From positions 2,176,001 to 2,240,000 of the forward strand of contig CBDBCY010000004.1 of assembly GCA_965203555.1 (NCBI GenBank): 64,000 bases of DNA, read 5' to 3'. Below, piece after piece: positions 1 through 64,000 of the stretch. Numbering within the stretch: the stretch's first letter is position 1; each line of letters begins with the position of its first letter. The notes beneath the pieces are model-generated. The model did no database searches and had not been told where the DNA came from. It was given only the letters and a program-made list of their open reading frames with translations. Both the position numbers and the translations under genes were made by a program. Source of the DNA: Acidimicrobiia bacterium (GTDB taxonomy: Bacteria > Actinomycetota > Acidimicrobiia > Spongiisociales > ZC4RG35).

Positions 1-635
1 TGGCCCGCGTGAACGTCCTTGAGGACGCCCAGGCGAAGGACATCGTGGAGCGGGCCGAGCGGGAACTTGGCGGCCTGGATCTGCTGGTTACGGTCGTCGG
101 TCAAGCCTCCTTCAATCCGGTCCTCGACATGACGCCTGAGCAGTGGGATCGCGATCACCGCATGAACCTCCGCTACTTCTTTTCACCGCCAGGGAGGTCG
201 CCCGATCGCTCATCGCTCGCGGCAAGCCCGGAGGCATTGTCTGCGTCTCCTCGGTGGGCCGGCCTGCAGTCGACCCCCAATCACGCCTCCTATGGCGCGG
301 CCAAAGCCGGGCTTATCAATCTGGTGCGCAGCATGGCCGTCGAGTGGGCGCTCCACAACATCAGGGTCAATGCCATAGCTCCTGGCAGCATCATCACTCC
401 ACGCATCCCGGCGACTCCGGAAAGGGAGGAGCGCACCCGGCGAGGGCTCATTCCCACCAAACGCCTGGGCACGGCGGATGAGGTCGGCAAGGCTGCACTC
501 TTCCTGCTCTCCGACCTGGCGAGCTACGTCACAGGACATACCCTGGTCGTTGACGGAGGCTGGATGGCTGCCTACCTCCTTGGTATTCCAGCGGTTCCCT
601 CAGCGGGCTTCCTCGACGTCACCACTGGCGGCTAG
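1..635 (-). other. No minus-strand gene supported here (antisense shadow of the SDR)
   Basis: Short antisense ORFs 210..539 and 290..490 lack motifs; the real gene is on the + strand (next entry). Confidence 0.1.
1..635 (+). CDS. SDR family oxidoreductase, 5'-truncated at window edge, with two compensating frameshifts (~180 and ~257)
   Basis: YGAAK (YxxxK) catalytic motif, IRVNAIAPG and YVTGHTLVVDGG C-terminus. The typical segment FTAREVARSLIARGKPGGIVCVSSV is in another frame (ORF 143..481). Confidence 0.85.
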   Translation, partial: ARVNVLEDAQAKDIVERAERELGGLDLLVTVVGQASFNPVLDMTPEQWDRDHRMNLRYFFSPPGRSPDRSSLAASPEALSASPRWAGLQSTPNHASYGAAKAGLINLVRSMAVEWALHNIRVNAIAPGSIITPRIPATPEREERTRRGLIPTKRLGTADEVGKAALFLLSDLASYVTGHTLVVDGGWMAAYLLGIPAVPSAGFLDVTTGG

Positions 636-704
636 CGTCAGGTCTGTTCCGCTCTGCTCTTTCCTGCCGAAAGTGGTCGGGTTTCACGCCTCTTCGATAT
701 GTCC

Positions 705-2576
705 TCAGGATGCCACATCAGCGGCCAGGTGATCTCCGTCGACCGCCACACCCAAACTTTCTATTCCCGTTCCTTGAACTAGTCCTGCCCGGTGGGTGCC
801 CTTGAGACCTGCAGAGGTTTCCCAGGTACGTATAAGGTCGGCGAACGGACCGTCATGGCCGGCCAGGTCCTGGTAGCTGCCGTCTTCCACTACATGGCCG
901 GCTTCCATGACCAGTACCCGGTCGGCGCGGCGGGCCGTCTGGAGGCGGTGAGCCACCACTATGGAGGTGCGGCCGGCCAGAAGAGTTTCCAGGGCCGTCT
1001 CGACTTGATTCTCCGTTTCCGGATCAAGGTTTGAGGTTGCTTCGTCCAAGATGACGATCGGCGGATTCACGACCAGCGCCCGGGTCAAGGCCACCAATTG
1101 TCGCTCTCCCGACGAGAGCCGGTTCCCCCGTTCCCGCATGGGTGTGTCCAGGCCTTCGGGGAGGCTGTCCACCCACTCGGAGATCCCGGCCGCCCGGCAG
1201 GCTTCCCACAACTTGTCGTCACTGATCTCCTCCTTTCCGAAACCCAGATTGAAACGCAGTGAATCTTCGAACAGGAAGCCTTCCTGGGGGACCAGGGCAA
1301 CCGATCGACGCAGGTCCGCAAAGCTGAGATCGCGAAGATCGATGCCGTCGAGAGTGATCGAGCCGGCCTGTGGATCGTGGAAGCGGGTGAGCAATTTGAC
1401 CAGGGTGCTCTTGCCCGATCCGGTGGCGCCGACCACCGCTACCCGCTGGCCGGTGGGGATCTGCAGGTCCATGTTGGTGATGATCTGTTCTCCGGGTTCG
1501 TAGCCGAACGTCACCTGGTGCAGGTCGATGTTTCCCTCCACCGGTGCGGAAAGGCGCCGGGGTTCGGTCGCCTCCTCAATGGCGGGCTGTTCATCGGCCA
1601 GTCCATACAGCTTGTAGAGGGCGGCTAGGGCGCCCTGCAGAAGGTTGTACACGTTGGCCAGTTGCACGATGGGCTCGAAGAACCAGTTGAGGTACAGCAG
1701 AAAGGCGATCAGCGACCCCAGCGTCATCTCTCCGTCGAGGACCCGGTTTCCTCCGATGAACAGGACCATCGCCAATCCTATGGCCCGCAGAACGTCCACT
1801 CTGGGAAAGTAGTTGACCACCGTCTTGGCGGCGTTCATGGCCTTTTGGTAGTACACCCTGTCTATGTCGGAGAATCGCTCTTCCTGCCGTTGTTCCTGCG
1901 CGTTGGCTTGAACTTCGCGAACCCCTGAGATGTTCTCCGACAGGGCGGCCAGCACCTTGGCGATCTGCCCCCGCCACTGCCGGTAGGCCTTCGCCGAATC
2001 ACGCCCGAAGCGGTAGGAAGCGAACAGGAGAAAAGGCATGAGCAGCATCACCAGGCCGGCCAGGAAGGGATCGACCACGAACAGGGCCACCGACACTCCC
2101 ACCACCATCAGGGTGCTGCCCACCACCGCCAAGGCGCCCTCGGAGGCAAAGATCTGCAGGGACTCGATATCGGAGGTAAGCCGGGAAACCAGCACTCCCG
2201 TCTTGGTCCTTCCGAAGAAGGCCATGTCCATTCTCAGCACATGAGCGTAGATCCTGGTGCGAAGATCCATCATGAACCTCTCGCCCATCCAGGCCACGGT
2301 GTAGAGCGTGATCCGAGTGGAGACGTACTGGGCAACCATTATCCCGGCGAACACCAGTGCCGCGGTGGTGATCACTGAAGTGTTCTGGGGGATGATCCCC
2401 CCGTCTACTCCTTCGCGGATCACCAGTGGTCCCGCCACTCGTGACAGTGTTGACACCAGGGCGGCCACCGCCGCTCCCGCGGCCGGCCAGGCCATGTAAC
2501 GGGCCGACCGCGCCGCCCGGCGGAGGAGGTTCAACCGGTCGGGGATGGGGTCGTCTGTTCCGTAGCGAGCGTACAT
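705..2576 (-). CDS. ABC exporter ATP-binding/permease subunit (heterodimer partner with catalytic Walker B Glu)
   Basis: TM domain plus GATGSGKST, LSSGERQ, ILDEAT, VAHR. Start reassigned to ATG at 2576, which overlaps the upstream stop (TAATG). Confidence 0.92.
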   Translation of the reverse strand: MYARYGTDDPIPDRLNLLRRAARSARYMAWPAAGAAVAALVSTLSRVAGPLVIREGVDGGIIPQNTSVITTAALVFAGIMVAQYVSTRITLYTVAWMGERFMMDLRTRIYAHVLRMDMAFFGRTKTGVLVSRLTSDIESLQIFASEGALAVVGSTLMVVGVSVALFVVDPFLAGLVMLLMPFLLFASYRFGRDSAKAYRQWRGQIAKVLAALSENISGVREVQANAQEQRQEERFSDIDRVYYQKAMNAAKTVVNYFPRVDVLRAIGLAMVLFIGGNRVLDGEMTLGSLIAFLLYLNWFFEPIVQLANVYNLLQGALAALYKLYGLADEQPAIEEATEPRRLSAPVEGNIDLHQVTFGYEPGEQIITNMDLQIPTGQRVAVVGATGSGKSTLVKLLTRFHDPQAGSITLDGIDLRDLSFADLRRSVALVPQEGFLFEDSLRFNLGFGKEEISDDKLWEACRAAGISEWVDSLPEGLDTPMRERGNRLSSGERQLVALTRALVVNPPIVILDEATSNLDPETENQVETALETLLAGRTSIVVAHRLQTARRADRVLVMEAGHVVEDGSYQDLAGHDGPFADLIRTWETSAGLKGTHRAGLVQGTGIESLGVAVDGDHLAADVAS

Positions 2577-4327
2577 TATGGGTGAACCGGACTCGCTTCG
2601 GCCAGCAGTTCCCGGTAGCGGGGGACGGTGTCCCACAGTTGCTGGTGTTCGCCGAACGCCAGCACCCTTCCGCCCTCCAGGACAATGATCCGGTCGGCCA
2701 ATAGCAGGGTCGAAGTGCGATGTGCGATCACGATAGTGGTTCTGTGTTGCATCGCCTCGATCAACTCGGCGTGAATGTGAGCTTCTGTAATGGCGTCCAC
2801 CGCCGAAGTGGCGTCGTCGAGGATGAGGATGCGGGGATTTCCGACGATTGCTCTCGCCAGGGCCACCCGCTGACGCTGGCCCCCCGACAGGCTCAAACCC
2901 CTTTCGCCCACCACCGTGTCGTAGCCGTCCGGAAGGCCCTGTATGAATTCGTGAGCGTCGGCGATCCGGGCGGCGGCCACTATCCGGGAACGGTCGGCGT
3001 CGGGAGCGCCGAACGCGATGTTCTCCGCCACCGTGGCCGAGAACAGGAACGGTTCTTCGAAGGCGACGGCCACTTCCCGGCGCAATTCCGCCATGTCGAG
3101 AGCCCGGACATCCATCCCGTCGATCGACACGGCGCCCTCCTGGGGGTCGTAGAAGCGGGGGATCAGGTGGGCCAGGGTGGTCTTGCCGCATCCGGTGGCG
3201 CCGAACAGTGCCACACTGCTGCCCGCCGGGATGACCAGGTCGAGATCACCCAGCACCTTTTGTCCGTCGTAGGCGAAGGAGACCCCGTCGAATCGGATCT
3301 CTCCACCTCCCGGCGCCAAGCGAGTGGGGCGGTCGGGTCCCATGATGGATGGGGTGGTTTGCAGTAGCTCCACTATCCGGGCGCCGGCGGCCGAGCACCG
3401 GGGGAGTTCCGCGAAGAACCAGCCGGTCATGCGGATGGGGAAGGCGAGCACCACCAGGTACTGGGTGAACGCCACCAGGTCGCCGATGGTCATGTCGCCG
3501 TTCGCCACCCTGATCCCGCCCAGCCACAGGGCTGCCAGAGTAATTAGGGTGGGTATCAATTCGTACCAGGGCAGATAGAGCGATCGGAAGCGCGCCAGTC
3601 TCATCGACTTGGAAAAGATGTCAGCAGCGACCTGCTGGGCCCTTCGGGCTTCTCGCTCCTCCCTGCCGAATGCCTTCGTGACCGCGATTCCCGAGATACC
3701 CTCCTGGGCGAGTCTGCTCATCTCCGCCAGCGCCTGCTGCACTTCAAAGGAGATACCGGTGGTCTTTCGAGCGTACAGGATGGCAAATCCGACCATGACC
3801 GGCAGGGCCAATGCGGCCACCATGCCCATCACCGGATCCAGGACGAAGGCCATGACCACCACCATGGCCACGGTGATGATGTTGGCCAGGGTGATCGGCA
3901 GGATCATGTACACCAACCGAACCTGGGTGAGATCGGTGGAGGCGCGGGCCATCAGCGATCCTGCCGAGGAATGGTCGTAGAAGTCGAATCCCAGCCTCTG
4001 GATGGTGGAGAAGATTCGACCCCGCAGATCTATCTCATATCGGTAAGCCAGCTTGAAGGCGTACCAGCGCCGCCACGCGATGCTGGCCGCCCTCATCAGC
4101 CCGGCCAGCAACACGATCAACACCAGGGGAACGAGCAGGTTGGTTTGCCCCGCCTCGATTGCGTTGTCCACCACCAGCTTCTGCAGGTAGGGGTTCACAA
4201 CGGTGACCGCCATCCACACCAGCGCCGCCAGGATGGAGAAGATCACCAGGCGCGGGTAACGGAGAAACCCTGAAATGATCAGCCGCAGCCCCTTCCACAG
4301 ATCCGACCAGTCCCTGCGATTGTCCAT
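2576..4327 (-). CDS. ABC exporter ATP-binding/permease subunit (degenerate Walker B)
   Basis: 6-TM domain plus GATGCGKTT, LSGGQRQR, ILILDDAT (E replaced by D), IAHR. Confidence 0.93.
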   Translation of the reverse strand: MDNRRDWSDLWKGLRLIISGFLRYPRLVIFSILAALVWMAVTVVNPYLQKLVVDNAIEAGQTNLLVPLVLIVLLAGLMRAASIAWRRWYAFKLAYRYEIDLRGRIFSTIQRLGFDFYDHSSAGSLMARASTDLTQVRLVYMILPITLANIITVAMVVVMAFVLDPVMGMVAALALPVMVGFAILYARKTTGISFEVQQALAEMSRLAQEGISGIAVTKAFGREEREARRAQQVAADIFSKSMRLARFRSLYLPWYELIPTLITLAALWLGGIRVANGDMTIGDLVAFTQYLVVLAFPIRMTGWFFAELPRCSAAGARIVELLQTTPSIMGPDRPTRLAPGGGEIRFDGVSFAYDGQKVLGDLDLVIPAGSSVALFGATGCGKTTLAHLIPRFYDPQEGAVSIDGMDVRALDMAELRREVAVAFEEPFLFSATVAENIAFGAPDADRSRIVAAARIADAHEFIQGLPDGYDTVVGERGLSLSGGQRQRVALARAIVGNPRILILDDATSAVDAITEAHIHAELIEAMQHRTTIVIAHRTSTLLLADRIIVLEGGRVLAFGEHQQLWDTVPRYRELLAEASPVHP

Positions 4328-4401
4328 CAGAGGGAGGCTAATGGGCGATGCCGGCCCGGTTCCACGGGATTGGAGGCGCCGCCCATGGCGGACTCAAGGG
4401 A

Positions 4402-6984
4402 TCAGGAGGCCAGGCGGAAGCTCACCGTGCTGTCCTCCGCGTATGCATCTATCACCGAGTCCTGGGGCCATCGGGACTCAAGCAGCCTGATGGCCAACGG
4501 GTCGGCCAGCCGGCGCTGGATCACCCTTTTGAGCGGTCGTGCACCATATGCCGGGTCGTACCCTTCCTCGGCCAGGATGTCCTTGACCTCGTCGGAGACC
4601 CGAAGTCGGAGGCCGCGTCCGGCCAGCCGGCGGCCCAGGCGACGCAACTGGAGGTCGACGATCTTCGCCAAGTCCGTGCGGCTGAGCCGCCCGAAGACGA
4701 CGATGTCGTCGACCCGGTTCAGGAATTCGGGGCGGAAGTGGCTACGCACCGCTCCCATCACCCGGCTTTCGATCACTTCGGTCGGGAGGCTGGGATCGAT
4801 CAACTCGGACCCCAGGTTGGAGGTCATGATCAGCACCGAGTTGGTGAAGTCAACCGTGCGGCCCTGACCGTCGGTGAGGCGACCGTCGTCCAGCAATTGC
4901 AGCAAGGTATTGAAGATCTCCGGATGAGCCTTCTCCACCTCGTCCAGCAGGATCACCGTGTAGGGGCGCCTTCTGACCACTTCGGTCAGTTGACCCCCCT
5001 GGTCGTACCCGATGTAGCCGGGGGGAGCACCGATCAGGCGGCTCACCGAGTGCTTTTCGGAGTACTCGGACATGTCGATGCGCACCATGGCCCGCTCGTC
5101 GTCGAAGAGGAAGTCAGCCAGGGTGCGGGCCAACTCCGTCTTGCCCACCCCGGTAGGTCCCAGAAAGAGAAAGGACCCGACCGGACGGTTCGGATCGGAC
5201 AGACCGGAACGGCTTCGCCTGATGGCGTTGGAGATGGCCTGCACCGCACGGTGCTGTCCCACCACCCGGGTGTGGAGATGGGTCTCCAGGTTGAGGAGCT
5301 TGGCAACCTCCCCCTCCAGCATCCGAGCCACCGGCACCCCCGTCCAGTGGGAGACCACCTGGGCAATGTCCTCTCCGGTCACCTCTTCCGACAGCATGCG
5401 GCCCGACGCGGCCAGCTTCTCCAGGTCCTCTTCCTTGCTGGTCAGCTCGGTCTCGAGGCCGACCAGCACTCCGTAGCGGAGTTCGGCGGCCCGGTGCAGA
5501 TCACCGCGCCGCTCGGCCACCTCCGTCTCGGCCCGGGCGCTTTCGATCTGCTCCCTTATGGTGTGAATGGAGGTGATGGCATCCTTCTCCTGCTGCCAAC
5601 GGGCCGTGAGTCCGCGCAGGTCTTCTCTGATGTCGGCCAGCTTCTGCTCCAGTTTCCGAAGGCGGGCCTTCGCCTTCTTGTCGGATTCCATCTTGAGGGC
5701 TTCCCGCTCAATTTCCAGCCGGGTAACCAGGCGGGCTAGCTTGTCGATCTCCTCGGGCATCGAGTCGATCTCGATCCGAAGCCGCGAGGCGGCCTCGTCG
5801 ATGAGGTCGATGGCTTTGTCGGGGAGGTGACGTCCGGTGATGTAGCGGTCCGAAAGGGTGGCCGCCGCCACCAGCGCCGAATCGGTGATCCGCACTCCGT
5901 GATGCACTTCATAGCGCTCCTTCAGTCCTCTCAGGATGGCCACCGCGTCGGTGACCGAGGGAGCGGACACCCAGATAGGTTGGAAACGTCGCTCCAAGGC
6001 GGCGTCCTTTTCGATGTGCTGGCGGTGCTCGTCGGTGGTGGTGGCGCCGATCATGTGAAGTTCGCCCCGGGCCAGCATCGGCTTGAGCAGGTTGGAAGCA
6101 TCCATGGCCCCCTCGGCGGCGCCGGCGCCCACGATGGTGTGCATCTCGTCGATGAAGGTGATTATCTCGCCGTCGGCGGCGGTGATCTCGGTGAGCACTG
6201 CCTTGAGTCGCTCTTCGAATTCACCGCGGTACTTGGCGCCTGCCACCATCGCTCCCATGTCCAGCGCCACGATGCGCTTGGTCTTGAGGCCTTCGGGAAC
6301 GTCACCGTCGGCAATCCGTCGGGCCAGCCCTTCCACGATGGCAGTCTTGCCCACTCCCGGATCACCGATCAGTACCGGATTGTTCTTGGTGCGGCGCGAA
6401 AGGACCTGTATGACCCGGCGGATCTCGTCGTCCCGTCCGATCACCGGGTCGAGCTTCTGGCGGTGGGCCAAGCCGGTGAGATCCCGACCGAAGCGCTCCA
6501 ACGCTCCGAAGGTGGCGTCAGGATCTTCTGTGGTGATGCGATGCGCTCCCCGCAGCTTGGCAAGGGCTTCGAGGATGTCATGGCGGGTGATGCCGTGACG
6601 ACGAAGCAGATCTCCCACCCTGCCTTTGGTGTCTATCAGCGCCAGCAGCAGATGCTCCACCGACAGATAGTCGTCTTTGAACTCGGTTCTTACCCGATCG
6701 GCTGCCTTGAGGACCTTGGAGAATTCCCGGCTCGCCACCGGGTCGGTCCCTCCATAGGCACTGGGCAGTTCTTCCAGAAGTTCCTCGGTCTCCGCTCTCA
6801 GCACGGCAGGCTGGGCCCCGACCGAATCAAGCAGGGGCAGCATGAGACCCTCCGCCTGACTCAACAGCGCGGCCAGGAGGTGGGCAGGAGTGATCTCGGG
6901 ATGCCGCATACGGGCTCCGATACCCTCGGCATCGATGATCGCTTGGCGGCTCTTGGCGGTGAGACGTTCAAACATCTCCGGCAT
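4402..6984 (-). CDS. clpB: ATP-dependent chaperone ClpB
   Basis: Clp N domain, NBD1 GDPGVGKT, coiled-coil middle domain ([14 protein letters not shown]), NBD2 [15 protein letters not shown]. Start could be 6975, 6984 or 7005. Confidence 0.97.
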
Positions 6985-7010
6985 GTGAATGTTGTCCCTT
7001 TCCATATCAG

Positions 7011-7036
7011 AAAATCTTAGTCTATCTATATCAACT
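7011..7036. promoter_or_regulatory. Possible HAIR-like (HspR) operator upstream of clpB
   Basis: AAAATCTTAGT-CTATCTA-TATCAACT is an imperfect match to CTTGAGT-N7-ACTCAAG, in an AT-rich patch just upstream of clpB, a known HspR target in actinobacteria. Confidence 0.45.
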
Positions 7037-7089
7037 GCTCGGTAAGGCCAGGTATTCCAACGATTCAGGCGCGTCCTCCCCGAATGCGG

Positions 7090-7478
7090 TCAGGGGGATC
7101 GGACCACCCGGAGGTCCGGTATTCGGATGAAGGCTTTATCCCGCGAAGCAAGGGGGCACCCCAGCATGATGGCCGTTGCCCCAATCCAGGCATCGGCCAT
7201 CTGCATGCTCCCTCCCCTGGATCGCATTGTGCTGCGTAGCCGGGAACAGGTCTCTATGAGTTGGGGACTTGCCAGATCACAGCGTAATCATCCAAGTGTC
7301 TTGCCAGTTCGTTCCTGCGCCTCGCGCCCCACTTCTTCCAGTACGCGCCATACCAAAGTTCCTCCAGTGTTTGGAATGAGATGATTGCCCGTTGACCCTC
7401 GATGTGTCTTCTGAAATACCTACCGGTGTTGTCTCCATTGAAGATGTGTGACACAACGTTGGTATCCAGGACGATCAA
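7090..7478 (-). pseudogene. vapC: PIN-domain (VapC) toxin with a 1-nt frameshift near 7272
   Basis: N-terminus MIVLDTNVVS...QTLEEL. A second frame continues SPQLIETCSRLRSTMRSRGGSMQMADAWIGATAIMLGCPLASRDKAFIRIPDLRVVRSP to TGA at 7090-7092. Confidence 0.8.
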
Positions 7479-8332
7479 TCGCTGGGTTCCTCTTGCTCCA
7501 CATCCCGCCCTTGGTGAATGGTGCGCATAAAGTCATCGACATCAAATGGCTCGCTGGCGGTGACGACCTTGTCCGGATCGAAGGTCTTGGGGTTCGGGTC
7601 ATTCAGGAATGCTTCAAGATCGAAGGGTTGATGGTGCGATCGGGTTGCGGTTACCCGGTCTACCACAACCGTCTTCCAATCACCATGGGGGTCGAACCGA
7701 CCGCTGCCCCTCACCTCCACATAGTCCGTCGCCAGCAGTCGCATCGTCTGATCCATCTCTTGATCGAACCGCAGCCGGACGATTTCGCCTGCATGGCTAT
7801 GCAACTGCGCCGTATGTCTCTCCCAGTTCACCTCTTTGAGCCATCCCTGCAACAGGGCCGGGTGGTTATCTGGGGAAGGCTTCGCAATCCGGCGTCTTTG
7901 CCCGATCTCGACTCTTCTACGGTCGGTTCCGGTGCCCAGCCAGACGCGAGTCGTTGGTGACAGAGCAGATGAAATCGCGAAGAGTTTGTCAGTTACCACT
8001 CCCGGCAGAGTGGAGTTCTCGGCGCCGTCCCAATTCAGAAGGGCCTCAAGCGCCGCCGGCCCATGACCGGCTTCGCCGAAGATGTCCCCGGTGGGTGATT
8101 GCAATGACAATTCGACCACGAAAGACCCGGCGGCTGTGGAGATGAGTCGCAGATCGCTCTGGTCGTGAACCCAGTTGGGGAATCTCCCGGTCCTTTGTCG
8201 ATAACCGCCCAGATGACCAACCAGGTGCTGCATGGCAACCTGGATCCCCTTCAGGGTGTCGGTGAAGCTGCGAACCGACACACCATTTTGGCTGATCTCC
8301 GGCCCCTCGAAGGTTACGGTAAGTGGGTCCGT
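7475..8332 (-). CDS. Hypothetical protein coupled to the PIN gene; putative large antitoxin-like partner
   Basis: 268-aa ORF from GTG 8281, open upstream to ACG at 8332 after an AAGGGGG SD. 4-nt overlap with vapC. Acidic C-terminal tail PFDLEAFL...PFDVDDFM. Confidence 0.7.
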   Translation of the reverse strand, partial: TDPLTVTFEGPEISQNGVSVRSFTDTLKGIQVAMQHLVGHLGGYRQRTGRFPNWVHDQSDLRLISTAAGSFVVELSLQSPTGDIFGEAGHGPAALEALLNWDGAENSTLPGVVTDKLFAISSALSPTTRVWLGTGTDRRRVEIGQRRRIAKPSPDNHPALLQGWLKEVNWERHTAQLHSHAGEIVRLRFDQEMDQTMRLLATDYVEVRGSGRFDPHGDWKTVVVDRVTATRSHHQPFDLEAFLNDPNPKTFDPDKVVTASEPFDVDDFMRTIHQGRDVEQEEPSD

Positions 8333-8370
8333 GGCTGTGATCCCCCTTGGGGTGGGTGTGCTGGGCGATT

Positions 8371-9189
8371 CTAGTGGGCGGTTCGCCGCTGTGGCCCCAG
8401 GTGGAGCTGATTCTTGGGAGAGCCCGGCTTGATGGTTGTCGCAGCTTGCGTGGTGGCACAGACTCTCAGCAGGAATTCAACGATCCAATCTCTGAGGAGA
8501 GCCGCGTCCGGGACCTTGGCGAGAGAGGCCAAACCGGTGTCGGCGGTGGCTTCGGGGATGCGGGTTCCGCGTCTTGATTCGATGATGGCTCTGAGGTAGG
8601 GAACAGGTATTTCGGGATGGCCTCCCACTCCCAGGAAATGGTGTCCCAGGGTGAACATGGAGACGGGGCAATGGCCGGTGGAGGCCAGCAATCGAGCCTC
8701 GGTGGGGAGTCTGGTGATCTGGTCCTGGTAGCTGACCACAACCTGGTAGGAGTCGTGTCGGGGGACCATCCAGTCGGCTCGCCCGGTGACCTTCGTCTCC
8801 GCCACGCCCACTCCCCAGCCCGCAGCTCCCAGGGTGACCTCCCCGTCCAGTGCGTGGGCGATCATCTGCGACCCGAAGCACACTCCCACATGGGGCGACT
8901 TCTCTTCGTGCATGCGGCGCACGAACCCTTCGAACCATTTGATCCATGGTTCGTCGTCGGTCACCGACCACTTGGAGCCGGTGGAGATCCAGCCGTCGCA
9001 TTCGCCGGGATGGTCGGGGTAGTCGCCGCTGAGAAGGTCGTAGGGACGCAACTGTATTTCCGAACGGCCCGAGAAAAGAGCGGTGAACATGTCCTGGTAG
9101 CTCCCAGCGATCGGGAGGAGCTCGGACAGGACGTGGTCGCACACCAAGAGTCCGATGCGCAATCTACGAGGGTTGGGTTCCGATGACAC
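8371..9189 (-). CDS. Type 1 glutamine amidotransferase (GMP-synthase-like, stand-alone)
   Basis: ISTGS, GVCFGSQ nucleophile elbow, GHPE catalytic His-Glu. Confidence 0.88.
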   Translation of the reverse strand: MSSEPNPRRLRIGLLVCDHVLSELLPIAGSYQDMFTALFSGRSEIQLRPYDLLSGDYPDHPGECDGWISTGSKWSVTDDEPWIKWFEGFVRRMHEEKSPHVGVCFGSQMIAHALDGEVTLGAAGWGVGVAETKVTGRADWMVPRHDSYQVVVSYQDQITRLPTEARLLASTGHCPVSMFTLGHHFLGVGGHPEIPVPYLRAIIESRRGTRIPEATADTGLASLAKVPDAALLRDWIVEFLLRVCATTQAATTIKPGSPKNQLHLGPQRRTAH

Positions 9190-9201
9190 CGGGGCGGGTG
9201 G

Positions 9202-10077
9202 TCACTCCGGGGTAGGAAGGGCCTGGTCGGCAGAGCCACTTCCCAAACCTTCGGGGAACCAAAGCGTCCGTTGCGGGAAGGGAATCACGATTCCCGCCTC
9301 GTCCAGGGCCTTCTTCATCGCCCGACCCGCCCGGTCTCTGACCGCCCACAGCGATTTGCGATCGGAGGGGTGCCAATAGCGCACGTGAAAGTCGATGGAA
9401 GAACTGTTGAATTCCACGAATTCGACGGTCGCCGGGGGTGGGATCTCCACTCCGGGAACGTTGTCGATCGCCTCCTGCAACACCTGTTGGGCATGGTCGA
9501 GGTCCGTGTCGTACGTCACTCCGACCACCAGCGTCGTCCGGCGAAGAGGCGTCTCGGTGAAGTTCACCATGGGGCTTTTCCACACCATGGCGTTGGGGAG
9601 GTACACACGGTCGCCGTCGAAAGTGTCCATGGCCACGGCGCGCAGGGTCATGTCCTTCACATCCCCCTGGTAGCCGTTGGATTCCATCTCGTCTCCCACT
9701 TTGATGGGTCGTCGCATCAGCATCAGCACCCCGGCGATGAAGTTTTCCAGAATGTCCTGGAAGGCGAAGGCAATTGCCAGACCGGCCAGGCCCAGGGCGC
9801 CGACCAGGGGCCCGACCTCCAATTTGAGTATGGTCAGGGAGAAGTACAGCCCAACCACAACCGACAGGTAGACGACCGTCTTTCCCAGGACGATGGCGGC
9901 GAAAGGGGTCACATGGGTTTTCGCCAGACCTCTGCTCAGGGCACGCCGTATCAGGCGACCGCAGATGAGGGCCACCACGATGACTATCACCGCCACGAGC
10001 CATTCGTACCATCCGACGTGGTCCACCAGTGCGGTTACATCATCGGTCGGCTCCTGGGCCAGAATCTCAAAAGGCAT
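9202..10077 (-). CDS. mscS: Small-conductance mechanosensitive channel (MscS family)
   Basis: GLAIAFAFQDILENFIAG, RPIKVGD, VYLPN, IPFPQRTL. Confidence 0.92.
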   Translation of the reverse strand: MPFEILAQEPTDDVTALVDHVGWYEWLVAVIVIVVALICGRLIRRALSRGLAKTHVTPFAAIVLGKTVVYLSVVVGLYFSLTILKLEVGPLVGALGLAGLAIAFAFQDILENFIAGVLMLMRRPIKVGDEMESNGYQGDVKDMTLRAVAMDTFDGDRVYLPNAMVWKSPMVNFTETPLRRTTLVVGVTYDTDLDHAQQVLQEAIDNVPGVEIPPPATVEFVEFNSSSIDFHVRYWHPSDRKSLWAVRDRAGRAMKKALDEAGIVIPFPQRTLWFPEGLGSGSADQALPTPE

Positions 10078-10145
10078 CAGCCCTTAGGCTAAAGCAAGGG
10101 ATTCAGATGGTGTGTCTTATCGGATGAAGTGGCCTGATCGAACTT

Positions 10146-10619
10146 TCAGCCTTGGCAGGCGACCAGTCCGGCTTGGTCGGAGAAGATGGCGTTGGCGTGC
10201 TGCAACTCTCTCACATAGCAGACGATCTCTCTCACCTGCTCCTCCGACACGCCCTCTACCGGATCCATGGCGCCGAAATTCCAGTGGTGTTGTCGGACTC
10301 CTTGGCGGACAGCCAAGAGAAAACTGATATCGGCATGATGGCCCGGTTCGTAGATGATGTGCACCAACGGCGGACCTTCTGTCGTTCCTCCTGCATCGGG
10401 ACCATGACATTCCGAGCATTTGGCAGCGAAAACCTCCCGGCCCCGGTGAGCCGTCTCCGACAGGTCGGGCATGGTCACGACAACTTGGGAGTCGCTCCCG
10501 CCGGTAGATCCGTATTCGGGTTGGCCCTCCTCTCCACAGCCAACGGCCAGAAGGCACAGCAACCCGGCGGCCGAGAACCACATGAGCCTCGGTCGGGTCC
10601 CGCGGCTATTCATTATCAC
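10146..10619 (-). CDS. Monoheme cytochrome c lipoprotein
   Basis: Lipobox LAVGC, heme motif CSECH, GPPLVH..YEPGHH and distal HHWNFGAM. Confidence 0.85.
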   Translation of the reverse strand: MIMNSRGTRPRLMWFSAAGLLCLLAVGCGEEGQPEYGSTGGSDSQVVVTMPDLSETAHRGREVFAAKCSECHGPDAGGTTEGPPLVHIIYEPGHHADISFLLAVRQGVRQHHWNFGAMDPVEGVSEEQVREIVCYVRELQHANAIFSDQAGLVACQG

Positions 10620-10746
10620 TTGAACGTTCCGGGTCAGGGCTTCTCTTCAGCGCAGCTCGCTGTTTGAAGAATTTGACCAGCCCGTAGATGATCATGACGG
10701 CGCCGATCCCGACGGAAATGAAGCTCAACTGGCTGGCAAGTTCCAT
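10606..10746 (-). CDS. Small single-TM protein, 46 aa (MELASQLSFISVGIGAVMIIYGLVKFFKQRAALKRSPDPERSSDNE)
   Basis: Read by hand (below the ORF-track cutoff). AGGA SD upstream, hydrophobic helix followed by basic residues, overlaps the cytochrome c start. Confidence 0.6.
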   Translation of the reverse strand: MELASQLSFISVGIGAVMIIYGLVKFFKQRAALKRSPDPERSSDNE

Positions 10747-10809
10747 TCTGTGATTCCTATCTTGGGACGGGGGTCGAGGACAAATCCTACGGGAAGCTGT
10801 TCGCCAAAG

Positions 10810-11841
10810 TCATGGTTGGCCGGTCACAACTTCCGAAAAGCCCGGCCCCGAAGGTCTTTCCAACTGGTCCATGGTGCACTCGAGGGCAGGTTTGTCCGGT
10901 CTCCACCGGTGGAACCGGGTGGCGTGACGGAAGCGGTTGTTCTGCAGTTGGTCGTAGCTGACTTCGATCACCACGCCAGGTTGGACCGGCGTCCACTCCA
11001 TGCTCTTGGCGGTGGACCATCGGCTCTGGGCGCCCGGGGCCCTTGCTTCGGCATCGAAGGAATCGGGCGACCGGAGACCCTCGAACATGGTGAGCATCTC
11101 TACCCGGTCGGCATTGGGGAACCCGGAGCAATGACCTATGAAGTGCAAGGACCCTTCGTCGTTGTAGAGACCCAAGAGCAACGAGCCGATCTTGTCGCCG
11201 TCCTTGTGAACCCGGTATCCCCCCACCACGCAATCGACACTGCGACGGTGCTTGATCTTGATCATCCGTCTCTTACCGCTGAGATACCCCTCATCGAGCC
11301 GCTTGGCCACCACCCCGTCGCATCCCGCCGCCTCGTACTCGTGAAACCACCTTTGAGCCACCGAGCGGTCGGTGGTGGTAGGAGTGAGGTTCCAGGGAGA
11401 AACCAACCTGGTCGCCAACTGTTCCAGTCGCCCTCGGCGCACGGAAAAGGGCCGGTCCCGCAGATCTTCTCCTTCGGCGGCCAGCAGATCGAAGGCGACC
11501 AGTTGAGCCGGAATCTCTTCTGAGAGACGCTCTATCCGACTTCGGGCGGGATGTATTCGCATTTGCAGGGCGTCGAAATGGGTCATGTCGTCGTAAACGA
11601 TTACCACTTCACCGTCCACCACGGTTCCCTCCGGCAGTTGCTCCAACGCCGGGTGGAGTTCGGGGAAGTAGCGGAGCAGGGGGCGTCGGTTGCGGGAGTC
11701 CAGGCGAGGCTCCGGGCCGCTCCAGGCCAGAGTCCGGAAACCGTCCCATTTGGGTTCGTAGGCGAACAATCCCCTGGGCCACCGCTCCCAAACACGAGCC
11801 TCCATGGTGGGCAGAGGGGGCGAGAATGGCCAATGGGTCAT
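10810..11841 (-). CDS. ligC: ATP-dependent DNA ligase (LigC type)
   Basis: YEPKWDGFR adenylation motif, VDGEVV, AFDLL, DGVVAK, GSLLLGLY, RFRH..F.RWRPDK. Confidence 0.88.
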   Translation of the reverse strand: MTHWPFSPPLPTMEARVWERWPRGLFAYEPKWDGFRTLAWSGPEPRLDSRNRRPLLRYFPELHPALEQLPEGTVVDGEVVIVYDDMTHFDALQMRIHPARSRIERLSEEIPAQLVAFDLLAAEGEDLRDRPFSVRRGRLEQLATRLVSPWNLTPTTTDRSVAQRWFHEYEAAGCDGVVAKRLDEGYLSGKRRMIKIKHRRSVDCVVGGYRVHKDGDKIGSLLLGLYNDEGSLHFIGHCSGFPNADRVEMLTMFEGLRSPDSFDAEARAPGAQSRWSTAKSMEWTPVQPGVVIEVSYDQLQNNRFRHATRFHRWRPDKPALECTMDQLERPSGPGFSEVVTGQP

Positions 11842-11899
11842 GGGTCGAAAGATTACGCCGATGAGAGTCGGCAATGGTGCATAGGTACACCTTGAGGAG

Positions 11900-12115
11900 T
11901 CAAGAGAACATGGAGACCAGGCTCCAGATGACCATCAAGGCGCCGGCCGCCATCATGAAGACCGCCCGCCGCGGGCGAAAGTCTCCTCTCTGACCGGGAG
12001 GGGGTCGTCCTTTGAGGTGCCGGAAGGTGGCCCAAACGTTCCCGGCCAGCAAGGCCAGCCCGATGGCTAGGATCATCTGTGTGACCAGGGTGTCCAGTCC
12101 AAGTATCTCAGCCAT
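11900..12115 (-). CDS. Small two-TM membrane protein
   Basis: MAEILGLDTLV... two hydrophobic helices. GGAG SD before ATG 12115. Confidence 0.65.
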   Translation of the reverse strand: MAEILGLDTLVTQMILAIGLALLAGNVWATFRHLKGRPPPGQRGDFRPRRAVFMMAAGALMVIWSLVSMFS

Positions 12116-12177
12116 GCTCCGTCTCCGCCGATTTGCTTCCTTCCCCATGATGGCAGGGTCCCGGGGGATAATCTGAA

Positions 12178-12957
12178 ATGGCCCGCCCGGCACAGATTCT
12201 GAGGGTCTTCACCGACGGAACCACCGGTGGGAATCATCTGGGGGTGGTGGCGGACACCGTGAATCTGGACGCCGGGCGCATGCAGGCCATCGCCACCGAA
12301 CTCGGGTTCAGCGAAACGGTGTTCATTGATTGGCGGACCGGAAGGGCGCCGCATGTCCGCATCTTCACACCTGTGTCGGAGTTGCCCTTTGCCGGACATC
12401 CCCTGGTGGGGGCCGCCTGGCTGTTGCTCCGCGCCGGTCCGGGGGGAGTGGACCGGGTGACCTGCGAGGTAGGAGAGGTGAGCATATTCACCGAAGGCGC
12501 CGGGGTTTGGATCGAGCCTCCTTTCGCGCAGCCCGTCCGGACCCGGGAAGATCCCCCGACTCTCGGCTGGTGTTCTCCCATCCGGGCCTGGGAAGTGGAA
12601 ATGCCGCTTCCCTATTCAGTGTGGGAAATGGATACTCCCGATGGCGTGGGCGCCCTCCGGGAGCCGCCGGCCGACTTGGGATTGACCCTGGTATGGGCAT
12701 GGGAGTCTCCGCCGGATCGTGTGAAAGCCCGTTTCTTCGCTCCCGGAATGGGAGTGGTGGAGGATCCCGCCACCGGGAGCGCGGCGGTTGCCTTGGCGGC
12801 GGCGCTCCGTTCAGACGGAATGGCGTCGGGTAGGGTAAAGATTTCTCAGGGGGCGGAATTGGGCCAGCCGTCCCTGATAAACCTGAATTGGGAAGGAAAC
12901 CGGTGCCGGATAGGGGGTACGGTTGTTAGGGATGGAGTCAGGGAGATGAAATGGTGA
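12178..12957 (+). CDS. PhzF family epimerase/isomerase
   Basis: VFT...GGNHLGVV, SETVF, RIFTP..ELPFAGHP, EDPATGSA. Confidence 0.9.
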   Translation: MARPAQILRVFTDGTTGGNHLGVVADTVNLDAGRMQAIATELGFSETVFIDWRTGRAPHVRIFTPVSELPFAGHPLVGAAWLLLRAGPGGVDRVTCEVGEVSIFTEGAGVWIEPPFAQPVRTREDPPTLGWCSPIRAWEVEMPLPYSVWEMDTPDGVGALREPPADLGLTLVWAWESPPDRVKARFFAPGMGVVEDPATGSAAVALAAALRSDGMASGRVKISQGAELGQPSLINLNWEGNRCRIGGTVVRDGVREMKW

Positions 12958-13014
12958 CCGCCGTTATCCGGCCGAGAGTGGCATGCCGGCTGGAACGACG
13001 TAAACTACCGGCCT

Positions 13015-13920
13015 GTGGCTAGCGGAGGATCACGTCTGGCGGTGCTGGCCGCGCTGGTGGCGAACTCCACCATAGCCGTGGCCAAGTTCTTCGCCTTCTT
13101 CATCACCGGTTCGGCCGCCATGCTGGCCGAAGCCATCCACTCGGTGGCCGACTCCTCCAACCAGGGTCTGCTTCTGTACGGATCGAAGGCCTCCCGGCAG
13201 CCGGCCGACCTCAGCCATCCCTTCGGCAGGGGCAAGGAGATTTATTTCTGGAGTTTCCTGGTGGCGGTGATGCTGTTCTTCGGTGGGGGAGTCTGGGCTT
13301 TCCTGCACGGTTGGGAGGCGATAAGCCATGCCGAGCCGCTCGGCGATCTGAGAGCCAGCTTTATCGTGCTTGGGTTTGCGCTGGTGCTGGAGTCGATCAG
13401 TTTCGGGGTGGCGCTTCGCGAATTCAATCGCCATCGGGGCGCTACGCCGGTGTGGCGAGCAATACGAGAGTCCAAGGACGCTTCCTTGATCGTGATTCTC
13501 CTGGAGGACACCGCTGCCATGTTGGGTTTGATCTTTGCTCTGGTGGGCACCACCGCGGCCTGGGCCACTGGGGACTCCCGCTGGGACGGGGCGGCTTCTC
13601 TTTTGATCGGGCTCATGCTGGCGGTGGTGGCGGTGCTGTTGGCCGCTGAGATCAAGGCTTTGCTGATAGGCGAGGCGGCAGGCCGGCGTGACCGGGTGCT
13701 GATCCGCGCCGCGTTGCTGGAAATGGACGAGGTCGCCGCGGTGGGACGCCTTCTCACCATGCACATGGGACCCGACGATCTGCTGGTCAATGTCGAGGTT
13801 GACTTTGTGGACTCACTTGCAGCAGCACAGATTCCTGACGCCATTGCCAAGGCGGAAGGGGCAATTAGAGACCGGATTCCCGAAGCAGGGAATATATTTG
13901 TGGAACCTTATGACCAATAA
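13015..13920 (+). CDS. Cation diffusion facilitator (CDF) family transporter
   Basis: AMLAEAIHSVADS, HPFGRGKE.YFW, LLEDTAA, C-terminal TMHMGP. Confidence 0.9.
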   Translation: MASGGSRLAVLAALVANSTIAVAKFFAFFITGSAAMLAEAIHSVADSSNQGLLLYGSKASRQPADLSHPFGRGKEIYFWSFLVAVMLFFGGGVWAFLHGWEAISHAEPLGDLRASFIVLGFALVLESISFGVALREFNRHRGATPVWRAIRESKDASLIVILLEDTAAMLGLIFALVGTTAAWATGDSRWDGAASLLIGLMLAVVAVLLAAEIKALLIGEAAGRRDRVLIRAALLEMDEVAAVGRLLTMHMGPDDLLVNVEVDFVDSLAAAQIPDAIAKAEGAIRDRIPEAGNIFVEPYDQ

Positions 13921-14773
13921 CGAGGCTGAGGCATCGGCGCCCGCTTCCTCCGCCAATCTGGGTCCCGGGTTTGATTGCCTGGCGATGGCGCTGGACATCA
14001 GGTGCCGGGTGAAGGCTCGACGCTCTCGAGACTGGGAGGTCCGACATATCGGCCCTCACACCCCCCCTGGGGGATCTTCCGACGCGGTGCTTGACGGTGC
14101 CCGGTCGGCGGTGGGGATCGAGCATCCGCTCAGTATGAAAGTGGACAACCGGATCCCGATCGGCAGCGGACTGGGTTCATCTGCCGCCGCCTATACGGCC
14201 GGCATGGTTGCTGCGTCTCGCTGTATGGAGGAGCCTGTCGACGCCGATCAGATTTATTGGAAAGTGGCGGCACTGGAGGGTCATCCCGACAACGCTGCGG
14301 CCACCGTGTTTGGTGGCCTGGTGCTGGTGGGCGCCGAGGGCAGGGTGCACCAGCTCCGATTGAGCCACAGGTACGGGCTTTTGGTGTTGGTTCCCACCTT
14401 CCGGCTGTTCACCAGTGAATCTCGCAGGGTGGTAGCGGGGACCTTCGATCTGGAGACGGTGATCGGCAGCCTGTCCAGGATGGGCGCCCTGGTGGTGGGC
14501 CTGACCACGGGCAGGTCTGACATGCTGAGTTCGGCCCTGGGCGATGAGATTCACGAATCCAGCCGGAACCGATTGCAGCCCCTGGTGGGCCATTTCATCG
14601 ACGAGGCGCTGGTGGCGGGAGCGGTCTATGCCGCCTGGTCGGGGAGCGGTCCCTCGGTTCTGGTGCTCACCGAGTCGGAGGAGACCGACAGTGTGGCGGT
14701 AGGAATCCAGTCCTCTCTGAAAGATCAGGTGGACATACTCCGTCCCGAAGTGGCCGAGCAGGGCATCATTTGA
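13910..14773 (+). CDS. thrB: Homoserine kinase
   Basis: PASSANLGPGFD, IPIGSGLGSSAAA (GHMP motif), EGHPDN, SGSGPS. Start reassigned to ATG 13910. Confidence 0.9.
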   Translation: MTNNEAEASAPASSANLGPGFDCLAMALDIRCRVKARRSRDWEVRHIGPHTPPGGSSDAVLDGARSAVGIEHPLSMKVDNRIPIGSGLGSSAAAYTAGMVAASRCMEEPVDADQIYWKVAALEGHPDNAAATVFGGLVLVGAEGRVHQLRLSHRYGLLVLVPTFRLFTSESRRVVAGTFDLETVIGSLSRMGALVVGLTTGRSDMLSSALGDEIHESSRNRLQPLVGHFIDEALVAGAVYAAWSGSGPSVLVLTESEETDSVAVGIQSSLKDQVDILRPEVAEQGII

Positions 14774-14943
14774 ACTGCCCGGTGGGAGATCCCGCCGGTC
14801 AAAAGGCTTGCCATCCCGTGAAATCCGTCAAAAAAACTGCGGGATGGTTTCCCCACGTTCCCAAGACGTGTTATTCTCAGGTAGACCCCACCTGCCAGGG
14901 TGGACTGATGGGGTGTTCCGATCGGCCAACGAGAAAGCCTATT

Positions 14944-15036
14944 ATGGGTTCGCTTGTCAAAAAGCGTCGCAGAAAAATGTCCAAGCACAAGTATCGCAAG
15001 CGGCGCAAGGCGAATCGTCATAAGAACAAGAAGTAG
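14944..15036 (+). CDS. 30S ribosomal protein bS22 (AURKAIP1/COX24 family), 30 aa
   Basis: MGSLVKKRRRKMSKHKYRKRRKANRHKNKK matches the actinobacterial bS22 pattern. Confidence 0.9.
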   Translation: MGSLVKKRRRKMSKHKYRKRRKANRHKNKK

Positions 15037-15110
15037 TCGACTTCGATCCCAAGGGACGATGTTTCGATGATTCCACAGTTTGTGCCGTATTAGTTGAGAA
15101 TCAGGTAGGC

Positions 15111-16301
15111 ATGGCGCCCGATCCCCTCGATTTTCTGGATACGGCCGGTTTGTTGTCGGACTCCGAGCTACTGGTGGCCCAGACGGTGCGGGAGTTCGTA
15201 ACAGACCAGGTGCTGGATGAGATAGGCGGATGGTGGGAGGCGGGAGAGCTTCCCATGGATCTTGTTCCTCAAATGGCCCGGATGGGGATGTTCGGCATGC
15301 ACCTGAAGGGATACGGGTGTGCGGGTATGGGTGCGGTCGAATACGGGATGGCCGCCCTGGAGTTGGAGGCCGGAGATTCGGGGCTTCGCAGTTTCGTTTC
15401 CGTACAGGGGTCACTTTGCATGTTCCCCATCTGGAAGTACGGGTCCGAAGAGCAGAAACAGGAGTGGCTTCCCCGCATGGCCAAAGGCGAAGTAATAGGA
15501 TGTTTCGGCTTGACCGAACCCGACGCGGGAAGTGATCCGGCTTCGATGCGCACAACGGCGCGGCAGGTGGGAGGAGACTGGATCATCGACGGCGCCAAGG
15601 CTTGGATAACCAACGGCGGAGTGGCCGACCTGGCGGTCATCTGGGCCAAGACGCGGGATGGCGTGCGCGGTTTCTTGGTGCCGACCGACGCGTCGGGATT
15701 CGAGGTGCACCCCATCGACCGCAAGGCGAGCATGAGGGCCTCTGTTACCTCCGCCCTGGTTCTCGACGGAGTGAGGGTTCCCGAGGAAATGATGCTGCCG
15801 GGCGTGGCTTCGATGAAAGGACCGTTGTCCTGTCTTACCGAGGCCCGCCTGGGGATTGTGTTCGGAGCGATGGGAGCGGCCCGGGCCTGTTATGAAGCGG
15901 CGCTCGATTACGCCTCAGAACGGATCCAATTCGCCGTGCCCATCTCCTCTTTTCAGCTGACGCAGGCCAAATTGGTGGAGATGATGGTGGCGGTGCAGCG
16001 GGGCACGCTGGTGGCGATCCGGATCGGCCGGCTTCGGGAGGACGGAAAACTGACGCCCCAGCAGGTCTCTTTCGGCAAGTACAACAATGTCCGCGACGCT
16101 CTGGAGGTGGCGCGTACGGCTCGTGGCATCCTGGGCGCCAACGGCATTACCCTTGACTATCCGATCATGCGGCACATGGCGAATCTGGAGACGGTGTACA
16201 CCTACGAGGGAACCCACGAGATACACACCTTGATCCTCGGCGCCACCATCACCGGGATTCCGGCGTTTCATGCACCGCACGCCTCGGGAAGGAGACAATG
16301 A
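15111..16301 (+). CDS. Acyl-CoA dehydrogenase (glutaryl-CoA dehydrogenase-like)
   Basis: DSGLRSFVSVQGSL, GCFGLTEPDAGSDP, WITNG, TYEGTHEIH. Confidence 0.9.
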   Translation: MAPDPLDFLDTAGLLSDSELLVAQTVREFVTDQVLDEIGGWWEAGELPMDLVPQMARMGMFGMHLKGYGCAGMGAVEYGMAALELEAGDSGLRSFVSVQGSLCMFPIWKYGSEEQKQEWLPRMAKGEVIGCFGLTEPDAGSDPASMRTTARQVGGDWIIDGAKAWITNGGVADLAVIWAKTRDGVRGFLVPTDASGFEVHPIDRKASMRASVTSALVLDGVRVPEEMMLPGVASMKGPLSCLTEARLGIVFGAMGAARACYEAALDYASERIQFAVPISSFQLTQAKLVEMMVAVQRGTLVAIRIGRLREDGKLTPQQVSFGKYNNVRDALEVARTARGILGANGITLDYPIMRHMANLETVYTYEGTHEIHTLILGATITGIPAFHAPHASGRRQ

Positions 16302-16765
16302 TGGGAAACGGAACGGTGACTGTGGCGGAGTTGAAGGAGATGGTGGGCACCGAAGTTGGAGTCTCCGACTGGTTCACGGTGACCCAGGACCGTATTGACG
16401 ATTTTGCCGACGCCACCTTGGACCACCAGTTCATTCACGTCGATCCGGCGCGGGCAGCGACCGAGTCTCCTTTCGGGGTCACCATCGCCCACGGTTTCCT
16501 GACGCTTTCTCTCCTCCCTCACCTTGGATCGGGTGTTAAATTGCTGCCGGAGGGCGCCAAAGTTGAGATCAACTACGGGACCGAAAAGGTGCGTTTTCTG
16601 GCGCCGGTTCCGGTGGACAGCCAGATCCGCGCCCGGGTTGCCCTGGCAGACGTGACCGAACGCCGTCCGGGTCAGTTTCTCATCAAGAGAACGATCACCG
16701 TGGAAATCAAGGGCGGCGATCGGCCGGCCCTGGTAGCCGAAACCCTGACCCTGGTCATTACCTGA
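16298..16765 (+). CDS. MaoC family dehydratase
   Basis: FADATLDHQFIHVD, IAHGFLTLSL, NYG..KVRF..PV. Confidence 0.9.
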   Translation: MMGNGTVTVAELKEMVGTEVGVSDWFTVTQDRIDDFADATLDHQFIHVDPARAATESPFGVTIAHGFLTLSLLPHLGSGVKLLPEGAKVEINYGTEKVRFLAPVPVDSQIRARVALADVTERRPGQFLIKRTITVEIKGGDRPALVAETLTLVIT

Positions 16766-16802
16766 TGCTGAAACAGCGCGCAGGCCAGGACGAGGCAAGT
16801 AT

Positions 16803-18761
16803 CTAGGAGGCCTTTTCCTCATCCCCGGTAGCTGTTCGCTGACGTACTACTTGCCCAAGGTGGCGGTCGTGCCAGGAAAGGATGTACTCGAAACGCTCCA
16901 CGCGGTGGCGGGGCGCTCCGCTGCGGCTCAGTTCGTGGCCTTCGTCGGGAAATCGAATCATCTCCACATCGACCCCATTGCGCAGCAGAGCCGTGAAGAA
17001 CTGTTCTGCCTGGCCGATCGGGCAACGTAGGTCGTTCTCGGAATGGATAACGAGGGTGGGGGTGGTAACCCGTCCCGCCGAAGCGAGGGGACTGGCATCC
17101 CACAACGCATGATGGTCGCCGGCCGTGGCCGGATACAGGTACAAACCCGAGAAGTCGCGGTTGATGTCCGAGGTTCCCCCGAAGGACTCCCAGTCGATCA
17201 GGGCCCGTTCCACGATCGCTGACTGGTAGCGATCATCCCGGGCGATCGCCCAAGCTGTGAGAAATCCTCCGTAGGAGCCCCCCATAATCCCCACACGGGA
17301 CTGATCGAGGCGAGCGTCTCGCCGGATGGCTTCATCTATGACTGCGGTAATGTCCTCCATGTCGACCACGCCCCAGCCTGGGCCCGTGACGGCGCGTAAC
17401 CACTCAAGACCTCGTCCCTCCGATCCGCGGGGGTTGGCGGCGACCACCGCGTAGCCTGCGGAGGCGTAGACCTGGAACTCGTCGAAAAAGTAGAAGCCGT
17501 ACTCCGAAGCCGGGCCTCCGTGGATGTTGAGGAGCACCGGGTAGGGGCCTTCGCCATCGGGGACATACACCCATGCATCCACCTCAACTCCCGGTGCGCT
17601 CTCGGCCTGGAAGAACCCGGGACGTACCAATCCGCCGCCTGATCTGATCTCCCGGTTGAAAGAAGTGAGGCACCGCTCCTCCCCATCGGGGGTCCGCTCG
17701 TAAAGCTCACCCGGACAAGTGGGGTGGGTGGCGGTGAAGACCAGCCTATCCGAAGATGCCCTTGACAACCCGGTGATGTACCGGTCACCATCCAGTACGG
17801 TTGAAGGGTTACCTTCGTCGTCGAACGCCACTATGTGACCGCGGCCCCGATCCAGCACGCTGCAAAGAAAACCCTCATCCAGCCAGATCGGTGTTTCCAG
17901 GGCGGATGGGACGGCCAGACCGTTGATGCTCCGGCCGATGTGACCGGTTAGATCCACCGGCGGTTCGTCCAGGCGCCACAGGGAGAAGACGTAGGGATAA
18001 TCGGGGGTGGGGTTACCTATCCCGTATAGAGTTCCGGCAGGATCGTAGTCGACCAGGTAGTAGCCGGAACGCTGGGCCCGCAGGGTCTCGGCGCCGCTTT
18101 CCAGGTCCACCTCCACCACCTCGACCCCCTCCTCAAGTAGTCGCGGGTTGTCACGGCGGGTGACCATCGCCACCCTGGCGCCGTCCGGAGACCACGCCAA
18201 GCCTGACTCGTTCTCCTCGGAGGTCCCCACCCGCCGGGGCGCCGTCTCGCCACCCGGTTCGACCAGGTAGGCGTAGCTACGGCGATCATGCAGCCATCCC
18301 TGGTTGTCCAATCGGGCTTCGAACCCGGTGATGCGCCGGGGACGCCGCGCCCGTTCATCCTCGTCGAGGTCTGCCCACTCCCCGAACCACTCCGTCGCCA
18401 GCACCACGAGGCGCGAACCGTCGGGAGACCAGACCGGCGCCCGCACTCCAAGCTCGAATGAGGTGACCACCCGGGCCTCTCCACCGTCGGAGGGCATGAT
18501 GGCCAGTTGTTGCGGGTCGGTGCGTTCCGTTCCTTTTCTCAGGAAGGCCAGTGACCTGCCGTCCGGCGACCAGCGGGGCGCTGCATCTCCGGACCCGAAG
18601 GTCAACTGCCGCGCTTCGCCGTCCCAGAGCCACAGCGACGATCGGTAACGGTCCTCGTCGAGGTCGATGGTGGTAACCACAAATGCGATCCGCCGGCCGT
18701 CCGGATGGATCTGAGGATCGGATACGGAAGTAATGAGGGAAATTTCTGCCGGTTGCATCAC
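16803..18761 (-). CDS. S9 family peptidase (acylaminoacyl/dipeptidyl peptidase) with beta-propeller
   Basis: PD40-like WSPDG repeats, IHGGP, GGSYGG nucleophile, D-x-R-C and EGH catalytic residues. Confidence 0.92.
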   Translation of the reverse strand: MMQPAEISLITSVSDPQIHPDGRRIAFVVTTIDLDEDRYRSSLWLWDGEARQLTFGSGDAAPRWSPDGRSLAFLRKGTERTDPQQLAIMPSDGGEARVVTSFELGVRAPVWSPDGSRLVVLATEWFGEWADLDEDERARRPRRITGFEARLDNQGWLHDRRSYAYLVEPGGETAPRRVGTSEENESGLAWSPDGARVAMVTRRDNPRLLEEGVEVVEVDLESGAETLRAQRSGYYLVDYDPAGTLYGIGNPTPDYPYVFSLWRLDEPPVDLTGHIGRSINGLAVPSALETPIWLDEGFLCSVLDRGRGHIVAFDDEGNPSTVLDGDRYITGLSRASSDRLVFTATHPTCPGELYERTPDGEERCLTSFNREIRSGGGLVRPGFFQAESAPGVEVDAWVYVPDGEGPYPVLLNIHGGPASEYGFYFFDEFQVYASAGYAVVAANPRGSEGRGLEWLRAVTGPGWGVVDMEDITAVIDEAIRRDARLDQSRVGIMGGSYGGFLTAWAIARDDRYQSAIVERALIDWESFGGTSDINRDFSGLYLYPATAGDHHALWDASPLASAGRVTTPTLVIHSENDLRCPIGQAEQFFTALLRNGVDVEMIRFPDEGHELSRSGAPRHRVERFEYILSWHDRHLGQVVRQRTATGDEEKAS

Positions 18762-18954
18762 ATCCGAGCGTAGTGACTATCTGAAGATACGTTTCTCTCG
18801 ATTCTCTGGCCGAAGCTGAGTGCAACTCGGTCGGAGGCGCGGGAGACCGATGGGACAGGGGGAAGAAGGAGGGTAGTTCCCCAGTTGCCGAGGTCGGTGT
18901 AGAGTAGCGTAAGGTTGCGTTGGGGGCTTCACCGCCCGAGGCAGAAGGAGCACC

Positions 18955-20535
18955 TTGCAGTACGGTTTCGTTATCGACCAGACGGCATGTATCGGCTGCC
19001 ATGCCTGTACGGTGGCGTGCAAGACCGAACACGACGTTCCTCTCGGCGTGAACCGCACCTGGGTGAAGTACATCGAGTCGGGAACGTGGCCCGACACGAA
19101 GCGGTCGTTCTCGGTCATGCGCTGCAACCACTGCTCTGACGCCCCCTGTGTGTCGATCTGCCCTACCGGCGCACTCTTCCGCCGATCAGACGGCATCGTC
19201 GACTTCGACACCAGCCTGTGTATCGGCTGCAAGAGTTGCATGCAGGCGTGTCCCTACGACGCGCTGTACATCGATCCTGTGGACCATACCGCCCAAAAGT
19301 GCAACTACTGCGTGCACCGCGTGGAAGTGGGGCTGGAACCGGCCTGCGTGGTGGTATGTCCCGAGGGCGCCATAATCTCGGGCGACCTTGACGATCCCAC
19401 CACGCCCATCTCGCGCCTCCTGCAAGCGGAGCAGTTGAGTCAGCGGTCCTTGGAGCAGGGTACGAGGCCGAACCTCTGGTACCGGGGTGTGGAGGAGGCG
19501 GGGATCGATCCCCTGGGCGCCGTCAACCCCGGGGACGGAGGGATCTGGGGTGACCCGGCGCCGTCGTTCATGACGGTCGACCTGACGCCGCCGACAGGGA
19601 AGAAAGCGAACGGAGGGCCAGGAAGCCGGTCGCAGTGGCGGAACGGAGGGACCGACGACCCTCCTCGAGTCGTGTACAACACCGACCACCCGATGCCGTG
19701 GGGATGGCGGGTGTCGAGTTACTTTCTCACCAAGGGGATCTCGGCAGGCATCGTGATGGCGCTTGCGCTCTCACTTCTTGATGGGGCTGACCCCCAGAGT
19801 GCGTTCGCCCGATGGGGCGCCCCGCTGATAGCCGGGATCTTTTTGGCGCTCACCGGCGTACTGCTGGTGGCGGACCTCAAACGGCCCGACCGTTTCCACT
19901 ACCTGCTGACGAAAGGCAATGCCGGATCGTGGCTGGTGAAAGGCGCCTGGATCCTCTCGGCCCATGCGGTGATCCTGGGTTTGTGGTTCATTTTCGGTCT
20001 GGCCGGCGCGAGTTTCATTGCGGTGCTGATCTGGGCATCGGCGGCGGTCGGGCTCGGCGTGGCCGGCTACACCGCTTTCCTGTTCGGTCAAGCAGAGGGT
20101 CGGGACCTCTGGCAAAGTCCGACGCTTCTCTGGCACATGCTGGCCGGATCGCTGGCGGCGGGAGGCGGCGCGGGGCTGCTGGTTGCCGGGGTCTTCGATC
20201 TGGGAGCGTCGTCCCGGCGGACATTCGCTTGGGCGCTTGTCGCCGGAGCGGCGGCGCTGGCCCTCATCGCGGCGGTCGAACTCGCTTCACGGCATCCGAC
20301 CCGCAACCACGCGGCGGGCATGCATCACCTGACAAAGGGCGCCCATGCCATCCAGTGGTGGCTGGGAGGACAGGTGATCGGGGTGGTGGTGCCACTGGTG
20401 CTGGGAACGGTGTTCCTGGCCGGATCAGGCGTTCCCCTGTGGGTGTCTCAACTGGGCGGGCTGGCCGCCCTGGTCGGGATCTGGTTCGCCGACGACGCGT
20501 TCGTCAGGGCGGGCCAGAGCGTGCCCCTGTCGTGA
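18955..20535 (+). CDS. Fused 4Fe-4S dicluster (DmsB/NrfC-like) and NrfD/PsrC membrane anchor
   Basis: CIGCHAC..AC, CNHC..APC..IC, CIGCKSC..AC, KCNYC..PAC..C, followed by ~8 TMs with DLKRPDRF. TTG start with AAGGAG SD. Confidence 0.9.
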   Translation: MQYGFVIDQTACIGCHACTVACKTEHDVPLGVNRTWVKYIESGTWPDTKRSFSVMRCNHCSDAPCVSICPTGALFRRSDGIVDFDTSLCIGCKSCMQACPYDALYIDPVDHTAQKCNYCVHRVEVGLEPACVVVCPEGAIISGDLDDPTTPISRLLQAEQLSQRSLEQGTRPNLWYRGVEEAGIDPLGAVNPGDGGIWGDPAPSFMTVDLTPPTGKKANGGPGSRSQWRNGGTDDPPRVVYNTDHPMPWGWRVSSYFLTKGISAGIVMALALSLLDGADPQSAFARWGAPLIAGIFLALTGVLLVADLKRPDRFHYLLTKGNAGSWLVKGAWILSAHAVILGLWFIFGLAGASFIAVLIWASAAVGLGVAGYTAFLFGQAEGRDLWQSPTLLWHMLAGSLAAGGGAGLLVAGVFDLGASSRRTFAWALVAGAAALALIAAVELASRHPTRNHAAGMHHLTKGAHAIQWWLGGQVIGVVVPLVLGTVFLAGSGVPLWVSQLGGLAALVGIWFADDAFVRAGQSVPLS

Positions 20536-20558
20536 ACGCGGCGAAGGATTCGGAGAAC

Positions 20559-23303
20559 ATGACCACCAAGCCGGACCAGCCCCCTTCGGACCGGATACCT
20601 CGGCTGGTCCCCGGGACAGGCCTGGTGTCTTTCCCACCCGCCGAAAGGTGGGATGATTGGGAGGAGTATGACGCCAAGGCGTGGCCCGATCGGGTGAAGC
20701 GTCGTTACCGCCTGGTGCCGACCACCTGTTTCAACTGCGAGGCCGGGTGCGGGCTGCTGGCCTATGTCGACAAGGACAACGGCCAGGTCCGGCGTTTTGA
20801 AGGCAACCCCGAACATCCCGGGTCGAGAGGTCGCAACTGCGCAAAGGGCCCGGCCACCCTGAACCAGATGTACGACCCCGAGCGGATCCTCCACCCGCTG
20901 CGCAGATCCGGGAAGCGAGGCGACGGCAAATGGGAGCAGGTCTCATGGGAGGAGGCGCTCGGGGATATAGCGTCGCGAATCCGGCGGGCGCTTCGAGAGG
21001 ACCGTCACGACGAGATCATCTACCACGTGGGCCGGCCCGGCGAGGACGGGTTCATCGACCGGATCCTGCGGTCCTGGGGGGTGGACGGGCACAACAGCCA
21101 CACCAACATCTGCTCGTCGGGGGCTCGCACCGGCTACGCCATGTGGATGGGCTACGACCGCCCTTCTGCGGACTTCGCCAACGCCCGGTTCATCCTCCTG
21201 CTGTCCGCTCAACTCGAGTCGGGTCACTATTTCAATCCCCACGCCCAGCGGATCATCGAGGCCCGCCAGCGCGGCGGGAAGGTGGCTACGATCGACCCGC
21301 GCCTCTCCAATACCGCCTCGATGTCCGACTACTGGCTCTCCCCCTGGCCCGGTACCGAGGCGGCGATGTTGCTGGCCATAGCCGCCCGCCTTCTGGAGTG
21401 GGACGCGGTTGATCACGACTTCGTGCGAAGGTGGGTCAACTGGGAAGACTCGCTTCAGGCCCGGGCGCCGCAGCGGCCCCGGACCTATGAGAGCTTTGTC
21501 GAGCTGTTGAGGCAGACCTATGCACCCTACACGATCGAGTACGCCGCCGAGGAGACCGGCGTCGACGCATGGCGGATCGAAGCCGTGGCAAGGGGCATCG
21601 CCGACGCCGGGTCCCGTTTTGCCTCTCACACGTGGAGAGCGGCCGGATCCGGCAACCTGGGAGGCTGGCAGGTGGCTCGGTGTCTCTTCTTCCTGCATGT
21701 CCTGACCGGATCGGTGGGGACGGAAGGCGGCACTTCCCCGAGTGCCTGGGACAAATTCAAGCCCGATCACTGGAACATGCCGCCGCCGGCCAATCGCTGG
21801 AACGAGTTGATCTGGCCGAACGAGTTCCCTCTCAGTCATTACGAGATGAGTTACCTGTTGCCCCACTTTCTCAAGGAGGGGAGGGGTCGTGTCGAGGTCT
21901 ACTTCACCCGGGTCTACAACCCGGTGTGGACCAACCCCGACGGATTCACCTGGATCGAGGCTCTTACCGACCCCGACCGGGTCGGTCTCCACGTAGCGCT
22001 CACTCCTACCTGGTCGGAGTCAGCGTGGTTCGCCGACTACGTCCTGCCCATGGGGGTGGGCGCCGAGCGGCACGACACCCACTCCTACGAGACCCACGCC
22101 GCCCGGTGGCTGGGATTCCGCCAGCCGGTGCTGCGGGTGGCCGGAGAGCGGGACGGGCAGCAATACCAGCGCACCTACCAGGCCAACCCGGGAGAGGTGT
22201 GGGAGGAGAACGAATTCTGGATCGACCTGTCGTGGCGGATCGATCCCGATGGGTCGCTGGGGATCCGGCAATGGTACGAGTCTCCCAACGATCCGTCCCG
22301 TCCGGTCAGCGTTGACGAGTACTACGGGTGGATGTTCGACAACTCGGTTCCCGGACTGCCACGGGCAGCCGCCCGGCAAGGTCTCACCGCCCTCGAGTAC
22401 ATGCGCAAGTACGGCGCCTTCGAGATCGACCGCGATCGGTACCTTCTAAACGAAGCGGCAGTAGGCCCCGAGCAGCCCGGGGTGGAAGTCGACGGAGAGC
22501 GCAAGAGTGGCTTCACCTCCCCCTCCCGCCTCCTCGAATGGCACTCGGAGACGCTCGTGGACTGGAACTGGCCCGACGCGGCCATTCCCACCTACCTCAA
22601 GTCCCATGTCCACTGGCGGGATCTTGACTTGGAGGGGACCGAGCGCATCCTGCTTCCCATCTTCCGGCTCCCCACCCTGATCCACACCCGGTCGGGCAAC
22701 GCCAAGTACCTGTACGAGATCAGCCATGGCCATCCGCTGTGGATGAACCCGATCGACGCCGATCAACTCGGATTCGCCACCGGCGACCTGGTGCGGATCA
22801 GCACCGATATCGGATACTTCGTCATGCGGGCCTGGAGAACCGAGGGTCTTCGTCCCGGGGTGGTGGCGGCCTCCCATCATATGGGACGCTGGCGTCTGGA
22901 CCCCAAGATGGGAAACGAACGCTGGTCATCGGCCCTGGTGGACATAGGGCGCCGGGACGGCGGGTGGCTGTTGCGGCATAAGTCCGGCATCGAACCCTTC
23001 CGCTCGGACGATCCCGACAGCGAACGCATCTGGTGGCGGGACCCCGGCGTCCACCAGAACCTGGCTTTCCCCGTCCATCCCGACCCGGTGTCGGGCATGC
23101 ACGCCTGGCACCAACGGGTCCGTCTTACACCGGCCGAACCCGAGGATCGGTACGGGGATGTCTTCGTCGACACCGAAAGGTCTCACCAGATCTATCGGGA
23201 GTGGATGGAGCGTACCCGTCCCGGACCAGGACCGGAAGGCCTGCGCCGTCCCCGCTGGCTCACCAGGCCACTGCCGCCCGTACCCGAGGCCTACCGGACC
23301 TGA
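20559..23303 (+). CDS. Molybdopterin (bis-MGD) oxidoreductase catalytic subunit, DMSO-reductase superfamily
   Basis: TTCFNCEAGC...NCAKG Fe-S motif, PERILHPL, SHTNICS active-site segment, FADYVLP, C-terminal dinucleotide-binding domain. No Tat (RR) signal. Confidence 0.9.
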   Translation: MTTKPDQPPSDRIPRLVPGTGLVSFPPAERWDDWEEYDAKAWPDRVKRRYRLVPTTCFNCEAGCGLLAYVDKDNGQVRRFEGNPEHPGSRGRNCAKGPATLNQMYDPERILHPLRRSGKRGDGKWEQVSWEEALGDIASRIRRALREDRHDEIIYHVGRPGEDGFIDRILRSWGVDGHNSHTNICSSGARTGYAMWMGYDRPSADFANARFILLLSAQLESGHYFNPHAQRIIEARQRGGKVATIDPRLSNTASMSDYWLSPWPGTEAAMLLAIAARLLEWDAVDHDFVRRWVNWEDSLQARAPQRPRTYESFVELLRQTYAPYTIEYAAEETGVDAWRIEAVARGIADAGSRFASHTWRAAGSGNLGGWQVARCLFFLHVLTGSVGTEGGTSPSAWDKFKPDHWNMPPPANRWNELIWPNEFPLSHYEMSYLLPHFLKEGRGRVEVYFTRVYNPVWTNPDGFTWIEALTDPDRVGLHVALTPTWSESAWFADYVLPMGVGAERHDTHSYETHAARWLGFRQPVLRVAGERDGQQYQRTYQANPGEVWEENEFWIDLSWRIDPDGSLGIRQWYESPNDPSRPVSVDEYYGWMFDNSVPGLPRAAARQGLTALEYMRKYGAFEIDRDRYLLNEAAVGPEQPGVEVDGERKSGFTSPSRLLEWHSETLVDWNWPDAAIPTYLKSHVHWRDLDLEGTERILLPIFRLPTLIHTRSGNAKYLYEISHGHPLWMNPIDADQLGFATGDLVRISTDIGYFVMRAWRTEGLRPGVVAASHHMGRWRLDPKMGNERWSSALVDIGRRDGGWLLRHKSGIEPFRSDDPDSERIWWRDPGVHQNLAFPVHPDPVSGMHAWHQRVRLTPAEPEDRYGDVFVDTERSHQIYREWMERTRPGPGPEGLRRPRWLTRPLPPVPEAYRT

Positions 23304-23428
23304 CCACCCCGCGAAACCTGCCGGCCAGGGCCTGAGAATGGTGCGCCCGGGCTTGGTGGACAGACCCTCGCCGATCACATGGGTCGGCGTCTCTTCGTTT
23401 TAGCGACGGCCGACTCGACCGGATCGGG

Positions 23429-24928
23429 TCAGTCAGACTTGGGAAAGCCCAGATCCACTCCCCGGTGAATGGGATCCGGCCATCGGGAGATCACCACCTT
23501 TTGACGGGTGTAGAAACTGATTCCTTCGGGCCCGTAGATGGCATGGCCGCCGAACAGCGACTCCTTCCAGCCTCCGAACGAATAGAAGCTGAGGGGTACG
23601 GGAATCGGCAGGTTGATGCCCACCATTCCCACCGTGATCTCCCTCTGGAATTTACGGGCGGCGCCGCCGTCGTTGGTGAACACTGCGGTCCCGTTTCCAT
23701 ACGGGTTGGCGTTTATCAGGTCAATTGCCTCCGTATAGCTGCCGGTCCGCACCACCGACAGCACCGGCCCGAAGATCTCGTCCTGGTAGATGGACATGTC
23801 CGGGCTTACCCCATCGAACAGGCAGGGTCCCAGGAAGAACCCGTCCTCGTATCCCTCCACGGCGAGGCTTCGTCCATCGGCCACCAGGTCGGCGCCCTCG
23901 GAAAGTCCCTGCTCGACGTATCCGGCCACCCTTTGGAGATGTTCGGCCGTGACCAGCGGGCCCATCTCGCTTTGGTCGTTGGCGCCCGGTCCCACGCGAA
24001 GTCGGTCGATCCGCTCGGTGACCCGGGGAATCAGCCGGTCGGCCGAGTCGCCCACCGTCACCACCACCGAGATCGCCATGCAGCGTTCCCCCGCCGATCC
24101 GTAGCCGGCGGAAACCGCCGCGTCGGCCGCCAGATCCATGTCGGCGTCGGGCAGCACCACCATGTGGTTCTTGGCGCCACCCAGAGCCTGCACCCGCTTT
24201 CCGTTGCGGGCTGCGGTCTCGTATATGTAGCGGGCGATGGGAGTGGAGCCCACGAAACTGACCGCCGCCACTTGCGGATGCTCCAGCAGTCCGTCCACTG
24301 CAACTTTGTCGCCATGCAGGACGTTGAGCACCCCGTCGGGCAGTCCTGCCTCTGCAAACAACTCGGCTGCCAGCATGGATGGAGAAGGGTCCTTTTCGGA
24401 GGGCTTGAGGACAAACGTGTTGCCGCAGGCGATCGCCACCGGGTACATCCACATTGGAACCATCACCGGGAAGTTGAAGGGGGTGACGCCTGTCACCACT
24501 CCCAGGGGCTGGCGGAACGAATAGGTGTCCACTCCGGTGGAGACCTGCTCGGAGATCTCCCCTTTCAGAAGTTGTGGGATGCCGCATACATATTCGATGA
24601 CTTCCAAACCCCGCTGGACCTCTCCCAGGGCGTCATCCATGGTCTTGCCGTGCTCGGCGGTGATCAGCTTGGCGAGGTCGTAGCGGTGATCGCTCACCAA
24701 TTGCCGGAAGGCGAAGAGAATCCTCTGGCGGCGCACCACCGGCGTGTCCCGCCATCCGGGGAAAGCGTCTGCGGCGCTGCGGACCGCCAACTCCACTTCG
24801 GTGGGGCCGCCCATGGCGACTTCGGATGTTTGATGGCCGCGCGCCGGGTCGAATACGGGTCCGGTCCGCTCCGGTGGGTCTTCCAGCAGCCGCCCACCGA
24901 TCCAGTGTCTGATTACAGACATAGACAA
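23429..24928 (-). CDS. mmsA: CoA-acylating methylmalonate-semialdehyde dehydrogenase
   Basis: TPFNFPVMVP, LKPSEKDP, FVGST, GGAKNH, GERCMA, EIFGPV. Confidence 0.93.
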   Translation of the reverse strand: MSMSVIRHWIGGRLLEDPPERTGPVFDPARGHQTSEVAMGGPTEVELAVRSAADAFPGWRDTPVVRRQRILFAFRQLVSDHRYDLAKLITAEHGKTMDDALGEVQRGLEVIEYVCGIPQLLKGEISEQVSTGVDTYSFRQPLGVVTGVTPFNFPVMVPMWMYPVAIACGNTFVLKPSEKDPSPSMLAAELFAEAGLPDGVLNVLHGDKVAVDGLLEHPQVAAVSFVGSTPIARYIYETAARNGKRVQALGGAKNHMVVLPDADMDLAADAAVSAGYGSAGERCMAISVVVTVGDSADRLIPRVTERIDRLRVGPGANDQSEMGPLVTAEHLQRVAGYVEQGLSEGADLVADGRSLAVEGYEDGFFLGPCLFDGVSPDMSIYQDEIFGPVLSVVRTGSYTEAIDLINANPYGNGTAVFTNDGGAARKFQREITVGMVGINLPIPVPLSFYSFGGWKESLFGGHAIYGPEGISFYTRQKVVISRWPDPIHRGVDLGFPKSD

Positions 24929-24998
24929 ATCCCTTCTTGCGCCGCCTGTCTACATTGGGGTCTTATGATATTGCCTGGTCAGCGGGGAAGGTTCGGCG

Positions 24999-25424
24999 AT
25001 TAATCGGCAGGAACGACTTGAGGCCATAGCGCACGGGCTTTCGATCGGCGGTGTCAGCCGGCACATCTTCCTCTGTGCCGGACAGTCCAAACCCCGGTGC
25101 GCCACCCGGGAGGAGTCAGACCGGGTGTGGCGTCATCTCAAGCGCCGTTGCAAGGACGAAGGACTGACCACCGCCCCGCCTCTGTGGTCCCGCAACCCCT
25201 CTCAACCCGCCCGGCCCGAGCGTCCCGGAGATGGCCTGGTGCTGAGGAACAAGGTGGACTGCCTGCGGATCTGCGAAGATGGTCCCATCGCGGTGGTCTA
25301 TCCGGAGGGAGTGTGGTACCGAGGAGTTACCACCGAGGTGTTGGACCTGATCATTGATCAACATCTGGTGGGAGGCAGGATCGTGGAGGAGTTCACCTTC
25401 GCCACCGCGCCGTTGGGCCGGTAA
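24999..25424 (+). CDS. Thioredoxin-like [2Fe-2S] ferredoxin; likely non-canonical start
   Basis: In-frame RHIFLCAGQSKPRCA...VDCLRICEDGPIAVVYPEGVWY gives four Cys. Two of them lie upstream of the GTG at 25125. ATT at 24999 follows GGGGAAGG. Confidence 0.8.
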   Translation: MNRQERLEAIAHGLSIGGVSRHIFLCAGQSKPRCATREESDRVWRHLKRRCKDEGLTTAPPLWSRNPSQPARPERPGDGLVLRNKVDCLRICEDGPIAVVYPEGVWYRGVTTEVLDLIIDQHLVGGRIVEEFTFATAPLGR

Positions 25425-25428
25425 GCGC

Positions 25429-26451
25429 CTATTGTCGTTTCCACCGGCTTTGTTTGTAATCCTCAACCCAATGACGGTTGCTGCGCCACAAGCCGTCCTG
25501 GCCTCGGGTGGCGCGCAGGCGACCTCGTACCGCAGCAGCGCGTAATGCGGGGGCATTGAGGTCTGAGGTCGCCAAGGCGGCAAGGGGCACAAGACGTGAC
25601 GGTCCGGCGACGGCCGGGAAGACGAATCGATTCAAACTGTCCAGGATCGCCCGTGCGAAGATCTGGCCGAGAGGCCTTGGATCGCCATCATCGGCCCGTG
25701 ACAAAGCAGTCAGGTATTTCTCCCGGTCACGTTTGTAGATAACCATTGGCGGGTAGCCGAGACGCACCAGAATCAGGTTGAGGATTAGGCGGCCCGTGCG
25801 TCCGTTGCCATCAAGAAAGGGGTGGATCTGTTCGAACCGGCAATGTATCTTGGCTAGTTCCTCGGGAAAGGACTGAGGGCTGGTGTCGAGAGAATTAACA
25901 GCATGGATCCAGTTGTCGATCCCCGAATGCACCAGGGGGAAGGTGACGGGCTTCATCCCCCCGGGGAAGCGTCGTATCTCATGCTCGCGAAAACTCCCGG
26001 GCTTTTCACGGTCTGTTGCATCGGGATGCGGAGCAGTTTCCCAAACCGGGGTCATGGCGTGATAATGAACCTCTCTGAGTTCTGCCAGGGTAAGGAGATT
26101 CTCAGGTCGGGTTAGGCCGGTCGGGTTCATGGCCTGCCGGTAGACCCAGGAAGCGGCTTTGGCATATCCCTTTACCTCCAGGTATTCGCGTAACTCTTTG
26201 TCCCCCACCGCTTTTCCGTCGCGTAGGAGTGACTTCACCTGTTTCAACACCAAGGTGTTGCCTTCGATAGCGGTGGAGTGATGAGCTTCCGCATACCAGA
26301 TGTCTTCCCATATTCCACTTGCCTCGTCGAGACTCGGTAATCCGCCCATGCGACCGTGCAGTTCGGCGATCTGTACGGCCAGACGATTGAACACCTCCGA
26401 GCGTGTCGGTCGACCCCAGGGCGGCGCGGGACTCTGATTTTGTTGAGTCAT
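25429..26451 (-). CDS. Fic family protein (autoinhibited class II) with C-terminal HTH-like extension
   Basis: HPFLDGNGRTGR Fic motif and N-terminal inhibitory STAIEGN motif. Confidence 0.92.
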   Translation of the reverse strand: MTQQNQSPAPPWGRPTRSEVFNRLAVQIAELHGRMGGLPSLDEASGIWEDIWYAEAHHSTAIEGNTLVLKQVKSLLRDGKAVGDKELREYLEVKGYAKAASWVYRQAMNPTGLTRPENLLTLAELREVHYHAMTPVWETAPHPDATDREKPGSFREHEIRRFPGGMKPVTFPLVHSGIDNWIHAVNSLDTSPQSFPEELAKIHCRFEQIHPFLDGNGRTGRLILNLILVRLGYPPMVIYKRDREKYLTALSRADDGDPRPLGQIFARAILDSLNRFVFPAVAGPSRLVPLAALATSDLNAPALRAAAVRGRLRATRGQDGLWRSNRHWVEDYKQSRWKRQ

Positions 26452-26536
26452 GCTCTTTTTTAGCGTACCGAATTATTTAACCTTGAGATGGGGGGTTTCC
26501 TATGGTGTTTTCTCCCCGTTTCTGATTTTGTTGAGT
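26433..26536. repeat. 16-bp perfect direct repeat TCTGATTTTGTTGAGT (26433-26448 and 26521-26536)
   Basis: Read directly. One copy covers fic codons 2-6, the other is 88 bp upstream in the AT-rich promoter region. Confidence 0.9.
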
Positions 26537-26625
26537 TGTGGCAGTTTTTATTGCACAAAACAATTTCTGGCGGGAAGGTCACTGGCCTGCAGCATCGGAC
26601 TGGTTGAGTGTCAGATTCCCGGATC

Positions 26626-28131
26626 TCAATTACTCGGGATCCGGACTGTCCACTCGTGACCGGCAGGGCCGAGTAGGCGCCCCGCCTCCCCGGGACCCCA
26701 AGAGCAGGCCTGGTAGGGATGTGGGTGGATACCGGCCTCAAGCATCGGTGTGTAGAGACGCCAAGCCTCTTCCGCTTCATCCGAGCGGACGAACAGGGTC
26801 CGGTCTCCGGTCATCACATCGTAGAGCAGAGTCTCGTAGGCGTCGGGGAGACTCCCGAAAGCCTCTTCGTAGGCGAAAGCCAAGGACCTGGTGTCCAGCT
26901 GGGGGTGGTCGGATGGCTTCTGAACATCGAAGAGGAGATCAAACCCCTCGTGCGGCTGGAGCCTGAAATAGAGGACATTGCCCTGCCTGCCACTGCGCTC
27001 GAAGGATTTGAACAGCGCCACCGGCGGTTCGCGGAAGGTTACCGCTACCTGGGTGAGGCGGCTATGCATGCGTTTGCCGGTGCGCAGGTAGAAGGGAACA
27101 CCCTGCCAGCGCCAACTGTCTATGAACACTCGGAGGGCGGCGTAGGTGGGGGTGGTCGAACCCTTGGCTACACCCTGTTCTTCCAGGTAACCTGCAACCG
27201 GCCTTCCCTCGGATTGACCGGCGGTGTATTGACCGAACACCACGTCGTCGGGGCTCAGGGGGCGGACCGACTGGAGTACCTTGACCTTTTCGTCCCTGAT
27301 GGCTTCGGCGTCGAAGGAGACCGGCGGTTCCATCGCCACCAGGCTGAGCAACTGGGTCAGGTGATTCTGGACCATGTCTCGCAGGGCGCCCGACCGGTCG
27401 TAGTAGTTGGCCCGTTCACCGATTCCCACCGCCTCGGCCACCGTGATCTGGATGTTGTCGATGCGGTCCCGATTCCAGACCGACTCGAAAAGGGGATTGG
27501 CGAAGCGGAATACCAACAGGTTCTGCACGGTGGCCTTCCCCAGATAGTGATCGATACGGTAGATCTGGGGCTCGTCAAAACACCCGTGCAGTATCCCGTT
27601 CAACGCCATGGCCGATTCCAGGTCGACACCGAATGGTTTCTCCACGACCAAACGGGTCCATCCTGCGCTGTGGGCCAGACCCGATGCTCCCAAACCTCTT
27701 ACCGTCGGGCCAATGGCGGCCGGCGGCAGGGCGAGATAAAAGGTACGGTTGCCGGAGAGGCCATGTGCCGCTTCGATACCTTTGATCCGACTCCGGAGGG
27801 CTTGGTAAGCCTGGGCCCCTCCGCTCCCGATCGACTGGAAGTACAAGACATCGTCGCACCAGGCAGCGGGATCGGCACACGCTTCGCCGAGTTGGGCCTG
27901 TCCGCGAGATACGTTTTCGACTGATGTTCGGGAAAGTGTCCGAAAGCTTTCGTCGTCCAGTTGCGAACGAGCTACTCCGAGAATCACGAAGCGGTCGGCG
28001 AGGTCGTACTGGCGGACCAGGTGGTAGAGGGCAGGGGCGAGCTTCTGCCGGAAAAGATCACCGGTGGCGCCGAACACCACGAGCAGGTGGCGATCCACCG
28101 CTCCGGCGCCCGCCAACGGTAAGGACTCCAC
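26626..28131 (-). CDS. zwf: Glucose-6-phosphate 1-dehydrogenase
   Basis: GATGDL, EKPFG, YRIDHYLGK, RDMVQNH, RWQGVPFYLRTGKR. Confidence 0.96.
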   Translation of the reverse strand: MESLPLAGAGAVDRHLLVVFGATGDLFRQKLAPALYHLVRQYDLADRFVILGVARSQLDDESFRTLSRTSVENVSRGQAQLGEACADPAAWCDDVLYFQSIGSGGAQAYQALRSRIKGIEAAHGLSGNRTFYLALPPAAIGPTVRGLGASGLAHSAGWTRLVVEKPFGVDLESAMALNGILHGCFDEPQIYRIDHYLGKATVQNLLVFRFANPLFESVWNRDRIDNIQITVAEAVGIGERANYYDRSGALRDMVQNHLTQLLSLVAMEPPVSFDAEAIRDEKVKVLQSVRPLSPDDVVFGQYTAGQSEGRPVAGYLEEQGVAKGSTTPTYAALRVFIDSWRWQGVPFYLRTGKRMHSRLTQVAVTFREPPVALFKSFERSGRQGNVLYFRLQPHEGFDLLFDVQKPSDHPQLDTRSLAFAYEEAFGSLPDAYETLLYDVMTGDRTLFVRSDEAEEAWRLYTPMLEAGIHPHPYQACSWGPGEAGRLLGPAGHEWTVRIPSN

Positions 28132-28416
28132 TAGTTGTGCTTTCTGCGGATATTCGACACTTGATACAAAGCTGACACTGTGGAGTTTGGATTGATCAGA
28201 ACGCTATGACCTGGTTGTGAGGCTTGTTGGGGCAAATGGTAGAACACGGTGGCGCTCAAACGGTGCTCGTTCGGAACAAGAGGAGGCTGGTGCTTGGCGG
28301 ATGATGCGTCGGGTTGGCTTTTGGTGTCCGAAGTGCAGGGTTCCATCGACCTGCATCTGGCTCAGGTGCCACACCGTGGCTGTCTGTCGCCGGGCAGGTA
28401 GGCGGCCGCTACCTTT

Positions 28417-29574
28417 GTGAGGGTGCTTTCGCGTCGTTTGCTGGTGGGCACGGTGCTGGCCGTCACCATGGCAGCCGCCACCCTGGCGCCCATCGTGTTT
28501 GGTGTTCTCGCATCGGAGTTGATCTCTGCGCTGGGCATTGAACGGTGGCAGGTGGGGATGCTGGTGACCGCTTCGACCTTGGGGGGCGCCTTCCTCTCGG
28601 TCTGGCTGGGACGTTGGGCCGACATGGTGGGAGGCAGGCGGGCCACCATTGCCACCCTGACGGTGGCGGGTTTCTCCCTGCTTTTTATCGGAGCGGCGCC
28701 TGGCCTCGTTTTGATGTCGGTGGCGGCTTTCTTCGCCGGGGTCTCATCGGCGGGTTCCAATCCGGCCACCAACAAACTCATCGCCACCGAGTACCCGTCC
28801 GGAAGCCAGGGCCTGATAGTGGGAGTGAAGCAGTCGGGGGTACAGATAGGGGTATTCCTGGGGGGTTGGCTCCTACCGGTTTTCACGATCTGGTGGGGAT
28901 GGAGGTGGGCGGTTGTGGCATTCGCGGTGTTTCCACTGCTACTGGCGGGCGTCTATTCGTTGGCGACTCCCCATGTAGAGCCGGTCGCCGGTGATGGGAG
29001 TGAAGTTGCGTCGGGTTATCTCCCCAGGTTGATCTATCGCCTGGCGGTGTACGGGTTTATGATGGGGACGGGCATGTCGGTGGTGCTCACCTACCTGCCG
29101 CTCTACGCGGAGGAGGTGTTCGGCATGAGCCGGGAACTCGGCGGTCTGGCGGTGGCGGTCACCGGCTTGGTGGGAATCGGGGCGCGGCTGGCGTGGGCGC
29201 AGGTGGCCGAGGGAAGGCTCGGCTCGGTGCCGAGCCTGAGGATCATTGCCCTGTTGGCGGTGGTAATGGGCGGTGTCCTCACCCTGGGGGACCAGTTGGG
29301 AAGCTGGTCCGTCTGGCTGGCGGCGGTGTTGACAGGTCTCAGCGGCAGCGCCTGGAATGCGGTGGGAATGCTGGCGATAATCCAGGCGCTCCCGACATCG
29401 TTGGCAGGCCGGGGCTCGGGGGTGGTGCTGTTCGGTTTCCTGGGAGGTCTCAGTCTGGGGGCGCCCCTGGTCGGATGGTCGGTGGACACCTGGGAAACCT
29501 ACACGCCGGGTTGGATGGCGATTACCGTCCTGTTCGGGGTCGGGTACCTGGCAATAAACGTAGGTCGTCGATGA
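28417..29574 (+). CDS. MFS transporter
   Basis: About 12 TMs, GRWADMVGGRR motif A, GVKQSGV. Start may be GTG 28423. Confidence 0.88.
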   Translation: MRVLSRRLLVGTVLAVTMAAATLAPIVFGVLASELISALGIERWQVGMLVTASTLGGAFLSVWLGRWADMVGGRRATIATLTVAGFSLLFIGAAPGLVLMSVAAFFAGVSSAGSNPATNKLIATEYPSGSQGLIVGVKQSGVQIGVFLGGWLLPVFTIWWGWRWAVVAFAVFPLLLAGVYSLATPHVEPVAGDGSEVASGYLPRLIYRLAVYGFMMGTGMSVVLTYLPLYAEEVFGMSRELGGLAVAVTGLVGIGARLAWAQVAEGRLGSVPSLRIIALLAVVMGGVLTLGDQLGSWSVWLAAVLTGLSGSAWNAVGMLAIIQALPTSLAGRGSGVVLFGFLGGLSLGAPLVGWSVDTWETYTPGWMAITVLFGVGYLAINVGRR

Positions 29575-29625
29575 CCCTCGGCCAGAACCCGCGGCGCCTT
29601 TCCAGATGGTTGCGGAGGTCTCGAC

Positions 29626-30276
29626 TCAGGAGCGGATCATGACCGTTACGCCGTCCGCGAAGGGGAGGAGCACCGCTTCGAGGTCGGGAGAGGCAGCCAC
29701 CGTGTAGTTGAGACGACGGATCCCCTCCGTGGCGTCGGTCCGGTCCTCGGGGTCGAGCACCCGACCCGACCACAGGGTGTTGTCCGCCACGATCACCCCA
29801 CCCGGTCTGACCAACTGCTTCAGCGTTTCGATATACCGGGGATAGTTCGGTTTGTCGGCATCCAGGAATGCCAGGTCGAAGGGACCTTCCAGGTCGGCCA
29901 GAGTCTCGAGAGCCGGACCCAACAGCAGGGTGATCCGCTCCGCCACGCCGGCTTCCGTCCAGGCCTTCCGAGCCAGGGCGGTGTATTCGTCGGAGATGTC
30001 GCAGCACACGATCTCTCCGCCTTCCGGCAGGGCCTGGGCCATGAACAGAGACGACAGGCCGGTGAACGTGCCGATCTCCAGCACTCTCCTGGCCCCGATC
30101 AGCTTCACCAGCCAGGCCAGAAATGCGCCCTGTACGGGATCGACCTGCATCCGGGCCACATCCGGAAAGAGGGCGGCGGTCCGGTCCATCACCCGCCGAC
30201 CCACCTCGCCCACCGGACTGGAGTGGGCGGCCGCATACCGGGCCAGGTCGGGGTGGGCGGTGAGATATCTCTCCAT
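29626..30276 (-). CDS. SAM-dependent O-methyltransferase (caffeoyl-CoA OMT-like)
   Basis: VLEIGTFTGLS, FDLAFLDADK.NY, ADNTLWSG. Confidence 0.92.
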   Translation of the reverse strand: MERYLTAHPDLARYAAAHSSPVGEVGRRVMDRTAALFPDVARMQVDPVQGAFLAWLVKLIGARRVLEIGTFTGLSSLFMAQALPEGGEIVCCDISDEYTALARKAWTEAGVAERITLLLGPALETLADLEGPFDLAFLDADKPNYPRYIETLKQLVRPGGVIVADNTLWSGRVLDPEDRTDATEGIRRLNYTVAASPDLEAVLLPFADGVTVMIRS

Positions 30277-30295
30277 GGGAATGGTAGGTTAGATT

Positions 30296-30787
30296 ATGGT
30301 AAGCGTGTTCTCTCCACGCTGGATTCGACACACGCAGAACACGATTGTGCGCGGGGGTGGCGGCGCCGGGTGTGCGCTGTTGCTGCTGTTGGTTGTTGCC
30401 TGTGCTTCCGATGGCGAGGAGTCGGCGGCTTCCACCACCCCGCCGGTCACCACTTCCACGACCGCGCCGCCGACCACCACCGATGCACGGCCAACCACCA
30501 CTACCACCACGACCCTGCCGGACGATCTGACGGTGGTGGAAGTGGTGGTAAGGGAGGGCAGGGTGGTATCCGAGAGTCGGGTCGATGTCCCCCTCGGCAA
30601 CCGGATCTCACTGGTATTCGACGCCGATGTCCGACTGCTGGTGCATATCCATGGCTACGACGAGGAGTTCCCCGTGGAAGCCGGTGTTCGGACCACTCAT
30701 GAAATGGTGGGTGATCTGCCCGGAATCTTCGAGGTGGAGGACCATGTCACCCATCGTCATTTGCTCGAGTTGAAGGTGTCGCCCTGA
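30296..30787 (+). CDS. Lipoprotein with Thr-rich linker and cupredoxin-like C-terminal domain
   Basis: Lipobox VVAC, TTTTTT linker, VHIHGYD and PGIFEVEDH..HRH. Start may be GTG 30347. Confidence 0.7.
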   Translation: MVSVFSPRWIRHTQNTIVRGGGGAGCALLLLLVVACASDGEESAASTTPPVTTSTTAPPTTTDARPTTTTTTTLPDDLTVVEVVVREGRVVSESRVDVPLGNRISLVFDADVRLLVHIHGYDEEFPVEAGVRTTHEMVGDLPGIFEVEDHVTHRHLLELKVSP

Positions 30788-30788
30788 G

Positions 30789-32126
30789 GTGGGAGGGATA
30801 CTGGCCCACGGTATCGGCGGGCGCCTCGATCTGCCCATTCCCCTTCTCTATTTCACCCTGGCGGCGATAACGGTGCTGGTGGTCACTTTTGCCATGCTGT
30901 CGACCCGATGGCACGAACCGCGCCTGCAGGACCCCACCGGCGTCGTGTTCAGGGCGCCCCCCTGGGTAAGGCTGGCAGGAGGGATCTGTTCGATGGTGTC
31001 GGTGGGGCTGCTGGTCGTGATGGTGGTGAGCGGTTTCCTGGGATCGGACGACGCTCTGAAGAATCCGGCGCCGGTGATGGTATACGTGGGACTCTGGCTG
31101 GTCTTTCCCTTCATGTCCGCGCTGGTTGGTGACTTCTACCAGGTAGTCGCTCCGTGGCGGGTGCTTGCCCGCTGGCTGAAGATCGACCGGGACAGAGGAC
31201 CGGGATTGGCCCAGCGCCTCGGCTACCGGCCGGCCGCGGTGGTGCTTTTGCTGTTCACCTGGTGGGAACTGGTCTCGCCGGTGGGCAGCATTCCGGCGTG
31301 GCTGGCGGCGATGGCGGTGGGGTACACGCTGTACATGCTGGTGACCGCCGGTGTGTGGGGTGCGCAGACGCAGTTGACCACCTGGGACGGATTCGGGGCG
31401 TACAACCACCTGGTGGGCGCGATCGGACCCATCGGCAGGAATCAGGACGGTGAACTGGTGAGGCGGGGATGGCTGAGAGGCCTGCCGGGGGTGGCCGAAC
31501 GCCCGGGGCTGGACGTTCTGGCGGTGGTCCTGATCGGAGGAGTCACCTACGACGGCCTGACGGGGATTCCGTTCTGGCGTAACCAACTGGCCGGTCCCCT
31601 GGAGGACACGGTGTCCGGTCTCGGGCTGGGCTGGCAGTGGGCGGAAGTGGTCGTGGGGACCTTCGGACTGGTGGCGGTTGTCCTGATGGTCGGATGGGCC
31701 TACCACTTGGCGTGTGTCTTCTCGGTGGTGCTGTCGAATGCTGAAACCAGCGTTGCCCGGGCGCGGATCCGATTCGCTCACACCTTGGCGCCCATCGCCT
31801 TCGCCTACGCGTTTGCCCACTACTTCACTCTCGTCGTGTACGAGGGGCAGTTCTTCCTGGGCGCCATCAGCGACCCTTTCGACCTCGGCTGGGATCTGTT
31901 CGGACTCGCCGGGCAGGCAGTCGACTACACGTTGATCTCGCCCACTGCGGTCTGGTACATCCAGTTGGTGGCGGTTGTCGCGGGCCATGTGGGTGGGGTG
32001 ATCCTGGCGCATGACCGGGCGCTGGTGGATTACCCGGGCGTCGACGCCGTACGATCCCAGTATGCGATGCTGGCTCTGATGGTGGTTTTGACGATGCTTG
32101 CCCTATTCATACTTACTGCCGGGTGA
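30789..32126 (+). CDS. Polytopic membrane protein (family often mislabelled fenitrothion hydrolase)
   Basis: N-terminal LAHGIGGRLDLPIP, about 10 TMs, PIAFAY.FAHY, SDPF..GWDLFG, GHV.GV..AHDRA, RSQY. Confidence 0.75.
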   Translation: MGGILAHGIGGRLDLPIPLLYFTLAAITVLVVTFAMLSTRWHEPRLQDPTGVVFRAPPWVRLAGGICSMVSVGLLVVMVVSGFLGSDDALKNPAPVMVYVGLWLVFPFMSALVGDFYQVVAPWRVLARWLKIDRDRGPGLAQRLGYRPAAVVLLLFTWWELVSPVGSIPAWLAAMAVGYTLYMLVTAGVWGAQTQLTTWDGFGAYNHLVGAIGPIGRNQDGELVRRGWLRGLPGVAERPGLDVLAVVLIGGVTYDGLTGIPFWRNQLAGPLEDTVSGLGLGWQWAEVVVGTFGLVAVVLMVGWAYHLACVFSVVLSNAETSVARARIRFAHTLAPIAFAYAFAHYFTLVVYEGQFFLGAISDPFDLGWDLFGLAGQAVDYTLISPTAVWYIQLVAVVAGHVGGVILAHDRALVDYPGVDAVRSQYAMLALMVVLTMLALFILTAG

Positions 32127-32287
32127 TGGTGGCCGTTGCTCACATTCTGGGAGAGGGCGCCGTCGATGAGTTCGTTGCCTCCGGCCTGGTGCTGGTGGGC
32201 CTGGTGTGGCTATTGCGCCGTTCGGAGCGCAAAGCGCGCCGGCGGCGTCAGGAGATGGAAGAGAAATCCCGCGGATCACAGCAGTAA
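32126..32287 (+). CDS. Small single-TM protein, 53 aa (MVAVAHILGEGAVDEFVASGLVLVGLVWLLRRSERKARRRRQEMEEKSRGSQQ)
   Basis: Read by hand. TGATG overlap with the upstream stop; TM followed by a basic tail. Confidence 0.65.
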   Translation: MVAVAHILGEGAVDEFVASGLVLVGLVWLLRRSERKARRRRQEMEEKSRGSQQ

Positions 32288-32360
32288 TCCGGCCGGCGGA
32301 TTCCTTGCCATCCGCCGGTGATCAGAGGGGTTACGTGGTCGTGTATCCTCAGTGGCGGAT

Positions 32361-33566
32361 ATGAGTGAGTACTTAGCGGCGGCGGCGGCGGTTCTCAACG
32401 CTCCGGAAGAACTGGTTCTGCGGTCGGCGGAAGCGAAGGCACAGGCTCTGGGGGGCACCGCCGATGATTATCTGGCGGCGTGGGGAGGAGGCAAGGCCGC
32501 TCCAGCGCCGGCTGCGCCCGTACCGGCTGCGCCCGTACCGGCTGCGCCCGCTGCGGCCCCGCCGCCGGCGGTCAAAGCCCCAGAACCTGTTCCGCAGACC
32601 TTCCCGGCGCCCGTCGAGGCACCCGCGGCGGCGGCAGTCGCCGTCCAGCCGGAAGTGACGGCGGCGGTCGTGGAAGAGCCTCCTGCACCGCCGGTGGATC
32701 CCGCGCCGCTTCGGGTTCGACGACGGCTGGGGGGCCGACTGGGAGCCATAACAGGTGCGGCGATGGGGCTGGTCAGCCTGGTGGCCCTGAGTCCCAGGCT
32801 GGCTGCACGCGCCGACACCCTGGGTGAGGAGGGACCTTTCTCTCCCTCCTTGATCCTGAGCCCCAACCAGGCGGTCATCGGGCTGGTGGTGCTGTTCGGT
32901 GTGTACGGGGTGATTGTGGCGCTGTTTACCACCGCGGCGGTGGGGTGGCATGGCCCAGGCATGAACATCGTGGAGGGCCGAGGTTCCATCCTGGTCGGAG
33001 GGATGCTGACGGGCTTTCTGATCGGAGGGGCTGCGGGCGGGGTAACCACCGGAATGTTCGGGACCCAGATTGCCGGCGCCGAGGAGGTGGAGGTGTCAGT
33101 TGTCGCCGGTCTGGCGGCGGTGGTTGCTGCCGGAGCTGTTCTGGGTTGGGCGGTGGGTCAGCTATCACAGGTATTGGGCATTCCCGAGGGGATGGCTGGC
33201 GCCGAGGGCGAGGAAGCCGAAGTGGTGAGGTTCCGATTGAAATCCGCCGTGGCCCTACCGGTCGTCGGAGTGGTGATCATTGCGGTGTTGGTGCTGCCGG
33301 CTGCCTATCTGTTCCTGAGTTTCCCTGGTTGGGCGCCCATCATGGGATCGGTGGTCGCCGCCAGCATTCTCACTTTCGCTGGTCTTTCAGCCTCCCGACC
33401 GGGGATGCGTGTCACCCGGGGAGAGTTCCTTCTGGCCGCTGCCGGGATTGGCGTGGTGGTTTTCATCCTCTTTGCGGTGCTCAATACGCAGGGAGCGGGC
33501 CACTCCGAATCGGAGGACGACCACGGCGTTGAGGCCGAGGCGATCGAGGCGGTCTTCTCCCACTGA
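32361..33566 (+). CDS. Hypothetical membrane protein with small N-terminal helical domain and Pro/Ala linker
   Basis: 404-aa ORF (from 32352) with ~7 TMs and a His/acidic C-terminus. Confidence 0.75.
   Translation: MSEYLAAAAAVLNAPEELVLRSAEAKAQALGGTADDYLAAWGGGKAAPAPAAPVPAAPVPAAPAAAPPPAVKAPEPVPQTFPAPVEAPAAAAVAVQPEVTAAVVEEPPAPPVDPAPLRVRRRLGGRLGAITGAAMGLVSLVALSPRLAARADTLGEEGPFSPSLILSPNQAVIGLVVLFGVYGVIVALFTTAAVGWHGPGMNIVEGRGSILVGGMLTGFLIGGAAGGVTTGMFGTQIAGAEEVEVSVVAGLAAVVAAGAVLGWAVGQLSQVLGIPEGMAGAEGEEAEVVRFRLKSAVALPVVGVVIIAVLVLPAAYLFLSFPGWAPIMGSVVAASILTFAGLSASRPGMRVTRGEFLLAAAGIGVVVFILFAVLNTQGAGHSESEDDHGVEAEAIEAVFSH
32508..32550 (+). repeat. 15-bp tandem repeat CCGGCTGCGCCCGTA x~3 (PAAPV linker)
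   Basis: Read directly; in frame within the Pro/Ala linker. Confidence 0.85.
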
Positions 33567-33648
33567 GACTGGCGTCTCGTTCAGGCCGGGGATCGGGAAG
33601 ATTGTCTTTTGCGGAGACAGAAGATCTGCTCGCTCCCGGGCGGTTGGA

Positions 33649-36225
33649 TTAGGGACCAGGACGGAGCAGCAGAGTGGATTCGGCCAGGGACTCCACCGTG
33701 TCCCGGTCCCAGGGGAAGGGCTGCATCTCCCCGGCCGCCCAGGGTTCCAGGAGGTCGTCGTAGTGTGGGTGGTAGGCGTGGCCTGACTGACCGGGGACAT
33801 GGATAGACAGAGACGAGTCGGGGTCCCCGAGGTCGACCACCATCCGGAACGACGGCACCCCCTCCGTCTCGTAGCCCTCCGGGGCGATCCACTGAGTGGC
33901 GTTGACGATCGCCGATCCTCCCGAGACATTGTTGCTGCGCCGGTTGAAGACGGCTTCGATCAGCGACACGCCCGATTCGCCCAGGCTGGAGTTGTTGAAG
34001 ACACCGGTATGGATGTCGCCCCATCGCCAACGCTGCGGATCGTCGCCCATCAAGTCGGTCAACTCGCCATGGGCCTGTTCCAGGGCCTGATGCAGCACCA
34101 GGTCGCGGGTTTCCCGGAGTTCGGTTCCCGCCAGGTCCCACCAAGGATCGTCGGGGGATTCCACCAGGGCCTTCATCACCTCCACGAACCGGCTTCCACC
34201 GTGCGCCTCATGGCCTTCGGGAAGCTCGTCGAAGGTGAGAGCCAGGAGATGGCGCCAGGTGGCCGCATAGGCGGCAGCCGCCGGACTGTCGGAGTCCATT
34301 TGTCCTGGTCGCTCTCCCCGCATCCATCCGGTCAAGAGTTCTTGCATCACTGCCGCCTCCTGGCTTCGGGCCGGTAAGGCCGTCAATGCAGGGACCAGGA
34401 AGCCGGCGGCGGGATCCTGGTGGTCGAACTGTATTGCGCTCATCCCCGCGGTGTCCAGCGGGAGAGAGTCAACCAACAGCTCGTGGATGCGCCGGGCTCG
34501 GTACCCGTAGTGGAAGTCGCTGCCGATATGGCGGACCAGGTCGGGCCGGGCGAGGGGCTGGTTGGCGGCCACCACCATCCCGGAGGAGGGATTGAACAAC
34601 CAGGGAAGGGTCTCGAAGGGCCAGAAGCCCTGCCAGTCGTATTCGCTCTCCCAACCCGGCGCCGGGTAGCGTCCGTCGCCTGTTCCCCGGATGGGGATCA
34701 GCCCCGTGGCCTGGTAGCCGATGTTGCCGTCCGCATCGGCGTAGACGATGCTAAGGGGCGCCATGTCGAAGAGCGCAGCCGCTGACCGGAACTCCTCCCA
34801 GTTCCGCGCCAGGACCATTCCCAGCACCGCGTCCATGTTGCGGGTGGTTTGCAGGGCGGTCCATGCCAGCGAAGCAGCGTAAGGGTCAGGTAGCTCCACC
34901 ACTCCGTTACCTTCCAGTTCGTCAACGGGTTCGTATATCCCCGAGATCACCGGCCCGTGGTGGGTCTCTCGGATTGTGATTTCCACCGGATCGGCGTTGG
35001 CTACCTGGATGGTCTCGGGGCGGGTGGACATGGGAACCCACTTGCCGTCCACCTCGTACAGGAGCGGATCTTCGGGATGAACCCGCTCGATGAAGAGATC
35101 GGAGACATCCCCTCCCAGATTGGTGAATCCCCAGGCCAGAAAGCCGTTGTGCCCGATGGTGACCAGAGGTGTGCCCGGCAGGCTGAACCCCGCCACTTCC
35201 ACCGGGCAGGAGGTGCTCACAGGCTGGCAGTGGAGACCAACCCGGTACCAGATGGAGGGGATCTGGGCCCCCAGATGGGGATCGTTGGCGAGGAGCGGCG
35301 CACCGGACACGGTGTGCTCACCCGAGACCACCCAGGAATTGGAGCCTCGGCCCCGATTGTCTCGGACGAGCCCGACCCGGTCGGCGCCCACGGGAAGGAC
35401 TTCAGCCTCCTCCAGGGCGCCGGAGGCTTCCCGAACCGACGGGGAAGGCAGCGGTGCGCCGGTCGGCAGCGGCGGCGGCAGGTCCCATTCGGGGACGATC
35501 ACCGGGTGGTCCTCGGGGTATGCCGGCCAAAGTTGGGAGACCCGTTCGGACGGAATCCATTCCGAGAGCACTGCTCGCTCGAGTTCGGAGACGATGTTGG
35601 TTCGAAGGTCCCAGGCCACCACCTTGGCGAAGGCCAGGGTGTCGGTGGGTTTCCACGGCGCCGGCCGGTAGTCGGGGTTCTGGATTCCCAGGAAGGCGTA
35701 CTCCAGGCTGATCTCCCATTTCCCTCGGTCGACCAGGTAGGCGTTCACGCCTCGGGCATATGCGTCCAGCACGGTCTGCATACGGGGCGAGAGTGCCTGG
35801 TATTCACGGGCCGCCACCTGTTCCCATCCCAGGGTTCGCAGGAAGATGTCGGCTTCCACCTGGGCCTCGCCGAACATCTCAGCGGTGCGACCGGTGGCCA
35901 CGTGCCGGTAGAAGTCCATCTGCCAGAAACGATCCTGGGCCTCCACGAAACCCTGCGCCATCGCCAGGTCCGAAAGGGTGGATGCGTAGATGTGAGGCGT
36001 CCCGTGACGGTCCCGGATCACGGTGGCCTCCCCAGCCAGGCCCGGCAGTTCTATCTCCCCGTCCACCTGGGGAAACGAGCGGCGGACCACCAGAAGTCCG
36101 GCGACGGCCACCAGAACTATGAGAAGCGCCGCCCACGGGCCGATGAGTCTCAGCAGGCGAAGCGGGAGAGGGCGGCGCCTTCTGGGAGGGGGCGGGGGAT
36201 CGGTGGAAGCCCGGGGGTCCTTCAA
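33649..36225 (-). CDS. Penicillin acylase family (Ntn hydrolase), membrane anchored
   Basis: RDRHGTPHIYA, QDRFWQMD, GSNSWVVSG nucleophile, LLANDPHL, GQSGH. Confidence 0.92.
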   Translation of the reverse strand: MKDPRASTDPPPPPRRRRPLPLRLLRLIGPWAALLIVLVAVAGLLVVRRSFPQVDGEIELPGLAGEATVIRDRHGTPHIYASTLSDLAMAQGFVEAQDRFWQMDFYRHVATGRTAEMFGEAQVEADIFLRTLGWEQVAAREYQALSPRMQTVLDAYARGVNAYLVDRGKWEISLEYAFLGIQNPDYRPAPWKPTDTLAFAKVVAWDLRTNIVSELERAVLSEWIPSERVSQLWPAYPEDHPVIVPEWDLPPPLPTGAPLPSPSVREASGALEEAEVLPVGADRVGLVRDNRGRGSNSWVVSGEHTVSGAPLLANDPHLGAQIPSIWYRVGLHCQPVSTSCPVEVAGFSLPGTPLVTIGHNGFLAWGFTNLGGDVSDLFIERVHPEDPLLYEVDGKWVPMSTRPETIQVANADPVEITIRETHHGPVISGIYEPVDELEGNGVVELPDPYAASLAWTALQTTRNMDAVLGMVLARNWEEFRSAAALFDMAPLSIVYADADGNIGYQATGLIPIRGTGDGRYPAPGWESEYDWQGFWPFETLPWLFNPSSGMVVAANQPLARPDLVRHIGSDFHYGYRARRIHELLVDSLPLDTAGMSAIQFDHQDPAAGFLVPALTALPARSQEAAVMQELLTGWMRGERPGQMDSDSPAAAAYAATWRHLLALTFDELPEGHEAHGGSRFVEVMKALVESPDDPWWDLAGTELRETRDLVLHQALEQAHGELTDLMGDDPQRWRWGDIHTGVFNNSSLGESGVSLIEAVFNRRSNNVSGGSAIVNATQWIAPEGYETEGVPSFRMVVDLGDPDSSLSIHVPGQSGHAYHPHYDDLLEPWAAGEMQPFPWDRDTVESLAESTLLLRPGP

Positions 36226-37046
36226 CTGTCGGCTTCCGCCGCGGGAGTCCGGCGCAGACGGCGCTCAATGGAGTCCCAGTCCCGCTCGGCGGCGATCCAT
36301 TTGAACCAGATCACGACGATCGTTGCCCACAGTATCAAGCCGCCGCCCAGTTTCATTATCAACCCCGCCACCTGCAGATCAGTGACGCTCGATATTCCGA
36401 AGGAGGTTGCCGAGTCGACGTAGGAGGGATACAACGGTGTGCGGCTGAACGTCAGAAAAGATGCCGGCACGGTGGGGATGATGGAGTGCAGGAACAGGAT
36501 GAACATCCGCAAGGGCGGGTTCAGCCGGGGAATCAGAGGGGTGGGACTCACCACGGGGAGCCATACCAGGACCGCCGTGGCGAATAGCCAGAGGTGGGCC
36601 AGGAAATGGAAAACACTCGAAGAGACCATCGCCTCCACGATGGGTCGCCAGTGGAGCCCGGCCAGGCTCAGGTGGAAAAGGAAGAAGGCGGGCAGTGGTC
36701 TGCTCATTTGACGTAGCACGGCCAGGGTCCGGGAAGATTGGAGAAGGTGTTCGGCCATCCACCGGGGGGTTCCCATCAGCATCAGCGGCGGGATGACCAG
36801 CGCCACCAGCATGTGTTCGATCATGTGGAGGCTGAAGAAGACCTGCTCCGCCAAATCATGGAAAGGCCAACTGGCGCTGGCAGCCAGGATCGCCAAGGCC
36901 CCGAACCACAACCCGCGTTGGCGGGACGTGGCGGCCGGCATATTGGGCGCCACCAGGGGGCGGACGCGCCATTCAGCGTGGAGAAAGATCACTCCCAGCG
37001 CCCCCACCACCGCCAGGACATCCCAGTGAGGATGCCAAGGTGGCAA
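36222..37046 (-). CDS. ctaG: Cytochrome c oxidase assembly factor (caa3-type CtaG)
   Basis: FSLHMIEHML, PPLMLMG, DLQVAGLIMK; last gene of the oxidase operon. Confidence 0.85.
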   Translation of the reverse strand: MPPWHPHWDVLAVVGALGVIFLHAEWRVRPLVAPNMPAATSRQRGLWFGALAILAASASWPFHDLAEQVFFSLHMIEHMLVALVIPPLMLMGTPRWMAEHLLQSSRTLAVLRQMSRPLPAFFLFHLSLAGLHWRPIVEAMVSSSVFHFLAHLWLFATAVLVWLPVVSPTPLIPRLNPPLRMFILFLHSIIPTVPASFLTFSRTPLYPSYVDSATSFGISSVTDLQVAGLIMKLGGGLILWATIVVIWFKWIAAERDWDSIERRLRRTPAAEADS

Positions 37047-37050
37047 GTTG

Positions 37051-37371
37051 TCAGCTTCCCAGCGCTATGACGCCGAAGGTCAGCAGCACCACCGCATACA
37101 GGGCCATGGCCAGGACGAATCCGGCGGTGAAGAACTTGGACAACGTCGAACTCTCGAAACGCAGGTGCATGTACCACCCAACCACGATCACGAATTTGAA
37201 GAGGGCCAGGATGATCAAAAGGGGCGCGTCCCAGCCGCCCATGTCCGCCGCCTCGTTCACATAGAACAGCGCCACTTCGATGATGGTCAACACCGCCAGC
37301 AGGACTGCAATCTTGACGTATTGGAGCGGGGTGGGATGGTGGTGTTCGCCGGGGTGGACGGCCATCCTCAA
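37051..37371 (-). CDS. Cytochrome c oxidase subunit IV
   Basis: LAVLTIIEV, KFVIVVGWYMHLRFE. Confidence 0.88.
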   Translation of the reverse strand: MRMAVHPGEHHHPTPLQYVKIAVLLAVLTIIEVALFYVNEAADMGGWDAPLLIILALFKFVIVVGWYMHLRFESSTLSKFFTAGFVLAMALYAVVLLTFGVIALGS

Positions 37372-37994
37372 CCCACTCCCGCCGGTGTGCCGGCCAACAG
37401 GTACACGACGGTGAAGATCACGATCCAGATTATGTCCACAAAGTGCCAGTACAGGCCCACCAACTCCAGGTTCAGACCGGAGGCTTCCGACAACTCGCCC
37501 TGGCGGCGGGAGATCCCGTAGAGGGTGAGCAGCATCAGGACTCCCAGCAGCACGTGAAAGCCGTGGAAACCGGTAAGAAGATAGAAAGCCGAGGCGGCCG
37601 GGTTGGTGGTGAGCTTCATTCCACCAACTGTGACGAACTCGGTGAATTCGAAGACCTGCCCGCCCAGGAAAACCGAGCCGAGCATGGCGGTGGCCAGAAG
37701 CCAGGTACGGGTGGCGTGCTGGTCGTGGCGGGCCAGGGCATTATGCGCCAGCACCATGGTCAGGGAACTCATCAGCAGGGCAAAGGAGGAGAATGAGGTG
37801 AACGGGATGTCGTATATCTCGGCCGGATAGGGTCGGGCAAAGCCGGGCTGTCCCTGGTACAGGAGATAGTTGGTGATGAGAGCGCCGAAGAACAGAAATT
37901 CGGAACTGAGAAACACCCACATCCCCAGCTTGCGGTGATCGATGCCGGTTGACTCGTGCTGGTCGTGATGATCCATGGTGGCCGCTGCGTCCAT
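37368..37994 (-). CDS. ctaE: Cytochrome c oxidase subunit III
   Basis: GMWVFLSSE, LTGFHGFHV, GLYWHFVDIIW. Confidence 0.93.
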   Translation of the reverse strand: MDAAATMDHHDQHESTGIDHRKLGMWVFLSSEFLFFGALITNYLLYQGQPGFARPYPAEIYDIPFTSFSSFALLMSSLTMVLAHNALARHDQHATRTWLLATAMLGSVFLGGQVFEFTEFVTVGGMKLTTNPAASAFYLLTGFHGFHVLLGVLMLLTLYGISRRQGELSEASGLNLELVGLYWHFVDIIWIVIFTVVYLLAGTPAGVG

Positions 37995-40030
37995 CAGGAG
38001 TGATCTCCGTAAGACGAATACCCGGCGCCTGACGGCTCGCCGGCGTGATCGTCGTCATGCTCGTCGTGTGGTTCTTCCAATGGTTCCATGCTCCAACCAA
38101 AGGCTGACGCAGCAACCACCAGCACCCCGACCAGGATCAGGAGTTTCCCCACCAAAGAGGTGTGGTAGATGATTCCCCATCCCACCAGGGGTATCCCCGC
38201 CGCCAGCATTATCGGGTAGTAAGAGGGAGCGGGAAGATGGATGGGGTGGGGCGGGTTGACCCCGGTTTCCACCAGGTCGGCCAGTGTCTCCTCCGCCTCC
38301 GGTCTTCGGACCGGCCTCCCCTCGGAATCTGCACTGTACTTTCGGTGCCAGAAGTCGTCCAAAGAGGTGATCGTGGGCGACACTCCGAAGTTGTACTCGG
38401 GTGTTGGATTGGGAGTTGTCCACTCGACGGTGCGGGCATCCCAAGGGTCGATTCCCGACGGCTCGCCGTGCTTTTTGGAACGCCACCAGTTGTACATGAA
38501 AACGAGCACACCGGCGCTGATGATGAAGGCTCCCACCGTGGCCACCAGGTTCCAGAAGTCGAATCCGGCCTCGGGCGGGTAGTAGGCGGTGCGGCGCACC
38601 ATGCCCTGCAAACCCAGCCAGTGCATGGGAGCGAAAGTCAGGTTGAAGCCGGCGAACAATGTCCAAAAGTTGATTTTCCCCAGCCGTTCGCTGAGCATTC
38701 GTCCCGTGATCTTGGGAAACCAGTAGTAAAGACCGGAGAAGATACCGAACACCGCCCCTCCAAACAGCACATAGTGGAAGTGAGCGACGATGTAATAAGT
38801 ATCGGTCTGCTGCCAGTCGGAGGGAACGACGGCATGGGTCACGCCTGATAGGCCTCCAATGACGAACATCGCCACGAACCCGATGGCAAAGAGCATGGAG
38901 GTGGTGAAATGTAATCGACCCCCCCACATGGTCCCCATCCAGTTGAAGATCTTCACGCCGGTGGGAACTGCGATCGTCATGGTGGAGAGGGCAAAGGCAG
39001 CCTGCGCCACCGGGCTGATGCCTGACGAGAACATGTGATGGGCCCAGACGCCGAATCCCATGAAGGCGATGGCTGCCCCGGCGATCACCACTGCTGCATA
39101 GCCGAAGAGGGGCTTGCGGCTGAATACCGGCAGGACCTCGGAGACGATCCCCATGGCCGGGAGGATCAGGATGTAGACCTCGGGATGGCCGAAGAGCCAA
39201 AAGAGATGCTGCCACAGGATGGGATCGCCGCCGGCCTCCGCCACGAAGAACAGACTTCCGAACTGGCGGTCGAAGGTAACCATGAACAGAGCGATGGCGA
39301 TGATGGGAAGCGAGAAGAGCAGGAGAAGGGCCACCACCAGGCTCATCCACACGAACACCGGCATCCGCAGAAGCCGCATGCCCAGCGCTCGCATGTTGAA
39401 TATGGTGACGATGAAATTGACCGACGAGATGAGAGACGCCAACCCCAGGAACTGGACGCCCAGCGCCCAGAAGTCCATGGCCGTGCCAGGGGAGTAGAAC
39501 GGCCCGGCGTTGGGCTGGTACCCGAACCATCCTCCATCCGGCATTCCGCCGAGGATGGTGTTGTCGGCGGGGTCGAGGTTCCCAGGCACTCCCTCCACCC
39601 CGGCCGGCGCCGCCGGATCGCTGAATATGAGCACCGAATAGAGGAATATCCCCCCGAACAGGAAAATCCACCACGACAGGGCGTTCATCCGGGGAAAGGC
39701 CACGTCCCGGGCGCCGATCATCAATGGAAGCAGATAATTGATAAAGGCGGCCGAGATGGGCATGACGAACAGGAAAACCATGGTGGTGCCGTGCATCGTG
39801 AACGCGGCGTTGTATTCGGCGGCGGTGAGGAAGGTGCTGTCGGCGGCGGAGAGTTGGATGCGCAGCAGAAGGGCCTCGATTCCTCCCACCAGAAAGAAGA
39901 TGAAAGCTGCGTACCCGTACATGATCCCGATCTTCTTGTGATCGGCGGTGGTGATCCATGACCAGAACCCGGTGGTGGACCGGGGCCTACGGAATATGGT
40001 CGTCGTGGGGCGCTCGGCGGTGGCGGTCAT
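37994..40030 (-). CDS. ctaD: Cytochrome c oxidase subunit I (A1 type)
   Basis: DHKKIG, HGTTM, RDVAFPRMN (D-channel), GHPEVY, WAHHM, PTGVK (K-channel), AHFHY. Confidence 0.97.
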   Translation of the reverse strand: MTATAERPTTTIFRRPRSTTGFWSWITTADHKKIGIMYGYAAFIFFLVGGIEALLLRIQLSAADSTFLTAAEYNAAFTMHGTTMVFLFVMPISAAFINYLLPLMIGARDVAFPRMNALSWWIFLFGGIFLYSVLIFSDPAAPAGVEGVPGNLDPADNTILGGMPDGGWFGYQPNAGPFYSPGTAMDFWALGVQFLGLASLISSVNFIVTIFNMRALGMRLLRMPVFVWMSLVVALLLLFSLPIIAIALFMVTFDRQFGSLFFVAEAGGDPILWQHLFWLFGHPEVYILILPAMGIVSEVLPVFSRKPLFGYAAVVIAGAAIAFMGFGVWAHHMFSSGISPVAQAAFALSTMTIAVPTGVKIFNWMGTMWGGRLHFTTSMLFAIGFVAMFVIGGLSGVTHAVVPSDWQQTDTYYIVAHFHYVLFGGAVFGIFSGLYYWFPKITGRMLSERLGKINFWTLFAGFNLTFAPMHWLGLQGMVRRTAYYPPEAGFDFWNLVATVGAFIISAGVLVFMYNWWRSKKHGEPSGIDPWDARTVEWTTPNPTPEYNFGVSPTITSLDDFWHRKYSADSEGRPVRRPEAEETLADLVETGVNPPHPIHLPAPSYYPIMLAAGIPLVGWGIIYHTSLVGKLLILVGVLVVAASAFGWSMEPLEEPHDEHDDDHAGEPSGAGYSSYGDHS

Positions 40031-40103
40031 GTGAGAGTATCCGGCACAGAGACCATGAAGGGATTCTCCTTCCGGGCGGGTCGGGCAAGGGACAAGTTTA
40101 CGG

Positions 40104-41183
40104 TCACTGCAGGGTATCCAGCCAGACGATCAGATCTTCTATCTCCTGGTGGGTCAGGTCGAGGTTGGGCATGAACGACCCGGGTTTGACCCCCGGCGGA
40201 TTGGCCAGCCATTCGCGGAGACCGTCGGATCGGGATTGCCCTTCGCGTGGCAGGATCGCCCCGGCGAACACGTTCCGGGAGGCAAAGTGAGTGAGATTCG
40301 GGCCGTTGTAAAGGTCGTCGGCCACCAGATTGGTGCCCGCAGAATCGGACCCGTAGTCGACGGTGTGGCACTGGGTACAGCCTTGTTCCTGGAAGACCTT
40401 CAAACCGGCCGCGGCCGGAGTATCGGGTTCGGGCGGCACGGCAAGTTGTTGCTGAGCGGCGGCCCAGGCATCGAAGTCGGCCTGCGTCATCGAGACCACC
40501 CTGGCCCGCATCAACGAATGGGAGAGTCCGCAGAACTCGGCGCAATGTCCCCAATATTCGGCCGGCTCATCCGCCTTCAACTTGAGGGTGGTTTCCTGGC
40601 CGGGAACCAGGTAGCGCTTGCCCATCAGATGAGGGACCCAGTAGTTGTGAAGAACGTCCGCCGAAGTCATGTAGGCGCAGACTTCCCGGTCGACGGGAAT
40701 CGCCAGGACGCTCCCCGTCTCGATTCCCAGGTCGGGGTACCGGTACTCGAACCACCACTGGTGTCCGATGATTTCCACCGGCATAGCGTCGTCGTCACAT
40801 TCGGTCAACTCGAACACACCCTGCACCGTGGGGATGGCGATCACCGTCAGGATAAGGGCGGGAATGATGGTCCAAGTTATCTCCAGCTTGTTGTTCCCGT
40901 GGATCTGACGTGGCTCCTTGCGGCCTTTCCGATCCCGGAAGAGCAGGACGATGAGCAGTATTCCCCCCTCGACCACCACGAAGATCACCACCGCAATCCA
41001 GAACACCTGCCAGAAGATTGCGTCGATCCTCTCGGCGAAGGGCCCGGCCGGTTCGAAGGTGGTGAGGGGAGCGTCTTCGATCTCCACCAGGCTGCAGGCA
41101 GCCAGGCTGAAGATGGTTAACGAAAGAACCGTCCCCCACTTGACGAATGGTCGTGTAAGCCGCCTCACCTGCCGCCAGATCAT
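40104..41183 (-). CDS. ctaC: Cytochrome c oxidase subunit II with fused cytochrome c (caa3)
   Basis: Lipobox LAAC, HQWWFEY, CuA motifs DVLHNY and CAEFCGLSHSLM, C-terminal CTQCH...KPGSFMP. Confidence 0.95.
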   Translation of the reverse strand: MIWRQVRRLTRPFVKWGTVLSLTIFSLAACSLVEIEDAPLTTFEPAGPFAERIDAIFWQVFWIAVVIFVVVEGGILLIVLLFRDRKGRKEPRQIHGNNKLEITWTIIPALILTVIAIPTVQGVFELTECDDDAMPVEIIGHQWWFEYRYPDLGIETGSVLAIPVDREVCAYMTSADVLHNYWVPHLMGKRYLVPGQETTLKLKADEPAEYWGHCAEFCGLSHSLMRARVVSMTQADFDAWAAAQQQLAVPPEPDTPAAAGLKVFQEQGCTQCHTVDYGSDSAGTNLVADDLYNGPNLTHFASRNVFAGAILPREGQSRSDGLREWLANPPGVKPGSFMPNLDLTHQEIEDLIVWLDTLQ

Positions 41184-41300
41184 ATCGGTCGAATGATACG
41201 ATCCGATGCTTCCGTTCCCAATCCGGCCGGGTAGCCGAACCAAGGCTGTGAGCGCTCACCACGACCTGGGTCATCCCGGCTTGCTACGCTGAAAACGAAG

Positions 41301-42311
41301 ATGTTGAATGGCGACGCCCAGGCTTTGGTGAAGCTGGAAGATGTGGTCATGCACTATGCGGTCAGGATGGAGGGGATGGTTGGTGGTCGCCGCCAATTGA
41401 GAGCGGTGGACGGGGTTAGCTTTTCCATCTCCGAGGGCGAGGCCCTGGGACTGGTGGGGGAGTCCGGATGCGGCAAGACCACGGTGGCAAAGCTGATGAT
41501 GCGCCTACTCACGCCCACCAGCGGCCGGGTGGTGTTCATGGGACGGGATATCACCGACTTGGGAAGACGGGAGATGCGACCGCTGCGTCGCCACATGCAG
41601 ATCGTTTTCCAGGATCCCTTTGCTTCTCTCAATCCGGGCATGAAAGCCGGAGAGATCGTGGCCGAGCCCCTGGTGGTTCACGAAGGTCGACGTCCCGTGG
41701 CCGGAAGAGTCACAGAGCTGTTGGAATTGGTGGGATTGCACCCCGGGGACGCCAACAAGTATCCCCACGAGTTCTCCGGAGGGCAACGCCAGCGGATCAG
41801 TATTGCCCGTGCCCTGGCGCTTCGGCCGAAACTCTTGGTGTTGGACGAGCCCGTGTCGGCTTTGGATGTCTCCATCCAGGCCCAGATCATCAACCTCTTG
41901 ATCGAATTGAAACAGAACCTGGGTCTGGCTTATCTCTTCATCGCTCACGATCTGTCCGTGGTGCGTCATGTGTGCGAGCGGGTGGCCGTCATGTACCTGG
42001 GAAGGATCGTGGAGTGGGGTGATCGCGAGGAGGTCTTCAATCGGCCCTGTCATCCGTACACGCAGGCCCTGGTTTCGGCGGTACCGGTTCCCGAGCCGGC
42101 CTCCCGAGCGGAACGTAGCCGCATCCTTCTTACGGGAGATGTGCCAAGCCCTCTCCATCCTCCCTCCGCTTGTAGATTCCGGACCCGGTGCTGGAAAGCG
42201 CAGGAACTCTGTTCTGAAGAAACGCCCTCGCTGGAACATCGCATAAATGGAAGCGGGAAAGCGGCCTGTCACTTTCCCGAGCAGTTGGAAACAGCCGCCA
42301 CGCACCCATGA
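41301..42311 (+). CDS. Oligopeptide/dipeptide ABC transporter ATP-binding protein (OppF/DppF-like)
   Basis: GESGCGKTT, YPHEFSGGQRQR, LDEPVSALD, HPYT, C-terminal CRFRTRC...ACH. Confidence 0.93.
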   Translation: MLNGDAQALVKLEDVVMHYAVRMEGMVGGRRQLRAVDGVSFSISEGEALGLVGESGCGKTTVAKLMMRLLTPTSGRVVFMGRDITDLGRREMRPLRRHMQIVFQDPFASLNPGMKAGEIVAEPLVVHEGRRPVAGRVTELLELVGLHPGDANKYPHEFSGGQRQRISIARALALRPKLLVLDEPVSALDVSIQAQIINLLIELKQNLGLAYLFIAHDLSVVRHVCERVAVMYLGRIVEWGDREEVFNRPCHPYTQALVSAVPVPEPASRAERSRILLTGDVPSPLHPPSACRFRTRCWKAQELCSEETPSLEHRINGSGKAACHFPEQLETAATHP

Positions 42312-43237
42312 TCCGACTGATCACCGCCCATCTGGAGGTAAGGGTGGACGAAAGCAGGGGCGCCGAGATCGTCTGGCTGGGGCGACCAGGGGGTCGCAAT
42401 CGCTTGGCGTGGATCGACTCTGATTGGCCTTTACGCGCCTCGGCCGGGGCGTCCTATTACTCCTCCGACCTGGATTGGCTGTCGGAACACCGGGGTGGGT
42501 GGCAGGAGATGTTTCCCAATGCCGGCGCAGGTTGCACAGTGGATGGCATTACCCATCCTGTTCACGGCGAGGCATCCCTGGCGCCCTGGGAAGTTGTGGA
42601 CTCTTCGGGTGAAGGTCAGGTCACCCTTCGATGCCATACTCACACTCCGCTGGTTCTTGTCCGGAAAATGAGGCTTGATCCCCAATGCCCCCGGCTCGAC
42701 TTGGAGGAGGAGATTCACAACCCGTCAGGTATGGACTTTTCCTACCTGTGGGGTCACCATCCGGCATTCGAAGCGCCGCCGGGTACCCGGCTGTCGATGC
42801 AGGGACCCCGCTTGGAAGTTCCAGGGTTGGGCGTGCCCGAGGACGACCTGTCCCCGGGAGGCCCGTTTTCGTGGCCTTGGGCGCAGGGTAGAGAGGGTGA
42901 GCCGATCGATTTGAGCGAGATGCCACCCCAGGCTGTTGAGCGTTTGGCCTATCTCACCCATGTTCCCGAGGCGGCATGCCACATCCTGCGACCTGATACG
43001 GCAGATCGGTTGACCTTCGAATGGTCGGCGGACGCCTTCCCGTATGCCTGGTTGTGGATAAACCGGCATGCTTCGCGTTTTCCCTGGTTCGGCCGACTCA
43101 GTTCGATGGCGGTGGAGCCGGTGAACGCCTGGCCGGCCAATGGGCTGGCTGCCGCCATGGAACGGGGACAGGCGCCGGTGCTGCGGAGAGGGGAGACGCG
43201 CCAAGGCTGGTTGAAGGTGTCGATCAGCGATCTTTAG
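42308..43237 (+). CDS. Galactose mutarotase/aldose epimerase-like protein
   Basis: GGWQEMFPN, HGEAS..PW, WGHHPAF, FPYAWLW, AVEP. Confidence 0.75.
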   Translation: MIRLITAHLEVRVDESRGAEIVWLGRPGGRNRLAWIDSDWPLRASAGASYYSSDLDWLSEHRGGWQEMFPNAGAGCTVDGITHPVHGEASLAPWEVVDSSGEGQVTLRCHTHTPLVLVRKMRLDPQCPRLDLEEEIHNPSGMDFSYLWGHHPAFEAPPGTRLSMQGPRLEVPGLGVPEDDLSPGGPFSWPWAQGREGEPIDLSEMPPQAVERLAYLTHVPEAACHILRPDTADRLTFEWSADAFPYAWLWINRHASRFPWFGRLSSMAVEPVNAWPANGLAAAMERGQAPVLRRGETRQGWLKVSISDL

Positions 43238-43254
43238 AGCAAGGAGGACATGAT

Positions 43255-44079
43255 ATGGCAAGTCAGGTGGACGTGTACAGCGCAGGACTCGACCATCCCG
43301 AGTGCGTGGCTATCGATCCGGACGGCCGGGTCTGGGCGGGCGGAGAAGCGGGCCAGGTGTATGTGATCGATCCCGAGTCGCGCCAACCAGAAGTGATCTG
43401 CCAGTTGAAGGCTATGGCTGCCGGCCTGGCGTTCGACCGCCATGGCTATTGCTACGTCTGCAGCCAGGACAACACCATCGTCAGGGTTTCCGCCTCCGGA
43501 GAGTGGGAGGTGTTCTGTGACTCGGTGGAGGGTCGTCCCCTGAGAGGACCCAATTTCCCGGCGTTCGGCCCCGACGGGAGCCTCTACGTATCGGGCTCCG
43601 GGGACTACCCGGGACCCACCGGCGAGATCTACCGCATCGATCCCACGGGGGACGCTCGTGTATTCCACTCCGGTCCCTTCTACTACGCCAACGGTTTGGC
43701 CATCGATCAGGACGCCAAGTACCTGTACGTGGCCCAGACCGCCACCGACGATGTGGTGCGGATTCCGCTCGACGGTTCGGGAGCCCCGCCGCAGCAGGTG
43801 TGTCTCCCCGGAGCGCTGCTGCCAATGCCGGACGGACTGGCCTTCGACGCCGATCAGAATCTGTACGTGACCTCCTTCGGCGCCAGTGCTCTAGAGCGCA
43901 TACGTCCCGACGGGGCAGTCGAGCTGGTCGCCCAGGACGAGCGGGGCCTGACCATGAACCGGGTGACCAATTGCGCCTTCGGAGGCCCGGACCTCGGGCT
44001 ATTGTTCCTGGCCAATCTGGGAGGATGGCACATTTCTGTGATGACCCCGGACACCCCCGGCCAACCCCTGTTCAAATAA
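43255..44079 (+). CDS. SMP-30/gluconolactonase family beta-propeller
   Basis: HPEC, PNF.AF..DG, ANGLA, PDGLAFD, TNCAFGG. AGGAGG SD upstream. Confidence 0.88.
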   Translation: MASQVDVYSAGLDHPECVAIDPDGRVWAGGEAGQVYVIDPESRQPEVICQLKAMAAGLAFDRHGYCYVCSQDNTIVRVSASGEWEVFCDSVEGRPLRGPNFPAFGPDGSLYVSGSGDYPGPTGEIYRIDPTGDARVFHSGPFYYANGLAIDQDAKYLYVAQTATDDVVRIPLDGSGAPPQQVCLPGALLPMPDGLAFDADQNLYVTSFGASALERIRPDGAVELVAQDERGLTMNRVTNCAFGGPDLGLLFLANLGGWHISVMTPDTPGQPLFK

Positions 44080-44104
44080 CCGGCACTTTCCTCCACCAAG
44101 GGGC

Positions 44105-44587
44105 TTGTGTTTGCGCAACATGCGAAACTGGCGGGCGTCCCTGATCGAAGAAGGCAATCGCGGTGTCCTCATTCACCCCCTCGGAACGATGGTGGCTATA
44201 GCGGGGACCACCTTCTTGCGGGATCCCCGCTTCCGTCACGGCTCTCCTGTGACGTTTGTCAATCACTTGGCGTTGAGGGAGTGGGCGCTGGAGTTTGCTC
44301 TATTCTCCGATCGCGTCCTGGTACCTCAAGGGCAGGGAGTGTCTTGGACCTTCCGGTCGCGGGGCCGGTCTCTTAGGGAAGGACAACCACCATTGCAAGT
44401 CTGGCCTTCCAAAAGACAAGGGGTGGTGGACAACCCTCCCCATCGCGGGATCCTTCTTACGGGTGATCCAGAGGTCGATGCTTTTTATTTGATTTCCTCT
44501 TTCTATGAATGGTTCGGGATCCCGGCGGCTGACCTTTCCGAAGCTAAAGAAGGCCGTGTCTCGGCAGAGGAAATCCTAAGGGTATAG
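44105..44587 (+). pseudogene. Hypothetical protein or gene fragment upstream of vapBC
   Basis: 160-aa ORF with protein-like composition, no clear start/SD, and lower GC. It may be a C-terminal remnant. Confidence 0.4.
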
Positions 44588-44598
44588 CGAGGAAAGTC

Positions 44599-44614
44599 TC
44601 ACGCGTGATACACT
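44599..44614 (+). promoter_or_regulatory. Palindromic operator TCACGCGTGA and -10 TACACT (leaderless vapB promoter)
   Basis: 10-bp palindrome abutting a TANNNT hexamer 7 nt before ATG 44622. Confidence 0.55.
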
Positions 44615-44621
44615 GTGGGGA

Positions 44622-44858
44622 ATGGCGGAGGTGACAACTCGCGATCTGCGAAACAGTGGAGGCGTGGTGCTCGACCGTGTCCTCGCTGGCGAGCGTCTTA
44701 CTGTAACCCGGTCCGGACGTCCCGTTGCCGAACTTCGACCTCTGCCCCGTAGAGGACCTGACCCAGCGACTTTGCTCGGTCGGTGGCGCCATTTGCCCCA
44801 TCTTGATCCGGTAGCCCTGAGAGAGCACTTAGACGAAGCAATCGATCCATCCCTGTGA
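44622..44858 (+). CDS. vapB: Phd/YefM family antitoxin
   Basis: EVTTRDLRN...VLDRV..GERLTVTRSGRPVAEL. Confidence 0.9.
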   Translation: MAEVTTRDLRNSGGVVLDRVLAGERLTVTRSGRPVAELRPLPRRGPDPATLLGRWRHLPHLDPVALREHLDEAIDPSL

Positions 44859-45280
44859 CCTCTTCCAGCCGGGGCGTGGGCATCCTCGACACAAATACGG
44901 TCATCTTGCTCCCTCGCCTCTCGAACCCGGATCTGCTTCCCAAAAGACCCACGATTACTGCCATCACGCTCGCGGAACTCTCTGTCGGGCCTCTCGTTGC
45001 CGCCACTCTCACCGAACAAGCCGATCGTCAAGCCCACCTCCAACAGGCGGAGTCCGACTTTGACGCTCTACCTTTCGACCAAGCATCGGCCAGGGCTTTC
45101 GGTCGCGTGGCGGCGGACCTCCGCGCGGCCGGTCGAAAGACCTCCGCCCGAGCCTATGATGCTTTGATTGCAGCCGTAGCCGTCGCCAACGGCCTTCCTC
45201 TGTTCACGACCAACCCCGATGACTACCGCGGGATAAGTGAACTTACCGTGGTTGCTGTGCCCCATCCCGATCAACGGTAA
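44855..45280 (+). CDS. vapC: PIN-domain toxin VapC
   Basis: ILDTNTVI, ITLAEL, YDALIAA, TTNPDD; GTGA overlap with the antitoxin. Confidence 0.92.
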   Translation: MTSSSRGVGILDTNTVILLPRLSNPDLLPKRPTITAITLAELSVGPLVAATLTEQADRQAHLQQAESDFDALPFDQASARAFGRVAADLRAAGRKTSARAYDALIAAVAVANGLPLFTTNPDDYRGISELTVVAVPHPDQR

Positions 45281-45320
45281 GTAGAGCTGTTTACTTGAAA
45301 GACCTGGAGTCACCAATCGT

Positions 45321-47747
45321 CTAACCGCGCACTCGATGTCCGCCCGGATCGAACAGGGGAGTGGGCTGAACGATAGCGCTCCTCAGATCTCCGATGATCT
45401 CGATCTCAAGCGGCGTCGAAGGACGAGACAGGTCAGCCGGTACGTAACCCAAAGCCACTGAGCGGTTGACAGTGTGGGCATAACCGCCCGAGGTCACCCA
45501 GCCGACCACTTTCCCTTGGCGCCAGATCGGCTCGTCGCCCACCACGTCGGCGTCGTCGGCATCGACCACCATGGTCACAAGTCTTCGACTCGGACTCTTG
45601 TCCCATTCCAGTTGAGCGGCCTCGCGACCTATGAAATCACCTTTGTCGAGGGCCACGAAGCGGGACAGGCCGGCTTCGGCAGGACCGTAGATGGGCCGAT
45701 ACTCCCTGGCCCAGGAGCCATATCCCTTCTCCAGGCGCAAAGAATCGAGTGCCCGCAGCCCGAAGTCGCGGATGCCGTGGGACTCACCGGCTTCCTTCAG
45801 GAGTCCGTAGAGCCCGCGAAGGTTCTCGGGGCCGACCCAAATCTCGTATCCCAGGTCCCCGGTGTAGGTGAGCCGCCCGATCAGGGCGGGAATCATCCCG
45901 ACATCCATGGCCTTGATGTCCATGAAACGGAAGGCGTCTGGTCCTACGTCGTGCTCTGTCACGGACGCCAGCACGTCCCGGGATGCCGGGCCGGCTATTG
46001 ACAAACCGACCATGGTCTGCCCCAGGGGAGTCACCCTGACCGCCCCGTTTGAGGGAAGGTTCGAGAGGAACCAACGCATGTGGTAGTCCTCGGCCGGGCC
46101 CGAGCCGAAAATCAGAAAGTGGTCCCCCAGATTGGCGAGAGTGAAGTCACCTATCAGTTTTCCCTGATGGTTCAACATGGGACTGAGAGTGATCCGGCCC
46201 GGTGGCGGGACTCGGTTGGTCAGCATCCGGTCGAGCCACGACGGGGCTTCTTCTCCTTCCACCCGGTACTTGGCGAACCCCGAGGTCTCCGTTATGCCCA
46301 CCCCGTTACGGACCGCCGCGCACTCGGCCGCCACCACCTCGAAGGCGTTGGAACGGCGGAAGGTGATCTCCTCCGTCGGCTCCTTTTCCGGGTCTTGGAA
46401 CCAGAGTGCGACTTCCAAGCCGAAGGAGGCCCCCCACACCGCATTGGATTGCGTATAAAGATCGTATAGGGGACTGGTGTGAAGCGGGCGGGCGGCGGGG
46501 AGTTCCTCGTTGGGAAAGGTGATCTTGAAACGACGGGAATAGTTCTCCCTCACCTTGGCGTTGGTGTATTCCATGGTGGCCCAGTCTCCGAACCGGGAGA
46601 CGTCCATCGCCCAGATGTCGAAGCCGGGGTCTCCTTCGGTTATCCAGTTGGCCAGCGCCAAACCAACCCCGCCCCCCTGGCAGAAACCGGCCATAACCCC
46701 AACGGCCAGCCAGAAGTTTCGAAGACCTTTCACCAGACCGATGCAGGGGTTGCCATCGGGGGAGAACACGAATGGACCGTGTACCGCGGTCCTGATGCCG
46801 GCTTCGGACAGGGCGGGGTAACGGGCCAGTCCGACTTCCAGTTCAGGGGCTATCCGATCCAACTGTGGCGGCAATAACTGCCTCCCGAATGACCAGGGCG
46901 TCTTCCGGGGCGACCACGGCCTGTGGTCCTGTTCATAGGTGCCCATCAGAATGCCGCCGGATTCCTCTCGCATATAGATCTCGCCGCCGAAGTCGACCAC
47001 GATCGGAAGTTCTGTGGCCGCGGACCTCCGGTATTCGGTCACGGCCGGGACCGGTTCGGTGACGATGTACTGATGAGCCATGGCAAGGAGGGGAAGTTCC
47101 AGCCCGACCATCCGTCCCACCTCCCGGCCCCACAGACCCCCGGCGTTCACCACGTGCTCGGTGTGGATGCTTCCCCGACTGGTACGGACGTCCCATGTGC
47201 CGTCCGGACGCTGCGAAAGGGCCTCGACCATCGTGTGACGCATCACGTTGGCCCCTCTGATCTGGGCTGCCTTGGCGTAGGCCGACGTAACCCCCGTGGG
47301 ATCGACATGACCCTCGTGCTTCCCCCACATGGCCCCCAGAAAGTGAGAAGGGTCCATGAGCGGGAATATCTCGGCCGCTTCCCGCGCCGAGATGAGTTCG
47401 GTCTCCATCCCCACGTACCTCCCCCGGGCATGCGCCATCTTCAGCCAGTCCATCCACTCCGGGGAATCAGCCAGTTGTAAACCTCCGGTCATGTGGATAC
47501 CGCAGTCCTGTCCGGACTCCCTCTCCAGTTCGGGGTACAGTTCCACGGTATATCGCTGCAGATCGGCCAGGTAGACGTTCCCGTTGATGGTGTGGATCTC
47601 TCCGGCGGCGTGCCAGGAAGATCCCGCCGCCAACTCAAGACGCTCTACCAGTGTCACATCGGTCCAGCCGGCCCTGGCCAGGTGATAGAGGACCGAGCAG
47701 CCGACCACGCCCCCGCCTATCACTACCACCCGGGCCTCAGATTTCAA
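45321..47747 (-). CDS. GcvT-family FAD-dependent oxidoreductase (dimethylglycine/sarcosine dehydrogenase-like)
   Basis: IGGGVVG, GSSWHAAG, FSPDGNP, folate-binding YTGDLGYEI, SLRLEKGY, GWVTSGGY. Confidence 0.92.
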   Translation of the reverse strand: MKSEARVVVIGGGVVGCSVLYHLARAGWTDVTLVERLELAAGSSWHAAGEIHTINGNVYLADLQRYTVELYPELERESGQDCGIHMTGGLQLADSPEWMDWLKMAHARGRYVGMETELISAREAAEIFPLMDPSHFLGAMWGKHEGHVDPTGVTSAYAKAAQIRGANVMRHTMVEALSQRPDGTWDVRTSRGSIHTEHVVNAGGLWGREVGRMVGLELPLLAMAHQYIVTEPVPAVTEYRRSAATELPIVVDFGGEIYMREESGGILMGTYEQDHRPWSPRKTPWSFGRQLLPPQLDRIAPELEVGLARYPALSEAGIRTAVHGPFVFSPDGNPCIGLVKGLRNFWLAVGVMAGFCQGGGVGLALANWITEGDPGFDIWAMDVSRFGDWATMEYTNAKVRENYSRRFKITFPNEELPAARPLHTSPLYDLYTQSNAVWGASFGLEVALWFQDPEKEPTEEITFRRSNAFEVVAAECAAVRNGVGITETSGFAKYRVEGEEAPSWLDRMLTNRVPPPGRITLSPMLNHQGKLIGDFTLANLGDHFLIFGSGPAEDYHMRWFLSNLPSNGAVRVTPLGQTMVGLSIAGPASRDVLASVTEHDVGPDAFRFMDIKAMDVGMIPALIGRLTYTGDLGYEIWVGPENLRGLYGLLKEAGESHGIRDFGLRALDSLRLEKGYGSWAREYRPIYGPAEAGLSRFVALDKGDFIGREAAQLEWDKSPSRRLVTMVVDADDADVVGDEPIWRQGKVVGWVTSGGYAHTVNRSVALGYVPADLSRPSTPLEIEIIGDLRSAIVQPTPLFDPGGHRVRG

Positions 47748-47771
47748 GTGGAAACCTCTTGCAGAAACCGG

Positions 47772-48521
47772 TTACCCTCCAAGCGGGCTACCCGGCAGAA
47801 AGTCCTTGGAGAGTTCGGGCATGCCTTTGATGAGGCCTACCCCCAGCATTATGAACCAGACGTTTCCCAGCACTATGGCCACGGCGAAAATCCAAAAGAA
47901 GATGTCAACCAGGCCTGCAAACGGACTGATGACAGTTACGAACACCAGTGATACAAAACAACACAGGACCATCAGCAGCGACACGACTATGTAGTAGTTG
48001 GACCGGATTCTGAACAAAAGGCCCACGCCAATCCCCATCAGCCCCAGCAGTACGGCATAGAAACCCATGAGGCTGATCCCGTTCTCCGTGGCCAGCACTG
48101 TTATGGCTACCAGGTTCAGGAGTTGGGATTGATCGGGACCGGCGCCGGCGCCCAGGCCATTTTCCAAAGTGTGGACAGCCGCATAGACCATTCCCCTCTC
48201 GATAACGACGATGACGGTCCCTACCGCCAGGGACATCACACCGAATCTGGTGATGGTGTCGCCGGCGCCTTCACCCTGCGCTGCTCGTCGAAGAACGAAT
48301 ATCCCATATAACTGCATTATGGACCCGAGAGCACTCAGGGTCATCGTGAAGAAACTGAGCGAGGCCCCTTCGTGCAGGACCCGGCTCCACTCGATGTAAT
48401 CAGTTGTGTCCACCCGGTCGACCAGGGCGGCACCGGGGGTCAACGCATAGGTGCCGAGGATCAGAACGGCGCTGATGATCAGAAAGAAGCCTCCGATCCT
48501 GTTCTGGGGGGTCGTTACCAC
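47772..48521 (-). CDS. Hypothetical multi-TM membrane protein
   Basis: About 6 hydrophobic helices; AGGAGG SD before the GTG start. Confidence 0.75.
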   Translation of the reverse strand: MVTTPQNRIGGFFLIISAVLILGTYALTPGAALVDRVDTTDYIEWSRVLHEGASLSFFTMTLSALGSIMQLYGIFVLRRAAQGEGAGDTITRFGVMSLAVGTVIVVIERGMVYAAVHTLENGLGAGAGPDQSQLLNLVAITVLATENGISLMGFYAVLLGLMGIGVGLLFRIRSNYYIVVSLLMVLCCFVSLVFVTVISPFAGLVDIFFWIFAVAIVLGNVWFIMLGVGLIKGMPELSKDFLPGSPLGG

Positions 48522-48702
48522 GTTGGTTCCTCCTGGAAGACAGGGTGTGCTGCCATATGAAAGAGAAAAGCTACCACATCGGCCTACCCTGATATATTCC
48601 GGTCAAGGCATCTTGTTCGCCATTGCCGGAGAGATAGGACGGGGAAACTCTCTGCCATTGACAGGTAGGAGTGCTCTACGCCTCGTCTTTCATCCCGCGG
48701 GA

Positions 48703-49470
48703 TTAGGGAGTACGTATTTGGACGGTTACGCCGCCGTCCACCACCAGGGTGTGGCCGGTGATGAAACCGGCGTCATCTCCGGCCAGGAATGCCACCGCCC
48801 CCGCGATGTCGGCGGGTTTTCCTCGTCGGCCCAGCGCATGAAGGGCGGAAACCGAGGCGGCGAATTCTTCCGGATTGTCCACGCGGGCCAGCACTCTCTC
48901 CCAGGCGGCGGTGTCGATGAACCCCGGAGCGACGGCGTTCACCCGGATTCCCTTCGGTCCCAGTTCCAAGGCCAAGGTTCTGGTGAGACCGATTACTCCG
49001 GACTTGGAAGCCGTGTAGGCGCCGTAATCGGGGAAGGTGTACCAGGCCATGACCGAGGCTATGTTGACGATGCTGCCTCCTCCGGAGCGCTCCATGAGGT
49101 CGGCGGCTGCCTGGGCTGAAAAAGCGACACTACGAAGATCGACTGCCAGGCACCTGTCCCATGCGGCGACGGTCATCTCCCAAAGGGGCTCGTTGTAGTC
49201 CAGTCCGGCGTTGTTGACCAGCACATGCAGAGCATCCCACCGGTCGGCGACTGCCGCCACTATCTGCGGGAAGGCGTCGGGTTCGCCGATGTCCGATTCG
49301 AGGAAGAATGCTTCCCCACCGACATCATTTATGTGGTTGACCACCTCTTCGCCCCCCTCAACGTTGATGTCGACCACCGCCACTCGGTAACCATCCGCCG
49401 CCAACCGGAAGGCGCATTCTCTCCCTATACCGGCGGCGCCGCCGGTGACGACCGCCACTGCATGTTTCAT
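48703..49470 (-). CDS. SDR family oxidoreductase
   Basis: TGGAAGIG, NNAG, YTASK, VNAVAPG. Start reassigned to ATG 49470 (TAATG coupling). Confidence 0.92.
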   Translation of the reverse strand: MKHAVAVVTGGAAGIGRECAFRLAADGYRVAVVDINVEGGEEVVNHINDVGGEAFFLESDIGEPDAFPQIVAAVADRWDALHVLVNNAGLDYNEPLWEMTVAAWDRCLAVDLRSVAFSAQAAADLMERSGGGSIVNIASVMAWYTFPDYGAYTASKSGVIGLTRTLALELGPKGIRVNAVAPGFIDTAAWERVLARVDNPEEFAASVSALHALGRRGKPADIAGAVAFLAGDDAGFITGHTLVVDGGVTVQIRTP

Positions 49471-50354
49471 TATCTGATCGGTTCTCCTTTCGATCTCGGA
49501 TCGATCACGTCTCTTAGCCCGTCGCCCAGGAGGTTGGTAGCGAACACTGTTATGGCCAGCGCCACGCCGGGGAAAAACGCCGTCCACCACGAAAGGGCAA
49601 GGAATTGGCGTCCGTCCTGGATCATTGTTCCCCACTCCGCGGTGGGTGGTGGAATACCCAGTCCCAGAAAGCTCAGCGCCGCTCCGGCCAGGATGGCCCC
49701 GGCCACGTGAATGGTCATCATCACCAGGATGGGCGGGAACACCCGGTAGATGATATGGCGGAACATCACCCGTCGGTCGCTGGCGCCGATCGCCACGGCG
49801 GTCTGCACGAAAGGGGCCTCCTTGGCCTGGATTACCTGGCCGCGGGCCATGCGGATATAGAACGGGATCCCCGACAGCCCCAGGGCCAGGGAGACGCTCC
49901 ATAACCCCGGTCCCAACACTGCCACCACCGTCAGCGCCAAGAGGATGGGAGGAAACGCCAGGGCGAGATCCACGAAGCGAGTCATCAGCAAGTCGGCCCA
50001 CCTCCCGTAGTAACCGAGGACCATTCCCGCCGTGGTTCCGATGAGTGAGGAGATCAACATGGGCACCACCCCCATGATCAGCGAGGGTCGGGCTCCGTGG
50101 ATCACCCGGCTGAACACGTCCCGCCCCAGTTGGTCGGTGCCCATCCAATGTTCGCCGCTGGGGGGTTGCAGAGCGTTGACCGGGTCGGTGTCGACCGGAT
50201 CGAAGGGCGCCAGCCAGTCTGCGAAAACGGCTGCGATCAACACCAATGCGAAGAGCGTTCCACCCACTACCACCGAACGATGGGATATGAGTCTCCTCCA
50301 TACCCCGACAGTGGTCTCGGTCAGGGGAGCGGGCGTGGGAGCGGCGTCAAGCAT
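49470..50354 (-). CDS. Peptide/nickel ABC transporter permease (DppC-like)
   Basis: HWMGTDQLGRDVFSR, LSFLGLG..PP..EWG, NLLGDGLRD..DP. Confidence 0.93.
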   Translation of the reverse strand: MLDAAPTPAPLTETTVGVWRRLISHRSVVVGGTLFALVLIAAVFADWLAPFDPVDTDPVNALQPPSGEHWMGTDQLGRDVFSRVIHGARPSLIMGVVPMLISSLIGTTAGMVLGYYGRWADLLMTRFVDLALAFPPILLALTVVAVLGPGLWSVSLALGLSGIPFYIRMARGQVIQAKEAPFVQTAVAIGASDRRVMFRHIIYRVFPPILVMMTIHVAGAILAGAALSFLGLGIPPPTAEWGTMIQDGRQFLALSWWTAFFPGVALAITVFATNLLGDGLRDVIDPRSKGEPIR

Positions 50355-50357
50355 CTG

Positions 50358-51287
50358 TCAGGTCGTTCCCAGTTTGACTCGCGGATCCAGGACCCGGTAG
50401 AAGATATCCACGATCACGTTGATCAAAACGAAAATGGAGGCCAGGATGAGAATGGATCCTTGCAGAACTGCCAGTTCCCGTTGCAGGATGCTGTCCACCA
50501 CCAGTTTCCCGACACCTTGGCGTCCGAACAGTGTCTCTATCACCACCGAAGCACCCAGCAGGTTCCCTATCTGCAGCCCGATCATCGTCACAACCGGCAC
50601 CAGGGCATTGCGCAAGCCGTGTCTCCAGGTCACCCGTGAGTCCGAGGCGCCCTTGGCGCGGGCGGTGGTGATGTAATCCTGTTCCAGGGACTCGATCAGG
50701 CTGCTTCTCACCAGGCGGGCAAGAATGGCTGCTTCGGCCAGGCCCAGAGTGAGTGCAGGTAGCACCAACCCGTCGAACCCTCCGGAACTGAGGACCGGAA
50801 ACCATCCCAGGTTGACCGCGAACAGGATTATCAACATCAGCCCCAGCCAGAACTGGGGGATGGACAGTCCCAGCACCGCGGTCCCCATGGCCGCCGTGTC
50901 AACCAGGGTGTTGCGGCGCCGGGCGGCAAGCACCCCCAAGGGGACTCCGATTACCAGCGCGACAATCATGGCCGCCCCCACCAGGATGAGGGTGGAGGGG
51001 ATCTGGGCGCCGATCAGTCCGATCACCGAACGGCCGGATATCGAGCGGCCCAGGTCGCCCTGCACCAGTCCCGCCAGATAGTCACCCAATTGAACGATGA
51101 CGGGCCGGTTGAGTCCCAGGGCCTCCCGCATCATCTCCTGCTGCTCGGGGGAGAATTTTGCTCCGGCCGACATCTGGGCGGAGACGGCGTCCCCCGGTAT
51201 GAACTGCATGAGCAGGAAGATCAGGGTGGCGACGCCGACCAGCACGGGGATGGTCAGAGCCAGCCGACCGACTATGTATCTCAGCAC
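50358..51287 (-). CDS. Peptide/nickel ABC transporter permease (DppB-like)
   Basis: YIVGRL, GDLGRS, DYITTARAKG, RHGLRNA, LDPR. Confidence 0.93.
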   Translation of the reverse strand: MLRYIVGRLALTIPVLVGVATLIFLLMQFIPGDAVSAQMSAGAKFSPEQQEMMREALGLNRPVIVQLGDYLAGLVQGDLGRSISGRSVIGLIGAQIPSTLILVGAAMIVALVIGVPLGVLAARRRNTLVDTAAMGTAVLGLSIPQFWLGLMLIILFAVNLGWFPVLSSGGFDGLVLPALTLGLAEAAILARLVRSSLIESLEQDYITTARAKGASDSRVTWRHGLRNALVPVVTMIGLQIGNLLGASVVIETLFGRQGVGKLVVDSILQRELAVLQGSILILASIFVLINVIVDIFYRVLDPRVKLGTT

Positions 51288-51321
51288 TTTTTTCTAATCA
51301 GTCCCATCCCGGACAGGCCCC

Positions 51322-51351
51322 GGGCGGCAAAGGTTGGCGCCTCTGCCGCCC
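51322..51351 (-). terminator. Intercistronic RNA hairpin after the substrate-binding gene
   Basis: Minus strand GGGCGGCAGAGG-CGCCAA-CCTTTGCCGCCC forms a 12-bp stem with one G-U pair; the pairing works only on the minus strand. Confidence 0.65.
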
Positions 51352-51396
51352 TGGTGTCTTCTGTGCGACACCAAGCCTGTCGGATTTCGATCATTG

Positions 51397-53325
51397 CTAC
51401 TGGCTCAGGGATGCTCCTGCGAAGTACTTGTAGAAACCGGTGCCGTCCACCGAGAACCCGCTCAGGGCGTCGGAGAACGCCGTGAAGAAGTGCAACTCGA
51501 TGATGGGGACCATGTAGGCCTGATCCATCATGTAGCGCTGGAATTCGGAGAGGATCTCGGCGCGCTTGCCGATGTTGGTCTCCACGGAGGCGGCTTCCAG
51601 GAGGGCGTCCACTTGCGGGTCATCGATGTGCCCGACGTTGATGTTGCCGGGGCCGATTGACGTGGAGTGGAAATCCCGGTAAATGGTGGCCGGGGAGCCG
51701 AACACGTCACCCATCGATGGGAGTGCGAACTGGGTCTCACCGGTCACCGTGTAGTAGCCGCCACCCTCGTGGGTGATGACTTCGGCGTCGAAGCCGATGT
51801 CATTCAACTGGGCCTGCAGAAGGTCGACCCACGGGTTCCAGCTGGCATTCTCGATGATCTTGACGCTCAGCGTTTCATCACCCTTGCGGCGGATACCGTC
51901 ATCACCCAATGCCCAGCCGGCCTCCTCGAGCAATTCGACGGAGCGAGCGGGATCAAGCGGGTAGTAGGTCTCCACGATCGGGTCGTACTCGGCAAAGTCG
52001 CTGGAAAGCGGACCGTACGCGGCCGGCGCCCGTCCGAAGAACACTGCCTGGACGATGGCGTCCTGGTCAACCGCGTGCAAGATCGCCTGGCGCACCCGGA
52101 TGTCCGAGGTGGGCGAGATGTTGGGGTTGATGGCGTTGGCCTGCGGCATGCCGGGCAGGGAGAAGCCTTCCACCGTTATGCCGTCGAACGCCTCCAGGGG
52201 GGCGATGTTCTGGAAGGGAACCAAGTCCAAGAAGTGTATCTCGCCGGTGGAGAGAGCAGCGGTGCGGGCCTGCTCGTCCGGTATGTACCGGAAGATCACC
52301 CGCTCGACCCGGGCCGGACCGGTGGTCCCGTAGAAAGAGAAGGCGCCCCAGGTCCAGTCGGGGTTGCGCACCATGGAGATGTGACTTCCTTCCACCCACT
52401 CCTCGAAGACGAACGGACCGGTGCCGATCGGCTGCCGGCCGGCGTCGTCGCCGAGCGCTTCCACTGCCGCCGCATTGGTGATGGCGGCGCCGGGAGCTGC
52501 CAGGTCGATGAGGATGTCGGGCACGGGCTTGGAGAAGACCAACTTCACCGTGTTGTCGTCTATGACCTCGGTGTCCTGGTAGTTGGTGGCGAGCAACGCG
52601 GTCTGCGATCCGGAGACGTCGCCCTTCAGCCGGTCAAAGTGAGCCTTGACCACTTCGGCGTTCAGGGGATCACCGTTGTGGAAAGTAACTCCCTCTCGCA
52701 GTGTGAAGGTGATCTCGGTGGCGTCGGCGCTCTGGCTCCAATGGGTGGCCAATCCGGGATGGATCTGCATTCCTTGCCCCAGGATGACCAGCGTTTCATA
52801 GATCTGGGCTACAACCGCCATATCGTTGACGGACAGGGCTGCGAAGGCATCAAGCTGTAAGGGTTCCTGGTTGGTGCCGAAGACGACGGTTCCTCCGCCC
52901 ATCAACTCCTCGATCTGCATCTGGGCTTCGTCGACCTGCTTCTGCGATTCCTCGGCCTCCATTTGTGCTTCTTCGGCAGCCTGGGCGGCTTCCATGGCCG
53001 CCATTTCGGCTTCCTCTGCTGCTTTCATCGCCTCGTCCAAGGCTGCCTGGGCCTCTTCGCCACCAGCTGCGGCCTCAGCCTGGGCCTCCTCCAAGGCCAT
53101 TTGCGCTGCTTCAGCCTCAGCCTGGGCTGCGTCCAAGGCTGCTTGAGCGGCTTCGGCTTCGGCCTGTGCCTCTTCGGCTTGGGCTTGTGCTTGTGCCGCC
53201 TGGGCTTGTGCTGCTGCAGCTTCGGCCGCCGCTTCGTCGGCCGCGCTGTCGTCGCCGCAGGCGGTGGCGATCAGCGTCAAAGCGATAATGATGCCGAGCA
53301 GTGCGCGGCCGGATAGTCTCTTCAT
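51397..53325 (-). CDS. Family 5 ABC substrate-binding lipoprotein with long Ala/Glu/Gln coiled-coil stalk
   Basis: Lipobox ATAC, ~115-aa AEQ-rich helix, FTLREGVTFHNG, PIGTGPF, VRQAI..AVD. Confidence 0.92.
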   Translation of the reverse strand: MKRLSGRALLGIIIALTLIATACGDDSAADEAAAEAAAAQAQAAQAQAQAEEAQAEAEAAQAALDAAQAEAEAAQMALEEAQAEAAAGGEEAQAALDEAMKAAEEAEMAAMEAAQAAEEAQMEAEESQKQVDEAQMQIEELMGGGTVVFGTNQEPLQLDAFAALSVNDMAVVAQIYETLVILGQGMQIHPGLATHWSQSADATEITFTLREGVTFHNGDPLNAEVVKAHFDRLKGDVSGSQTALLATNYQDTEVIDDNTVKLVFSKPVPDILIDLAAPGAAITNAAAVEALGDDAGRQPIGTGPFVFEEWVEGSHISMVRNPDWTWGAFSFYGTTGPARVERVIFRYIPDEQARTAALSTGEIHFLDLVPFQNIAPLEAFDGITVEGFSLPGMPQANAINPNISPTSDIRVRQAILHAVDQDAIVQAVFFGRAPAAYGPLSSDFAEYDPIVETYYPLDPARSVELLEEAGWALGDDGIRRKGDETLSVKIIENASWNPWVDLLQAQLNDIGFDAEVITHEGGGYYTVTGETQFALPSMGDVFGSPATIYRDFHSTSIGPGNINVGHIDDPQVDALLEAASVETNIGKRAEILSEFQRYMMDQAYMVPIIELHFFTAFSDALSGFSVDGTGFYKYFAGASLSQ

Positions 53326-53483
53326 CTTCCTCTCCTGTTCATTAGGGAAGCAAGGGCTAGTTCATCGGGCGGGCGCGGGCCGGCGCCACCACGACCATGG
53401 TTCCCCAAGATACCCCGACATTTGTGGTCAGGCAACCGAAACCCGATGTTGAAATGGGCCGGCGAGAGGTAAACTCAGTGAAG

Positions 53484-53502
53484 AGACGCGTCTGACTAGT
53501 CT
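53484..53502 (+). promoter_or_regulatory. Palindromes AGACGCGTCT and GACTAGTC overlapping -10 TAGTCT (leaderless vapB promoter)
   Basis: Read directly; the TANNNT hexamer ends 7 nt before ATG 53510. Confidence 0.55.
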
Positions 53503-53509
53503 GTTATCC

Positions 53510-53785
53510 ATGGCTATTGTCTACTCAACCTACGAAGCCAAGGCACGGTTCTCCGAGTTACTGAGACTGGTGCGGGAAGGTCAGACGGTCACCGTCTCCT
53601 ACCGGGGAGAACCTGTCGCCGAGGTGAGACCAATCCGGCAGGCGCCCAAAAGCATCCTCGAGCGACTCGATGATCTGCAGCGCCGCGGTATTGTGGTTCC
53701 CTCCCAAGGGGGCCGGGCGCCCCTTCATCCGGTGGTACGCCGGGAGGGCGCCCTTGACCGTTTCCTGGCTGAGCGTGATGGATGA
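53510..53785 (+). CDS. vapB: Phd/YefM family antitoxin
   Basis: YSTYEAKARFSELLRLVREG..V.VSYRGEPVAE. Confidence 0.9.
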   Translation: MAIVYSTYEAKARFSELLRLVREGQTVTVSYRGEPVAEVRPIRQAPKSILERLDDLQRRGIVVPSQGGRAPLHPVVRREGALDRFLAERDG

Positions 53786-54180
53786 GTGTTGCATACATCG
53801 ACACCTCGGCTGTGGTGGCTGTCGCCTTTCATGAGCCGGGTGCCCGCGCCGTTTCCGGTATGCTGGTTAAGTTTTCTCGTCTCATCTCTTCGAATCTCTT
53901 GGAAGCCGAATTGCGCGCCGCTTTCGCTCGAGAAGATGTCCAAGTTGAGGACCGTCTTCTGTCTGGGATCGATTGGGTCTTACCGGATCGACCGCTCTCT
54001 TCCGAATACAGGGCGATATTGAGTGTGGGCCGCCTGCGGGGCGCCGACCTGTGGCATTTGGCCACCGCCCTATATATCAGTAGAGAGCCCGCTCGCATCT
54101 CGTTCATTACCCTCGACAAAGCTCAACAGGCGGTAGCCGCAAGGCTTGGATTCAATTCCCCGACGATGTCTCCGCAGTGA
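53782..54180 (+). CDS. vapC: PIN-domain toxin VapC
   Basis: AYIDTSAVV, LLEAEL, LRGADLWHLATA, FITLD; ATGA overlap. Confidence 0.9.
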   Translation: MSVAYIDTSAVVAVAFHEPGARAVSGMLVKFSRLISSNLLEAELRAAFAREDVQVEDRLLSGIDWVLPDRPLSSEYRAILSVGRLRGADLWHLATALYISREPARISFITLDKAQQAVAARLGFNSPTMSPQ

Positions 54181-54183
54181 AGT

Positions 54184-55197
54184 CTACGCGGTTTCGGCGA
54201 GGAAGTGGCAGGCGCTGCTTTGCCCACCGCCCAGCGAAACCAATTCCGGGACCTGATCTCGGCAAGGTTCCCGCCCTCCCGATAGGGAGCATCGGGCGTG
54301 GAAAGCGCATCCGGCGGGTCGTGCGGCCAGGGTTGGTGGAACTCCCGGGATCGGCTGCAGGTGTTCCAATTTTCCATCCAGTCTGGGAAGACTGGTGAAC
54401 AGTCCAATGGTGTAGGGGTGGCGAGGCCGGTGGAAAATGGTCTCCACTGTTCCGGTTTCCACAATCCTTCCGGCATACATGACAGCCACCCTGTCCGCCA
54501 CTTCAGCGATCACCCCCAGATCATGTGTGACCAGGATCATCGACGCGCCGGCCGCTCCGCAACCGGCAGCCAGCACTTCCAGGACCTGAGCCTGAATGGT
54601 GACGTCCAAGGCAGTGGTGGGTTCATCGGCAATCAGGACAGAAGGCTGATTGGCGATGGCTACGGCGATGACTACCCGCTGCCTCATGCCCCCCGACAAC
54701 TCGTGGGGAAACTGGCGATAGCGTTGGCGAGGATGGGGGATACCCACCAGATCGAGTAGTTCAACGGCCCTTTCCCGGGCCTCGGAGCGAGAGGACCCAT
54801 GAATTCTGAGCGCCTCGGTGATCTGGCGCCCCACCCGCATCACCGGATTGAGTGAGGTCATGGGATCCTGGAAGACCATGGCGATTTCTTTGCCGCGGAC
54901 TTCTTCCAACTCTCCATCGGAGAACGTCAGCAGATCCTGGCCTTTGTAGAGGACCCGGCCGCCATCGATTCGGGCGTTGTCGGGAAGGAGTCCCACTAAT
55001 GAGGAGACCGTGACGGTTTTTCCCGATCCGGATTCCCCCACCACCCCCAGGATGTCACCCGGTTGCAGGGCGAAACTGACGTCTTCGATAGCAGGGAGCA
55101 CCCCGGAGTGGGTTTCGAATGAGATCGACAGGTTCCGCACCTCCAGAAGGGGCTGCTTGTCCACGGATGAGGTGTGGGGTGCGGACGGTCCGGACAC
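54184..55197 (-). CDS. Oligopeptide/dipeptide ABC transporter ATP-binding protein (OppD/DppD-like)
   Basis: GESGSGKT, FQDPMTSLNP, PHELSGGMRQR, IADEPTTALD, HPYT. Confidence 0.93.
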   Translation of the reverse strand: MSGPSAPHTSSVDKQPLLEVRNLSISFETHSGVLPAIEDVSFALQPGDILGVVGESGSGKTVTVSSLVGLLPDNARIDGGRVLYKGQDLLTFSDGELEEVRGKEIAMVFQDPMTSLNPVMRVGRQITEALRIHGSSRSEARERAVELLDLVGIPHPRQRYRQFPHELSGGMRQRVVIAVAIANQPSVLIADEPTTALDVTIQAQVLEVLAAGCGAAGASMILVTHDLGVIAEVADRVAVMYAGRIVETGTVETIFHRPRHPYTIGLFTSLPRLDGKLEHLQPIPGVPPTLAARPAGCAFHARCSLSGGREPCRDQVPELVSLGGGQSSACHFLAETA

Positions 55198-55200
55198 GGC

Positions 55201-56610
55201 CTACTTCAGCCCACCGCTGTCCGCCAGGTCCGTCAGGAGCATGGCTGCCTCCCTCTCCAGAATGGACGCCGCCTCCGACGTGTAAGCCGTCGCCCAGTTT
55301 GGTTCGTAACCTCCCCGTTCGAACTCCTCGGCAGTGGGAACGTACCCGGTGTGGCCGTTCGAGTATCCCGCCATGTGGGTGTATTCGAAGGGGGAGGCAT
55401 CCCTTACCCGCACTCCGATCTCTGCGAAGGGCTCGCCGGGAAAGCCCAACAGTGCCACCGAGTCGATCCTTATTCCGTGCACCGTGGTGGGCAGGTGGGT
55501 TCTCCCTCTGACCAGCTTCGCCCAAATCGAGCTGATGATGACCCGCCGGGCGCGGTATCGAGCTTCCATCACCTGTTCCTCCGGCGCCCCGGTCCTCTCC
55601 AACTCCAGGAAGCGTCGGGAGAGGCTGTCCGCATGGGCTTCCGCCAGGTCGGGATCCTCGGTGGGGCGGACGGGCATCTCTATGTTCCGTTCCGCGACCC
55701 TGACCAAGGGCTCCCGGTCCGGAAGCGGCTCATCCACCCAGATACCCAGCGGGGCGCCCGACTCGACGATGCCGGCGAACCTTCTTCGGGTGGGACGGGT
55801 GCGGATGCCGGTGAAAACCTTGGCCGCCTCGGCGCCCAGCATGGTCCCCATCCGCTCGGCGGCGCCCAGGTCGCCGGTCAGAGCTTCAGTGGTCATCATG
55901 TTCCCCGCGCACCCCTGCAGGTAGAGACAGGCCGCGCCGGTCAACTCCTCGACCACCCGTTTGGCCACCCCGGGGAAGTCGGGGCTGAGCAGACGATTCT
56001 GATAGGCCAGGACGATCGGATGAGCGGCGTAGCAAACCAAAGCGGCGAGAGGGTTCTCGTCGAGATCGTCAAAACGCACCACCATTACCCGGCGGTCGGC
56101 GAAGCCGTCGACATTCTGTCCCACCACCAGTTCGCCGGTTGGCGCCCGGAGTCTGCGGTTTACTGCGATGTCGCTCTCACCCCACCCCGCGGCCAGCCGG
56201 GCGGGCCGCAGAGCAGCCTTGGCCTGACGGGTTGCGCCCAGGGTCTGCGACCAGACTGTCTCCCGGTAGCCCGGCACCAACTCGTGGCCTCCCCGGCCCG
56301 CACGGGATCCCATCAAGTCCGACCAAACCGGTCCGGCATGGGTGTGGGTGTAAGAGACCCTTACATTCCTGGGGTCGATGCCCAGCACCCCGGCCACGTC
56401 ACTCCGGATGCGATCGGAATCCTTCACCGTTACATCCCCCAAGTCGTAGTCCAAAATGGCGAAGGTCTGGGTCTCACCCTCCACCACCAGCACGGTTATG
56501 AACAGGTCCAGGTGCACGCCCTCGGCCCGATGGTGAGTCTGCGCTCCCCAGCCGGCGTGTTCGATCCCGATCGGCGGCGTGATGACCGCGCGGCCTACTC
56601 CTACTCTCAT
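55201..56610 (-). CDS. Neutral/alkaline ceramidase-like Zn hydrolase
   Basis: G.G.A.ITPP, THTHAGP, YAAHP, SPDFPG, QGCAGN, PGEPF, GYSNG..GY.PT. Confidence 0.8.
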   Translation of the reverse strand: MRVGVGRAVITPPIGIEHAGWGAQTHHRAEGVHLDLFITVLVVEGETQTFAILDYDLGDVTVKDSDRIRSDVAGVLGIDPRNVRVSYTHTHAGPVWSDLMGSRAGRGGHELVPGYRETVWSQTLGATRQAKAALRPARLAAGWGESDIAVNRRLRAPTGELVVGQNVDGFADRRVMVVRFDDLDENPLAALVCYAAHPIVLAYQNRLLSPDFPGVAKRVVEELTGAACLYLQGCAGNMMTTEALTGDLGAAERMGTMLGAEAAKVFTGIRTRPTRRRFAGIVESGAPLGIWVDEPLPDREPLVRVAERNIEMPVRPTEDPDLAEAHADSLSRRFLELERTGAPEEQVMEARYRARRVIISSIWAKLVRGRTHLPTTVHGIRIDSVALLGFPGEPFAEIGVRVRDASPFEYTHMAGYSNGHTGYVPTAEEFERGGYEPNWATAYTSEAASILEREAAMLLTDLADSGGLK

Positions 56611-56714
56611 GCTGCTACTCCCACACTGCCTCGGTCAATCGGTTGGGGCCACTACTCAACGGCACGCAATGCCCTTTCGTAGGGATGGGAAGGAGGATAC
56701 CGAGCGGCGTCCGT

Positions 56715-57497
56715 TCATTGCCGTGGCGGCCAGTCGAGCTTCTTGGCAGTCAACCCCCCGTCCACTTTGAGGGTTTCACCTGTAATGAAACCGGCGCGAG
56801 GCGAGAGCAGAAACGCGATCGCTTCGGCCACATCGGTGGCGGCGCCGAAACGCAGTTGGGCGTGGAGCGCGTCCGCGGCGGGCTTGGACAACCTGCCGCT
56901 CTCGATCGCCTCCCGCGCCAGGGGCGTGTCGATGAACCCGGGCGCCACCGCGTTGACCCGGATACCCAGGTGGGCCCACTCGGTGGCCAGGGTTCTGGTG
57001 AGGGCGCTCACCCCTGCCTTGGCGGCCGCGTACGGAACCCGGAGCGGCCAGCCGAAGAACTCCGCCACCGATGAGAGATTGACCATTGCCCCACCCTGGT
57101 GCGCCATCATGTGTCTTCCGGCTGCCTGGCACCAGTAGAAGGTCCCAGACAGGTTGATGTCGAGCACTTTCTTCCAGTCTTCGGGAGTGAAGTCAGCACT
57201 CGCGCAACCCAGTTGGATCCCTGCGCAGTTCACCAGGCTCCGCACCGGAGTGTTCCAGTCTTCGATCTCCCGCATGGCCCGGCTGACGCTCTCCGGCCGT
57301 GAGACATCGCACAGCACCTCCAGCACCCGATCGGGCCCGTACTTATCGATGAGCGGGGAAGCGTGGTCGGGTCGGAGGTCGACCGCCGCGCACAAGGTGT
57401 GGGGATTCTCCTCCAGAAGGGTGGCCGCCACCGCCGATCCGATACCTCCGGCAGATCCGGTTACGATGGCGACCCCGGAGGAGGGATCATTGCTCAC
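56715..57497 (-). CDS. SDR family oxidoreductase
   Basis: TGSAGGIG, NCAG, YAAAK, VNAVAPG. Confidence 0.9.
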   Translation of the reverse strand: MSNDPSSGVAIVTGSAGGIGSAVAATLLEENPHTLCAAVDLRPDHASPLIDKYGPDRVLEVLCDVSRPESVSRAMREIEDWNTPVRSLVNCAGIQLGCASADFTPEDWKKVLDINLSGTFYWCQAAGRHMMAHQGGAMVNLSSVAEFFGWPLRVPYAAAKAGVSALTRTLATEWAHLGIRVNAVAPGFIDTPLAREAIESGRLSKPAADALHAQLRFGAATDVAEAIAFLLSPRAGFITGETLKVDGGLTAKKLDWPPRQ

Positions 57498-57907
57498 GGC
57501 GTGGTTGTCCCGTCAGCCAGCCAGCGAACCTCTGAGCCGGGAGGGGCGTAGAACCACAGCACGGTCATGCCGTCGGGTCCCGAGTGGGTCTGGTGGGGAC
57601 TGTTGGAAGGTGTGAAAAGGACGGTTCCCTTCTCCATTGGATGTGGCTCCCCGTCGATGTCCACCCAGCCCGATCCCGAAAGAATCACGGCCACTTCCTC
57701 CGCCTCGTGGGAATGGGGGACGGTTGCAAAGTCCGGGGGTAACGAGGAGGTCCCCATCACTATCTTGGCCGAGTTGCCCAGTTCGGGAGATGCCTTGACC
57801 GCCATTGCCCGGCCCTCGATCAGCCGACCGTCTCCCTCTCGGCCTGCCAGGGTGTTCTCGATCGCCTCGGTCAGCTCCGAGAGCGTCCATTTGGGAACGT
57901 CGCTCAT
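57494..57907 (-). CDS. Cupin domain protein
   Basis: HSHEAEE...GSG...G...F.P....H metal-binding cupin motifs. Confidence 0.88.
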   Translation of the reverse strand: MSDVPKWTLSELTEAIENTLAGREGDGRLIEGRAMAVKASPELGNSAKIVMGTSSLPPDFATVPHSHEAEEVAVILSGSGWVDIDGEPHPMEKGTVLFTPSNSPHQTHSGPDGMTVLWFYAPPGSEVRWLADGTTTP

Positions 57908-58061
57908 CCTGTCTCTCCGCTATATATGTCGTTAGGTGTGTTTTTGAGGCTAGTTGTCAGGGAGGAGAGAAGAGGCGACATGACGGGGCCTGTTTTGGGT
58001 CCACTGTTGATGTTGCCTTGCCGGCGGATCAACGGCTTTCGTCATCGGGTAGCCTCATAGG

Positions 58062-58991
58062 GTGATGGCGACGATCGCCTACCCACCCATTCCGGTATGG
58101 GAAATCGGGCCCTTGAGGTTTTCCCTGCACGGAGTTTTCGCCGCGGTGGGTTTCTTCGCGGGTTTTTGGTTGGTGGCCCGCATGCTGGAAGCAAGAGGTT
58201 TCGATCCGGCCGGATTCCACTCGTTGGCGGTCTGGATACTGGTGGGAGGGCTGCTGGGGGCCCGCCTTCTCACCGCGCCTGCCGCCCTACTGGACGGAGC
58301 GGGGTTGGAGGCGCTCAACCCGGTGGTGGGCAACTACTCGATCATGGGAGGATTCGTGGGGGGAATAGTGGTGGGAGTTTGGAGAATTCGCCGTCTCAAT
58401 CTTCCTCTCCTGCCGATTCTTGACTTGGCGGCCTTCGGCCTGGCAGCGGGCACCTTCGTGGGTCGGATTGGCGACCTCGCCATAGTTGAGCATCTTGGCC
58501 GGGCAACTGAAGCCGCCTGGGGCTATGAAGTGCGACCCGGCTATGACCTGGCGCCCCAGCACAACGGGTTGGAATGTACGGTGGCAGAGGCAGGCCCGGA
58601 TGGAGTCTGCGGGATCTACCACCATGTCGCCTTGTATGACATGCTGGGCGCCGGGGTGCTCCTGCTGGTGCTGTGGCTGGTATACGGAAAAGCGCCGTTG
58701 CGGTACGGCCAGGTGTTTTCTTTGTGGGTCGTGTGGTACGGCCTCCAGAGGTTTGTGCTGGACTCGCTCAGGTTTGGGATGGGAGACGCCACGCTCGGAG
58801 GATTCACCTGGAATCAGGTAAGCGCACTCGGTGGTGCGGTGGTGGGGTTGGCTCTCTGGATGTGGTTTGGCAAGCGCCGGCCAAGGGTTTCCTCCGAGGT
58901 GGATGAGGGTATGGGGGCCGTGTCCACGGGTACTTCCGAAGAGAACTCACCAGTGGAGGACCATTTGCGCCATCCGCCCGATGCGGAGTAA
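58062..58991 (+). CDS. lgt: Prolipoprotein diacylglyceryl transferase
   Basis: IGPL..SLHG, GLLGARL, S..GG, GRIGD, LYD, Y...RF..D.LR, TWNQ. Confidence 0.85.
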   Translation: MMATIAYPPIPVWEIGPLRFSLHGVFAAVGFFAGFWLVARMLEARGFDPAGFHSLAVWILVGGLLGARLLTAPAALLDGAGLEALNPVVGNYSIMGGFVGGIVVGVWRIRRLNLPLLPILDLAAFGLAAGTFVGRIGDLAIVEHLGRATEAAWGYEVRPGYDLAPQHNGLECTVAEAGPDGVCGIYHHVALYDMLGAGVLLLVLWLVYGKAPLRYGQVFSLWVVWYGLQRFVLDSLRFGMGDATLGGFTWNQVSALGGAVVGLALWMWFGKRRPRVSSEVDEGMGAVSTGTSEENSPVEDHLRHPPDAE

Positions 58992-59003
58992 GATTTTCTT
59001 GGG

Positions 59004-59066
59004 ATGTTGGCAGAAGGGTTTGACCGCTATTTCGTCTTTACCGGGCCCCGGCTCCGGTGGGCATAG
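59004..59066 (+). CDS. Putative attenuator leader peptide MLAEGFDRYFVFTGPRLRWA
   Basis: 20 codons including F, Y, F, F, W, using TTT/TAT codons that are uncommon at this GC content. It lies directly upstream of a terminator and the DAHPS-CM gene. Confidence 0.7.
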   Translation: MLAEGFDRYFVFTGPRLRWA

Positions 59067-59092
59067 CGCGGACCAATAACCGGCAAGCGCCT

Positions 59093-59122
59093 GACCCGGA
59101 GCCCGGCTCCGGGTTTTCTTTT
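59093..59122 (+). terminator. Rho-independent terminator (attenuator) upstream of DAHPS-CM
   Basis: Stem ACCCGGAGC/GCTCCGGGT followed by TTTCTTTT. The alternative pairing partner GGCTCCGG (59050-59057) lies inside the leader ORF. Confidence 0.8.
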
Positions 59123-59160
59123 GCCCGAGGCCGGTTCCCGACATAAACAAGCTAAGAGGT

Positions 59161-60216
59161 GTGGCAGTGGAGAGACAAGCAACCAGGGAAAGCCGATCAA
59201 AACGCACCGTGGTAAAGGTGGGGGAGACCAGAATCGGACGCGATCCGTTTCCGGTGATAGCCGGACCCTGCGCAGTGGAAAGCGAAGAACAGATCAACAC
59301 GGTGGCGGAAACCGTGGCCGACAATGGGGCTTCGATCTTGCGGGCGGCGACTTACCGGCAGGGTCACTCTCCCTACTTCTTCCGTGGTTTGAGACTTGAG
59401 GGAGCGAAACTCCTGGCCGAGGCGGGAAGGCGGGTGGACTTGCCTGTGGCAATGCCGATTATGGAAGAGCGGGAATTGGAGGAGGCGGGCGATCTGGTGG
59501 ATCTGCTGGAGATTCACCACGGGTCCATGCAGAATTTCGAGTTGCTGAGGGTGGCCGGTCGATCCCAGAAGCCGGTGATGCTTCGTCGCGGCTCCTCTGC
59601 GACACTCGACGAATTCCTGTGGGCGGTCGAGTACCTGATGGCCGAGGGTAACGACCAGGTTATTTTGGTGGAGCGAGGCATCCGCACATTCGGAGCGGGC
59701 CATCGCGACACGCTTGACATCACCGCAGTCCCGCAATTGAAGGAGATCTCCCACCTTCCGGTGCTGGTTGATCCGAGTCACGCTTCCGGGGGCGCTGAGC
59801 GAGTTCCACCATTGGCGCTGGCGGCCCAGGGAGTGGGTTCGGACGGGCTGATCGTCGAAGTCCATCCCGAGCCTGCCAAGGCGAAGACCGAGGGCCCTCG
59901 TCAGTTAGACCTAGTGGAGTTCGCCGAGTTGATGGTGCAGTTGGGAATCAGCCGGCTTCGTTCGAGGATCGATCTGGTGGATCGGGAGATCGTGCGACTG
60001 CTGGCCCGCAGGCAGCGGCTTTCGCTCAAGATCGGCCGCGCCAAGGCCGATCGGGGTTGGCCGGTTCAAAGTTCCCGGCGAGAAACGGTGTTGTTGGACG
60101 CGGTGCGTGAGGAAGCTGTCTTGAACGAACTCGACCCGGACCAGATCGAGGAACTGTTCAATGTGGTGCTGGAAGGATCGCGCCAGGCTCAACAGGATAT
60201 GCGTTCGGATGGGTGA
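59161..60216 (+). CDS. DAHP synthase (type I-beta-like, degenerate active site) fused to C-terminal AroQ chorismate mutase
   Basis: IAGPCAVE, MQNFELL, ERGIRTF, DPSH and EVH are present, but KPRT is replaced by RQGH. C-terminal LRSRIDLVDREIVRLLARR...IG.AK...RE...SR..Q. Confidence 0.88.
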   Translation: MAVERQATRESRSKRTVVKVGETRIGRDPFPVIAGPCAVESEEQINTVAETVADNGASILRAATYRQGHSPYFFRGLRLEGAKLLAEAGRRVDLPVAMPIMEERELEEAGDLVDLLEIHHGSMQNFELLRVAGRSQKPVMLRRGSSATLDEFLWAVEYLMAEGNDQVILVERGIRTFGAGHRDTLDITAVPQLKEISHLPVLVDPSHASGGAERVPPLALAAQGVGSDGLIVEVHPEPAKAKTEGPRQLDLVEFAELMVQLGISRLRSRIDLVDREIVRLLARRQRLSLKIGRAKADRGWPVQSSRRETVLLDAVREEAVLNELDPDQIEELFNVVLEGSRQAQQDMRSDG

Positions 60217-60299
60217 GGCTGACTAACGCTCTTCACAGGATCGCCCGGGTCGGCTAGCATTTTCACCGGGTCGGCTTCGGATGCGGTCGGCCAAGCCAC

Positions 60300-60372
60300 G
60301 GCCCCGTCGTCCAGCGGCCTAGGACGCCGGCCTTTCAAGCCGGTAACGCGGGTTCAAATCCCGTCGGGGCTA
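60300..60372 (+). tRNA. tRNA-Glu (anticodon TTC)
   Basis: Acceptor stem GGCCCCG/CGGGGCT, anticodon arm CCGGC-CTTTCAA-GCCGG, T-arm GGTTCAAATCC. CCA is not encoded. Confidence 0.95.
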
Positions 60373-60405
60373 CCGCTGCTGCGAGAGCGTCCAAGCGGGG
60401 ACGGT

Positions 60406-62064
60406 CTATTCCGACGCAGTTGTAACGTAGTGGGTTCCTCGCTTGGTGCCTCGCATTTCCAAAACGCCCGCCCCGAGGAGTTCTTTCAGCAGACCCAGCG
60501 CTTGAAAACGGGAAACCCCTAGTCGTGAACGCAGGGACCGGTTCGTTACGGGACCCTCTCTTGCCATTTTTAGCACCTCGGACCTCATTTCGCTTTTGTT
60601 CAGGGGTACCCGGGAAGGGGGCGTTATCGTGCGAGCGAGACGGTACCGTGCTCCTCCTTTGATGCCGTCTTGTTCCAGGAAGCCCGCATCGCGTAGCCTG
60701 TGAAGGCTCTGGCGGGCATTGTGGCTATCAACATCGAGCAACCGTCTAGTGTAGGCGTTGGTTAACTCGGCACCGCGGGCGGCCTCGACCAGGACGCGCC
60801 GATCTACTGCTCTGAGTTGGCCCCGGGCCTCCTGTTCTCGTACCCATGCCCGTTCTTCTGGAGCTACGGGACTCTCGATGGGCAGGCGGACCGTCACATG
60901 ACCGGTTGTTTCTTCGGCAAAGACAGGCTCGGCTCTGAGGTCTGCAGCCATTTCGTCGAAGATGACCCGTATGCCACGACCAGCATCCTCGGCCATGCGA
61001 AAGTGGCGCAACGTTTGGATAACGACCCTGTTCCTTGCGGAATGCGATGTTCGGAGGTTGTCTATGGTTATTGGGTCTATTAGGCCACCAGGGGAGGTGA
61101 CCTCAACTCCTTGAGGTGTCACGTGGACTTCGACTGCCGACCCTGACAGCTGGTAGTCACGATGGGCGACGGCATTGGCCAAGGCCTCTCTTACTGCCCT
61201 GGTGGGAAGGCGGGGCAATTCGTAGGCATTGAGACCTACCACAACGAAGTCAATACCGATCTGCTCCACTATCCAGGATGTTGCTTCTCGCACCTGGTGG
61301 GCAGGGGTCCCTGATATTACGACTCGCCGGTCGTACTCCTGGGCCCCCTGTTGGTAACGAAAAAGCTCAATGTAACATTTACCGAGGGATTGTGGTGCTT
61401 CTGGGACAAGGTAGAGGGCACCGGCATGGGTCAAGGCGACATCGTGACCCTGCTGCATGGCCAACCGGCGTTGGATCAGGACATCCGAGAGGGCTGCTCC
61501 GTGCTTTGGCCCGATTTCCAGAGCTGTGCATAACTCAATGGCGAGAGTGGGGTCGACATCATCAATAGACCACCGTGATGGTCCGCTGTCAAACCCTAGA
61601 AGTGATCGTTGGTTCATCAAGCGCCGGAGATGTTCTCCCTTGAGTGCCAGGTTCTGCTTTCCCCTGCGGACCAAAGGCCTGCCGTCCGAGGTTTGAGCGA
61701 TGCCCTGCCGCCGGTCTGCAACGGAGATGACCGTAAGGCGGACCTCCCCTACCAAGACCTCATTCAGCTTGACCTGTCCTGGCGACTCGATCTCGTTGAT
61801 GGTCTCCCAGAGGTCCTTCTCTAGCCCCGCATCGAGGGGCTTGTCGATAGGCTGTCCTTGTCTATTGACTCCGATCATGATCACCCCGCCCTCGGCGTTG
61901 GAAAAGGCCACAATGGCCTCTTGGATCGGCTTGCGGCTTGATCCCGACTTCCACTCCACATGCTGGCCCTCGTCAGGGAACTGCTCTGCGAACTCTTCCG
62001 CAGTCATGAAGAGCGTTTGGTCTATGCGCTCAACCCATCGCCAAATATATGCAGGACTTCTCAC
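60406..62064 (-). CDS. AlbA_2/Schlafen-domain ATP-binding protein with HATPase-like and winged-helix domains
   Basis: EGQHVEWKS...AFSNAEGG..IGV, REALANAVAHRDY, SPGG, RN..., AEDAGRGI, two C-terminal wHTH-like segments (G.KGGARY, GTKRGTHY). Confidence 0.88.
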   Translation of the reverse strand: MRSPAYIWRWVERIDQTLFMTAEEFAEQFPDEGQHVEWKSGSSRKPIQEAIVAFSNAEGGVIMIGVNRQGQPIDKPLDAGLEKDLWETINEIESPGQVKLNEVLVGEVRLTVISVADRRQGIAQTSDGRPLVRRGKQNLALKGEHLRRLMNQRSLLGFDSGPSRWSIDDVDPTLAIELCTALEIGPKHGAALSDVLIQRRLAMQQGHDVALTHAGALYLVPEAPQSLGKCYIELFRYQQGAQEYDRRVVISGTPAHQVREATSWIVEQIGIDFVVVGLNAYELPRLPTRAVREALANAVAHRDYQLSGSAVEVHVTPQGVEVTSPGGLIDPITIDNLRTSHSARNRVVIQTLRHFRMAEDAGRGIRVIFDEMAADLRAEPVFAEETTGHVTVRLPIESPVAPEERAWVREQEARGQLRAVDRRVLVEAARGAELTNAYTRRLLDVDSHNARQSLHRLRDAGFLEQDGIKGGARYRLARTITPPSRVPLNKSEMRSEVLKMAREGPVTNRSLRSRLGVSRFQALGLLKELLGAGVLEMRGTKRGTHYVTTASE

Positions 62065-62088
62065 GAGAGCCCATCCTAGCCGCCCGCT

Positions 62089-62117
62089 ACTATAATTGCA
62101 TCATAAAAAGGGTTCAA
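62089..62117 (-). promoter_or_regulatory. Sigma70-type promoter TTGAAC-N17-TATAGT for the AlbA_2 gene
   Basis: Read on the minus strand with exact 17-nt spacing, in an AT-rich patch. Confidence 0.6.
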
Positions 62118-62371
62118 AAGCGGGATTTTCTTTGTCAATTTTCTTGGATATGTTGCCTTTCTTCAAATCCAGGCATCAATTATTGCGCAAGAGTTATGTG
62201 GCACTTGTGGTAATGTAGAGCCTCTTCCCCTTTTATTTTTAAATCTAACATATTTCTTCTATTTTCCTTGGAACTCAAACATTTCGTTGAGAACGATTGG
62301 AGTCCTCGAAGAAGAAATTGGAGGGCTTTACATGACGCCTTTCGGTACTAGAGTCCTGGATGTCTCCCTAG

Positions 62372-62911
62372 ATGTCAGTACCGCTTTACAACCGTTTCTT
62401 GGCCGTGCTGGTCCTGATGGCCCTGCTGGTGGTGGTGGCTTTGATGTTCCGGCCCGTGAGGCGGGCGGCGTTGGGGCTGGGAATGGGAGAATCGTGGCGA
62501 TGGCTGGCGTTTGGGGTAGCGGCGCTGGCCACGGCCGGGAGTCTGGGTTTTTCGGAGGTGATCGGCTATGAACCGTGCGAGTTGTGCTGGTACCAGCGGA
62601 TCGCCATGTATCCGATGGTGGTGATCTTCGGGGTGGACTTGATGAGAAGCGGGGCGAGGACCCGCCGTTACGCGTTGCCGTTGGCCGCGGTCGGATTGGT
62701 CATCAGCATCTATCACTATGTGCTGCAGGTGTTTCCCGCCGCGGGGGCCGGAGTGTGCGGGACGGGAGTGTCATGTTCGGCCCGCTATGTCGAAGAGTTC
62801 GGGTTCGTCTCGATCCCGTTCATGGCCGGGGTGTCATTCGCCCTGATTATCGCTATTCTTCTGACCTTGGGTCGACCGGTTGTGACAGGAGTGCAAGCTG
62901 ATGACGGCTAG
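62372..62911 (+). CDS. Disulfide bond formation protein (DsbB/BdbC type)
   Basis: PCELCWYQRIAMYP, second Cys pair C....C, IPFMA. Confidence 0.9.
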   Translation: MSVPLYNRFLAVLVLMALLVVVALMFRPVRRAALGLGMGESWRWLAFGVAALATAGSLGFSEVIGYEPCELCWYQRIAMYPMVVIFGVDLMRSGARTRRYALPLAAVGLVISIYHYVLQVFPAAGAGVCGTGVSCSARYVEEFGFVSIPFMAGVSFALIIAILLTLGRPVVTGVQADDG

Positions 62912-63569
62912 AGGGCAGAAGGCCAGGAACCAAAGAAAGTGGTTGATTATCGGAGGGGTGGCGGCGGCCGTTCTGATTGCCGGCCTGGTGGCTGTCTTCA
63001 CGGTTACCGGCGCCGAACCAGAGCCGGTGCAGGTTACGGTGACCGGGGATCCCATTCCGATCCTGGCAGGAAATGCTCCCGTGGGGCAGGACATCGCCTT
63101 CGGTTGGGATTCTCCGACCTTGGCCGGGTCGGACTGGATTGGCAACCCCGTGACTATCGATCCCGCTGACGGGCGTCCCAAACTGATCGTGTTCCTGGCG
63201 CACTGGTGTCCTCACTGCCAGGCAGAGGTTCCCCAAGTCCAGGCATGGCTCAACGAGACCGGCGGCAATCCAAATGTCGACATCTACGGTGTGGCAACTT
63301 CGATCAACCGCTCCCGTCCCAACTGGCCTCCGAGCGACTGGTTGGAACGAGAGGGTTGGACTCCGCCCACCGTGATGGACAGGAACAACAAGGCGGCCAC
63401 GGCGTTTGGCCTGTCGGCCTTTCCCTATTGGGTGGCCGTGAACCCAGAAGGCAAGGTTGTGTATCGCATCGCCGCAGGGATTGGCATCGAAGGGTTGCTT
63501 AGCCTCCAGCATCTGGCGCAGCAGACCATGGAGGAGTTGCAAGGCTTAATATCGCAGAACCAGAGTTGA
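62901..63569 (+). CDS. Membrane-anchored thioredoxin-like thiol-disulfide oxidoreductase
   Basis: N-terminal TM, FLAHWCPHCQAE, AFP cis-Pro loop. Confidence 0.88.
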   Translation: MTARGQKARNQRKWLIIGGVAAAVLIAGLVAVFTVTGAEPEPVQVTVTGDPIPILAGNAPVGQDIAFGWDSPTLAGSDWIGNPVTIDPADGRPKLIVFLAHWCPHCQAEVPQVQAWLNETGGNPNVDIYGVATSINRSRPNWPPSDWLEREGWTPPTVMDRNNKAATAFGLSAFPYWVAVNPEGKVVYRIAAGIGIEGLLSLQHLAQQTMEELQGLISQNQS

Positions 63570-63583
63570 TCTGGCCGGATACC

Positions 63584-64000
63584 TCAGCGCTGGTCGTCGA
63601 GACTATTGATTTTGGCTAGGCGTCGCAGGTAGGAATTCTTGCGGATCAGTCTGCTGTCGAGGAAGGTCTTGGCCAGTTCCTCGGCGAGAGCGGGACCGAT
63701 CACTCGGCTTCCCAGGCAGAGCAGGTTCATATCGTCGTGCTCGACCGCCTGCCGGGCGGAATAGGTGTCGTGGGCGATCGACGCCCGGATGCCCTTGACC
63801 TTGTTTGCGGCCATGGACGCTCCCACCCCGGAGCCGCAAATCATGATTCCCCGTTCGGCTCTTCCCTCCACAACAGCATGGGCGACGGCCACCGCGTAAT
63901 CGGGATAGTCAACCGAATCAGAGGTATGGGCGCCCAGATCGAAAACGGTGTGACCCTGGCTGGTGAGGAAGCCGGTGAGTTGTTGTTTCAGAGAAAATCC
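63584..64000 (-). CDS. rpiB: Ribose-5-phosphate isomerase B (RpiB/LacAB), 5'-truncated at window edge
   Basis: DLG....SVDYPDYA, ICGSGVGASMAANKVKGIRA, A.EHDD.N.L.LG.RVIG. Confidence 0.92.
   Translation of the reverse strand, partial: GFSLKQQLTGFLTSQGHTVFDLGAHTSDSVDYPDYAVAVAHAVVEGRAERGIMICGSGVGASMAANKVKGIRASIAHDTYSARQAVEHDDMNLLCLGSRVIGPALAEELAKTFLDSRLIRKNSYLRRLAKINSLDDQR

Follow-up and report, generated by a model that had tools for sequence, protein, structure and literature searches.

Among the Actinomycetota, aroR of Corynebacterium glutamicum is the only described Phe/Tyr attenuator that we found. In the accessible part of one report its leader ORF (cg4017) is given as 78 nt long, marked LL and preceding aroF (PMC4046766); according to the portion available of another, it is leaderless, contains Phe-Tyr-Phe, and responded to Phe, not to Tyr (PMC11802643). 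A survey of 2005, as far as its accessible sections go, listed no conserved regulatory RNA for Phe or Tyr among the Actinobacteria it covered, and gave trpS and leuS as the only classical synthetase attenuators of this group, with none for Phe/Tyr operons (PMC1262725). Putative attenuators before aroAI-beta operons of Bacteroides and Thermus, taken from a prediction website, appear in the accessible part of a further paper (PMC1173090). In the literature we found neither the leader presented here nor, for this phylum, any pheS attenuator described (attenuator surveys may include related cases), and Acidimicrobiia were not mentioned among the listed matches of a literature search. An earlier interpretation of the locus, made without database searches (the sequence-only reading), referred to the established pheA leaders of enterobacteria and knew of none described for this lineage; this is incomplete, aroR being a described case from the Actinomycetota.

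The leader presented here lies in a stretch of 64,000 nucleotides of an Acidimicrobiia genome (contig CBDBCY010000004.1), termed the window, and precedes a gene coding for a DAHP synthase (DAHPS)-like barrel fused to a chorismate mutase (CM). The element is very probably a ribosome-mediated transcription attenuator of the classical class. We consider it probable that it raises expression of the CM fusion in response to a shortage of charged tRNA-Phe and, likely, of charged tRNA-Tyr as well.

Leader ORF, predicted promoter and conservation

The 5' part of the locus comprises the following features:
58062–58991, + strand: lgt (prolipoprotein diacylglyceryl transferase; Pfam LGT), the upstream neighbour, outside the element
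58989–58994, + strand: predicted -10 box TAAGAT, 9 nt 5' of the uORF ATG (TAnnnT conservation and spacing)
59004–59066, + strand: leader ORF (uORF) of 20 aa, MLAEGFDRYFVFTGPRLRWA, with ATG at 59004 and TAG at 59064–59066
59019–59039, + strand: control codons of the uORF, F6 (59019), Y9 (59028), F10 (59031) and F12 (59037)

The uORF with its F6, Y9, F10 and F12 codons is present as the sequence-only reading had it. Four or more Phe/Tyr codons within seven codons, in any frame, occurred in 81 of 20,000 shuffled leaders. A scan of the 3.4-Mb genome for a -10 box, a start codon, clustered control codons and a hairpin with U-tract returned one site, the window leader, and no second leader of any kind.

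The fusion protein was searched against 61 genomes, and for 46 fusion-gene loci (30+16) the DNA 5' of the gene was read; four other regions corresponded to CM-only matches (three) and to the second DAHPS of a genome (one). The leader is kept in 45 of the 46 loci, window included, a count which, like the other conservation counts, comes from related, non-independent genomes. Conservation of the uORF and its Phe/Tyr codons among orthologues, on which the sequence-only reading had made its proposal depend, thus holds. The locus without a leader (L046) is the most distant one, with 40% identity. Locus L034 differs by one base 3' of the control codons and thereby loses the usual stop; its frameshifted uORF continues across the terminator as far as the start of the gene, which may reflect a mistake in the assembly or an altered switch. 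A covariance model of the leader matched 108 of 151 genomes in a search of the order, own genome included, and gave weak matches outside the order. A pattern scan of named genomes returned at least 117 stretches, about half of them chance matches in unrelated taxa; the true matches among those listed belong to Acidimicrobiia, some of them to Ca. Spongiisociaceae.

All 45 leaders contain a TAnnnT box 6–11 nt 5' of an ATG or GTG in frame with the last Phe codon (other frame, 0), and an SD-like motif before the uORF start is found in none of them. In the window, the TAA stop of lgt overlaps the box. Genome-wide, the spacing between TAnnnT and ATG peaks at 6–9 nt (33, 50, 41 and 49 of 2149 candidate starts), with counts of 7–14 at 13–21 nt among the same starts. 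Since the box is located just 5' of the in-frame start and an SD motif is lacking in 45/45 leaders, the uORF transcript is likely leaderless or nearly so. The N-terminal residues of the uORF drift across leaders, and a core (F/Y)xYFxFTG is kept, its FTG and the codons TTC, TTT, ACC and GGG being near-invariant; invariance of the last Phe is partly built in, because this codon, not the Tyr codon, belonged to the search anchor. TAT at the Tyr position (30/45 leaders) and TTT at the last Phe (43/45) are the rarer synonyms of the genome at fixed positions (rough codon use, 0.6% TAT and 1.4% TAC, 0.65% TTT and 2.5% TTC). The -10 box, the extended 1:2 protector, the fifth segment and the likely gene start at GTG 59167, the last three described below, had been missed by the sequence-only reading.

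RNA secondary structures

The transcript can form alternative hairpins from the following segments:
59024–59070, + strand: 1:2 hairpin, putative protector (anti-antiterminator), core 59040–59046 with 59051–59058 (-19.5 kcal/mol)
59050–59062, + strand: segment 2, comprising GGCTCCGG and GGGC, which forms the 5' arm of the antiterminator (folds)
59089–59103, + strand: segment 3 (GCCT...CCGGAGCC), common to antiterminator 2:3 and terminator 3:4 (folds)
59093–59122, + strand: 3:4 intrinsic terminator, stem-loop 59093–59115 and U-tract TTTTCTTTT at 59114–59122 (fold, covariation)
59123–59133, + strand: segment 5, 3' of the U-tract, pairing with segment 4 at 59104–59114 (-18.2 kcal/mol)

The terminator which the sequence-only reading had placed before the gene at 59094–59114 plus U-tract was recovered as a stem-loop of 59093–59115 with 10 pairs, seven of them G-C (-17.8 kcal/mol). 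Its 11-nt repeat, CCCGGCTCCGG, indeed occurs at 59047–59057 and again at 59102–59112, and the proposed antiterminator strand GGCTCCGG (59050–57) is perfectly complementary to CCGGAGCC (59096–59103); the 2:3 helix is lengthened by GGGC/GCCU (-27.5 kcal/mol). The outer pairs of the 1:2 hairpin take in the Arg8-Tyr9 codons.

Protector, antiterminator and terminator helices all show compensatory changes. Across leaders, 97.3% of the cells are paired in the 3:4 terminator, with double changes at three of ten pairs; the corresponding values for the 1:2 hairpin, in the register taken from RNAalifold, are 94.4% and four of eight pairs. In shuffling controls, which here and below ignore the relatedness of the genomes, the 2:3 duplex (segment 2 shuffled) came out ahead for 38 of the 45 leaders and the 4:5 helix for 41. 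The core of 2:3 is not scorable in one alignment register, because the genus of the window pairs it one base shifted. Its extension was counted on the 66 of 82 loci outside this genus, where the first two pairs swap between U-A and C-G and are paired in 37/66 and 44/66 loci, respectively, which was matched by 0 of 2000 shuffles; at these 66 loci, pairs 3 and 4 were no better than shuffles. Several orthologous terminators, e.g. at L018, L025 and L044, have weak U-tracts.

Ribosome position and proposed mechanism

Equilibrium folds of the RNA ending at segment 3 were computed with a ribosome mask of two footprint lengths. A ribosome placed on the last Phe codon gave helix 2:3 a probability above 0.5 in all 45 leaders; the Tyr position did so in 38–39 of 45, the position three codons past the last Phe in one of 45, and the stop in none of 44. 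Stall codons -1 and 0 were the only ones giving 2:3 in all 45 leaders. The geometry suggested by the sequence-only reading, with read-through upon stalling at Phe/Tyr codons and termination with the ribosome at the stop, agrees with the mask folds (45/45 vs 0/44). Trp19 is located seven codons past the last Phe, outside the modelled sensing range, and most members of the genus have Arg in its place, so the earlier claim that Trp is not sensed is in line with both model and conservation.

In untranslated nascent RNA at equilibrium, 2:3 forms in 23 of 45 leaders (0.7 in the window leader), and a protector role of 1:2 hence needs folding kinetics. For RNA that extends through the U-tract and carries a ribosome on F12, 3:4 is favoured at equilibrium, and the value for upstream pairing of segment 3 is 0.3; when segment 5 is added to the F12-stalled RNA, this value is 0.93. 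The formation of 2:3 in 23/45 leaders without ribosome, together with the preference of the full-length RNA for 3:4 unless segment 5 is present, means that the switch depends on the order of folding.

The sequences, their conservation and covariation and the computed folds suggest a model in which transcription would start at or just 5' of ATG 59004 and the uORF would be translated. At ample Phe and Tyr, the ribosome would pass codon 15 to reach the stop and mask segment 2, upon which the 3:4 hairpin would form and transcription would be expected to end in the U-tract, around 59120. At scarce Phe (or Tyr), stalling on F6, Y9, F10 or F12 would open the 1:2 protector and free segment 2, helix 2:3 would sequester segment 3 ahead of the synthesis of segment 4, and the 4:5 helix would lock the read-through state, allowing transcription of the fusion gene. 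Shortage of Trp would not be sensed. Two metatranscriptome runs contained no reads over the leader, a result that weighs neither for nor against the model.

The downstream gene and its neighbourhood

Two features complete the locus:
59156–59160, + strand: Shine-Dalgarno sequence GAGGT, 6 nt 5' of the likely start GTG 59167 (comparison of orthologue upstream regions)
59167–60216, + strand: gene predicted to be regulated, coding for a type I-beta DAHPS-like barrel with an AroQ chorismate mutase attached at its C-terminal end (Pfam and PDB matches)

Orthologues keep GTG/ATG-GAG-AGA at the position of 59167, and position 59161 varies, suggesting that GTG 59167 rather than 59161 is the likely gene start. 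The protein comprises the Pfam domains DAHP_synth_1 and CM_2. In alignments with PDB entries 5j6f and 1vs1, the barrel reads RQGH, HHGS, LRRG, RDT and TE; we take the catalytic motifs of type I-beta DAHPS to be KPR(T/S), G(A/S)RN, LKRG, RNT and SD, none of which is intact in the window protein. In two counts of fusion orthologues, KPRT was retained by 3 of 45 and by 6 of 63, respectively, and some of the barrel replacements, e.g. HHGS and TEGP, are fixed. Nevertheless, the protein scores over the TIGR01361 cut-off despite its lost catalytic motifs, and automated annotation names the gene a DAHP synthase although these motifs are gone. Within the genus, the DAHPS-like barrel (59167–59950) shows 89% identity vs 74% for the CM domain, although it is the latter that looks active; the conserved dead barrel might serve in allostery, act as a scaffold, or assemble with the intact ACT-DAHPS. 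A single-sequence AlphaFold model of the fusion had a mean pLDDT of 37.

In the CM domain, R11, R28, K39, R51, E52 and Q88 (numbering by alignment to 1ecm) are present in 45 of 45 orthologues and S84 in 44 of 45, while D48 varies; R11, R28, K39, R51, E52, S84 and Q88 are the residues which we assume to have catalytic roles in the E. coli enzyme. The fusion gene is the only CM_2 match in the genome (95% complete), in which no CM_1 match was detected, and an intact ACT-DAHPS gene is located elsewhere, before tyrA. As judged from these residues and matches, the fusion gene is likely a chorismate mutase gene in functional terms. The codon content of the leader fits such a target, since the CM step is common to Phe and Tyr, not to Trp. 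A strict link, in which the dead DAHPS would account for the lack of a Trp codon, was rejected: the leaders of KPRT-intact fusions likewise have no Trp in the control zone.

In the neighbourhood, a tRNA-Glu(TTC) gene (60300–60374) lies just 3' of the fusion gene and is followed, on the opposite strand, by a gene with AlbA_2, HATPase_c_4 and HTH domains (60406–62064), a possible insertion at the tRNA. At 53510–54180, two short overlapping ORFs resemble, by eye, a VapBC-like pair of a Phd/YefM antitoxin and a PIN-domain toxin.

Amino acids probably sensed and leaders before other genes

Reduction of 114 DAHPS-CM loci to distinct 8-codon control zones gave 88 zones. Every one of these has Phe, 84 have Tyr and none has Trp, with 2.8 Phe vs 1.6 Tyr codons per zone. 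Both synonymous codons are used for either amino acid (TAT/TAC, 70/68). Phe is certainly the main signal, and Tyr is likely a second one.

The same leader occurs before pheS at 19 loci (five plus 14 of 40 second or weak model matches), namely L058, L101, L104, L109 and L113 and 14 among L199–L228, from at least two families of the order; pheS was identified by TIGR00468 at the two loci tested and by tblastn at the rest. With frames set by promoter-linked starts, two of the 19 pheS leaders contain Tyr, and the modelled switch behaves as in the CM leaders in 17. Nine genomes carry both leaders, with Tyr only in the CM leader in seven, in neither in one, and in both in one. The pheS gene of the window genome itself lacks such a leader. 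The leader tree cannot count origins; it neither establishes nor rejects a single origin of the pheS leaders (p-AU 0.17).

A related leader precedes aroFGH-type DAHPS genes at eight loci in one family of the order (L215–L217, L219, L220, L222, L226 and L230), with Tyr in six and Trp in three of seven distinct zones. In other classes of the phylum, eight of 15 model matches examined are leaders before ACT-DAHPS genes, all eight with Trp. In one family, 27 of 29 ACT-DAHPS loci have an aromatic-rich leader; Trp was counted in 17, inside the aromatic cluster in 15. Leaders with Phe, Tyr and Trp codons and a GC-rich terminator precede ACT-DAHPS genes of other classes at L251, L252, L256–L259, L261, L263 and L268–L297; many such leaders have CAYSAT-like hexamers upstream instead of TAnnnT. 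At L232 (G066:C1:1531075-1531214), a leader MPNLTAAVCCCACC... and a terminator are followed by a cysteine synthase-family gene (below family cut-offs), making this leader a candidate Cys attenuator. At L245 (G283:C4:114441-114580), a Tyr-rich short ORF MKVNWIKYYQYAGYG... precedes a terminator with no recognisable gene 3' of it. Homology of the distant leaders to the window leader rests on weak scores also reached by false positives, i.e., matches next to no aromatic, PheRS or Cys gene (7 of 15 examined in the phylum, 4 of 4 examined in other orders of the class, 2 of 40 in the order).

It is conceivable, if somewhat doubtful, that one scaffold was redeployed across the Actinomycetota by exchange of control codons, with Phe before pheS, Phe and Tyr before CM fusions, Phe, Tyr and Trp before many stand-alone DAHPS genes, and Cys before a cysteine synthase-family gene. 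Such a scheme would include true OR gates for two or three amino acids, and in the lineage of the window the dead DAHPS barrel would have acquired a new regulatory or scaffolding role.

Alternative explanations

The most serious rival is an attenuator sensing Phe alone, with the Tyr codon kept for RNA pairing or by descent, because the C. glutamicum leader with its FYF motif, in the accessible part of the report, answered to Phe and gave no Tyr response (PMC11802643). Tyr9 is paired in the outer 1:2 helix, and this pairing together with the preference for TAT (30/45) indicates that RNA structure may add to the conservation of the Tyr codon; moreover, formation of 2:3 in every one of the 45 leaders is restricted to stalls at codons -1 and 0, and Phe is the commoner residue per zone (2.8 vs 1.6). 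However, 84 of 88 CM leaders have Tyr, which occupies various positions and is encoded by TAT or TAC (70/68), as opposed to 2 of 19 pheS leaders on the same scaffold, and a stall at the Tyr position still gives 2:3 in 38–39 of 45 leaders. We regard sensing of Phe alone as unlikely, albeit deserving attention. A further alternative, a nascent-peptide stall at YFxFTG responding to some free metabolite or to translation stress in general, or a mainly translational output, would account for the near-invariant FTG and the codons TTC, TTT, ACC and GGG, and segment 5 is close to the SD sequence. Yet the invariant bases are the pairing bases of segment 1, the N-terminal residues vary freely while the Phe/Tyr content is kept, and the codon content tracks the downstream gene, including the Cys-rich look-alike before the cysteine synthase-family gene; the SD sequence (59156–60) is outside the 4:5 helix. 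This explanation appears improbable.

A T-box, a ligand-binding riboswitch or a protein-binding leader, in which the ORF would be incidental, is less probable still. Strong nucleotide conservation and the terminator/antiterminator pair speak for such a leader, but all 45 leaders have their start codon in frame and conservation is seen at the amino acid level. Searching Rfam, including its Phe leader and T-box models, gave four weak, unrelated matches (E up to 10) and none near the gathering score, the best reaching 19.1 bits vs 50. The least probable explanation, which had been named as a possible refutation in the sequence-only reading, is a constitutive lgt terminator followed by a separate gene promoter at 59123–59160. 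No other terminator lies between lgt and the hairpin, which could also stop read-through from that gene, but hairpin and uORF are kept at several loci with no lgt match in the upstream flank read, e.g. L021, L025, L026 and L029–L031, and no TAnnnT box is present at 59114–59170; on these two grounds it was excluded. A sigma-70-type site was not found either. This explanation would moreover leave segments 1, 2 and 5 and the uORF unexplained. We retain the ribosome-mediated attenuator responding to Phe and, likely, Tyr.

Comparison with described attenuators

The mechanism proposed is a textbook one, and with this leader, attenuation by Phe/Tyr leader peptides would reach into an order of the Acidimicrobiia that has not been cultured. 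With E. coli pheL-pheA, as presented in the accessible part of the source (PMC3082878), it shares the 1:2, 2:3 and 3:4 logic, Phe control codons and an AroQ CM target; it differs in that pheL has runs of Phe, whereas the window leader mixes Phe and Tyr, is likely leaderless and has a conserved 4:5 helix. The Phe-only pheS leaders of the order have a counterpart in the E. coli pheST attenuator, as described in the available parts of two papers, although from a different phylum (PMC11802643, PMC1262725). By its description, of which part was accessible, C. glutamicum aroR-aroF is similar in belonging to the Actinomycetota, in its leaderless ORF with Phe/Tyr control codons, and in its target in the aromatic pathway. 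While aroR controls the DAHP synthase gene aroF, the target of the window leader is a degenerate type I-beta barrel-CM fusion of an acidimicrobial genome; the aroFGH-type DAHPS genes preceded by related leaders in the order correspond in type to the target of aroR. The leaders with Phe only, with Phe and Tyr, or with Phe, Tyr and Trp codons on one scaffold constitute a natural control series, which makes the sensing of several amino acids by a single leader, apparently not a property of aroR, directly testable.

Follow-up and report, generated by a model that had tools for sequence, protein, structure and literature searches.

An order of Acidimicrobiia carries a conserved fusion of a pseudoenzyme to a chorismate mutase (CM), in which a type I-beta DAHP synthase (DAHPS) barrel with an eroded active site is followed by an AroQ domain. 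The fusion is real, and its barrel-then-AroQ architecture is in itself already known. Judged by the residues it has lost, the barrel very probably no longer makes DAHP, and the best explanation for its retention, on which we find ourselves nearly evenly divided, is that the dead barrel co-assembles with a separate, ACT-fused DAHPS (ACT-DAHPS) and tethers the CM to it.

The window analyzed here is the whole of a 64,000-nucleotide stretch of one genome of this order. The fusion gene lies at 59161..60216 on the plus strand, an open frame of 351 aa that is intact, as originally predicted. Translation probably begins at the GTG at 59167, since AAGAGGT stands 6 nt upstream and homologs start with M-E-R-K at residue 3. 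Structure alignment, an AF2 model, and residue comparison place the TIM barrel at residues 8-261 (59182..59943, plus strand), and Pfam, the AF2 model, and residue alignment place the AroQ CM domain at residues 263-346 (59947..60198, plus strand), the Pfam matches themselves being DAHP_synth_1 at 22-261 and CM_2 at 266-345. The two domains are joined without a linker at a conserved turn, L261-G262-I263, which is invariant or nearly so and does not vary even in g33, the genus with the most erosion (genera and families are given by g and f codes). Sequencing error as the source of the substitutions, a possibility raised together with the original prediction, is rejected: orthologs with 81-94% identity are present in 16/16 congeneric genomes, and in contigs from two runs of two studies (sponge and coral metagenomes by record) the gene is free of indels. 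A decaying pseudogene is likewise rejected by the open frames and low dN/dS.

All of the predicted substitutions were recovered in an alignment to four solved I-beta enzymes (5j6f, 1vs1, 3nvt, and 4grs): RGGAF/YKPRTSPY becomes RAATYRQGHSPY, QIGARN becomes EIHHGS, KRG becomes RRG, and SD becomes TE. By residue, in numbers that are those of PMC6362186 plus one, the barrel has lost K66 (to R), P67-R68-T69, Q117 (to E), R121 (to G), K142 (to R), and D244 (to E), with RQGH standing in place of the KPR(T/S) motif. Passages of PMC6362186 list R68, T69, Q117, and R121 among the E4P or PEP ligands, R68 and T69 being ligands of E4P; the E4P site (R68, T69) and three PEP ligands (Q117, R121, K66) are thus gone. 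Of the PEP-ligand set R61, K66, Q117, R121, K142, and R172, R61 and R172 are retained and the other four are changed. The metal-ligand set keeps C37, H207, and E233 and has its Asp replaced by Glu244, and R182 and the ERG motif are also present, which bears out the expectation that the Cys, His, and Glu ligands and ERG would be retained. The substitutions are not ordinary variation, because the lost residues are present in 77/77 canonical I-beta barrels of other phyla (T69 in 75/77).

The fold itself appears undamaged. The best structural matches are 45-50% identical to the barrel, the AF2 model of the fusion protein has a mean pLDDT of 90.4, and the predicted barrel superposes on 1vs1 with Z 40.0 and an rmsd of 1.5 over 254 residues, a homologous and intact (beta/alpha)8 fold. 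Also retained are the barrel-barrel contact residues Y72, G76, Q124, F126, E157, Y158, N164, R175, F177, and H198, the interface residues and elements being drawn from one AlphaFold model of a distant Porphyromonas enzyme (PMC12202928).

The CM domain has the three-helix AroQ fold by both Pfam and AF2, and its catalytic residues are kept as predicted, all seven (R267, R284, K295, R307, E308, S340, and Q344) matching R11, R28, K39, R51, E52, S84, and Q88 of the E. coli CM; E. coli Asp48 is not kept (S304). Across the 105 eroded loci described below, six of the seven are present in 105/105 and S340 in 103/105. These polar residues are also kept by regulatory AroQ domains. The genome, which is 95% complete, has no PF01817 match other than the fused CM and no PF07736 (AroH) match. 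From the residues, the sole copy, and the leader that precedes the gene, we infer that the fused CM makes prephenate from chorismate.

That leader is a 20-codon ORF at 59004..59066 (plus strand), seen in translation and in a DNA alignment of 8 loci, with a Phe/Tyr cluster at F6, Y9, F10, and F12. A predicted antiterminator arm lies within it at 59050..59057 (plus strand; fold of 59040-59112, z -2.92) and is conserved, and an intrinsic terminator-like hairpin with a 10-bp stem and a U-tract follows at 59093..59122 (plus strand; fold of 59004-59130), its stem invariant in 8/8 aligned loci. In fold predictions that mask the first codons, the antiterminator arm base-pairs with the terminator's 5' arm. 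The sequence thus combines a short ORF bearing regulatory codons with a terminator and antiterminator predicted to be mutually exclusive, and Phe/Tyr shortage would stall the ribosome in the leader and raise expression of the fusion gene. The Phe/Tyr leader is a known kind of switch and fits a gene of the Phe/Tyr branch. E. coli pheL is a ribosome-mediated attenuator of an aromatic amino-acid gene, and like it the leader here has regulatory codons in a short ORF, alternative hairpins, and a terminator; unlike it, the fusion-gene leader mixes Phe and Tyr codons and belongs to no Rfam family, the leader/terminator region having returned no Rfam match. A similar short ORF stands upstream of 101/116 fusion loci, 2/40 ACT-DAHPS loci, and 0/6 g33 loci. 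In the single RNA run over the window, coverage falls on the tRNA only. CM-PDT-DAHPS triple fusions with intact barrels (L052, L053, L055, L056, L057, and L273-L275) are preceded by a Phe/Tyr-rich leader of another kind, which ends in FGA.

That tRNA, a tRNA-Glu at 60300-60374, is directly downstream of the fusion gene and is followed on the opposite strand by an ORF with AlbA_2 and RecG C-terminal domains (60406-62064), possibly an insertion at the tRNA. Upstream, 58062-58991 encodes a divergent prolipoprotein diacylglyceryl transferase (Lgt) that falls below all NCBIfam cut-offs, and two short ORFs at 53510-54180 resemble, by eye, a Phd/YefM-type antitoxin and PIN-domain toxin pair.

A search for a second DAHPS in the genome found one further I-beta enzyme, the ACT-fused DAHPS at G000:C4:2880653-2881666 (L001:8654-9667), 0.65 Mb from the fusion gene and beside what reads as a prephenate dehydrogenase. 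It retains KPRT and all basic PEP ligands. The ACT-DAHPS of the order has its own peculiarities, with G128D, Q182R, and E298D (a metal ligand), all at or near the active site, in 40/40 copies versus 0/77 canonical enzymes. The 95%-complete genome has no type II DAHPS match, and it encodes dehydroquinate synthase, chorismate synthase, and prephenate dehydratase; DAHPS catalysis in this cell is probably the work of the ACT-DAHPS. In every genus checked that is without an active I-beta gene, a type II DAHPS is present (g12 6/6, g139 3/3, g39 3/3, g56 2/2, g33 6/6, g55 2/2, and g144 1/1), which suggests that type II is the working enzyme there. In genera g9 and g41 (L281, L284, L286, and L287), a CM-PDT-DAHPS triple fusion takes the place of the dead-barrel fusion, and the ACT-DAHPS of these four loci lacks the acidic metal ligand, with IVMH instead of xDVH.

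The fusion is present in 140/251 genomes of the order. With E-value thresholds set at score gaps for each gene, 132 genomes have both fusion and ACT-DAHPS, 8 the fusion only, 21 the ACT-DAHPS only, and 90 neither, counts in which kin are not independent. Six of the 8 fusion-only genomes belong to g33, one (G272) has an ACT gene after all, and one is 90% complete. Among the 21 ACT-only genomes, 17 are in family f9 and 3 come from fragmented bins, with both genes present in their congeners. The 3 fusions sampled from f9 are all intact, and 10/13 f9 genomes searched have no AroQ match. Named homologs of the fusion are all from Acidimicrobiia, and at E<=1e-75 no match was found outside the order in 201 genomes of the class, a result of that threshold and not an absence. 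We left out of the counts L003 (a duplicate), L093 and L094 (no family code), L113 (an unrelated fusion), and L034 (G010:C15), an f10-type copy on a 3 kb contig in a bin of the source genus that is probably a contaminant.

A complete active site remains in 10/115 aligned fusion loci, in families f6, f8, and f9, and the other 105 are eroded. Among these 105, Q117 is kept in 2, R121 in 4, D244 in 8, K142 in 15, K66 in 17, C37 in 47, H207 in 53, and R61 in 105; the corresponding count for R68 (2/105) is circular, because absence of KPR[TS] was the criterion for counting a locus as eroded. The losses are specific to families: f1 keeps Cys, His, and Glu, f7 and f10 have lost Cys and His (f10 also R172), the eroded barrels of f2 lack all four metal ligands, and f6-g147 lacks Cys and keeps Asp. 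Within the source genus the substitutions are nearly fixed, and the replaced E4P-phosphate loop varies freely across genera. Selection on the barrel is nevertheless purifying, with a dN/dS of 0.075 in the source genus (123/136 pairs usable) and of 0.07-0.11 in six other genera, including genera without metal ligands. This combination of strong constraint with family-specific decay of the active site is best read as a barrel kept for structure.

On trees built without active-site columns, the fusion barrels form one clade (97/82), separate from the ACT clade (100/99), and erosion occurred once on the barrel+CM tree and 1-3 times on the barrel-only tree. A single clade of fusion barrels, the 10 intact loci, and so few erosions indicate that the ancestral state was an active, bifunctional enzyme like that of Prevotella. 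Grouping the eroded barrels with the ACT clade, as expected of a recent ACT-DAHPS duplicate, is rejected (AU p 0.0002); grouping all fusion barrels with the ACT clade is neither supported nor rejected (AU p 0.31).

In g33 (6 genomes), the ACT enzyme is gone, no active I-beta enzyme is present, and the DAHPS is of type II. Of 48 positions that hardly vary either among canonical enzymes or among the eroded barrels of f2, g33 has lost 12, comprising 9/20 inside barrel-barrel interface elements versus 3/28 outside (Fisher p 0.016), the elements being those named in the Porphyromonas model, that is, in a distant enzyme. Several of the changed positions vary freely among the six genomes, and the junction to the CM is retained. 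Compared with other f2 genera, divergence in g33 is 1.73-fold faster in the barrel, 1.19-fold in the CM, and 1.11- to 1.15-fold in three neighboring genes; a fourth neighbor (cyoE-like, 16 pairs, partial) is 1.6-fold faster. The g33 barrel has a dN/dS of 0.17, from only 2/15 usable pairs. In a control genus, g152, which has type II together with the ACT enzyme, a set of 11 residues that g33 has lost is present in full, a descriptive comparison only, as the 11-residue set was picked after inspecting g33. The converse test looked for interface decay in 6 ACT enzymes of fusion-less f1 genera and was not significant (7/51 versus 5/85, p 0.13). Positions 145/154 on the barrel-barrel face change size in opposite directions, being mostly P/S and W in eroded barrels, F and N in ACT enzymes, and L/M and M in canonical ones, and could be a complementary pair.

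Genera g39, g55, and g56, the nearest to g33 by neighboring genes, and g144, from another family, have type II and no I-beta gene, and at the same locus they carry a stand-alone CM with no barrel. The stand-alone CMs of f2 nest within the fused-CM clade (SH-aLRT 93), a topology which indicates that in f2 they came from the fusion by barrel deletion; barrel deletion probably also gave the stand-alone CMs of f11 and f4.

Taken together, the co-occurrence of the two genes in 132 genomes, the decay of the barrel face in g33, the g152 control, and the barrel-deleted relatives are what a heteromer predicts. In such a complex, a mixed oligomer would form through the normal I-beta barrel-barrel face, the CM dimer could be stabilized or activated within it, and the CM, once bound to prephenate, could control the active barrels in trans, the way a fused CM does in cis in Geobacillus. 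The same evidence has other readings: the interface loss comes from one lineage, g33, in which the leader has been lost too, so it could also follow from regulation being lost altogether or from the decay of a face used in homo-oligomers, and co-loss of the fusion barrel and the ACT gene can follow from redundancy when a replacement gene arrives. The ACT enzyme also stands without the fusion in f9 and f4, which implies that a dead subunit is not needed there. The 0.65 Mb between the two genes, the non-significant converse test, and the Prevotella and Porphyromonas fusions, which work as homodimers, also count against the heteromer. Since g33 still keeps its barrel under selection, some role independent of the partner must exist, and a smaller role in cis, with the barrel packed on its own CM, probably coexists with the heteromer.

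The main rival makes that partner-independent role the whole story, with the dead barrel kept as a self-contained scaffold for its CM, in cis or as a barrel homodimer, conferring stability and a low Km and never meeting the ACT-DAHPS. Passages of PMC12202928 report that once the domains of the Porphyromonas enzyme were separated the Km of the CM went up from 19 to 207 uM, and that in its model the barrel-barrel interface lies within a homodimer; the fixed junction and the retention of the barrel in g33 without an I-beta partner point the same way. Against this, stand-alone CMs arose by barrel deletion in f2 and probably in f11 and f4, which argues that the CM can do without the barrel, and a scaffold leaves unexplained that the oligomer face has decayed precisely where the ACT enzyme has been lost. 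We consider this alternative possible but on balance doubtful. The original prediction of a pseudoenzyme barrel on an intact-looking CM is thus supported by the second DAHPS, the sole CM, and the purifying selection, and its proposal of a scaffold for the CM is plausible as this main rival.

A second alternative, which we think unlikely, is that the remodeled pocket still binds a metal together with PEP or some other anion and in this way adjusts the CM, as a relic of the feed-forward activation known from Prevotella, whose CM is activated >2-fold by PEP/Mn/E4P together according to passages of bioRxiv 2021.03.29.437529. The barrel does present C37, H207, E233, an acidic residue at 244, R61, R66, R142, R172, and R182, and R61 is present in all of the eroded loci. 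The loss of Cys and His in f2, f7, and f10, and of R172 as well in f10, at similar dN/dS in the genera measured, means that sensing cannot be the reason for retention across the whole distribution, although it could hold for f1.

The original prediction also offered an aldolase with a new substrate, with the new histidines forming a different site, for example to join PEP to an unphosphorylated aldose. Three metal ligands are kept in the source organism, the E4P-phosphate loop is replaced, and the substitutions are nearly fixed in the genus, all of which favor such an enzyme. Neither the KPRT lysine nor the GAR arginine is left, however, the leader points to Phe/Tyr synthesis, and sister families are under similar selection and differ in which of the Cys, His, Glu, and Asp ligands they have lost, with the loop free to vary across genera. 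The His119/His120 pair occurs in 16/105 eroded loci, all in the source organism's genus. A new His site or aldolase is therefore rejected as an account of the family as a whole, and with ligand losses that differ by family and histidines peculiar to one genus we regard it as very improbable even in a narrower form. A weak but real DAHPS is hardly more credible, since the conservative nature of K66>R, K142>R, and D244>E and a protein that clears the NCBIfam cut-offs for PRK12595 and TIGR01361 have to be set against the loss of R68, T69, Q117, and R121, near-invariant in the 77 canonical enzymes and E4P/PEP ligands in passages of PMC6362186. That a predicted dead barrel clears DAHPS cut-offs and is annotated by sources as a DAHP synthase is a concern for annotation.

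Returning to the heteromer, a broader version would have most families of the order running a two-gene DAHPS-CM heterocomplex, with an altered-site ACT catalytic subunit and a dead, CM-bearing subunit whose level is set by the attenuator, a generalization toward which we lean more to doubt than to belief. If it is true, then amino-acid shortage would shift the subunit mix and with it the regulation of the entry enzyme of the shikimate pathway. DAHP synthases are textbook examples of modular allostery and, in the papers cited here, homo-oligomers of active barrels; if a dead barrel does form a heteromer with an active enzyme, the entry and the branch point of the pathway would be linked in a new way. 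Whatever its function, the intact, half-eroded, partner-less, and barrel-deleted states found within one order form a series for studying how pseudoenzymes originate and are retained. Our literature search, which left most subscription journals outside its reach, found no study of a dead DAHPS-CM fusion or of a dead DAHPS as a heteromer subunit.

The closest known systems are the CM-linked DAH7PS enzymes of Prevotella nigrescens and Porphyromonas gingivalis, which, in passages of bioRxiv 2021.03.29.437529 and PMC12202928, share the order of barrel then AroQ, often supply the sole CM, have a CM that depends on its barrel, and are homodimers needing no partner. Their barrels are active and are followed by an 11-residue linker, whereas the fusion described here has lost its ligands, has a 3-4 residue turn, and shares its genome with a second DAHPS. 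A degenerate I-beta barrel on a CM-bearing protein has a precedent in Shewanella, where passages of PMC1173090 remark on an aroA I-beta 'pseudogene' fused to aroQ-pheA and assign it no function, in another domain order and another lineage. We also observed eroded I-beta barrels on CM-PDT or CM proteins of other lineages (P0177, P0180, P0182, P0215, P0239, P0265, and P0258), and dead DAHPS barrels on CM proteins seem, from such sequences, to recur across lineages.

A physical link between the entry enzyme of the pathway and that of its branch point, along with the cross-regulation proposed here, would be shared with two further arrangements described in passages of bioRxiv 2021.03.29.437529, the non-covalent DAH7PS-CM complex of Mycobacterium and Corynebacterium, in which the CM binds the active type II enzyme directly, and the DAH7PS of Geobacillus, Bacillus, and Listeria, in which an N-terminal CM gates an active barrel. 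The fusion would differ from both in that the proposed adaptor is a dead barrel. Heteromers of a pseudoenzyme with an active enzyme are represented by plant PDX1.2/PDX1.3 (passages of bioRxiv 717082) and by the trypanosome prozyme and deoxyhypusine synthase, where a dead paralog co-assembles with the active enzyme (PMC5201418 and PMC3663545). These are eukaryotic, experimentally shown, and carry no second enzyme, whereas the heteromer proposed here is so far only inferred and, if it exists, would be a bacterial one whose pseudoenzyme subunit also carries the enzyme of the branch point.
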